From Candidatus Jordarchaeales archaeon (GTDB lineage: Archaea; Asgardarchaeota; Jordiarchaeia; Jordiarchaeales; Freyrarchaeaceae), in contig JAWCFL010000001.1 of the NCBI GenBank assembly GCA_038858525.1, positions 139,172 through 171,171 on the forward strand: DNA of 32,000 nucleotides, read 5' to 3'. The position numbers and the translations under genes are program-made. The notes below the pieces were generated by a model. It saw only the letters and a list, made by a program, of their open reading frames with translations. It had not been told where the DNA came from and ran no database searches. How positions within the stretch are numbered: the first letter of the stretch is position 1; the number at the start of each line of letters is the position of its first letter. Below, in pieces: positions 1 through 32,000 of this stretch.

Positions 1-705
1 ATAGGGGTAAGAGTAGAAGTTCCAGCAACCATAATGGAGCCGATATGCAACGTTCAACGAGACCCGAAATTTCACATTTACACGCATACATTTGACGATT
101 TTGTAAGAACTTTTTGCGTAAATCATCATGGTTATGTCGTAATGGAGGTTTATGACGACCATATAGGAGTTAACGGACATTCTATCCTAACTAAGCCGTC
201 GCCTAACACTAACTTCGCAATATTAGACAGAATAGAGTTAACAGAACCCCTCGAGGACACTACAGCATACGGCAATTCAATTGCACGACAGATAACAATC
301 TTGGGGGGAGGTAAACCGATTGTACAAAAGCTTGGAGACCTTAGAAAGGGAAGGCGATCAACATGGAGCCGCATAAAGCGAGGAGCTGTGACACCTACAC
401 TGAACAACGTTACACCTGGAGATATATCCATGGGGTTGCCCCACAGGATACTTACCAGCATAATCGAAGGAATAGAAATGCTTGACAAAGTAATACCGGG
501 AATAGCGAGTGATTCCACTCTAATCTACGCTCCAGAAATAAAGTACTCCGCTAAGAGAGTAACTACAAATGAAAAGCTGGAAACAAAAGTCGAGGGCTTA
601 TTTGTTGCGGGAGATGGGGCAGGAGTATCTAGAGGTATAGTGGGAGCCGCCGTAACGGGAGTAGTGGCGGCAAGAGGAATACTAGAAAAGGAAGGTGAAA
701 GGTAG
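1..705 (+). CDS. NAD(P)/FAD-dependent oxidoreductase, C-terminal part (5' end outside window)
   Basis: Frame is open from position 1 (IGVRVEVP...). Contains VRTFC, VNGHS, GDLRKGRRS, YAPEIK and the C-terminal FAD motif GLFVAGDGAG. Confidence 0.85.
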   Translation: MGVRVEVPATIMEPICNVQRDPKFHIYTHTFDDFVRTFCVNHHGYVVMEVYDDHIGVNGHSILTKPSPNTNFAILDRIELTEPLEDTTAYGNSIARQITILGGGKPIVQKLGDLRKGRRSTWSRIKRGAVTPTLNNVTPGDISMGLPHRILTSIIEGIEMLDKVIPGIASDSTLIYAPEIKYSAKRVTTNEKLETKVEGLFVAGDGAGVSRGIVGAAVTGVVAARGILEKEGER

Positions 706-870
706 GATTTTAGAAGAAATTTAAGAACGACATTTAAAAAGTAGTTATGATGGCGACTTGTCGGAAAAAGGCAATGTCTTATTTTCTTCTTCTCTCATAA
801 ATTGAGGTCGTGGTATTTAAAAGAAGTATAGAAGAATAAAAGGTGATTTTCTTCGTGATGGTGTGTTCCT

Positions 871-1377
871 TTGAGGTACTGGTTGGTTCCAAGGGAAAAA
901 CTGTTTGTTAGCGCGCTTACATTTACAGGTAAAAACGGGTTCTTTAATCCTTATCTTTTTTCAGAAATATACTTTTTTCTCCATAACCAAGATAGGATTC
1001 ATGAAAAACTTGTAAAAGAGTTATGTGTCAACATACGTTCACCTGACATCTGCAGGGTATGTATAGTCACCCAGTGCTTATGGAGAAATTTCTTCAGGGA
1101 CATCGAGAGGCTGCATGTGGAAAGAGCGCCGCCATGTGTCCGTAATGCGTATTTCGGGAGAAAATTCGAGCTGGTTTTAAGATATTTCAGCTTTGCATTT
1201 CCATCGGGAAAGAAAGTAAAAAAGTTAACGTGCAGAGAAATGATTAGAAGAGGGTTCTGCTCACCTGATAAATTCTGCAAATTTATTGAGAATAAAGAAG
1301 CCACATTTTACCCTTCAGCAAGGCTAAAGGCGAAAATTAGAAGCATAATAACGGAAAAGAGAAATATAAAAATTTAA
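871..1377 (+). CDS. Hypothetical Cys-rich protein; C-terminal half resembles a compact primase large subunit (PriL) Fe-S domain
   Basis: 168-aa ORF with TTG start filling the gap between two genes. Contains APPCVRN ... TCREMIRRGFCSPDKFCKFI and a second Cys cluster CVNIRSPDICRVCIVTQC. Confidence 0.5.
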   Translation: MRYWLVPREKLFVSALTFTGKNGFFNPYLFSEIYFFLHNQDRIHEKLVKELCVNIRSPDICRVCIVTQCLWRNFFRDIERLHVERAPPCVRNAYFGRKFELVLRYFSFAFPSGKKVKKLTCREMIRRGFCSPDKFCKFIENKEATFYPSARLKAKIRSIITEKRNIKI

Positions 1378-1438
1378 AAAGCAAATTTATCCTAAAAGTA
1401 TTGGTTAAAAAATCAACGCGGTCTACCCGGGGGATAAT

Positions 1439-1672
1439 ATGGTTGGAAGAAAAAGAGAGACAATTTTACCATCAGCACCAATGGATAGAATCATAAGGAT
1501 GGCGGGAGCTGAAAGGGTTGCTGACGATGCGGCAGAAGCACTAGGACGCGTATTAGAGGAACTTGGCCTCGAAATAGCACGACTGGCAGATGAATTAGCT
1601 AAGCACGCTGGGAGAAAAACTGTAAAAAAAGAGGATGTAGAACTAGCATATAAAACTTGGAAAAGAAAATAG
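1439..1672 (+). CDS. Archaeal histone (HMf family)
   Basis: LPSAPMDRIIRMAGAERVA...LAKHAGRKTVKKEDVELA matches the HMfA/B histone fold along its whole length. Confidence 0.95.
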   Translation: MVGRKRETILPSAPMDRIIRMAGAERVADDAAEALGRVLEELGLEIARLADELAKHAGRKTVKKEDVELAYKTWKRK

Positions 1673-1678
1673 TAAATG

Positions 1679-1709
1679 AGCCTCTTTCTTTAATAAAAGA
1701 GGCTTCTTT
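1679..1709. terminator. Hairpin between convergent genes, possible bidirectional terminator
   Basis: AGCCTCTTT (1679-1687) pairs with AAAGAGGCT (1696-1704): 9-bp stem, 8-nt loop, followed by TCTTT. Confidence 0.55.
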
Positions 1710-1732
1710 AAATGATTGATTAAGTGTAAGAG

Positions 1733-2422
1733 TTAGCTATATTTTCTTAAAAGGAATTCAAGCATTTCAACGTGAAAGCTATTCGTTTCTAGTTCTTTAT
1801 TTAGCTTTTCTTTTTCCCGCATGTACTCTTCTTTTGTTAATTCGCCAGTCATGTAGCGGGCATATATGAGTTCGGAGTCATTCTTAAGACGTTTAATCCT
1901 TTTTTTAAGCTGCTCAATCCATTTCTCGATTTTTATTACTTGTCTATAATGTTCTTCTTTAAATTGGTCTAGTTTTTCACTGTACTCTTTCTTTAATTTT
2001 TCATAGGTCTCATCGCTAATTTCCCCTTTTTCGCGAAGAGTTTCTAAGCGTTTAATTCTTTTTTCGAGGTTCGCGCGTTCTTCGGCAACTTTCTCTAATG
2101 GGAGAGGTTTAAGTTTCTCTTCAAGAGCTTTGCGTTCTTCCTTTACTAATTTGATTTTCTCTCTGAGTTCCTTCACTCTTAAAGCGTATTCTTCAATGTT
2201 CTTGCCTTCGGATATTTGCTCAGTCAATTTATCGATTTCACTCCTAAGAAACGCTATCTCTCCCGTGACCTCTTCGATCCTTTTTCTTAATCTAAGTTGT
2301 TCAAGGACGTCGCCGGATATTTCCTCTTCAGCATTTTCATGGAGCAGCTCGGCGCCACAAAAAGCGCAGTAACGCCCTTTAGTCACTGTTTTACCGCAGC
2401 TGGGACAGGACAGTTTATCCAT
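1733..2422 (-). CDS. Zinc-ribbon plus CdvA-like coiled-coil protein
   Basis: Likely start ATG 2422. CPSC-x9-CAFC is followed by long heptad coiled coils and two SHOCT-like motifs (EKGEISDETYEKLKKEY; ARYMTGELTKEEY) like those in the CdvA coiled-coil region. Confidence 0.7.
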   Translation of the reverse strand: MDKLSCPSCGKTVTKGRYCAFCGAELLHENAEEEISGDVLEQLRLRKRIEEVTGEIAFLRSEIDKLTEQISEGKNIEEYALRVKELREKIKLVKEERKALEEKLKPLPLEKVAEERANLEKRIKRLETLREKGEISDETYEKLKKEYSEKLDQFKEEHYRQVIKIEKWIEQLKKRIKRLKNDSELIYARYMTGELTKEEYMREKEKLNKELETNSFHVEMLEFLLRKYS

Positions 2423-2522
2423 CTGGACTCCCCAAGTGAGATATAAAGAAAAAGGTCTATTAGAGTTTTCTTGAAAAGGCAACCTCCTGAGACAAATATT
2501 TCCTTCTCGAAAATGAAGTTTT

Positions 2523-2537
2523 AAAAAGTTTTTTATC
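2523..2537 (+). promoter_or_regulatory. Candidate BRE-TATA promoter
   Basis: AAAAAG-TTTTTTATC lies about 60 nt upstream of ATG 2594, the same pattern as upstream of fen and rpl22. Confidence 0.4.
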
Positions 2538-2593
2538 TTGAGTAATGATTTATCTAAATAATGGTGCTATTTTCCCTAAGAGGGTGTTTAGAA

Positions 2594-2917
2594 ATGGCGA
2601 AGGAGGAAAACGTCAAGAAAATGCTTGAAATAGTAGACAAAGCGTGGGGGATTACGCCGTCCACGATAATATATACAGACGACTACGTGTATGTTTTATT
2701 TCCGTTGGATGATAGCAAGGAGAGATGGCAGGAAGTTTCATTCACTATGCCTGAGGGAAGTATTGAAACGAGAGAACTGACAGTCAAAGAGGCTCTCATA
2801 TATCTTATGGAGGAGATAACAAAGGGTTTGCCGAACTATGTTGAACTGCCAATAGTAACCGAAATCGAGGACCTCGATGTGGTTAAAGAAAAAGTAAAAG
2901 GCATACTGCAACGGTGA
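2594..2917 (+). CDS. Hypothetical acidic protein (~107 aa)
   Basis: ORF 2561-2917; likely start ATG 2594 after AGGGTG. Globular alpha/beta-like composition, family not recognised. Confidence 0.7.
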   Translation: MAKEENVKKMLEIVDKAWGITPSTIIYTDDYVYVLFPLDDSKERWQEVSFTMPEGSIETRELTVKEALIYLMEEITKGLPNYVELPIVTEIEDLDVVKEKVKGILQR

Positions 2918-2922
2918 CTACT

Positions 2923-3840
2923 CTATTCCTCATTTTCTTTTACAATTTTAGTTTTTTGCAGATTCCTTGAGATGAGACCTGTCAGCATACTGAAATCCAT
3001 GGGTATAAATAAGCGCGAAGTGTCGCTTCCCCCGATGTCTTCAAGAGCTTTAAGGTAGTAGAGAAGTAAAGTGTTATCGTCCATTTCCTTTGCGCTTTCA
3101 AATATTCTTTCTAATGCTGCAGCTTTTCCTTCGGCTTCAAGGATAATGGCGGCTCTCTCTCCCTCAGCTTCCATTACCCAAGCTTCACGTTCTCCTTCGG
3201 CTTTAAGTACCTCGCTTCGAGCTTCTCCCTCAGCGACTTTTATTGTTGCTTCTCGTCTGCCTTCCGCTTCAGTGACCATGGCTCTGCGTTCCCTTTCAGC
3301 TTCTATCTGCTTCACCATGGCGTCTTGAACCTTCTTGGGCGGAATTACCTCCCTTAATTCGACGGAGGTCACTTTGACCCCCCATCGCTCTGTTATCTCG
3401 TCAAGTTTATCCCTAAGAACCGTATTGATGTATTCTCTTTTGGCGAGAAGGTCGTCCAGTACGATGTCGCCTATAACGGACCTAAGAGTTGTTTGAGCAA
3501 TCCCGAAAGTTGCCCCCCGGAAGTCTCTAACCTTAACGACCGAGTCTTCGGGATTCACAACGCGGTAATAAATTAGGACATCCACGTCTACTGGGGCATT
3601 ATCCTTTGTAATGCAACGCTGACCCTTTACCTCGATGAAGGCCTCTCTTAGATCCACTTTAACGATTCTGTCAATTATTGGAATTAAGATGACTATGCCG
3701 GGACCCTTAGCACCTATAAGGCGGCCAAGCCTAAAGACAGCAGCTCGCTCGTACTCGTTAAGTATCTTAATATTAGGCAAAATCAAGAGGAGAAACAGAA
3801 GAACAGCAATGAATGCAAAGACAAGCAATCCTTCATCCAT
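2923..3840 (-). CDS. SPFH/band 7 (stomatin-like) membrane protein
   Basis: N-terminal TM helix, then EYERAAVFRLGR, GPGIVILIPIID, ITKDNAPVDVD, WGVKVTSVELREV and an AEAE/AEGE-rich coiled coil. Confidence 0.95.
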   Translation of the reverse strand: MDEGLLVFAFIAVLLFLLLILPNIKILNEYERAAVFRLGRLIGAKGPGIVILIPIIDRIVKVDLREAFIEVKGQRCITKDNAPVDVDVLIYYRVVNPEDSVVKVRDFRGATFGIAQTTLRSVIGDIVLDDLLAKREYINTVLRDKLDEITERWGVKVTSVELREVIPPKKVQDAMVKQIEAERERRAMVTEAEGRREATIKVAEGEARSEVLKAEGEREAWVMEAEGERAAIILEAEGKAAALERIFESAKEMDDNTLLLYYLKALEDIGGSDTSRLFIPMDFSMLTGLISRNLQKTKIVKENEE

Positions 3841-4034
3841 ATAGAGTCACGCCCATTTCCCCCAATATCAGGTGTATAACGTGCGAAGGAAGGAAATAAA
3901 GATTTTTGATGAAGCAAGCCGAAATTCTCCGACAAAGATAAATTAGGAGCAACTACTATCTAAACTCATGGATTATTCTTGGTGATTTTTAACTTAGTAA
4001 GGCGCATAATAACTCTGGGTTTGGAGGCAGGAGG

Positions 4035-4295
4035 ATGCAAAATTCGGAGTACAGTATACCGATAAAGAACGCGATATTAAGTATCCTTAGAAAAAGGCAA
4101 GGATTAATAATAGATAAGGAACTTTTCAGCATGCTTCAAAAAATCTTCGATGAAATTTCTTTAAAGGACATGAATCGCGCCTTAATGCAGCTTGAAATCG
4201 AGGGATTAATACACGTCTCCCAGATTGCAAAGAACAGAAGAAGCGTTGAGTTGATGAAGCCAGGACAGGAATTCCTTGCAGTAGGGGAAGACTGA
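4035..4295 (+). CDS. Small winged-helix protein
   Basis: 86 aa with strong RBS GGAGG. Helix-helix-helix-wing pattern ...MNRALMQLEIEGLIHV. Confidence 0.75.
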   Translation: MQNSEYSIPIKNAILSILRKRQGLIIDKELFSMLQKIFDEISLKDMNRALMQLEIEGLIHVSQIAKNRRSVELMKPGQEFLAVGED

Positions 4296-4365
4296 AAAGC
4301 GAAATTAATACCAAAGATGCAGGTAAACCTTCATCGCCAAATTTTAGGTTAAAATATCGTAATAC

Positions 4366-4380
4366 GGAAAGGTTTTTAGT
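4366..4380 (+). promoter_or_regulatory. BRE-TATA promoter of fen
   Basis: GGAAAGG-TTTTTAGT about 55 nt upstream of ATG 4432, with RBS GGAGG just before the start. Confidence 0.5.
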
Positions 4381-4431
4381 TTACATAAATTAAAGAAATA
4401 CCAAAATTGGAGGATTGGTGCGGGAGGAGTT

Positions 4432-5454
4432 ATGGGGGTAAATTTGAAAGAGCTGGTTATTGCACAGCAAGTCTCAATTAAGGAGCTTTCAGGCAAAGTT
4501 ATAGCTATAGATGCTATGAACGCCCTTTATCAGTTCTTAGCGACGATAAGGCAGCCGGATGGAACCAGCCTCATGGATAGGACGGGGAGAGTAACTTCGC
4601 ATCTTAGTGGCTTATTTTATCGAACAATTAACTTTCTAGAGGAAGGAATAAAGCCTGTCTATGTCTTCGACGGGAAGCCCCCAGCTCTAAAGATGAAGAC
4701 AGTAGATGAAAGGAGAAAGCTGAGGGAGGAAGCTAAGGAGAAGTGGGAGGAGGCTTTGGCGAGAGGAGAAATTGAGGAAGCAAGAAAATTTGCGCAGGCG
4801 GCGTCCTTCATAACTGATGAGATGATAAGTGAAAGTAAGGAGCTATTAGAGGCGCTTGGAGTACCGTATGTTCAAGCACCCTCAGAGGGGGAAGCGCAGG
4901 CAGCTTACATGGTTAAAAAAGGAGACGCTTGGTGTACCGCTAGCCAAGACTACGATTCCCTTTTGTTTGGCGCGCCACGGCTTATAAGGAATTTGGCAAT
5001 TAGTGGAAGGAGGAAGCTTCCTGGAAAGAAGGAATACGTGAAAGTTGAGCCAGAACTGATAAGCTTGGAGGATGTCTTAAGGATACATGGAATAACACGG
5101 GAGCAGCTTGTAGCTATAGGAATCCTCCTGGGTACAGATTATAATGAAGGAGTGAAGGGTGTAGGCGTTAAAACAGCTCTAAAACTAATTAAAGAACACG
5201 GATCCTTAAAAGAGATAATCAAGGTTAAAGGTTACGTCTTCGAGGCTTCTGTTGAAGAAGTGGAAAAGATCTTTTTGGAGCCGGAGGTCACCGATAATTA
5301 TACGTTAAGCTGGCGTCCCCCGAAAAGGGAAAAGATCTTCAAGATACTTTGCGACGAACACGACTTCTCGCAGGAGAGAGTCTCTAAAGCGTTGGACAGA
5401 GTTGAGGCGACGAGAAAAGAGACGAAGCAAACAAGCATAGAGAGATTCTTTTAA
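4432..5454 (+). CDS. fen: Flap endonuclease 1
   Basis: [56 protein letters not shown] and C-terminal PIP box QTSIERFF. Confidence 0.98.
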
Positions 5455-6171
5455 CCGAGAGATTGATGTTCCCATCCGTAGCGTCCTACGAGAGGGACGA
5501 AGGCTACCGGGCCATAGTTTCTTTTCTTAACTTTGCCTTCCTCGTCCTTCTCAACCAAAACAAGTACCTGATTGTAGTAAAATTGGCCGACGGGTATCAC
5601 CATGCGTCCATTTGGCGCTAACTGAATAAGGAGGGGCTCAGGAATAGATGGGCCGGCGGCGGTCACTAGTATAGCATTGTAAGGTGCCTCTGGAGGATAT
5701 CCAAGAGTGCCATCACCCAGAATAACTGTCACCCTGTCTCCGTAGCCGGTTTTCTCCAAATTACGTTTAGCAAATTCGACCAGTTCTTCTAATCGTTCTA
5801 TCGTATATACATGACCACGTTTCCCTCCTTCGGGAGCGACTATTTCGGCGCATAACGCAGCGTGATAACCCGACCCTGCCCCAACCTCGAGAACCTTCAT
5901 TCCCTCACGTAGCTTTAGAAGGTCACACATGAGAACGCACATATTTCGCCTAGAGAAGTTAATAAGCTTCTCTATGTGGCGCAGATATGGTCTGTCCTCC
6001 CGGTATGGGGAGAGGGCGATCATCATAAGCAGAGTCTCTTAACTCGTCAGGAACGAAATCCTCTCTAGGAACCTTCATGAACGCTCTAATTACAGCTTCG
6101 TCCTTAACAAAGCCTTCTAATTTAAGCCGCTCTATAAGGGCTTTCTTTTTCTCCAAAAGAGATTCATTCAA
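5451..6171 (-). CDS. pcm: Protein-L-isoaspartate O-methyltransferase, two exons (6171-5976 and 5944-5451), 229 aa after splicing
   Basis: N-terminal ORF (VPREDFVP...[17 protein letters not shown]) and C-terminal ORF ([43 protein letters not shown]) join in frame when 5945-5975 is removed. Confidence 0.93.
5945..5975 (-). other. 31-nt BHB intron in pcm mRNA
   Basis: Minus strand CGCC AC^A TAGAGAAG CTTATTAA CTTCTCTA GGCG AA^A: 4-bp central helix CGCC/GGCG, two 3-nt bulges and an 8-bp intron helix. Contains an in-frame TAA. Confidence 0.9.
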
Positions 6172-6252
6172 TACTCACTCTCTCCCTTTTTTGTTTTTTA
6201 TCATAATTTATTTCTGTGGTCAGCATTTCTTTAAAATTGTGGAGGAAGGGAA

Positions 6253-6681
6253 ATGATAAGAGTTGTGGAAAGGCTGACTGCTAAAGGACATGTGAACATT
6301 TCAGCAAAACATAGAACAACATTGGAGGTCACCGTAGATCATGAGGTCACTCCAAGAGGTGACTGCATAGTGGCAGTCTCCTCCAGTAAGGGAGCGGCCT
6401 CGTTAAGCCCAGTATTTAAGAAAGTAGCCGGAAGCGACGACTCTGTTATACGTATGATAATAGAGTGCGGCGGGATTGTGGAGGAGGTCATGGGATTTGG
6501 AAGTAGTAGTTTGACTTTTACAAATCCCAGAGATCTAGTTGTGCGGAAGAGTAATTTTTGCTGTGGAAGAACAGTGATGATTAAGGCGAACAAAGCTGCT
6601 GCAGATCTGGACAGGCGAATAGTGGAGCAACTCAAAAAGCCACAGCCAGTAGAAATAGTATTAATAGCGGAGAAAAGTTAA
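6253..6681 (+). CDS. DUF371-family protein
   Basis: AKGHVNISAKHRTTLEVT, TPRGDCIVAV, VVRKSNF, IKANKAAADLDR. Confidence 0.9.
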   Translation: MIRVVERLTAKGHVNISAKHRTTLEVTVDHEVTPRGDCIVAVSSSKGAASLSPVFKKVAGSDDSVIRMIIECGGIVEEVMGFGSSSLTFTNPRDLVVRKSNFCCGRTVMIKANKAAADLDRRIVEQLKKPQPVEIVLIAEKS

Positions 6682-6697
6682 TTATACGTCCCCCCGT

Positions 6698-7801
6698 TTA
6701 GGGGACAATTAGCGCATCCACCGCCACCTGCCACTCTCTAGGCGCTGTGGAGCGAACCCTCCTAACGTTCAAAATACTTATGGATGTAACTCCTGAATTT
6801 TTAAGCCGCTCCGTAAGTAGCTCAACAACACTATTGCACGCGGCTTCACCCCTACCAAATTGATAATAATGTATGATGCCTCCACTTTCCTTTAGAGCTG
6901 AGCACGCAACATCAATGAATTCATACGCTAAACTAGGAAAATTCATTATTACATGATCGGCTATTCTTCTCAAGTGACTTTTAACCACTTCTCTGCAGTC
7001 TCCTAGGTAAGGATGAACCGAGCCAGACACCTTGTTAAGTTTAATGTTCTCCTTGAGAAGCTGAATGGCAAAAGGATTAATGTCTATAGCATGTACAATT
7101 CCCCTTTTCTTCTTAGCAATCAGAATGGCGAAGGGTCCTACTCCGGCAAATAGATCAACGACAACTTCTCCTGGTTTAACTTGGTTAGCCACCTTAATCC
7201 GTTCTCCAGATAGCCGTGGGCTAAAATAGGTGCCAGCCACATCAACCATGAAGACGCAGCCATTTTCCCTATGAAGAGTTATTGTCCGCTCCTCGCCAGC
7301 AACGTGAACTAAACGTCTAACCCTGTAAATTCCATCCACACGTCCCCCCTTAGCGAATACAACTTTCACGTGGCGGTTCGCCCTTAAAACCGCCTCACCA
7401 ATCACACCCCTAAAATCCCATATCTCAGGACTTAACTCCAGAATGGCTATGTCACCAATAACATCAAAAGACCGAGGAATAAATTTGTGAAGGTTCTCAG
7501 GCAATGCCCCTTTAAGCAAGTCAATAAAACCAGCCATTTTCTCAATAACAACGAAGGAGTAAAAACAAAAATGAAGAAGGCCAGCTACGCCCCTTATCCG
7601 TTCTAGTTCTATTACAGAAAGAGGGCGAGAGAGAGGGAAGAGAACTAGCTCTGGGCGCCCGTCCAACATGGCCGGAAGAAGACCGGTGTTAACCTTCTCA
7701 ACTTTAAGCCTGCGATCCAAAATACCAAATTTTATCAGCATATGACGAACACTCTCGGCAGTAGAGGAGCAAACAGCAACACAAAAAGAGAGGCGCCTCA
7801 T
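6698..7801 (-). CDS. trm5: tRNA m1G37 methyltransferase, Trm5/Taw2 family
   Basis: PRSFDVIGDIAI, YFSPRLSGER, VVDLFAGVGPFAI, IDINP, IMNFP. Start moved to ATG 7801 because the ORF-track start overlaps the tRNA. Confidence 0.9.
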   Translation of the reverse strand: MRRLSFCVAVCSSTAESVRHMLIKFGILDRRLKVEKVNTGLLPAMLDGRPELVLFPLSRPLSVIELERIRGVAGLLHFCFYSFVVIEKMAGFIDLLKGALPENLHKFIPRSFDVIGDIAILELSPEIWDFRGVIGEAVLRANRHVKVVFAKGGRVDGIYRVRRLVHVAGEERTITLHRENGCVFMVDVAGTYFSPRLSGERIKVANQVKPGEVVVDLFAGVGPFAILIAKKKRGIVHAIDINPFAIQLLKENIKLNKVSGSVHPYLGDCREVVKSHLRRIADHVIMNFPSLAYEFIDVACSALKESGGIIHYYQFGRGEAACNSVVELLTERLKNSGVTSISILNVRRVRSTAPREWQVAVDALIVP

Positions 7802-7858
7802 AAGCGTCACTCCAAGCTTGATTAAGAAGAAGCAATGGCGGGCCGCGTGGGATTCGAA

Positions 7859-7888
7859 GTCGCGGAGCACGGTTAAACCCGAAGCCCA
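7859..7888 (-). other. 30-nt tRNA intron at position 53/54 (T arm)
   Basis: Central helix CGTG/CGCG, bulges GG^T and AC^T, intron helix GGGC/GCTC; no outer exon helix (relaxed BHB). Confidence 0.88.
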
Positions 7889-7919
7889 CCCACGACCACC
7901 GGGTTAAGAGCCCGGCGCT

Positions 7920-7941
7920 ATAGGCTACATCCGACTCTGAT
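7920..7941 (-). other. 22-nt tRNA intron at position 22/23 (D arm)
   Basis: Central helix AGGT/GCCT with bulges AG^A and AT^A in BHB register; flanking helices are weak. Confidence 0.82.
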
Positions 7942-7995
7942 CTACCTAGCTAAGCTAGCGGCCCGTAACCGTGAAAGGAGAACGAATACCGACGT

Positions 7996-8008
7996 AATAA
8001 ATTTTTTG
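7996..8008 (-). promoter_or_regulatory. Candidate BRE-TATA for the tRNA-Lys (possibly tRNA-trm5) transcript
   Basis: Minus strand AAAAAA-TTTATTA 32-44 nt upstream of tRNA position 1. Confidence 0.45.
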
Positions 8009-8295
8009 ATGCTCAATTAATCCAAACATGAAACTAACAAAGCCCTAAAGAAACACAAACAATCTAAAGCACATGAACATCTTTCTCTTAAGATAAGATT
8101 TAAAGAGGAGACTTTAGACCCATCCTCTGAAGAAAGGAGGGAGATGGAAATATAAGTATTTAACCAAATAGTTTTTAATAAAACGTGATGAACTTGCTAA
8201 ATTGGCGGTTTTACCGATTAAAGGAATAGGTTAACGATGAAGCTCTAAATTTTACCTTGAGAGAGCTGCATATTTAAAGGGCAAGGTGATGAAGG

Positions 8296-10091
8296 ATGAG
8301 GCTACGATCGCCTATAGCTGTTGTTTTGGGGCACATAGATCATGGCAAATCATAGCACGGCTTCGTGCTATGGGCTAAACACTTTTACTAGATGCGATTA
8401 GGGGGACAGCCGTTCAAGCTAAGGAGGCAGGCGGGATCACCCAGCATATAGGTGCATCCTTTCTGCCTGCAGACGTCATAATGACTTTCGCTGAGGACTT
8501 GGCCGAAAAATTTAACGTGAAGCTGACTATTCCCGGCGTGCTAGTCCTAGATACACCCGGGCATGAAGCCTTTTTTAACCTCAGGACGCGAGGGGGAGCG
8601 ATCGCAGACATTGCCATACTGGTTGTTGACGTGATTCGCGGCTTCCAAACGCAGACATACGAGTGCATTAACTTGTTGAGAAGTAGGCGTGTCCCATTTT
8701 TAATTGCCGCAAACAAAGTGGATTTAATCCCCGGCTGGCGCCCCTCTGGCTCTAAGTCTATTCTTAAAGCTATAGAGGTTCAGGAAGAACACGTCAAACG
8801 AGCTTTAGACGAAAAAATATATGAATTAATAGGAGAACTTTCCGCGTGCGGCTTTAATTCTGAACGGATCGACAGGGTGCGTGATTTTACCAGAACTGTT
8901 GCCATAGTTCCCACGAGCGCCAAGACAAAGGAGGGTATCGCTGAACTAATGGTTGTGCTGGCTGGATTAACCCAACAGTACATGAAGAAGAAGCTGACAG
9001 TCTCTGAGGGAGAAGGCAAGGGCGTTGTTTTGGAAGTTAGGGAGGAACCTGGTCTCGGTATAACCATAGACGCCATTCTTTATGATGGAGTCCTCCGCAG
9101 GGATGACCTCTTAGTAATAGGCGGACTCGATGGCGCTGTCGTGACAAGAATTAGGGCGTTACTGCAGCCTAAACCACTAGACGAAATGAGGGACCCAAGA
9201 GAAAGGTTCGACTCGGTGAGTGAAGTAGCCGCTGCGGCTGGTGTAAAAATCGCGGCGCCTCACCTTGAAAAAGTTGTGGCCGGTGCGCCATTAAGAGCCG
9301 TGCGTGACGAGGAGAAAGTGAAGGAGGTCGAGTTGGAAGTTCAGCAAGAAGTGGAAAGCATAACCATAAAGGGAGACCGTGTGGGAGTTGTAGTCAAGGC
9401 CGATACGCTTGGGTCGCTAGAGGCGCTGGTGAACTTCTTCAGGGAGAGAGGGATAACCATTAGAATAGCGGATATAGGTGATGTAGCTAAAAGGGACGTG
9501 ATGGAGGCGGCCGTCGTAGCTGAGAAGGACCCTCTTCAAGCGGTTATCCTAGCTTTCAACGTTAAAATTTTGCCTGACGCAGAGGAAGAAGCCAAGAAGT
9601 ACGGCATTAAAATTTTTGAAGAAAAGATAATTTACAGGTTATTCGAGAATTATAATGAGTGGGTTTCAGAGAAGAAGGAAGAAATGAGACGGAGAGCTAT
9701 TGAGGGCTTAGTTAAGCCAGCAAAGATAAAGATCCTTCCAGGATACGTTTTTAGGCATAGTAAGCCTGCCATCGTCGGGGTGGAGGTTCTTTCAGGAGAG
9801 ATTAAGCCGAAGTATCCTTTGATGAAGGAGGATGGTCAAGAGATCGGAGAGATACTGCAAATACAGGATAAAGGAGAGGCAAGGGCGTACGCGCGGAGAG
9901 GGGAACAAGTTGCGGTCTCGATTAGGGGGCCTACTGTTGGGAGGCAGATCGATGAGGGGGACATACTTTATACGAGTATGCCGTTAAGTCATATAGAGAA
10001 GTTTAAAGCCGAGCTAGTAGAAGAACTTACATCAGACGAGCTTGAAACGCTTAAAGAAATCGAGAGCGTGAAAAAGCAAAGGAGAGCGTAA
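8296..10091 (+). CDS. infB: Translation initiation factor aIF5B (IF2), two exons (8296-8349 and 8379-10091), 588 aa after splicing
   Basis: Exon 1 MRLRSPIAVVLGHIDHGK joins exon 2 TLLLDAIRGT..EAGGITQHIGAS..DTPGHEAF..NKVD. The ORF track misses the first exon and the start of the second. Confidence 0.93.
8350..8378 (+). other. 29-nt relaxed-BHB intron in infB mRNA
   Basis: GGCA AA^T CATAGCACG GCTT CGTGCTATG GGCT AA^A: 9-bp intron helix, central helix with 3 of 4 pairs (one A.G), bulges in BHB register. Contains an in-frame TAG. Confidence 0.82.
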
Positions 10092-10126
10092 AAATTTTTC
10101 TTGTTTATGGAGAGGAGCGAGATATC

Positions 10127-11074
10127 ATGACGCTAGGTGTCGGGGTTATAGGAGTTGGAACATGGGGGAGGCAGCATGCTCGCAACTTTGCATCTATTGA
10201 AAAGACGAGGCTGGTCGCTGTTTGTGACATAAGAGAGGAAAACGCCCGCAAGGTTGGGGAAGAGTATGGAACAGAGTGGTATACGGATGTGGATAGTCTT
10301 CTCAGACGTGAAGATATAGATGCTGTGAGCGTGTGTACGCCAGCATCAACACACTTCGAAATAGCAACTAAAAGTATTTTATCGGGCAAGCATGTCTTCG
10401 TCGAGAAGCCGATGACAGGTAGTGTAGAGAAAGCACTTAAGCTTATAGAGTATGCTAGAGAGCAAGGAGTATTTCTCATGGTAGGATTCATTGAGAGATT
10501 TAATCCTGGTGTTTCAAAGGTCATAAAAATTTTAGAGTCCGACATTATAGGTGATCCCGTCATAACTATCTCTAGGAGAGTAGGGCCGTTCTGGCCTGAC
10601 CGCGTGGAGGACGTCGGCGTAGTGACTGATGCAGCTATTCATGACGTAGACCTCGCCCGCCACATTTTCAAGAGAGAAATTGTTTCTGTATACGCCACTG
10701 GTGGACGCTTGAAACACAGATTTGAAGACTACATGGCGGCGATGCTTCATCTAGATAACGGGTTAAGCTGCATAATAGAAGCAAACTGGTTAACGCCACG
10801 TAAAGTGAGGGAACTAATAATTACTGGAGAGAAGGGAATATTGAAACTTGATTACCTCTCACAGAAAATCCGCGTTGAGAACGACGAGTGGAATATGAAC
10901 TCGAAAGAGGAGTGGAACGAGCCGCTTAAAATAGAATTAGAGCATTTTGCCGAGTCCATATTGAGAGGGAAGCAGCCTCACCCATCAGGCGAGGATGGAG
11001 TGAAGGCACTAAGAGTTGTAGAAGCGATACTAAAAAGCTTAAAGCAAGGTAAGGTGGTCGAGTTAGACCAATAA
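10127..11074 (+). CDS. Gfo/Idh/MocA-family oxidoreductase (possible nucleotide-sugar dehydrogenase)
   Basis: GVIGVGTWG Rossmann motif, GKHVFVEKP, VGFIERFNP, DAAIHDVD. Confidence 0.9.
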   Translation: MTLGVGVIGVGTWGRQHARNFASIEKTRLVAVCDIREENARKVGEEYGTEWYTDVDSLLRREDIDAVSVCTPASTHFEIATKSILSGKHVFVEKPMTGSVEKALKLIEYAREQGVFLMVGFIERFNPGVSKVIKILESDIIGDPVITISRRVGPFWPDRVEDVGVVTDAAIHDVDLARHIFKREIVSVYATGGRLKHRFEDYMAAMLHLDNGLSCIIEANWLTPRKVRELIITGEKGILKLDYLSQKIRVENDEWNMNSKEEWNEPLKIELEHFAESILRGKQPHPSGEDGVKALRVVEAILKSLKQGKVVELDQ

Positions 11075-11192
11075 GCAAGTTAAAAGCATACATTCACCTC
11101 TTAAAGCAAACATCTCTTCGAGTAAGTTAGCTCTAAAGAGTACATGAAAAGGGGTTTAGCATATTTGTAGGAGGGTGAAAGAGGAGGTCACT

Positions 11193-11843
11193 TTAAAGTC
11201 CCATTGCAGATATTAAATCATCTAGCCCTTCTCCCGTTTTGGCGCTAGTTAAAACAACTTTAAGGTTGGGGTTTATTTCCAGCGCATCTCTAAGCATCTC
11301 TTCCGGGTTAGCTTCAACAATGTTTTTCAAGTCAATCTTGTTTATGACGGCGATGTCGGATATTTTGAACAGTAACGGATGTTTTTTGACAACGTATGGT
11401 CCCTCTGTAAGACTAACGACGACCAGTCTTTTATCGCAGCCTAACATGTAGTCTGCTGGACAAATGAGGTTGCCAACGTTCTCGACGAACAGGATATCTA
11501 CACGATTCAAGTCTATTTTTCTTAGCGCGTCTTTTAGGAAGAAGGCCGTTAATGCGCATTCTCTTCCCGTGTTAATCTGCAGGGTCTCTACGCCGTGACG
11601 GGAGATCCTGTCAGCATCTATTCGGGTAGTCACGTCCCCCGTTATAACGGCGATTCTATACTTTCCTTTAAGGCGCTCGACTATTCTCTCTAGAAGAGAT
11701 GTTTTACCTGCCCCTATAGCTCCGACGATGTCGAAACTTTTAACTCCCTTTTCAGCGAGAAGACGGCTTACTTCGTTCGCCACTTTTTCATTTGCTCTAA
11801 TCAAGTCCTCTTCTACAGACACTATGCTAAATCGGTCTTCCAT
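11193..11843 (-). CDS. hypB: Hydrogenase nickel incorporation GTPase HypB
   Basis: GAIGAGKTSLLE, GDVTTRIDADR, QINTGREC, ENVGNLICPA, INKIDL, SAKTGEG. Confidence 0.9.
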   Translation of the reverse strand: MEDRFSIVSVEEDLIRANEKVANEVSRLLAEKGVKSFDIVGAIGAGKTSLLERIVERLKGKYRIAVITGDVTTRIDADRISRHGVETLQINTGRECALTAFFLKDALRKIDLNRVDILFVENVGNLICPADYMLGCDKRLVVVSLTEGPYVVKKHPLLFKISDIAVINKIDLKNIVEANPEEMLRDALEINPNLKVVLTSAKTGEGLDDLISAMGL

Positions 11844-11951
11844 CGAGGCCCATCTCCTGTTTAGCTACAATTTATGGTCAAGACTCATAACTAGAGTTAT
11901 ATTTAAAGAGTTCTCCTAGGAAACGTTATTCTTGCGAAGGAGGATTTATCG

Positions 11952-12236
11952 TTGAGGGTGAAAGTCAGAGTTTTTGCGAGGCTAAGAGAGCTACTGAAAA
12001 ATAGGGAGATAGAAGTTGAGATGGGAGATGGAGCCACCGTCAAGGACCTTCTCAGTATACTAGTAGAGAAGTACGGTGAGGAATTGAGGGAGTACCTTTT
12101 CTTGAAGGATGGAAGCTTAAAGGATCACTTTGTAATCTACATTAACGGTGTAAGCTTAAATGAAGCTGGAGGAGTTCATGGTATTCTCAGAAATGGAGAC
12201 ATTGTGGCGATACTTCCACCGATAAGTGGAGGATGA
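11952..12236 (+). CDS. Ubiquitin-like sulfur carrier (MoaD/ThiS/SAMP family)
   Basis: Beta-grasp pattern MRVKVRVFARLRE, GATVKDLL, C-terminal ILPPISGG. Confidence 0.92.
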   Translation: MRVKVRVFARLRELLKNREIEVEMGDGATVKDLLSILVEKYGEELREYLFLKDGSLKDHFVIYINGVSLNEAGGVHGILRNGDIVAILPPISGG

Positions 12237-13525
12237 AGAAGGGGCGAGAATTGGCTGCGGTGTCAGTTATTGTTCATGGTTGCTCTATGAGCCAAGCTGA
12301 AGCCGAAATGATTATGGGGCTACTCAGGGAGGCAGGATTTTCGCTTACGCCACCTGACCAAGCTGAGGTAGCTATAATTTTGACCTGTGGAGTTAAGGGA
12401 CACGCTGAGCACGCTTGTTTGAAGGCTGGATCAGAGCTAGTAAGGAAGGGTAAAAGGGTTATAATGGCGGGGTGTCTTCCAGCAATCTGCCCTGAGAAGC
12501 TCGAAGCTATAGGCTGTGCTGCAATGGTAAGCCCAAATGCTATCCCGGGAATAGTGGATGTTGTTAAGCGCGTCGCAGCAGGAGAAAAAGGGATACGTCT
12601 TTTAAGTAACGAAAAAACGGTGCGTTTACAATTGCCTAGAGTTCGGCTACGTCCCGTAATAGCTATTGTTCCTATATCAGAGGGGTGTAAAGGGGCATGT
12701 AGCTATTGCTGCGTCAGAATAGCTAGAGGGGAACTTTACTCATACCCACCAGAGCTTATAGTGAAGGAGGTAGCAAGGGGAGTAAAGGAGGGGTGCAAGG
12801 AAGTGTGGTTGACGTCTCAGGATTCTGGGGCGTATAATCATGACGGAGTCAGGCTTCCGCAACTTATCAGGAGGATAGTGAATATTGAAGGTGACTTTAT
12901 GGTGCGCATAGGTATGATGAATCCAAACCATGCAGCCGAAATACTAGATGACTTAGTAGAAGTTTACGGGAACCAAAAGGTCTACAAGTTCATCCACCTG
13001 CCTGTTCAGTCAGGCAACAATGAAATTTTAAAGGCAATGAATAGGCAGTATACTCGCGAGGTGTTCCTAGAAGTTGTGGATGAACTCCGAGGAAATTATC
13101 CGTCATTGACCTTGTCAACTGATGTTATTGCTGGGTTTCCGGGCGAGAGCGAGGAGCAGTTCTATGACACGGTAAGCTTGCTAAGAGAAGTTGAGCCGGA
13201 TATAGTAAACGTTTCAATGTTTACGCCTAGACCACGTACTCCAGCCGCTGGAATGCCTAATAAAGTGCCAGGGTGGGAAATCAAGAGAAGAAGTAGAATT
13301 CTTTCTCACGCATCAAATGAACTTTCCCTTAAGCGTAATTTGAGGTGGGTGGGGTGGAGGGGGGAAGCTGTTGTAACAGAGACTGCCAAGAAATGTGGGG
13401 TGGTCGCTAGAAACTACGCGTACAAGCACATAATAGTGAGGGAAAACTTGAGTTTAGGAGAGAGAATCAAAGTTAAACTGGAAGAGGCTAGAGTAGGATA
13501 TCTCTTCGGCTCTACCCAAACATGA
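12233..13525 (+). CDS. mtaB: tRNA methylthiotransferase, archaeal e-MtaB/CDKAL1 type
   Basis: UPF0004 domain (GCSMS, TCGV, AGCLP), radical SAM CKGACSYC, HLPVQSG and C-terminal TRAM domain. Confidence 0.88.
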   Translation: MKKGRELAAVSVIVHGCSMSQAEAEMIMGLLREAGFSLTPPDQAEVAIILTCGVKGHAEHACLKAGSELVRKGKRVIMAGCLPAICPEKLEAIGCAAMVSPNAIPGIVDVVKRVAAGEKGIRLLSNEKTVRLQLPRVRLRPVIAIVPISEGCKGACSYCCVRIARGELYSYPPELIVKEVARGVKEGCKEVWLTSQDSGAYNHDGVRLPQLIRRIVNIEGDFMVRIGMMNPNHAAEILDDLVEVYGNQKVYKFIHLPVQSGNNEILKAMNRQYTREVFLEVVDELRGNYPSLTLSTDVIAGFPGESEEQFYDTVSLLREVEPDIVNVSMFTPRPRTPAAGMPNKVPGWEIKRRSRILSHASNELSLKRNLRWVGWRGEAVVTETAKKCGVVARNYAYKHIIVRENLSLGERIKVKLEEARVGYLFGSTQT

Positions 13526-13639
13526 CGTATTTCTCACATATGTTAAATGTAAGTATCAGGAGGCTGTTACTAACCTTTTTATTAGAAATGACATTTTACT
13601 TACTTTCACGCGGGCGATGGGATAAGGGGGTGGTTTATA

Positions 13640-13825
13640 GTGAAGCTTGTAACGGTTCACCTACCTGAGGCGTACGTGAACGGTTTGGAAAAACTTGTCG
13701 AGATGAAGCAGTACCCGAATAAGTCAGAGGCAATTAGGGTAGCGATCCGCGACTTGCTTAAAAGAGAACTATGGGAGAGGCAAGCGATCTATGGGCGCAC
13801 GCCAGTCATCGGACGACAGGAGTGA
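13640..13825 (+). CDS. cdrS: Ribbon-helix-helix regulator, CdrS-like
   Basis: MKLVTVHLP...YPNKSEAIRVAIRDLL, directly upstream of ftsZ. Confidence 0.8.
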   Translation: MKLVTVHLPEAYVNGLEKLVEMKQYPNKSEAIRVAIRDLLKRELWERQAIYGRTPVIGRQE

Positions 13826-13859
13826 CCCTTTAAACTTTTAAACTATTCAGGTGACGCGC

Positions 13860-15005
13860 ATGACGATGAGTCTTATAAGGGACGCGATAAAGCACACTAG
13901 AGAGATTAATGTGGACAAAGAATTAAAGGTTGGAGAGGCAAAAATAGCGGTTATTGGGACGGGGGGAGCAGGAAATAACACTGTGGATAGACTTATGCAT
14001 TTAGGAGTTATAGGAGCTGAGTGTATAGCGGTGAACACGGATAAACAACACCTAGACAGAGTAAGGGCACATAAAAAGTTGTTAATTGGAAGAAGAATTA
14101 CTGGAGGGCGAGGCGCGGGTGGCTTTCCTCATATAGGTGAGGCTGCCGCCGAGGAAAGTAAGGAAGAAATAGCTGAGTTGCTACGCGGCATTGACCTAGT
14201 CTTCATATCAGCGGGAATGGGGGGAGGAACCGGAACGGGCAGTGCTCCCGTGATAGCGGAAATAGCCAAGAAGATGGGAGCGATAGTTGTCGGCGTGGTT
14301 ACGATGCCCTTCAAAATGGAGAAGGGACGCATACAAAAAGCAGTTGATGGACTGAAAAAGCTTAGGTACTTCGCTGACACCGTTGTGGTTATAGATAACA
14401 ACAGATTATTGAGCCTTGTTCCTAATCTCCCCCTCGACGAGGCGTTTAGCGTTGCGGACGAAATACTGGCAAACATGGTTAAAGGCATAACTGAAACCAT
14501 TAGCCTGCCGAGCCTAATCAACTTGGACTACGCAGACGTCCAAAGCGTACTTAAAAATGGCGGAGTAGCCATGGTTGGCATCGGAGAAGGAGAAGGAGAA
14601 AATAGAGTTGAAAAAGCAGTTAAAAGTGCTCTGGATTCGCCGCTTCTCGATGTAGACATAACAGGAGCAAGTGGGGCTTTAATACACGTCACCGGTGGAC
14701 CAGACATGACTTTAACGGAGGCCACAAGAGCAGGAGAGTTAATAACGGAGAAAATGGTAGATGATGCACTCGTAATATGGGGGGCACGTATTGATCCAAG
14801 TCTAATAGGAACAATAAGGATAATCTTGATCCTTACTGGCGTTAGCAGCCCCCAACTACTGGGTCCAGCTGAGTTTGAAAGGACGGGGCTGGAGGTACTA
14901 AAACCGCTTCCATTAGACGGGAGAAACAACTTTTTTGAGTCGTCATCTCTCATTCTAAAGAAAGAAGAGGACGACATGGACGACTTAGGAATACCGAAAC
15001 TCTAA
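13860..15005 (+). CDS. ftsZ: Cell division protein FtsZ
   Basis: GTGGAGNN, AVNTD, tubulin signature GMGGGTGTG, T7 loop INLDYAD, IWGARID. Start placed at ATG 13860 after RBS AGGTGA. Confidence 0.97.
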   Translation: MTMSLIRDAIKHTREINVDKELKVGEAKIAVIGTGGAGNNTVDRLMHLGVIGAECIAVNTDKQHLDRVRAHKKLLIGRRITGGRGAGGFPHIGEAAAEESKEEIAELLRGIDLVFISAGMGGGTGTGSAPVIAEIAKKMGAIVVGVVTMPFKMEKGRIQKAVDGLKKLRYFADTVVVIDNNRLLSLVPNLPLDEAFSVADEILANMVKGITETISLPSLINLDYADVQSVLKNGGVAMVGIGEGEGENRVEKAVKSALDSPLLDVDITGASGALIHVTGGPDMTLTEATRAGELITEKMVDDALVIWGARIDPSLIGTIRIILILTGVSSPQLLGPAEFERTGLEVLKPLPLDGRNNFFESSSLILKKEEDDMDDLGIPKL

Positions 15006-15052
15006 ACATTTTTTCATTTCAAAAGAATTGCCAAGAATTAATCTACTGAAGG

Positions 15053-15079
15053 ATTTTTTCTGTGATAGTCAGAAAGGAT
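15053..15079. terminator. Hairpin between convergent ftsZ and cooC
   Basis: TTTCTG-TGATAGT-CAGAAA, extendable to about 10 bp with two G.U pairs. Confidence 0.35.
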
Positions 15080-15106
15080 GCAAGGTTTAGAAGGAGAGTT
15101 TTGTGG

Positions 15107-15877
15107 TTAGGCGGGTAATGACTTATCGATTATTCTTTTGACAGCTATGTATGATGGGGAGTCTTCTGGTAGTTCTAGGAGGGGTATTCCTTTTAAGTTG
15201 AATTCCGCGAGTCTTTCGTCAATGGGAATGCTGCCGGCATATTCTAACCCGAATTTCTCCGAGTATTCCTTGAGTAACTCTTCTGTCCCAGGAGATACTT
15301 TGTTAATCACTAAGAGAATTTTCTTGAACTCTCTATGTAAGGCTTTGGCTAAATCTCTAATTCTTGCAGCAGTTTGCACACCCATTTTTGATGGGTCTGC
15401 TATGAGAAACATTACGTCTACGTTGGCGCTAGTTCGTCTACTGATGTGTTCAAGGCCCGCTGGTAGGTCCATTAACACTAACGTGTAGTTTTTCGTAAGA
15501 GTGTCCATGATTTTCATCAGTAAGTTGTTTACGAGACAATAGCACCCCTCTCGTTCAGGTGCTCCCATCACCAGCAGGTCGAATTTGTCTCCCTCATAGA
15601 GAATGTCGAAGACCCTGTACTCCAAATATTCAGCTTTTCCGAAGTTAGGTGGAAGCTTGTCGATCTTCTCCTTGAGTTCATTTACAACTAAACCTATGTT
15701 TCCCTTTGTATCGATCCCCAAAACGTCTGGCATGTTTGAGTCAGGATCCGCGTCCACAACTAGGATCTCATGGTGTGTGTTCTTCGCTAAAATCGCCTTA
15801 AGCGTTAATGCTAAGAAACTTGTTTTTCCCACGCCGCCTTTACCGGAAACGCCGATTATTTTTGGTCCAGTTTTCAT
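15107..15877 (-). CDS. cooC: CooC/AcsF-family nickel insertase ATPase
   Basis: Deviant Walker A GKGGVGKT, VDADPDSN, EGCYC (CxC), DLPAGLEHISR. Confidence 0.88.
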   Translation of the reverse strand: MKTGPKIIGVSGKGGVGKTSFLALTLKAILAKNTHHEILVVDADPDSNMPDVLGIDTKGNIGLVVNELKEKIDKLPPNFGKAEYLEYRVFDILYEGDKFDLLVMGAPEREGCYCLVNNLLMKIMDTLTKNYTLVLMDLPAGLEHISRRTSANVDVMFLIADPSKMGVQTAARIRDLAKALHREFKKILLVINKVSPGTEELLKEYSEKFGLEYAGSIPIDERLAEFNLKGIPLLELPEDSPSYIAVKRIIDKSLPA

Positions 15878-15945
15878 CTAGGAGCCCCTCTGGTTCGTCA
15901 GTTGTTAGGTAACCATATTTTTAAGATAAACTTTACTTAGTCAAA

Positions 15946-16728
15946 TCACTTGTAAACCCATTTAAGGTTTCTTATGCCTCTAATGGTCTCCCCGCTACCC
16001 GTAATATTGACAAGCGTTGCTTCAGTATTTTGTGCTAGCCATTCTAAAAGAAGCTTAGCGTATTTTAGCTTCTTCTTTTTCAAAGGTGAAGCAAGAGTAT
16101 TATTCTTGTAATCTGGTTTTGAGAAGCGGCCGACTCTGTCGCCTAAGTCAAACCCAGCTAGGAGAATAGTGTGAGAACCCATAGCTTCAGAAATGAAAAC
16201 AGCTCTGTCGCCGTCAGTGAAACCGAAAAAGTTACGAATACGTCCCACTGGTTTAACTTGTGTCGTTCCAATAATAGGACCTTTGAGGAGTTGAACATTA
16301 TCTAGTAAGTGAATGTTGTCGCCGTGCGCATGAACAACTATTATGGAGCCCTTAGAGGAAGCATAAAGAATGTCTTCGAACCTACCGTCTAGGTCTGTAA
16401 CTACTAGGTCAGGCATAATGCCTTTTTTTAGAAGGGCAGTTGTAGCTCCGTCAGCGGCGACGTTTAAACACGTCTTCTCAAGCCCCACTTTCTTAATTTC
16501 TTCTAAATTTCTTTCTAGCGAGGGGCCGCAACCGTAAACTATGGTACACTTGCCCGTAAATAAGTTCGCAAGCATTTTCAGCGCATTTTCCACGTCTTTC
16601 TCCTTGAGTAAAACGTCGAGTTTTTCAGCTGCCTTCTTATCTTTCTCAATGTCAAAGTCAAAATCTCTAACTATTCTGGTATACCATTTTTCCCAGTCTT
16701 CATATGTAACTCTAGGCGTTGCCTTCAT
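15946..16728 (-). CDS. mptE: 6-hydroxymethyl-7,8-dihydropterin pyrophosphokinase, archaeal type (DUF115)
   Basis: GCGPSL, AADGAT, VTDLDG, HAHGDN, GFTDGDRA, GFDLG. Confidence 0.9.
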   Translation of the reverse strand: MKATPRVTYEDWEKWYTRIVRDFDFDIEKDKKAAEKLDVLLKEKDVENALKMLANLFTGKCTIVYGCGPSLERNLEEIKKVGLEKTCLNVAADGATTALLKKGIMPDLVVTDLDGRFEDILYASSKGSIIVVHAHGDNIHLLDNVQLLKGPIIGTTQVKPVGRIRNFFGFTDGDRAVFISEAMGSHTILLAGFDLGDRVGRFSKPDYKNNTLASPLKKKKLKYAKLLLEWLAQNTEATLVNITGSGETIRGIRNLKWVYK

Positions 16729-18094
16729 CTCCTCTCATAATTTTAGTTATTTCTTCCAATTTCGGCATACTTTCTTTTTGAGCAACCACTGCACTTACTG
16801 CGATTCCGAAACGTGCACTTTCCTTTAAACTATTTCCGTCTAGTATCGACTTAATGAAGCTGGCAAGAAAGGCGTCCTTTGTTCTGCTTTCGTTTAAAAC
16901 ATTTACATCTACGCCTTCTACTTCCATAACGTCTTTATCGGTGTAAATAACGCAACCCTTTCTTACTCCTTTAAAAACAATTAAACACTGTACTCCTAAT
17001 TCGATAAGACGTGAGGCATCGCCTAATTCTTTTGAAAGCATACTCCACATTCTCTCGCCTAGAAACAAAAAGTCAGTGTTCCTTAGTATTCCCTCAATCT
17101 GCTTAAAGCCCCCCTCAAGGAAGAGAGACGAAGGCTTATAAAAGACTTTTACTTTGCGTGTTTTTGCATAGCTAGCGATTAGTTCACTTATTTCTTTAAA
17201 CATTTCACAGATGCATACTGCTCTAGCGTTTTTTATCATTTCCCATTTTATCTCCTTTGGATCTGAAATGGAGAGAGCAGTCTTTGCTGTAGCCGTAACG
17301 TATGTTCTCCTTTGCCCTTTTTCTATTATGATTATTGTTCTCGGGGTATGAAGATCCCGGTCGATTATCAGGTTTGATGTGTTAACTTCTTCTTTTATTA
17401 GCTCGTTGGCTATGCGCCGCCCAAATATGTCGCCGCCTATCTTTCCTGCGAATCCGACTTTAACACCAAGTCTTGAAAGGGCTACAGCTATGTTTCCACC
17501 CGACCCGCCCAAAGTCTCTCTGACGTCGTGAAGAAGACAGATCATAGAAGGAGTAAGCTGTTCACCGTGAAGGAGATAGTCTATGGAGGCGGCGCCGTAA
17601 ACCATGACTTCGGGCTCAAATACCATCTTCTGGATCTTGGTTAATCCTCCAGCTACGGCAACTGAGAATGCATCTTCAAGCTTTTCAATAGCCATGCCTT
17701 TTCGGAGACAGAGTTCTGTTATGTTGTTTAGGTAGGACTTAAGCAGTTCCTCTAGAACTTTCTCTAGGTCTGTTGAGGGAAGGTGCCGTTTGAACATTAA
17801 GAGAAGCCAGCGACCAATATCAGTTGGTTTATACCATATTGTGTGTTTTCCTTCTTTAACTTTATATTCTTCTTCTAAAACGCCCAGCCGAACTAGGTTT
17901 TTCAGATGAAATATAATAGTTTTATTAGAATGCCTTAATTGTCTTATTATGTCTTTTTGTGCTTGGACCCCGCGATCAATCTTTTCAAGTATTTCAAGGG
18001 TTATAGGGGACCCGAAGACGTCAAGCAGAAAAGCTCTCAAGTCGTGGGGGTCTGCCGGAAGAAAAAGAAGGTAAGGCCAATTTTCACTCATCAT
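16712..18094 (-). CDS. Winged-helix (ArsR-like) plus PfkB-family kinase-fold fusion
   Basis: N-terminal wHTH (TIIFHLKNLVRLGVLEE...WYKPTDIG). PfkB signature GGSGGNIAVALSRLG and GKIGGDIFG; the C-terminal signature is degenerate (ESRTKDAF). Confidence 0.8.
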   Translation of the reverse strand: MMSENWPYLLFLPADPHDLRAFLLDVFGSPITLEILEKIDRGVQAQKDIIRQLRHSNKTIIFHLKNLVRLGVLEEEYKVKEGKHTIWYKPTDIGRWLLLMFKRHLPSTDLEKVLEELLKSYLNNITELCLRKGMAIEKLEDAFSVAVAGGLTKIQKMVFEPEVMVYGAASIDYLLHGEQLTPSMICLLHDVRETLGGSGGNIAVALSRLGVKVGFAGKIGGDIFGRRIANELIKEEVNTSNLIIDRDLHTPRTIIIIEKGQRRTYVTATAKTALSISDPKEIKWEMIKNARAVCICEMFKEISELIASYAKTRKVKVFYKPSSLFLEGGFKQIEGILRNTDFLFLGERMWSMLSKELGDASRLIELGVQCLIVFKGVRKGCVIYTDKDVMEVEGVDVNVLNESRTKDAFLASFIKSILDGNSLKESARFGIAVSAVVAQKESMPKLEEITKIMRGDEGNA

Positions 18095-18482
18095 TAATAT
18101 TCTCCTCCAACTTTTCTATGAACATGAGGGGATAGTTGAGTTCAGGAACGTATTCCATTCCCGCTGAAACCCTCACATGGCCATACCTTACTACTAATCT
18201 TATGGATAGGTTCTTTTCATTGACCTCCGAGTAACCGTAACTATTCAAGTCGCCATTCTCAGGCGGTTTAATTTTAACTTTTATAGATTCGACATATGGC
18301 TGGCAGGCAACCGCTTCCTCTATTGCTTTTTCAATAGTTGAAACGTTTCTTTTCGTCAAAGGTATGCCCGTAAACTGGTGATAAGACGCACCCAGCTTAA
18401 TTCCCGCTTCAAAAACTGCTCTATCCCGTTCAGTAACTTCTTTTCCAAAAAAATCTTTAACTATACTTTCTAAATGGTCCAA
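18084..18482 (-). CDS. mptD: Dihydroneopterin aldolase, archaeal type (DUF381)
   Basis: TERDRAVFEAGIKLGASYHQFTG, QPYVE, GYSE, LNYPLMFI. Confidence 0.9.
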   Translation of the reverse strand: MDHLESIVKDFFGKEVTERDRAVFEAGIKLGASYHQFTGIPLTKRNVSTIEKAIEEAVACQPYVESIKVKIKPPENGDLNSYGYSEVNEKNLSIRLVVRYGHVRVSAGMEYVPELNYPLMFIEKLEENINDE

Positions 18483-18621
18483 AGGATCACCCTTTACATT
18501 AGTTCATAAAAGGACAGGATTTGGGGAGTTAGATGCAAGGTTGTATATTTACTTAAGAAACCTTTAAAGTTGACGTGTAAAGAAAGAGTTTCTTAAGCAA
18601 AACCAAGTGAGGCATTTAGCG

Positions 18622-19995
18622 ATGAGTGACCTTGAAGGCTTAGTTAAAAAACTTGTTGCCAAAGGGTGGACGCGCCGCCAAATAATAGAGCAGCTTATTC
18701 AAGAAATCGGGTTTTTTAAGGATTTAGATAGAGAGAAAGCGACATCTTTTGCTGAAACGGTTGTCTTAGAAGTCGAAACAGCCATGAATACGCTGCGGGA
18801 TGAACGCGTGAAATGGCTTCTTAAAAGCTCTGAAGCTGGGGTTTCTATGCATGATTTAGGAGTTGGATGCAGGGGTGAGGGGGATTTTTTCGTTCATAGG
18901 CTTCTTTCGGAAGTAGCGGATATTGGTACTTCACGCCTGCTTGGGCCGAAGGCTCAAGATGATGCGGGTGCAGTTGAACATAAAGGTAACGTGATAGTTG
19001 TAGCTGTTGATGGGACTCATTCTCGTTTAACGGAGTTTCCTTTCATAGCTGGGTTCCACGTGACGCGGGCAGCTATGAGAGACGTTTATGTTAAAGGAGC
19101 CAGGCCTGTAGCTTTGTTTACTGACCTCCACCTTGCAGATGACGGTGATGTGGGAATACTTTTTGACTTTATGGGCGGTGTTAGAGCAGTCTCAGAGCTT
19201 TCAGGAGTGCCTTTGGTTGCTGGCTCCACTCTTAGAGTTGGAGGAGACATGGTTATCGGAACGCGCTTTGTTTCATGTGTTGGAGCGGTTGGGGTAATAG
19301 AGTCAAAAGAATTCATGGCAGCCAGGAACAAAATAAAACCAGGAGATGACATAGTGATGACTGAAGGAGCGGGAGGAGGAACTATAGCAACTACGGCTAT
19401 ATATGGTGGAATGCCGGAGGTTGTCCTTGAAACACTTAATATTCAGTTTATCGAGGCATGTGAGTCGCTCTTAAGGGAAGGTCTCTTCGGTAAGATACAT
19501 GCTGCGACCGACTGGACGAATGGTGGACTTAGAGGAGACTGCAACGAGATATGCAATATTGCAAAGGTAGGTATAGTAATACATGAAGACAAAGTTAGGG
19601 CACTTTTAAACGGGAAAGTGCTCGACATGCTTGAAAGACTCTCAATAGATTACTTAGGAGTATCTATGGATGCTCTCTTAATATTCACGCCTCCAAGCTA
19701 CACGGATGAGGTTCTGCATGCCTTAAAGAAAGCGGGGGTTAAGAGCGACATAATAGGGCAAGTCGTCGAGAAACCCAAGACGCCGGTCTTAGTGAAAGAT
19801 GGGAAAAGGGTTCCATTTGAAGCGCTTTATAGGGAAGCGGCATACACTAAGATAAAGAAGCTGGTAGGAGAAGGAGCGCCGGCGGAAAAGGAAAGATTCA
19901 TGAAAATGGCGGAAAAAGCCGCGCAACAAGCCATAGAGAAGGCTAGCAGAGTTGTAGAGTTTATAACGGCAAAAAGAAGGTCGTACATGCAATAG
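18622..19995 (+). CDS. AIR synthase/HypE-related protein with N-terminal helical extension
   Basis: GVGCRGEGDFFVH, DDAG, VDGTHSRL, DLHLADDGD, TDWTNGGLRGD. Confidence 0.85.
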   Translation: MSDLEGLVKKLVAKGWTRRQIIEQLIQEIGFFKDLDREKATSFAETVVLEVETAMNTLRDERVKWLLKSSEAGVSMHDLGVGCRGEGDFFVHRLLSEVADIGTSRLLGPKAQDDAGAVEHKGNVIVVAVDGTHSRLTEFPFIAGFHVTRAAMRDVYVKGARPVALFTDLHLADDGDVGILFDFMGGVRAVSELSGVPLVAGSTLRVGGDMVIGTRFVSCVGAVGVIESKEFMAARNKIKPGDDIVMTEGAGGGTIATTAIYGGMPEVVLETLNIQFIEACESLLREGLFGKIHAATDWTNGGLRGDCNEICNIAKVGIVIHEDKVRALLNGKVLDMLERLSIDYLGVSMDALLIFTPPSYTDEVLHALKKAGVKSDIIGQVVEKPKTPVLVKDGKRVPFEALYREAAYTKIKKLVGEGAPAEKERFMKMAEKAAQQAIEKASRVVEFITAKRRSYMQ

Positions 19996-19997
19996 GC

Positions 19998-20942
19998 TCA
20001 CGCGTCTACTACGCCATCTTCTGTAATGAGGAAGACTGTCTCTTGTTCTGGGAGGAATGGACTGTCAACCACTCTTGCTATACGTTGATTACCCTTGCCT
20101 TTTCTTAAGTAAATTCTTGTTGTGCAGTTATGCGCAACTATATGACCGCCAACAGGTTGTGTAGGGTCACCAAAGAACGTGTCCGGTTTAGCCATGACTT
20201 GGTTCGTTACCACGACAGCCAAATTGTATAGCTCTGCGAGTCTGAGAAGCGTGTGAAGGTGTTTGTTAAGCTTTTGTTGTCTCTCAGCGAGTAATCCACG
20301 CCCAACATACTCAGAGCGGAAATGCCCGACTATGCTATCAACTACTATAAGCTTAATGTTTTTACCTTCATTAATGAGGTCCTCTATGCTCTGAGCAAGG
20401 TAAAGCTGATGATCAGAATTATAAGCTCTAGCGTAAGTAACCTTTTGAAGAACTGTCTTTTGATCTAAACCAAACCTCTTTGCGATTTGAACCAGCCTTT
20501 CAGGCCTAAATGTCCCTTCTGTATCTATGTATACTGCCTCCCCATTTAATCCTCCGGACTCTACTGGAAGCTGAACTGTAACTGATAATTGATGGCTGAT
20601 TTGCGTTTTCCCCGTGCGGAACTCTCCGAAAAGCTCAGTTATTCCCCTTGTTTCAATCCCTCCACCCAGAAGCTCATCCAAACTTTTACACCCAGTTGTG
20701 ATTTGGGAGATCTTTTTCCTCTGCTCAAGAAACTCTTCAGCAGAGATAAATCCTATGTTAACAAGCTCTCTAGCCGCTTCTATTATCTTTGCGGCGGTAC
20801 TTTCACCGATCTCCGCGGCTATCGCTATTTCCTTGGGTGTCGCAACAGCCACAGCCTCCGGTGTCCTATAGCCAGCTTCATAAAGCTTCTTAGCGATAGC
20901 TGGCCCAACGCCGGGAATCTCTTCTAATGCGTCCAAGGACAC
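19998..20942 (-). CDS. radA: DNA repair and recombination protein RadA
   Basis: N-terminal HhH (IPGVGP), Walker [21 protein letters not shown], Walker B IVVDS, ERQQKL. Confidence 0.97.
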
Positions 20943-21099
20943 TCAAGCCACCTCCACTCTTGGAAAAATAATAGAATTTCTGCTCTTAAATTTTTAATCG
21001 TGCTTTGTATAGCAGAGAAGTAATAAAGAAAAGAGAGGATACAAAAAACAGAGAAAGAGTCTAAAGGAGAAGCACATTGAAAAGGAGGTTATAATTTAT

Positions 21100-21741
21100 T
21101 TGAAGTTGGATGAACTAGGCTTTGAAGCAGAATGCATATATGAAGTTATTATCACGACGCTTAACGAAGATGGTACACTTAACGCTGCTCCCATGGGTAT
21201 TCTTTCAAAGGACTTGACATCACTAGTTGTGAGGCCATATGTTACTACAAGAACATATCATAACATAGCGAGAACACGGGAAGCAGTGGTCAACGTTACA
21301 GATGACATAACTCTTTTTTATATAACCATTTTTGAGAAGGAAAGAGTAAAAGAAATGCCTTCCATGAGAGCTAAAAGGGTTTCAGTACCTATTTTAGCCA
21401 AGTCGAAAGCGTATGTAGAATGCGTTGTTGAGGAAGAACCAGTGATATGCGATGGAAGAGCTGATATAAAAATGAGAGCTGTTGAGTGTGGGGTTTTAGA
21501 TCGAAGCTTCAGACCTATATGTAGAGCTCCTAACTTGATCCTTGAATCAATAATACATTTTACGAGAATAGAACCGTTGATTAGAAATGGTGAAATCAGC
21601 AAAGCGTTAAAGTTACTGGAGCTTATAGCGTTTTATAGGGACATTGTTCAAAGAGTTTGTAACGCAACAAGATATGAAGAAATAGTAAACAAGATATACG
21701 AGGAAGCATGCCGTATCGTAAAAGAGAAAGGTGGAAGGTAA
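21100..21741 (+). CDS. DUF447-family protein
   Basis: EVIITT..NAAPMG, TYHNI..AVVNVTDD, RAPNLILESIIHFTR. Confidence 0.85.
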   Translation: MKLDELGFEAECIYEVIITTLNEDGTLNAAPMGILSKDLTSLVVRPYVTTRTYHNIARTREAVVNVTDDITLFYITIFEKERVKEMPSMRAKRVSVPILAKSKAYVECVVEEEPVICDGRADIKMRAVECGVLDRSFRPICRAPNLILESIIHFTRIEPLIRNGEISKALKLLELIAFYRDIVQRVCNATRYEEIVNKIYEEACRIVKEKGGR

Positions 21742-21903
21742 CTAAATAATTTTTATAAGTGAAGCTCCTTTAATGTTTCCAAGAAAGTTTATTGGTTGTT
21801 TTTTTCGCTAATTGGCTCAAAACAAAAGCTTGAAAAAGAGTTACTTCCTCCAAAAATGGGGGAAAAACAAAATAAAAAGGGAAGCGCAAGGAATTAGTGG
21901 GGG

Positions 21904-22494
21904 TTGAGTATGACCCTTGATGAAAAAACGGCAAGGAAACTTGTTCGGATGCTTCAGCAAATAGAAGACACCACGAAGCTTGAGGGCGTAGCGGTTGTGA
22001 CTAGAGATGGAGTAAGAGTCGCATGCGCAGAGTCAGCAAACGTCGATGTAGACGCTATTTCGACAGCATCAGCAGCGATAATAAATACAAGTGAAGCAAC
22101 GGCAATGCAGCTAGGGCATGGAAGCCTCTCCGAAATAATCATAAAAGGAGATTCAGGGTACTTGCTCATAACAAGAGTCGATGATGAACACATGATGGTT
22201 GCGTCAAGTAGAGATATCGTAAGGTTAGGTTTAAATTTGGGGGTTCTTAAGCGTTATTCACGCTCCGTAGCTGAGTTGCTCGCACAAGCTAAAGCTAAAA
22301 TAACAGCTCCGATAACAGCGCCACTCACTACAACGACGCCGCAACTTTCCCAATCTACCTCCATGGCTAAAGAGGAAGGTGTCAGCGACAAAGAAGCCAT
22401 TTTTGAGGCTCTTAGAGCATTGGGCCTTGAAGACGCTGTCACGGAGATCCAATCACAGAGCAAAAAAGCAATAGAAAAAGCCGAAAGAATATAG
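21904..22494 (+). CDS. Roadblock/LC7-domain protein with C-terminal extension
   Basis: LEGVAVVTRDG..ISTASAAII..LSEIIIKGDSGYLLI..RLGLNL, followed by a Thr/Pro/Ala-rich linker and a charged helix. Confidence 0.85.
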   Translation: MSMTLDEKTARKLVRMLQQIEDTTKLEGVAVVTRDGVRVACAESANVDVDAISTASAAIINTSEATAMQLGHGSLSEIIIKGDSGYLLITRVDDEHMMVASSRDIVRLGLNLGVLKRYSRSVAELLAQAKAKITAPITAPLTTTTPQLSQSTSMAKEEGVSDKEAIFEALRALGLEDAVTEIQSQSKKAIEKAERI

Positions 22495-22541
22495 GTTGGT
22501 TCTTAAAAGATATGTTAGACGCCGCTTTCGTGCGCTACATC

Positions 22542-23570
22542 CTAAAGGAACATTAAAACCTCACTTAAAAAACATACCAGAAGGAGGAGCGCGATTAGCT
22601 TTACTGACGCCCATAAACGTCTCCTATTTGGGTTTAAAAGCGCCCATGCGAAAATGAGTAAGAAAGATGAGAAAGCCAATGCGAATTTTATGTTTGATAA
22701 CATCATATCAAACAGTACTATCCCACCCATAAGAGCTAGGATTATGCCGAACGATAGGCAATGTTTTTTACCTAAGGAGACTGCTAAAGTCCTCAGTCCC
22801 GAAGATTTATCCGGCTCGTAATCTAAGGCGACAGTCACCGTATAGAATGCGGCGCCTATAAGGTTTGAGCCCAAGAAAAAGTTTAGCGGAAACGACTTCC
22901 CCGTCACGTAAGTCATTATTAGAACGTTAAAATGAAGATCTGAAGGATATAACGCGCTATATATCACTGAGAGAGAAAGCGTGGATAAGGAAAGCCCCTC
23001 AGGGGATTCCAAGTAAACGATGTGCCCCGCAATGAATGGCAAAGTTGCAAGACCTATGGTATTCCAAATGATGTCTAAGGGGGCCTTACCCTTCAGTCTA
23101 GGCTTATAGGAGTATGTTAAAGAGAAAAAGTGTCCTAATAAGATTATTAGCGCGAAAATAGACGAAATCATAAAGCCCACTATGACGCTTAGGACAGCTG
23201 AAGCTGCACTTAGATGAATTATACTTTTCGGAGAAGCAACGCCTTCAACTATGGGATTATGATAATCTTTCCAATAAGCGTACTTATCACTCTCACGAGA
23301 ATCGGCATAAGTGTTTACGTTGCAGCCGGAGAGAGAGGCAAGAAAAACCGCTAGGTACGATATGAGCGAAGGGAAACTAAGCGTGAAAGTAAAAATAAGA
23401 AACTTTGCTAATTGACGGAAAAAGCAGAATGGGCTAAGAGAGAAAAACGCTGGAGAGGCAAGCGTGCTCAGACCGCCAATTAAAAAGTAAGCTAAGGGAA
23501 TTAACACAAACACGGGCCTTGTAAGGTTATAAGTTAGCCTTAAGTAGTTACCCAAACTTGCTCCTAGCAA
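22542..23570 (-). CDS. UbiA-family prenyltransferase
   Basis: Multiple TM helices; NTYAD...D motif; YSYKPRLKG..PLD; DYEPDKSSGLRTLAVSLG. Confidence 0.85.
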   Translation of the reverse strand: MLGASLGNYLRLTYNLTRPVFVLIPLAYFLIGGLSTLASPAFFSLSPFCFFRQLAKFLIFTFTLSFPSLISYLAVFLASLSGCNVNTYADSRESDKYAYWKDYHNPIVEGVASPKSIIHLSAASAVLSVIVGFMISSIFALIILLGHFFSLTYSYKPRLKGKAPLDIIWNTIGLATLPFIAGHIVYLESPEGLSLSTLSLSVIYSALYPSDLHFNVLIMTYVTGKSFPLNFFLGSNLIGAAFYTVTVALDYEPDKSSGLRTLAVSLGKKHCLSFGIILALMGGIVLFDMMLSNIKFALAFSSFLLIFAWALLNPNRRRLWASVKLIALLLLVCFLSEVLMFL

Positions 23571-23730
23571 GCGCCATCATTCTCCTTTTTTCACTAATTC
23601 AAGTTCTATTACGAAAACACAGTAGGGGAACTTAAATTTCATTGATTTCGTTTAAACGTTTACTATAACAAGTGATTTAAAGAATTTTTCGTTGACTTCA
23701 CTGTTAAAAATGAGAAGGTAATATAAAGGG

Positions 23731-23746
23731 GAAAAGGTTTTTATAG
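23731..23746 (+). promoter_or_regulatory. BRE-TATA promoter of the r-protein cluster
   Basis: GAAAAGG-TTTTTATAG about 57 nt upstream of the rpl22 ATG. Confidence 0.55.
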
Positions 23747-23802
23747 CTAGCCAGTTTTGGATACAATAAACTTTTAGCTATCTTTAGTTACGAGGGAACA
23801 TC

Positions 23803-24273
23803 ATGCCTAAGTTTGGGTACTCGATTTACGGGCTTGACCCGGCATTAACTGCTAAGGCAAGTGGGCGAGACTTAAGGATTTCTCCTAAAGCAGCACGCGA
23901 GGTATGTAACACGATAAAAGGCATGATGCTTTACGAGGCGAAAGAGTTCTTAGAAGAAGTAATAGCCCTCAAGAGACCAATACCGTTTAGACGGCATCAT
24001 GGAAAACAGGCGCATAAACGTGGACTTCAAGGCTGGCACTCAGGTAGATACCCTGTCAAAGCAGCACGCGCAATAATGAAAATTTTGGATAATGTAGAGA
24101 CAAACGCTGAACAAAAAGGACTGGATGTTGATAGCTTAAGGATAATACATGCGGCAGCTCACAGGGGGCCCGTCATGAAGCGCTACATTCCACGCGCCTT
24201 TGGCCGGGCGACACCTAAATTTAGAAGTTTAACGCATGTTGAAATAGTAGTCAAAGAGGAGACTAGCGAGTAG
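23803..24273 (+). CDS. rpl22: 50S ribosomal protein uL22
   Basis: [26 protein letters not shown]. Confidence 0.97.
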
Positions 24274-24287
24274 CGGAGGTTTGTCTT

Positions 24288-24947
24288 ATGTCGACTAGAG
24301 CGCATTTTATCCGTAGTTCTATTCAAAGAGTTGAAATAGACGAGTTCCTCTCAAAGGAGCTAAAAAAAGCGGGTTATGCAGGCGTAGAGCTCCAGAAAAC
24401 AGCCCTTGGGACTAACGTGATCATTTACGCCTCTAAACCCGGATTAGTTATTGGGAGACGGGGAAGGAACATTCAGCAACTTACGGAAATACTCGAAAAG
24501 AGGTTCAAAGTGGAAAATCCTCAAATAAGCGTGCAAGAGGCAGATAACCCGGAGCTTAATGCACGCGTGATGGCTAATCGGCTTGCAACCGAGTTAGAGC
24601 GTGGTGTTAATTACCGCAGGGCGAGTTATTTCATCCTGCGAAGAATAATGAGTGCAGGAGCCCTCGGATGTGAAATCATAATTAGTGGAAAGATATCAAG
24701 CCAGCGGGCGAAGTACCGCAAGTTCAGACAGGGAGTTCTTATGAAGTGTGGTGAGCCAGCAGAGAAATACGTCGATGAAGCTGTCGCTTATGCGTTACTT
24801 AAGCCAGGAGTGATGGGAGTTAATGTTAGGATAATGCGACCCGAAGTGGTCATGCCTGATGCAGTAAAAATTAAAAAAGAAAAAGTGGAAGCGACAGAGA
24901 TAGAAGAAACAGAAGTGGTAAAGGACGAAGTACAACGGGAGGAGTAA
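24288..24947 (+). CDS. rps3: 30S ribosomal protein uS3
   Basis: AGYAGV, KPGLVIGRRG, GCEIIISGK, KPGVMGV. Confidence 0.97.
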   Translation: MSTRAHFIRSSIQRVEIDEFLSKELKKAGYAGVELQKTALGTNVIIYASKPGLVIGRRGRNIQQLTEILEKRFKVENPQISVQEADNPELNARVMANRLATELERGVNYRRASYFILRRIMSAGALGCEIIISGKISSQRAKYRKFRQGVLMKCGEPAEKYVDEAVAYALLKPGVMGVNVRIMRPEVVMPDAVKIKKEKVEATEIEETEVVKDEVQREE

Positions 24948-24948
24948 C

Positions 24949-25191
24949 ATGAGCTACAAGATCAAAGAGATAAGGTCATGGAGTGATGAAGAGTTAAGGA
25001 AGAAACTCGAAGAGCTGAGAGCGGAGCAGTTAAACCAGCGCATGTTAAAAGTGCTCGGTGGCGCCATAGAGAACCCGGCAAGAATAAGGAATACTAGGAG
25101 AGCTATTGCCCGGATTTTGACTGTACTAAATGAGAGAAAGAGGAAAGAGAGCATTGAAGGCGAGAAAAAAGATAAGCAGGAGAAAGCATGA
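24949..25191 (+). CDS. rpl29: 50S ribosomal protein uL29
   Basis: [22 protein letters not shown]. Confidence 0.95.
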   Translation: MSYKIKEIRSWSDEELRKKLEELRAEQLNQRMLKVLGGAIENPARIRNTRRAIARILTVLNERKRKESIEGEKKDKQEKA

Positions 25192-25552
25192 AGTATCAAC
25201 TAGCAACTTGATCAGACATGAAGTTATCGGTTTAAGAGTAACGGTTGTGCATAGTTTAAACGATAAATTTATAGGAATTTCAGGAACCCTCATCGATGAG
25301 TCACGTAACATGTTTAAGTTAAAATGTAAAGATAACGTTATCAGAGTGATTCCCAAGGAAGTATGCATCTTCAAGTTTGAGCTTCCAGATGGTGATAGCG
25401 TGAAGGTTGACGGGAGAATGCTGAACGGACGGGCTGAAGAAAGGATAAAGATGAAGAGGCGAAAGGTTGTTTGGCCACTAATTGTTGAAAAGCAACTTAA
25501 AAAAGCAAGATTTCAGCCTGAGATATGTGAGGTGTTGATGTTTGACCCGTAA
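25130..25552 (+). CDS. rnp1: RNase P protein subunit Rpp29 (start uncertain)
   Basis: [38 protein letters not shown]; syntenic position. Confidence 0.88.
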
Positions 25553-25874
25553 CATAGGTGTTGATGTTAATCCTCCACGACAAAGTTGTGATGATCCATA
25601 CTGTCCATTCCATGGAAAACTTTCAGTCCGGGGTATAATGATCGAGGGCAAAGTGGTAAGTGATAGAATGCAAAAAACTGTGGCTGTTGAGCGAGAATAT
25701 TTAAAATACAATTCGAAGTACAAACGCTACGAAAATAGGAGATCGAAGATCCATGCGCATAATCCACCTTGCATAGACGCCAAAGTCGGTGATATAGTTA
25801 AGATTATGGAGTGCCGCCCCCTAAGTAAAACAGTTTCCTTTGTTGTTGTAGAGAAAATGTCGGGAAAAGAGTGA
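25542..25874 (+). CDS. rps17: 30S ribosomal protein uS17
   Basis: [31 protein letters not shown]. Confidence 0.97.
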
Positions 25875-25889
25875 CGGGGTTGGTGAAAG

Positions 25890-26312
25890 TTGTCTAAGCG
25901 AGGCGTGAAGGTACGCGTTGGGATAAAGCCTAAGGTTTCTCGGGGGTTACCTTCAGGTGCAAGTGTCCCGTGCGCTGACAACTCAGGCGCCAAATTAGTC
26001 CAGATAATATCAGTGATAGGTTATAAGGGACGGCTCAACAGGTTTTCATCTGCAGGTGTTGGGGATATGGTATCGGTAGCAGTTAAAGAGGGAACGCCTG
26101 AAGTGAGAAGACAGGTTTTAAGAGCCATTGTGGTTAGGCAGAGAAAACCGTATAGAAGAAGGAGTGGGGAATGGATACAATTCGAGGATAACGCGGTAGT
26201 TATAGTGTCTCCTGAAGGTGACCCTAAAGGGTCCGAGATACATGGACCAATAGCACGAGAGGCAGCGGAGAGGTGGCCCAAGTTAGCGGGGATAGCGAGT
26301 ATAATAGTTTAG
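25890..26312 (+). CDS. rpl14: 50S ribosomal protein uL14
   Basis: [27 protein letters not shown]. Confidence 0.97.
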
Positions 26313-26323
26313 TGGTGGTTGGC

Positions 26324-26698
26324 ATGAAGAGAACAGTAAGTCCTCGAAAGCAAAGGAAAGCGTTATACAACGCGCCACTTCATGTAAGACATAAAATGTT
26401 TGGTGCGAGACTTGCCCCAGAGCTTAGAGAAAAGTATGGCGTTAAGACGCTTCCCGTCCGTGAGGGGGATGAAGTCCTGATAATGCGAGGGGCGTTTAGA
26501 GGTACTGAGGGAAAAGTTGTGGAAGTAGACACTAAAAATTACAGGATTCACGTAGAAAACGTAACTGTAGAGAAGGTTGATGGAACGACCACTTATTATC
26601 CGATTCATCCATCGAAGGTGATGATAACCAAGCTTAAACTGGATGATGAGGTAAGGAAAAAAATTATAGAGAGAAAGAGAGGACGTGTGGAGGAGTAA
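26324..26698 (+). CDS. rpl24: 50S ribosomal protein uL24
   Basis: [29 protein letters not shown]. Start ATG 26324 after GGTGG. Confidence 0.95.
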
Positions 26699-26701
26699 GC
26701 A

Positions 26702-27463
26702 ATGGGTAAAATGGGACAGAGAAGACATATTAAACGAATAGCCGCTCCAAGATATTGGCCTATTCCCAGAAGAACAGCGACATGGACTGTTAAACCTAGT
26801 CCAGGGCCTCACGCCATTGAGGAATCTATCCCGCTACTGATTTTGGTTCGTGATGTGTTGAAAATTGTGAGTGATGCGCGGGAAGCGAAAAAGATCATAA
26901 AGCAAGGTCATATTAAAGTGGATGGAGTAGCTAGGAGAGATCACAAGTTTCCTGTTGGATTGATGGATGTTGTGGAGATCCCTCTGCTAAATGAATCTTA
27001 CAGAGTACTTCCTTCAAAGAGAGGTTTCACTCTAGTTCCAATAGATGGAAGTGAAAGAGAATTTAAGCTCTGCCAAATAAGAAACATCATAACTGTTAAA
27101 GGAGGAAATATTCAGCTAGCACTTCATGATGGCAGAAACATATTACTTCCTATAGATAACCCTAAGATTTCTCCTCATGAAGTATACCCCTATAAGACGA
27201 GAGACACGGTAAAAATTCTGTTAGAAAACCAAGAAATAGTCGACCATGTTCCATTTAGAGAGGGAGCATACTCCATAATAAGCAGAGGGAAACTGAGAGG
27301 TAAACTAGGTGAGATTGTAGAGATAAGAAGACGACTTGGACGTAGAGCAAGCACAGTGATAATACAAAAGGACAATGACTTGATTGAAACGATAATGGAC
27401 TATGTGTTCCCTGTAGGGATAAAGCAACCCTTAATAAAACTTCCTGAGAATGGAGGAGCTTAG
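26702..27463 (+). CDS. rps4e: 30S ribosomal protein eS4
   Basis: HIKRIAAP, PSPGPH, FPVGLMDV, LHDGRN. Confidence 0.97.
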   Translation: MGKMGQRRHIKRIAAPRYWPIPRRTATWTVKPSPGPHAIEESIPLLILVRDVLKIVSDAREAKKIIKQGHIKVDGVARRDHKFPVGLMDVVEIPLLNESYRVLPSKRGFTLVPIDGSEREFKLCQIRNIITVKGGNIQLALHDGRNILLPIDNPKISPHEVYPYKTRDTVKILLENQEIVDHVPFREGAYSIISRGKLRGKLGEIVEIRRRLGRRASTVIIQKDNDLIETIMDYVFPVGIKQPLIKLPENGGA

Positions 27464-27464
27464 A

Positions 27465-28031
27465 ATGGAACAATTGATGGACGAGAGAGGTATAGAGGAA
27501 AAGTGGAAAAACTCTATGTATAAACCCTACATAGCTAAGGTTGTGGTGAACATAGGCGTCGGTTCTAGCGGTGAAAAACTCGTAAAAGCCATGAAGGTTT
27601 TAGAGTCGATATCCGGTCAGAAGCCTGTTGAGTGCAGAGCAAGGAAGACAATAAGGGATTTTGGAATCAGAAAACGTGAGCCTATAGGATGCAAAGTAAC
27701 TCTTAGAGGAGAAGCCGCAAAAAGATTCTTAGAGAAAGCGTTAGATGCAGTAGAGAGAACGCTAAATCCCGACTCATTTGACCACCATGGCAACGTATCA
27801 TTTGGCATACGTGAACACATAGATATACCAGGAACCAAGTACGACCCTGAGCTCGGCGTCTTCGGCATGGATGTGTGCATCACATTTGAAAGACCAGGTT
27901 ACCGTATCAGTAGGAGAAAGAGAAGAAAGTCAAGAATACCGAAGAAACAAAGAGTCACCAAAGAAGAAGCTATGCTGATACTGAAAAAGGAATTTAACGT
28001 TACGTTCGGTGAAAGAAAGAGAAAATGGTAA
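27465..28031 (+). CDS. rpl5: 50S ribosomal protein uL5
   Basis: [26 protein letters not shown]. Start ATG 27465 after GGAGG. Confidence 0.96.
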
Positions 28032-28192
28032 AAAAATGGGGGAAGAATATGGCGAAGAAGTTCGGTAAGGGAAGCCGTACGTGCCGTAACTGTGGAACAC
28101 ATAGAGGGATAATAAGACGGTATGGGTTAATGATCTGCCGTAGATGCTTTAGGGAGAAGGCTGAAAGAATGGGATTCAAAAAATACAATTAG
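28025..28192 (+). CDS. rps14: 30S ribosomal protein uS14, Zn-binding type (not in ORF track)
   Basis: Translated by hand: [55 protein letters not shown]. Alternative start at 28049. Confidence 0.95.
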
Positions 28193-28203
28193 GAGGCGAT
28201 GCG

Positions 28204-28593
28204 ATGTTACTAGACCCTCTGGCAGACGCGCTGTCAAACATAATGAATACCGAGAGAGTTGGTAAAAGAGAGGTTGTAATTAACATAGCATCTAAGCTCG
28301 TCGGCAACGTCTTACACGTCATGCAAAAATACGGATACATAGGCGAGTTTGAGCATATAGATGATGGAAGAGCCGGAAAGTTCAGAGTGCAACTTCTGGG
28401 CAGAATAAATGACTGCAACGTTATCAAACCAAGGTTTCCAGTAAAATTCAAAGAAATCGATGATGCTGAGAGAAAATACCTTCCCGGCCAAGGAATAGGA
28501 ATACTAATCTTAACGACATCTCAAGGGGTAATGTCACATTACGAGGCGAAGGAAAGAAAAATTGGTGGACGACTTTTAGCTTACGTTTACTAA
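28204..28593 (+). CDS. rps8: 30S ribosomal protein uS8
   Basis: [41 protein letters not shown]. Confidence 0.97.
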
Positions 28594-28634
28594 AGCTAAG
28601 TTCTTCTCTTCTTAACAAAGAGAGATGTGAAAAA

Positions 28635-29210
28635 TCATAATATTTTCCATAAAAGCTTTTCTCCGACATATTTGCGGTAAACATATATGCCGTCTTGGAA
28701 AATTCTTGGGTCTTTCTCTTTGATCTTTGTTGCTTGTTGTATATTGGCGGCGCTTTGCCCCACGGCTTCGATATCAATACCTGTTAGTATTATGTCGTCT
28801 TTTTCTATTTTGACGTTAACTCCAGGGAGGACTTGTGTTTTTCTGGAGCTCTTTTCGCCTAAGAAGTTTTCTATGAACACTTCTCTTGTCCCCGGCACGA
28901 ATTTTACACTGATGGGAAAGTGCGCGTAGACAATCTTCATCACGTATTTGTAACCCTGAGTGACGCCTAGAATCATGTTTTTAATGTGGCTCCTCACGCT
29001 TCCCAGGACAGCCAGCTGACCTTTTTTAGGGTAATAAGCTTCCAGAACGACTTTATTGTTTTCTTTCTTTATCGTTATGCTTCTTGCATGAGAGAAATCC
29101 TTTTCCAGTTTGCCGAGAGGACCGCTGACACGTACTTTCATCCCGTCAACACTTACTTCTACATTGTCAGGAATATCAACTTCCAGTACTGTGTGAACCG
29201 ATTTAACCAT
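28635..29210 (-). CDS. rpl6: 50S ribosomal protein uL6, on the opposite strand to its cluster
   Basis: YAHFPI, NFLGEK, DPRIFQDGIYV. Start ATG 29210. Confidence 0.96.
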   Translation of the reverse strand: MVKSVHTVLEVDIPDNVEVSVDGMKVRVSGPLGKLEKDFSHARSITIKKENNKVVLEAYYPKKGQLAVLGSVRSHIKNMILGVTQGYKYVMKIVYAHFPISVKFVPGTREVFIENFLGEKSSRKTQVLPGVNVKIEKDDIILTGIDIEAVGQSAANIQQATKIKEKDPRIFQDGIYVYRKYVGEKLLWKIL

Positions 29211-29304
29211 TCTGCATCTTCCCCTGAAGAACCGCTTCAATGGGATGAAAAAAGGGGAGACTTAAATTTATTTCGCAAAACTCTCCTTCTGGCAGGAGTA
29301 TATT

Positions 29305-29889
29305 TCACTTTTTAACGCGCTCACTCCATTCTTCAAGCTTGCTCATTATCTCCTCAGCTGTTTTGATATCTAGTTTCGCTGCTCCGCTCATTCTTAACTG
29401 CTTAATTAATTGTGAGATCTCATAAAATATTGGACCATGAACTCTTGACTGCAACTGGTCTCTGGCTTCTTCCAATGCTCGGGCTACGTCCTCGGCTGGC
29501 CGGTTTCTTTCAAGTGCCTCAACCACCTGTGAAAACGCTGGGGAAACGCGCACGCCAAAGCTCCTAACGGTTATCGCCCCCTCAGTGAGGGGGGGAGGTT
29601 GAACATGAACTGCTGCCCTCTCGGCAGTTATTGCTTCTTTAGCCCTGCTTGCAAGAAGTTCCTCGACACGCTTCACGCCGTTTAAGATTTCATCAGTTTT
29701 TGTTAATGAGGCAGACAGGCCACTGATTGCCTGACGTACTCCATTTAGCGTGTTCTGGAGCTCGCTTATGGAAGCTCTGATTTCACCAAAAACTCCGAAG
29801 ACAGCCCTTGAAAAATCATCAAGAACAGTTTTAACGGCGGATATTTCCTCTAAAAGTTTTTCGACAACTTTATCTTTACTCTCCTCCAA
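29305..29889 (-). CDS. Hypothetical helical protein (coiled coil, linker, helical bundle)
   Basis: RBS GGAGGTG, then TTG 29889; 194 aa, all-alpha character, family not recognised. Confidence 0.75.
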   Translation of the reverse strand: MEESKDKVVEKLLEEISAVKTVLDDFSRAVFGVFGEIRASISELQNTLNGVRQAISGLSASLTKTDEILNGVKRVEELLASRAKEAITAERAAVHVQPPPLTEGAITVRSFGVRVSPAFSQVVEALERNRPAEDVARALEEARDQLQSRVHGPIFYEISQLIKQLRMSGAAKLDIKTAEEIMSKLEEWSERVKK

Positions 29890-30228
29890 AAAAGCACCTC
29901 CAACCAAAAGCATCTTTCAGCTTAAATAACCCAACACGCTTCAAATGAAAAATATATTTGTTCAAACCAAAATATTTTTCTTTTCTCCAAAAGGATACGG
30001 GGAAGGAAAGAATAGTTTAATTTCTCTTAAAAACCACGTTTTTGAGAGATAAAAGGACTCTTTGCCTTTTATTATTTGGAAAAAGTAGGATAAATGATGA
30101 GGCGAGAAAGAAAAGTTTAAATTTTGACGGTTTGTTGGTAAATGCCGAAACACTATCTATAAAAAGGTTAATGGTATTCCTTAAGTTAAATGATTGTTAC
30201 TAACTTAGATTTAGTGGTGGGAAAAGTT

Positions 30229-30879
30229 TTGATAGAGAAGAGACTCTTAACGCTTAGAAAAAGGCTGAAGGCACGAAAGCCAGATTTTGTCAGGTGTGAA
30301 AGCTGGAGATATGCTAGAGTGAAAACAAACTGGAGGAGACCAAGAGGGATAGATAACAAGATGAGAGAGAAAAAGAAAGGATGGCCTAAGGCGCCTAATG
30401 TAGGTTACCGGGCGCCTAGAGAGGTGAGGTGCCTTCACCCCTCGGGATTTAAGGAGGTTATTGTTTGGAGGACTGAAGACTTAGAACAATTAGATCCTGA
30501 AGTTCATGCCGTAAGGATTGCGGGTAATGTAGGTGACAGGAAAGCGTTTAAAATAATGGAAAAGGCTGAGGAGAAAGGGCTTTGGGTCATTAATCCGAGG
30601 GTGGCTAAGGAAGAAGTTGAGGAGGAGCTTGTGGAGGAGCTTGTGGAGGCTGCAGATGTCGAGAAGGCTGAGCTAGAGGAGGGAACGCGCCTCTCCGAGG
30701 TCGAATGGATCGATAGTGAAAGCGCTAAAAAGTTAGAGGAAGTTGGTGTGCTTACACTTAGAGCTCTTGCGGAGGAGGAAGACCTCGGAGAGCTTTCCGA
30801 GATAACAGGGATACCTTTGAGTAAGCTTGAGGATTGGGTTAAGAGAGCTAAAGAAGCTAGCAAGGAGGAGAAGAAATGA
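30229..30879 (+). CDS. rpl32e: 50S ribosomal protein eL32 with C-terminal acidic linker and HhH-like domain
   Basis: KPDFVR, WRRPRGIDNKMR, LHPSG, WVINP, then about 93 extra residues. Start TTG 30229 after GGTGG. Confidence 0.93.
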   Translation: MIEKRLLTLRKRLKARKPDFVRCESWRYARVKTNWRRPRGIDNKMREKKKGWPKAPNVGYRAPREVRCLHPSGFKEVIVWRTEDLEQLDPEVHAVRIAGNVGDRKAFKIMEKAEEKGLWVINPRVAKEEVEEELVEELVEAADVEKAELEEGTRLSEVEWIDSESAKKLEEVGVLTLRALAEEEDLGELSEITGIPLSKLEDWVKRAKEASKEEKK

Positions 30880-31325
30880 ATTTATCTGTTCAGAGAAGAC
30901 TTGCCGCCGAGATACTCAATGTTGGCGTAAACAGAGTCTGGTTTGATCCAGAAAAGCTGGAGGAGATTTCAGCCGCTGTTACGCGTGAAGATGTCCGTAG
31001 CCTGATAAAGCAGGGAGCAATAAAAGCCAAGCCGAAATTGGGAATTAGTAGAGCAAGGGCGAAAGAGCGGTATGAAAAGAGGAAAAGAGGACAGCGTAGG
31101 GGTATGGGAAGCAGGAAAGGAAAAGCTACCGCGCGTATGCCTAGGAAAGAAAAATGGATGATGAGAATTAGAGCTATAAGAGCCTTTCTTAAGCATTTAA
31201 GGGCTAGACGTATAATAACACAGAACACTTACAGAAAACTTTACAAAATGGCGAAGGGTGGTGCATTCGAAAGCGTTGCATACTTAAAGAACTACATAAA
31301 AGATAAGAGGCTGGCGAGAAAGTAA
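30876..31325 (+). CDS. rpl19e: 50S ribosomal protein eL19
   Basis: QRRLAAEIL.VG..RVWFDP, GSRKG, YRKLYKMAKGG.F. Confidence 0.97.
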   Translation: MNLSVQRRLAAEILNVGVNRVWFDPEKLEEISAAVTREDVRSLIKQGAIKAKPKLGISRARAKERYEKRKRGQRRGMGSRKGKATARMPRKEKWMMRIRAIRAFLKHLRARRIITQNTYRKLYKMAKGGAFESVAYLKNYIKDKRLARK

Positions 31326-31339
31326 CGGAGAGTGTTCTT

Positions 31340-31936
31340 ATGGCGAGAGGGGCGCGCTATAGGTTAGCTTTCAGAAGGAGGCGTGAAGGAAGAACAGATT
31401 ACAGGCTTAGAAGGAAGCTGGTTATTTCCGGAATACCAAGGCTCGTGGTTCGTGGAAGTCTAAACAACTTCTCAGTACAACTAATAGAGTCAATGTTTGG
31501 CGGGGACAAAACATTGGTTTCAGCTCATTCGAAAGAATTGATTAAAAAATATGGTTGGAAAGGGCACTGCGGGAACGTACCTACAGCTTACCTAACAGGT
31601 TTTCTGCTGGCGTTAAAGGCTAAGAGAGCAGGATTAGAGCGCGCTATACTTGATATCGGTTTGCATCCTCCGGTTAAAGGAAGCCGGGTTTTTGCAGCCC
31701 TCAAAGGGGCACTAGACGGAGGAATGGACATCCCTCACGGGGAGGAAGTTCTCCCGAACGAAGAAAGAATAAGAGGAGAACATATAGCGGAGTACGCTAA
31801 GCAGCTTCTAGAGAGAAGCCCAGAGCTTTACGCTAAACGTTTTTCGTCTCAGATTAAGCGGGGAGTGCGACCGGAAGAGCTGCCCAAACATTTTGACAAG
31901 GTTAGAGAGGCCATGCTTAAGGAGTTTGGAGGTTAG
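31340..31936 (+). CDS. rpl18: 50S ribosomal protein uL18
   Basis: RRRREGRTDY, NVPTAYLTG, FAALKGALDGG, RIRGEHIA. Confidence 0.97.
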   Translation: MARGARYRLAFRRRREGRTDYRLRRKLVISGIPRLVVRGSLNNFSVQLIESMFGGDKTLVSAHSKELIKKYGWKGHCGNVPTAYLTGFLLALKAKRAGLERAILDIGLHPPVKGSRVFAALKGALDGGMDIPHGEEVLPNEERIRGEHIAEYAKQLLERSPELYAKRFSSQIKRGVRPEELPKHFDKVREAMLKEFGG

Positions 31937-31939
31937 ACT

Positions 31940-32000
31940 TTGGAGCCGAATGAACTGGACGTTTGGAAGCCTAGAACAGAACTGGGAAGACTCGTTAAAG
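31940..32000 (+). CDS. rps5: 30S ribosomal protein uS5, N-terminus (runs off window)
   Basis: TTG start, MEPNELDVWKPRTELGRLVK; syntenic after rpl18. Confidence 0.85.
   Translation, partial: MEPNELDVWKPRTELGRLVK

Follow-up and report, generated by a model that had tools for sequence, protein, structure and literature searches.

A predicted tRNA-type bulge-helix-bulge intron in the pcm mRNA of Asgard archaea and Bathyarchaeia

The interrupted pcm gene and its predicted fold

The minus strand of the window (the whole 32,000-nt stretch of Jordarchaeales DNA analysed here) carries pcm, the gene for protein-L-isoaspartate O-methyltransferase (PIMT), among ordinary archaeal housekeeping genes (FEN1, DUF371, Trm5/Tyw2). 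Two ORFs flank an insert in this gene. The first (6171..5959) encodes 70 aa and ends in ...APHREAY, followed by an in-frame TAA at 5961-5959 that the insert supplies to the unspliced frame; this is the premature stop that an earlier, sequence-only reading of the DNA had reported. The second ORF is out of frame, and its in-frame part begins at the ATG at 5942. That reading took the insert to be a bulge-helix-bulge (BHB) intron in mRNA, an interpretation that the analysis below supports. The minus-strand sequence it quoted matches the DNA exactly, and at the site reads ...ACC ATA TCT GCG CCA C|ATAGAGAAGCTTATTAACTTCTCTAGGCGAA|AT ATG TGC.... The parts of the gene and of the predicted motif are collected in Table 1.

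Table 1. Parts of the pcm gene and of the putative BHB motif, in window positions
Feature	Position	Strand	Remarks
pcm exon 1	5976..6171	-	TTG start at 6171-6169; last base is C, the first base of the His codon
Putative BHB intron, 31 nt	5945..5975	-	third nucleotide of ACA, hairpin, GGCG, first two nucleotides of AAA
pcm exon 2	5451..5944	-	AT of the His codon, then ATG of APHM; stop at 5453-5451
CGCC, exon strand of the 4-bp central helix	5978..5981	-	inside codons GCG CCA (Ala-Pro); partner is GGCG at 5947-5950
GGCG, intron strand of the central helix	5947..5950	-	from fold, covariation and the test of 37 inserts
Intron hairpin h'	5951..5974	-	arms TAGAGAAG (5974-5967) and CTTCTCTA (5958-5951), loop CTTATTAA (5966-5959)
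5' bulge ACA	5977-5975	-	between the central helix and the 8-bp hairpin
3' bulge AAA	5946-5944	-	between the central helix and a short exon-exon helix

Excision of 5975..5945 (31 nt) leaves GCG CCA C|AT ATG TGC and a frame of 229 codons from the TTG at 6171. Cutting at the canonical BHB positions thus restores the frame, and the 229-aa product that had been predicted follows by computation. The expected spliced junction in this genome is ..GCGCCAC|ATATGTGC.., with CAC ATG equivalents in other genomes. A single cut position gives His at the junction in the source genome; moving both cuts one base earlier would give Asn. The repeat of ATA at the two junctions, which had also been pointed out, is real, but it is trivial and absent from other genomes.

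We folded the site in silico. The unconstrained minimum free energy (MFE) structure of 71 nt contains the CGCC/GGCG helix, the 3-nt 5' bulge ACA and the 8-bp hairpin, at -20.5 kcal/mol (z = -2.86); all 200 shuffled sequences were less stable. The geometry described from the letters (four central pairs, 3-nt bulges ACA and AAA, an 8-bp intron helix) was borne out, with the qualification that the 3' site appears in the MFE structure as a small internal loop (CUG/AAAU), slightly larger than a strict bulge. The strict 3-nt bulge AAA depends on the adjoining G.U and U-A closing pairs, and the helix that closes it is weak in the source genome, consisting of G.U, U-A and then a mismatch. The helices flanking the motif are h' of 8 bp and an h made of one or two adjacent pairs plus a distal exon-exon helix.

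The two exons were analysed separately against structures and family profiles. Exon 1 covers positions 2-63 of the Pfam PCMT profile (PF01135; 57 bits) and exon 2 positions 61-208 (168 bits, E = 3.6e-49), placing the split at about profile positions 60-66. PDB matches of the exons include 1JG1, 2YXE and 4O29. Exon 1 aligns to residues 16-77 of 1JG1, and exon 2, from its residue 2, to residues 80-229. In the solved PIMTs the two exons abut with one residue, the His, between them (77|78|79 in 1JG1; 61|62|63 in 4O29). Excision would leave nothing missing and nothing added. Measured against the family profile and the solved PIMTs, the predicted spliced product would be a full-length protein-L-isoaspartate O-methyltransferase.

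Conservation and covariation of the insert in two phyla

The named genomes nearest to the source genome are Candidatus Jordarchaeia/Jordarchaeum MAGs, which identifies it as an Asgard archaeon. To survey the Asgard archaea, we ran a family search of 400 genomes and then read the loci directly. An insert at the same site in pcm was found in 17 of the about 400 genomes sampled. These comprise all five genomes of the source genome's own family (Jordarchaeum/Freyrarchaeum), all six of its sister family, including the complete genome of Freyarchaeum deiterrae, both complete genomes of Atabeyarchaeia, Baldrarchaeum yapensis, and three genomes of a further family, f15. The insert is absent from the remaining Asgard families and from the Thermoprotei, Thermococci and others fetched, in which an uninterrupted A-P-H-M or its equivalent is found. 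The Asgard inserts are 25-32 nt long and occupy the same codon throughout. Their hairpin sequences vary between families while self-complementarity is kept, and unconstrained MFE folding recovered the BHB core in 14 of the 17.

Across the 12 pairs of the core, 97% of cells in a MAFFT alignment (A1) are standard pairs, compared to 77% when the sequences were shuffled and 31-52% when the partner strand was slid. Two-sided changes were seen among the 17 genomes in nine of the 12 pairs, namely all eight of the hairpin and one of the central helix. Because the exon strand of that helix encodes protein, it can vary only synonymously; one such change, GCG to GCA, is matched in the intron by GGCG to GGTG. 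All 17 inserts also form the pair that closes the 3' bulge. Beyond the closing pairs, the outer exon-exon helix was tried as a conserved feature and dropped; we did not count it because its register differs between families and because it is made of coding sequence. By these comparisons, the structure of the insert is maintained by compensatory change.

We then extended the comparison to Bathyarchaeia. The pcm gene is present in 97 of 111 genomes, and in about 25 of these 97 it is either split at profile position 57-60 or matches over its full length with in-frame stops and extra length. Twenty of the about 25 candidates were fetched, and all 20 carry an insert of 21-57 nt in the same codon and of the same design, which puts the Bathyarchaeia tally at at least 20 of the 97 pcm-bearing genomes.

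All 37 inserts (17 from Asgard archaea, 20 from Bathyarchaeia) were subjected to one uniform test in which the cuts were set by the reading frame alone. The central helix was paired at all four positions in every insert, and the closing pair of the 3' bulge was likewise present in 37/37. With the cut placed after the second bulge nucleotide, the junction codon was CAY (His) in every case. In 35 of the inserts the hairpin runs for 4 bp or more from its base, and the other two have one mismatch. CGCC/GGCG is replaced by CACC/GGTG in six of the 37 genomes, with one G.U intermediate. Each insert brings a frame shift or an in-frame stop (37/37). Insert lengths are unconstrained modulo 3 (13, 14 and 10 inserts in the three classes), as expected for a sequence that is never translated. 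An alignment of pcm with its relatives had been named by the sequence-only reading as a way of checking the intron. This comparison lends the interpretation strong independent support: all 37 inserts, from two phyla, interrupt one and the same codon, and their helices show compensatory changes.

That reading had also raised decay of the gene in relatives as the contrary outcome. A hairpin-forming insertion could have inactivated pcm, leaving a pseudogene on its way to loss, and the broken frame and the truncated proteins in public annotations are what such decay would produce. We found no further stops or frameshifts in the pcm exons of the 37 genomes. Between the source gene and its relatives, dN/dS was 0.03-0.07 in the first exon and 0.06-0.10 in the second. 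One caveat here is that, even among the pairs with estimable dS, dS was 0.9 or more and near saturation, and hence these values are rough, yet they lie far below 1. By these ratios, both exons are under strong purifying selection, which excludes a decaying pseudogene. Moreover, no other true pcm was found in the source genome (2.09 Mb, 63 contigs, 92.7% complete), and the insert is retained in a single codon, its helices covarying, throughout 37 genomes from two phyla. We regard the probability of decay as negligible.

Proposed splicing and alternative readings

Several features of the source genome bear on how the insert might be removed. It encodes two EndA paralogues (regions G000:C3:81835-82089 and G000:C43:5978-6235), one with the catalytic Tyr/His/Lys residues and the other without the His, an alpha-beta arrangement, and genes for RtcB and Archease are present. 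For the BHB introns of cbf5, cleavage has been stated to occur 'between the second and third residues in the bulges' (PMC2738675). In the mechanism that we propose, the pcm pre-mRNA would fold as hBHBh', with the exon CGCC (Ala-Pro of TISAPHM) pairing with the intron GGCG. A heteromeric alpha-beta EndA would cut each bulge between its second and third nucleotides, and RtcB with Archease would ligate the two exon ends, so that the interrupted His codon C|AT is made whole and the frame restored. The joined mRNA would allow synthesis of the 229-aa PIMT, while unspliced RNA would yield just the 70-aa fragment ended by the intron TAA. What we infer here is that the RNA is cut and religated in the cell, and at what point with respect to translation. 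Because a further 36 genomes of Asgard archaea and Bathyarchaeia have the same insert in the same codon, splicing of the mRNA by the tRNA-splicing enzymes is almost certain. Judged from DNA, we put the probability at about 0.88 that the pcm insert is a real, conserved tRNA-type BHB intron in mRNA, removed by EndA and followed by RtcB ligation.

A different way to obtain an active enzyme would be to make it in two pieces, with a 70-aa N-terminal part and a 163-aa C-terminal part starting at the ATG of APHM assembling into an active PIMT without RNA splicing. The arrangement of signals is compatible with this: the intron provides a stop, its 3' end is purine-rich and resembles a Shine-Dalgarno (SD) sequence (AGGCGA, or AGGTGA in some genomes) ahead of the exon 2 ATG, exon 2 opens with ATG in 37/37 genomes, and gene callers predict a piece of 158-164 aa. 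However, the ATG encodes the conserved Met of APHM, which is also found in intronless genes, and a role as SD sequence does not explain why changes in GGCG go together with changes in the exon strand CGCC upstream (giving CACC/GGTG). Nor does translation in two pieces give any role to the 3-nt bulges, the 4-bp helix or the compensatory changes of the hairpin. The break would fall inside the active-site motif, with the His lost or replaced by junk (..HREAY), whereas solved PIMTs are continuous at this point, and the exact restoration of His upon excision would go unexplained. We therefore consider a two-piece enzyme highly improbable.

Ribosomes might also hop over the hairpin without any RNA processing, as they do in phage T4 gene 60. 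A hairpin and a nearby stop do lie between two coding segments, and some genomes have a His codon on both sides of the gap (CAT ... CAC ATG). In the source genome, however, the take-off codon would be CAT and no matching landing codon exists, the ATG being preceded by GAAAT. The gap itself ranges from 21 to 57 nt, an almost three-fold variation, and what is conserved is the BHB bulges and the exon-intron helix rather than pairs of take-off and landing codons. Translational bypass or recoding of this kind has, in our view, a minute probability.

Both alternatives dispense with cleavage of the RNA. The preferred reading, removal by EndA and RtcB, predicts a spliced product, and we searched public data for it. 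A degenerate 32-mer specific to the Jordarchaeum junction, which tolerated third-position variation within the genus, had no matches among JGI metagenome and metatranscriptome contigs. The corresponding 32-mer for the Freyarchaeia/f15 junction had two, on contigs of 13-17 kb, and both were rejected as unrelated intronless pcm genes with about 54% identity. No full-length protein from an intron-bearing lineage was found in the public protein collection, the closest full-length sequence being at most 73% identical. Proteins with >75% identity to those of the Jordarchaeum/Freyrarchaeum, Freyarchaeum, Atabeyarchaeia and f15 lineages are all truncated calls of 149-191 aa, and for Baldrarchaeum its own entry alone exceeds 75%. 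The protein clusters of intron-bearing lineages that we looked up consist of truncated members or C-terminal fragments. One pair is closer, a truncated 158-aa protein being 91% identical to a full-length Borrarchaeum PIMT. A 228-aa protein (P0008) was considered as a spliced product and rejected, as it comes from an intronless gene of another organism. Given that the close relatives are all truncated calls and that no JGI contig carries the spliced form, the insert is fixed in the DNA of these lineages. Its removal from RNA is predicted.

The lack of a spliced product on record, in public contigs and proteins alike, would also be seen if the BHB were cleaved without productive religation, as an endonucleolytic off-switch, or if the intron were removed conditionally, in a regulated form of unconventional splicing. 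EndA does process substrates other than tRNA, such as a Haloferax 5' UTR (PMC7714728). Against this, purifying selection acts on exon 1, and excision rebuilds the His codon precisely in 37/37, from which it follows that a joined product must be made and must matter. An off-switch or regulated removal is very improbable.

The searches brought out a systematic annotation error. In intron-bearing lineages, pcm has been deposited as proteins of 149-191 aa (clusters P0001-P0005, P0010, P0078, P0082), and some of these truncated entries have spurious N-termini derived from the intron or from another frame, e.g. MLAGRHM.... With pcm annotated as a truncated protein of 150-190 aa, such genes will be miscounted by gene callers as well as in metabolic reconstructions and in estimates of completeness.

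Origin of the insert, known BHB introns and further inserts

The inserts of Asgard archaea and Bathyarchaeia share their phase-1 position, the same His codon and the same exon-intron helix. In a pcm tree, intron-bearing genes group by host lineage. A single clade of intron-bearing genes was not rejected, either for the 17 Asgard sequences (p-AU 0.93) or for all 37 (p-AU 0.20). A protein of 225 columns leaves the choice between one gain (with losses) and several gains at one site undecided. The classes Jordiarchaeia and Atabeyarchaeia are not sister groups (10.64898/2026.10.13.758758), which makes their common pcm position notable under either origin. One reading, which we hold to be rather unlikely, is that the pcm intron is ancient, either inherited from before the Asgard/Bathyarchaeia split or spread by site-specific reinsertion, and that mRNA splicing by EndA and RtcB would be an old and general capacity. 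If so, such splicing would be old among the archaea from which eukaryotes arose, and no cbf5 curiosity.

The closest known counterpart is the BHB intron in the cbf5 pre-mRNA of Crenarchaeota (Watanabe 2002; Yokobori 2009, PMC2738675). The cbf5 introns measure 16-44 bp and contain no ORF, some are multiples of three in length, their presence varies among relatives, and mis-annotation is routine (PMC2738675). The cbf5 and pcm cases are alike in that a short ORF-less BHB insert lies within a coding region. They differ in host gene (RNA modification for cbf5, protein repair for pcm) and in distribution, the cbf5 insert occurring in Sulfolobales/Desulfurococcales and the pcm insert in Asgard archaea and Bathyarchaeia. 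In pcm the motif is canonical: all four central pairs are present, as are the two flanking helices. Most of the cbf5 motifs, by contrast, have been described as unconventional. Splicing of cbf5 has been proven by cDNA, while that of pcm is deduced from DNA.

The pcm intron also resembles archaeal tRNA introns in motif, size class and enzymes. Introns are present in 92-95% of the tRNA genes of these Asgard lineages (10.1101/2023.11.21.568159), and tRNA introns at canonical and non-canonical positions are very frequent in Freyarchaeia/Jordarchaeia and Atabeyarchaeia (10.1101/2023.11.21.568159; 10.64898/2026.10.13.758758). The pcm intron thus occurs in Asgard classes (Freyarchaeia/Jordarchaeia, Atabeyarchaeia) that have introns in >90% of their tRNA genes. 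Unlike in tRNA introns, the host RNA is an mRNA, and splicing must be coordinated with translation. A third point of comparison is HVO_1309 of Haloferax volcanii, whose mRNA has a BHB in the 5' UTR that the splicing endonuclease processes both in vivo and in vitro (PMC7714728). That BHB sits in an untranslated leader and leaves the reading frame uninterrupted, whereas the pcm BHB interrupts the coding region.

Eukaryotes splice HAC1/XBP1 mRNA in a regulated manner by Ire1 cleavage and ligation by RtcB or Trl1. The pcm case would be similar in that a short mRNA intron is removed independently of the spliceosome, a tRNA ligase joins the ends, and the change of frame decides which protein is made. 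In HAC1/XBP1, by contrast, the endonuclease is Ire1 and recognizes stem-loops, and the known regulation belongs to HAC1/XBP1.

Apart from the HVO_1309 5' UTR, a 2020 study gives cbf5 as the only additional BHB intron reported in archaeal mRNA (PMC7714728). Full-text searches found no paper combining 'bulge-helix-bulge' with 'isoaspartate'. Neither the Jordarchaeia description nor the Freyarchaeia/Atabeyarchaeia genome paper (10.1101/2023.11.21.568159) mentions mRNA splicing, and a 2026 preprint on Asgard introns covers tRNA genes only (10.64898/2026.10.13.758758). With cbf5 alone published, pcm is almost certainly the second archaeal coding region with a cbf5-type pre-mRNA BHB intron, as predicted from genome sequence. 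Such an intron, conserved and covarying in a second gene, would point to a wider use of the tRNA-splicing machinery on mRNA, including in the Asgard archaea, to which eukaryotes are more closely related than to any other prokaryotes. The pcm site, with its canonical motif within about 70 nt, offers a clean substrate for studying how splicing and translation are coordinated without a nucleus.

Other candidate inserts were noted in the source genome. Within the window, a 29-nt hairpin-containing insert at 8350-8378 (+) splits the GTPase P-loop GHxDHGK|T of aIF5B/infB, between the upstream frame ..RSPIAVVLGHIDHGK and the downstream frame TLLLDAIRGTAVQAKEAGGITQHIGAS... This would be a relaxed BHB, with three of four central pairs (GGCA/GGCT). 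Also in the window, at about 7964-7835 (-), lies a putative tRNA-Lys(CUU) gene with two inserts; its D-arm is interrupted by about 22 nt and its T-arm by about 30 nt. Its parts include the acceptor GGGCCGC/GCGGCCC, the anticodon arm CCGGG-CTCTTAA-CCCGG and a T-arm GTGGG..TTCGAATCCCAC, and ARAGORN calls it as tRNA-Lys after double excision, the boundaries being approximate. Rfam and ARAGORN reported no RNA genes in the window, both missing this tRNA. In the whole 2.09-Mb, 93%-complete genome, ARAGORN finds 11 tRNA genes, eight of them with introns; so few calls fit the published non-canonical interruption of most tRNA genes in these Asgard lineages.

About 6 kb past the window end, the source genome's cbf5 contains a 30-nt BHB insert (G000:C1:177182-177211, +) that splits the catalytic Asp codon (G|AT), the position described for crenarchaeal cbf5 introns (PMC2738675). 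A short BHB-shaped insert was seen in the gene for PEP synthase (G000:C1, about 42663-42682, +); its excision joins VAVRSSASAED.. and ..ASFAGQQDTFLN. The scanner's solution for this insert is 17 nt, and the true boundary may differ. A genome-wide scan for frame-fusing BHB inserts recovered the pcm, cbf5 and PEP-synthase sites. Its hits did not exceed those of a control in which the 3' cut was shifted by one base, and hence it has no power to count mRNA introns. Three more inserts of 24-31 nt (G000:C2:68773-68802, C3:105835-105865 and C13:45688-45711, all +) each show a hairpin of 6-10 bp, a central helix of 4 bp and a 3' bulge AA^A, and their excision fuses long coding-like frames. Finally, extra pcm copies in three Asgard genomes (G388:C26, G390:C14, G023:C126) carry a single in-frame TAG or TGA with no added length; the codon could be recoded as Pyl or Sec, or the copies could be pseudogenes.

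What the first reader, a model, noticed from the sequence alone, without database searches (positions are those of the whole stretch)
8350..8378. 29-nt hairpin intron inside the GTP-binding P-loop of aIF5B
Seen: GHIDHGK is followed by TCATAG (Ser, stop) and a perfect 9-bp hairpin CATAGCACG/CGTGCTATG, after which TLLLDAIRGT resumes in another frame. Removing 8350-8378 gives GHIDHGK-TLLLD and a 588-aa protein. The cut sites are in exact BHB register, but the central helix has one A.G mismatch and there is no outer exon helix, so the motif is relaxed. Established: aIF5B is a universally conserved initiation factor, and this K|T junction is where the Methanocaldococcus jannaschii IF2 intein sits (recalled, to be confirmed). 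Inference: two kinds of intervening sequence target the same invariant site. A suboptimal BHB could make aIF5B output sensitive to EndA activity, which would give a regulatory link between RNA processing and translation initiation.
Basis: partly seen in the sequence, partly recalled or inferred. Interest (0 to 1): 0.9.

Follow-up and report, generated by a model that had tools for sequence, protein, structure and literature searches.

The report
tRNA-type mini-intron splitting Asgard aIF5B
The only gene for the essential translation factor aIF5B in this hot-spring Asgard archaeon (Jordarchaeia) is split inside its GTP-binding loop by a 29-base hairpin that looks like a tRNA-type intron, so its mRNA very probably has to be cut and rejoined before the protein can be made.

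Summary
The single aIF5B gene reads MRLRSPIAVVLGHIDHGK (8296-8349). A 29-nt insert follows (8350-8378) with an in-frame TAG and a perfect 9-bp hairpin. The gene resumes out of frame as TLLLDAIRGT... (8379-10091). Removing the 29 nt gives a 588-aa protein colinear with the uninterrupted ortholog of the sister genus.

The same insert occurs in all five sequence lineages of this Jordarchaeia genus, from independent assemblies. It is absent from the sister genus, from six Freyrarchaeaceae-like genomes, and from every other Asgard aIF5B I could inspect. Only 2 of its 29 positions vary, both unpaired, whereas 87% of fourfold-degenerate sites in the gene vary. Exon 1 is still under protein-level selection.

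The genome has two EndA paralogs (one catalytic-type, one lacking the catalytic His) and RtcB. The best reading is a relaxed bulge-helix-bulge (BHB) intron.

Caveats:
- No RNA evidence was found by any of five routes.
- The productive register has an A.G mismatch and no outer helix.
- A better-paired register would remove 31 nt, out of frame.
- The intein-site and regulatory ideas remain untested.

This scan had already reported the same intron type in other genes of this genome. The published literature I searched describes only cbf5 and one Haloferax 5' UTR.

The parts
8285..8289 (+). Shine-Dalgarno-like GGTGA, 6 nt upstream of the start codon
   Evidence: Read from the sequence. A GGTGA or GAGGTG motif lies at a similar distance in the other four lineages. 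Its function is inferred.
8296..8349 (+). aIF5B exon 1: 18 codons, MRLRSPIAVVLGHIDHGK, ending with the P-loop Lys
   Evidence: It is identical or 17/18 identical to the N-terminus of the intronless ortholog P0007. Across five lineages, 12 of 18 third codon positions vary but only 2 of 18 first and 2 of 18 second positions.
8344..8347 (+). Exon half of the central helix (GGCA) in the frame-restoring BHB register
   Evidence: Pairs G8344:U8376, G8345:C8375 and C8346:G8374, with A8347 opposite G8373 as a mismatch. The synonymous site C8346 is invariant in five lineages.
8348..8350 (+). 5' bulge (AAU here; AAA or AGA in relatives); predicted cut after 8349
   Evidence: Positions 8349 (A/G) and 8350 (U/A) vary among lineages, as expected for unpaired bases. 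The cut site is inferred from the canonical rule, which I checked on the canonical site-2 intron.
8350..8378 (+). 29-nt intervening sequence (candidate BHB intron) with an in-frame TAG at 8353-8355
   Evidence: It is present in five lineages with only 2 of 29 positions variable, against 87% of fourfold sites. It is unique in the genome.
8351..8372 (+). Intron helix h': perfect 9-bp stem (8351-8359 / 8364-8372) with the 4-nt loop GCUU (8360-8363)
   Evidence: z = -5.0. The stem is invariant in all lineages, and the only change is loop position 8361 (C/U).
8373..8376 (+). Intron half of the central helix (GGCU)
   Evidence: Invariant in all lineages.
8377..8379 (+). 3' bulge (AAA); predicted cut after 8378
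   Evidence: Inferred from the BHB rule. No outer helix closes this bulge.
8379..10091 (+). aIF5B exon 2: 570 codons plus stop, starting TLLLDAIRGT
   Evidence: Precomputed Pfam domains are GTP_EFTU, IF-2 and GTP_EFTU_D4, and sources name relatives 'translation initiation factor IF-2/5B'. It is the only aIF5B match in the genome.

Best explanation
Positions 8350-8378 are an archaeal bulge-helix-bulge (tRNA-type) intron inside the aIF5B pre-mRNA.

Proposed mechanism: the transcript folds so that exon bases GGCA (8344-8347) pair imperfectly with intron bases GGCU (8373-8376), next to a perfect 9-bp intron hairpin. The two-subunit splicing endonuclease EndA cuts in the two A-rich 3-nt bulges. RtcB joins GGCAAA to ACACUU. 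This restores the Walker A motif GHIDHGK-T and a 588-aa aIF5B.

Shown here: the insert, its structure, its conservation, its lineage distribution and the presence of the enzymes. Inferred: removal at the RNA level, the enzymes responsible and the exact cut sites. The intron was most parsimoniously gained in the ancestor of this Jordarchaeia genus.
For: 1. The gene is single-copy in a 92.7%-complete genome.
2. Removing 29 nt gives a protein colinear, with no gap or extra residue, with the intact 590-aa ortholog of the sister genus.
3. The identical-length insert sits at the same site in five distinct lineages of the genus, from independent NCBI, JGI and Logan assemblies. It is absent from the other genus of the family and from the six genomes of the other family of the class.
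4. Only 2 of 29 insert positions vary, both in predicted unpaired bases, while 175 of 202 fourfold sites vary (binomial P about 8e-22). Exon nucleotide identity between lineages is only 76-91%.
5. Both exons are under purifying selection. Variable columns are 17.5% / 12.8% / 79.9% by codon position for the whole gene and 2/18, 2/18, 12/18 for exon 1.
6. The hairpin has z = -5.0.
7. Its layout, 1 + stem + loop + stem + 4 + 2 nt with AA|A at the 3' end, matches the pcm insert in this window and other ORF-restoring inserts in the genome.
8. The genome has two EndA paralogs. One is most similar to the catalytic subunits of crenarchaeal heterotetramers; the other has Ala in place of the catalytic His. 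It also has one RtcB.
9. aIF5B of three other Asgard families carries a different intron (GGI|TQHIG) with a canonical hBHBh' motif and 8 of 18 pairs showing compensatory changes. BHB introns in this gene are therefore real in Asgard archaea.
10. Relaxed motifs in an mRNA context are documented substrates of heterotetrameric EndA in the cbf5 case (PMC2738675).
Against: No direct RNA evidence exists for this intron.

In the only register that restores the frame, the central helix has 3 pairs plus an A.G mismatch and no outer helix. [quoted passage not shown]

The thermodynamically best fold has a perfect 4-bp helix, UGGC/GCUA. Under the canonical rule it predicts a 31-nt, frame-breaking excision. 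The invariant synonymous U8343 fits that helix.

The stem shows no compensatory substitutions (it is simply invariant), so covariation neither supports nor contradicts the fold.

The intron lies only 54 nt after the start codon. In a cell with coupled transcription and translation, ribosomes could reach the in-frame TAG before splicing.
Confidence: 0.85

Rival explanations
1. The insert is removed from the RNA, but not by the standard EndA rule at the predicted sites. Either another nuclease/ligase pair acts, or EndA uses both registers, so that part of the transcripts lose 31 nt and become unproductive.
For: The minimum-free-energy structure has a perfect 4-bp helix in the unproductive register. 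The synonymous U8343 that closes it is invariant. G8373 is invariant even though a U there would give a perfect productive helix.
Against: In three of five lineages position 8350 is A, so the tenth stem pair of the alternative register cannot form. Strong purifying selection on the protein requires a substantial productive fraction. No data show any 31-nt product.
Confidence: 0.07
2. Translational recoding. Ribosomes bypass or frameshift across the 29 nt, as in T4 gene 60 hopping, which also uses a hairpin with a stop codon at its base.
For: A stable hairpin starts one base after the Lys codon, with a stop codon two codons later. An AAA triplet lies at the 3' end of the insert.
Against: Landing of the Lys tRNA on AAA 8377-8379 would continue as CAC UUU UAC UAG, which is out of frame with a stop after three codons. 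The frame-correct landing triplet is UAA (8376-8378), which is not cognate. Read-through plus a frameshift would insert about 10 residues between the Walker A Lys and Thr. The architecture matches the genome's other BHB-type inserts.
Confidence: 0.03
3. The gene is broken, or works as a truncated protein translated from an internal start. That is how annotation pipelines call it (536-568 aa products).
For: Public annotations of all relatives start the protein after the insert.
Against: A truncated product would lack the P-loop Gly-Lys needed for GTP binding. Exon 1 keeps its ATG, an SD-like motif and an amino-acid sequence under purifying selection, with 12 of 18 synonymous positions changed. 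The insert is far more conserved than neutral sites. There is no second copy. The state has persisted across lineages whose synonymous sites are saturated.
Confidence: 0.03
4. Assembly or sequencing artefact.
For: The genome is a metagenome-assembled genome with 63 contigs.
Against: The same 29 nt occur in independent assemblies from different samples and pipelines: four species genomes, the QC4 record, NCBI GCA records, two JGI metagenomes and two Logan runs.
Confidence: 0.01

Closest known systems
cbf5 pre-mRNA BHB intron of Crenarchaeota (Watanabe 2002; Yokobori 2009, PMC2738675)
   Same: A short intron in a protein-coding gene, at a conserved motif, often with a relaxed BHB. It is cleaved by a heterotetrameric (alpha-beta)2 EndA, has a lineage-restricted gain/loss pattern, and differs by very few substitutions between close strains.
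   Different: The host gene is aIF5B, not cbf5, and the phylum is Asgard, not Crenarchaeota. The intron sits in the Walker A loop only 18 codons from the start. Splicing here is inferred, whereas cbf5 splicing was shown experimentally.
Non-canonical tRNA introns of Asgard Jordiarchaeia and Atabeyarchaeia (PMC11291895; preprint 10.64898/2026.10.13.758758)
   Same: The same lineage and presumably the same EndA/RtcB machinery. These are short introns at BHB or relaxed-BHB boundaries, gained repeatedly.
   Different: Those papers describe tRNA genes only. The preprint text has no occurrence of 'mRNA'. Here the host is an mRNA, so the intron interrupts a reading frame.
Second aIF5B intron (between GGI and TQHIG) in three other Asgard families, found here
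   Same: The same gene and the same G domain. Sizes are 29-33 nt with the same 1 + stem + loop + stem + 4 + 2 layout.
   Different: The site differs (switch I region). The motif is a canonical hBHBh' with a 4-bp central helix and an outer helix, and it has clear compensatory changes. The P-loop intron has neither an outer helix nor covariation.
BHB intron in the 5' UTR of HVO_1309 mRNA, Haloferax volcanii (PMC7714728)
   Same: An mRNA processed by the tRNA splicing endonuclease.
   Different: It lies in an untranslated region, so it does not interrupt a reading frame.
HAC1/XBP1 unconventional mRNA splicing (IRE1 nuclease plus RtcB-type ligase)
   Same: It works alike: protein-only, spliceosome-independent excision of a small hairpin-flanked intron, a change of reading frame, and RtcB-type ligation. 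This rests on established knowledge; RtcB's role in XBP1 splicing is mentioned in PMC8718801.
   Different: The nuclease is different (IRE1, not EndA). That splicing is stress-regulated, and there is no evidence of regulation here.
Inteins in euryarchaeal aIF5B/IF-2 (COG0532)
   Same: Another kind of intervening sequence in the same protein family. Inteins often sit in P-loops (PMC4760082; 'intein free' P. abyssi aIF5B in PMC9226500).
   Different: Inteins are removed at the protein level and are hundreds of residues long. I could not verify that the insertion point is identical (K|T).

Membership tests
Archaeal BHB intron (EndA/RtcB-spliced) | [quoted passage not shown] | tested here: inconclusive
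   In the frame-restoring register there are 3 pairs (G:U, G:C, C:G) plus an A8347.G8373 mismatch. This is the 'relaxed' class, which is common by chance. A perfect 4-bp helix exists one base out of register but predicts a 31-nt excision.
Archaeal BHB intron (EndA/RtcB-spliced) | At least one flanking helix (h' within the intron, or h between the exons) | tested here: met
   h' is a perfect 9-bp stem, 8351-8359/8364-8372, with z = -5.0. The outer helix h is absent.
Archaeal BHB intron (EndA/RtcB-spliced) | Excision at the predicted sites restores a functional, colinear product | tested here: met
   The product is GHIDHGK|TLLLD and 588 aa. It is colinear with the intronless P0007 of the sister genus.
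Archaeal BHB intron (EndA/RtcB-spliced) | The host encodes a splicing endonuclease able to cut relaxed motifs, and an RtcB ligase | tested here: met
   Two PF01974 genes and one PF01139 gene are present. One EndA paralog resembles crenarchaeal catalytic subunits, and the other has His replaced by Ala. Their activity was not tested.
Archaeal BHB intron (EndA/RtcB-spliced) | Spliced RNA, or a circular or linear excised intron, is observed | tested here: inconclusive
   The junction pattern gave 0 hits in metagenome contigs. No close relative was found there. No 588-aa or partial spliced product was found in three protein searches or among cluster members. This is absence of data, not evidence of absence.
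Archaeal BHB intron (EndA/RtcB-spliced) | The evolutionary pattern fits an RNA structure: changes fall in unpaired bases or are compensatory | tested here: met
   All three variable positions in or next to the insert (8349, 8350 and 8361) are in bulge or loop bases. The helices are invariant, and there is no covariation to count.
aIF5B / IF-2 translational GTPase (COG0532) | GTP_EFTU G domain with the GHxDxGKT P-loop, plus IF-2 and domain IV | tested here: met
   Precomputed Pfam domains are PF00009, PF11987 and PF14578. Source names read 'translation initiation factor IF-2/5B'. The P-loop is complete only after the 29 nt are removed.
Programmed translational bypass (T4 gene 60 type) | Matching take-off and landing codons that put the ribosome in the correct downstream frame | tested here: not met
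   The only AAA landing site (8377-8379) leads to CAC UUU UAC UAG. The in-frame landing triplet is UAA.
Intein, group I intron or group II intron | An in-frame protein-splicing domain, or a ribozyme of hundreds of nucleotides | tested here: not met
   The insert is 29 nt, contains a stop codon and is not a multiple of three. Rfam finds nothing in the window.

The most novel reading that the evidence does not exclude
The conserved imperfection may be functional. An invariant G8373 gives an A.G mismatch in the productive register and a perfect helix in an unproductive one. EndA would then choose between a 29-nt productive and a 31-nt frame-breaking excision, or would compete with ribosomes that reach the intron 54 nt after the start codon. 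Production of the subunit-joining factor aIF5B would then be tuned by splicing. That would be a regulated, unproductive-splicing circuit in an Asgard archaeon, within a genome where many core genes need tRNA-type splicing.
Probability: 0.08. Interest if true: 0.9.

Novelty: new member of a known kind. Interest (0 to 1): 0.72.

Why it matters
For over twenty years the only documented archaeal intron inside a protein-coding sequence has been the one in cbf5 of Crenarchaeota. A 2020 study stated this explicitly and added only a 5' UTR case.

A tRNA-type intron in the Walker A loop of a universal, single-copy initiation factor would make translation initiation depend on the tRNA-splicing enzymes. 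[quoted passage not shown]

Taken with the other interrupted genes this scan has flagged in the same genome, it suggests that mRNA splicing is routine in Jordarchaeia. That raises a question: how does a cell without a nucleus keep ribosomes off unspliced messages?

There is also a practical consequence. Public annotations of this gene in all relatives are N-terminally truncated (536-568 aa) and lack the P-loop.

Tried and rejected
Searches for RNA evidence found nothing:
- A degenerate exon-exon junction pattern gave 0 hits in metagenome contigs.
- The search for related loci in metagenome contigs found no close relative.
- The full-length protein search and the cluster members showed only N-terminally truncated 536-568-aa calls in the genus.
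- Two searches for short or partial spliced products (66-210 aa and 143-455 aa) found nothing above 71% and 63% identity.

Intron mobility: the hairpin has no other copy in the genome within 3 mismatches.

Genome-wide scan: I scanned for hairpins in BHB register that restore ORFs. The criteria were too noisy for a census or for the rate of 3-of-4 central helices. The 4/4 class passed at 6.3% against 5.0% in shifted controls, and the known pcm intron was missed. I use the scan only for a few examples of the shared layout.

Intein site: four paper searches and several look-ups confirmed inteins in archaeal aIF5B and in P-loops generally, but not the K|T position in M. jannaschii.

Other checks that led nowhere:
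- Terminator or attenuator: the TTTT after the hairpin is not conserved in relatives.
- Known RNA family: Rfam finds nothing in the window.
- ARAGORN finds no tRNA in the window.

Bypass, frameshift, pseudogene and artefact readings are rejected, as set out under the rival explanations.

Full report
**What is in the sequence**

On the + strand an ORF starts at ATG 8296, six bases after a GGTGA motif. It reads MRLRSPIAVVLGHIDHGK up to 8349. The next codons are TCA TAG.

Positions 8351-8359 (CATAGCACG) and 8364-8372 (CGTGCTATG) form a perfect 9-bp hairpin around the loop GCTT. From 8379, in another frame, a 570-codon frame begins TLLLDAIRGTAVQAKEAGGITQHIG and runs to the stop at 10089-10091.

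Deleting 8350-8378 (29 nt) joins GGCAAA to ACACTT and gives a 588-aa protein with an intact Walker A motif, GHIDHGKT. Because of the A run, cut pairs shifted one or two bases to the left give the same product. The hairpin region folds much better than shuffled sequence (z = -5.0, 0 of 200 shuffles).

**Organism and copy number**

The window lies in a 2.09-Mb, 63-contig, 92.7%-complete genome. Relatives are named Candidatus Jordarchaeia or Jordarchaeales, which are Asgard archaea. This is the only aIF5B match in the genome.

**Distribution**

All four species genomes of the genus have the interruption at the same place. With additional contigs from NCBI, JGI and Logan assemblies, there are five distinct sequence lineages.

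The one genome of the sister genus reads GHIDHGKTALLDAIRGT without interruption, in a 590-aa protein. So do the six genomes of the other family in the class.

Among 372 Asgard genomes with a match, only this genus has an open frame that begins exactly at the first residue of exon 2. Only the best 150 or so rows of that table were visible. The simplest history is one gain in the ancestor of the genus.

**Conservation**

Between the five lineages the exons are only 76-91% identical at the nucleotide level. 175 of 202 fourfold-degenerate sites vary. The 29-nt insert varies at just two positions:
- 8350 (U or A), which is the third base of the predicted 5' bulge;
- 8361 (C or U), which is in the hairpin loop.

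One lineage also has AAG instead of AAA for the last exon-1 codon, again a bulge base.

The chance of seeing 2 or fewer variable sites in 29 at the fourfold rate is about 8e-22. The insert is even more conserved than second codon positions (12.8%). The divergence runs right up to both boundaries, so recent gene conversion does not explain the conservation.

The exons are under protein-level selection. Variable columns are 17.5%, 12.8% and 79.9% by codon position for the whole gene. In the 18 codons of exon 1 alone the counts are 2, 2 and 12. Exon 1 is therefore still translated as part of a functional protein. This rules out a pseudogene, an artefact, or a truncated P-loop-less product.

**Structure**

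I checked the canonical BHB rule on an independent example found here. The rule: four exon bases pair with the four intron bases that precede the last two intron bases, and the cut falls after the second base of each 3-nt bulge.

In three other Asgard families, aIF5B carries a different intron between GGI and TQHIG. It is 29, 30 or 33 nt long. Its consensus fold is a textbook hBHBh' motif, and 8 of 18 pairs show compensatory changes. The rule gives exactly the required junction there.

Applied to the P-loop insert, the frame-restoring register is:
- central helix, exon half: GGCA 8344-8347;
- 5' bulge: 8348-8350;
- intron helix h': 9 bp;
- central helix, intron half: GGCU 8373-8376;
- 3' bulge: AAA 8377-8379.

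The central helix then has G:U, G:C and C:G pairs plus an A.G mismatch, and no outer exon helix exists.

Two cautions apply. [quoted passage not shown] The register alone is therefore weak evidence, and by my rough estimate the placement of the hairpin plus 3 of 4 pairs is worth about P = 0.06. Second, the minimum-free-energy fold uses a register shifted by one base. It has a perfect 4-bp helix, UGGC 8343-8346 with GCUA 8374-8377, and in two lineages a tenth stem pair, U8350:G8373. Canonical cutting there would remove 31 nt and break the frame.

In three lineages position 8350 is A, which weakens that alternative. However, the synonymous site U8343 is invariant, and G8373 is invariant although U would perfect the productive helix. 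I cannot tell from sequence which cuts are made. The functional argument requires that the productive excision happens.

**Machinery**

The genome has two genes with the tRNA-intron endonuclease domain and one RtcB gene. One EndA paralog (191 aa) is most similar to the catalytic subunits of crenarchaeal heterotetrameric enzymes. The other (198 aa) is 32% identical to it and has Ala where the catalytic His aligns.

[quoted passage not shown] This type is documented to cut relaxed motifs outside a tRNA context, including the cbf5 pre-mRNA (PMC2738675).

The insert has the same layout (1 + stem + loop + stem + 4 + 2 nt, ending AA|A) as the pcm insert at 5945-5975 on the minus strand. It also matches several other ORF-restoring inserts in the genome.

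**Rivals**

T4 gene 60-style bypassing fails. Landing on the AAA at 8377-8379 continues CAC UUU UAC UAG, and the in-frame landing triplet is UAA. Read-through with a frameshift would put about ten residues into the Walker A loop. No terminator-like T run is conserved after the hairpin. Rfam finds nothing in the window.

**What is missing**

I found no RNA-level evidence. The junction pattern had no hit in metagenome contigs, and no close relative was present there. No full-length or partial spliced product appears in the protein collections. All public gene calls in the genus are truncated after the insert. This is absence of data for a moderately expressed gene of a rare organism, not evidence against splicing.

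Papers confirm that euryarchaeal aIF5B genes carry inteins: COG0532 with 15 inteins in PMC4760082, and 'intein free' P. abyssi aIF5B in PMC9226500. They also confirm that inteins favour P-loops. I could not verify that the M. jannaschii intein sits exactly between K and T. The idea that a suboptimal motif couples aIF5B output to EndA activity is untested. The only relevant fact is that the imperfection is conserved.

**Comparison and novelty**

The closest known case is the cbf5 intron of Crenarchaeota. A 2020 study states that it was the only BHB intron reported in an archaeal mRNA, and adds a 5' UTR case in Haloferax. Papers on Asgard introns in the library deal with tRNA genes only.

Earlier notes of this scan had already reported the same kind of intron in other genes of this genome: ppsA, gatE, EndoQ, an Fe-S gene, cbf5, rpl44e and aIF2-gamma. 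Two of these were reported with RNA-derived contigs. I did not re-test those, and they are not independent support.

I file this as a new member of a known kind, with 0.85 confidence that it is an RNA-level spliced BHB-type intron.

Noticed in passing
L008:1549-1605, L012:1549-1605, L050:432-488, L051:438-494, L015:3136-3189 (minus), L047:1764-1816 (minus), L048:504-556, L049:488-540: A second, different aIF5B intron lies between GGI and TQHIG (switch I region) in three other Asgard families. It is 29, 30 or 33 nt long, has a canonical hBHBh' motif, and shows compensatory changes in 8 of 18 pairs.
   Followed up: partly
window 8344-8351 and 8373-8380: Both intron boundaries carry nearly the same 8 nt: GGCAAAWC at the 5' boundary and GGCTAAAC at the 3' boundary. 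This probably follows from a near-palindromic central helix and A-rich bulges, but it could bear on how the intron arose.
   Followed up: no
window 8350-8355: The first intron codon is TCA (Ser) or ACA (Thr) in different lineages. The unspliced frame therefore still reads a complete GHIDHGK[S/T] Walker A motif before the TAG. This may be coincidence.
   Followed up: no
window 5945-5975 (minus strand): A 31-nt insert in the pcm (protein-isoaspartate methyltransferase) gene has a 4-bp G-C central helix (CGCC/GGCG), an 8-bp stem and AA|A at its 3' end. Removing it joins ...SAPH to MC....
   Followed up: partly
ARAGORN and Rfam both find nothing in the window, so standard tools miss it if it is real.
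   Followed up: no
G000 contigs C1:177181-177211, C2:6356-6386, C2:68772-68802, C3:105834-105865 (all + strand): These 30-31-nt hairpin inserts have 4-of-4 central helices and AA at their 3' ends. Removing them fuses open frames of 282-655 codons. They are likely further mRNA introns, and the first is probably the cbf5 intron noted earlier.
   Followed up: no
P0001-P0006 (public gene calls for this gene in the genus): All public annotations start aIF5B after the insert (536-568 aa) and so lack the P-loop.
   Followed up: yes
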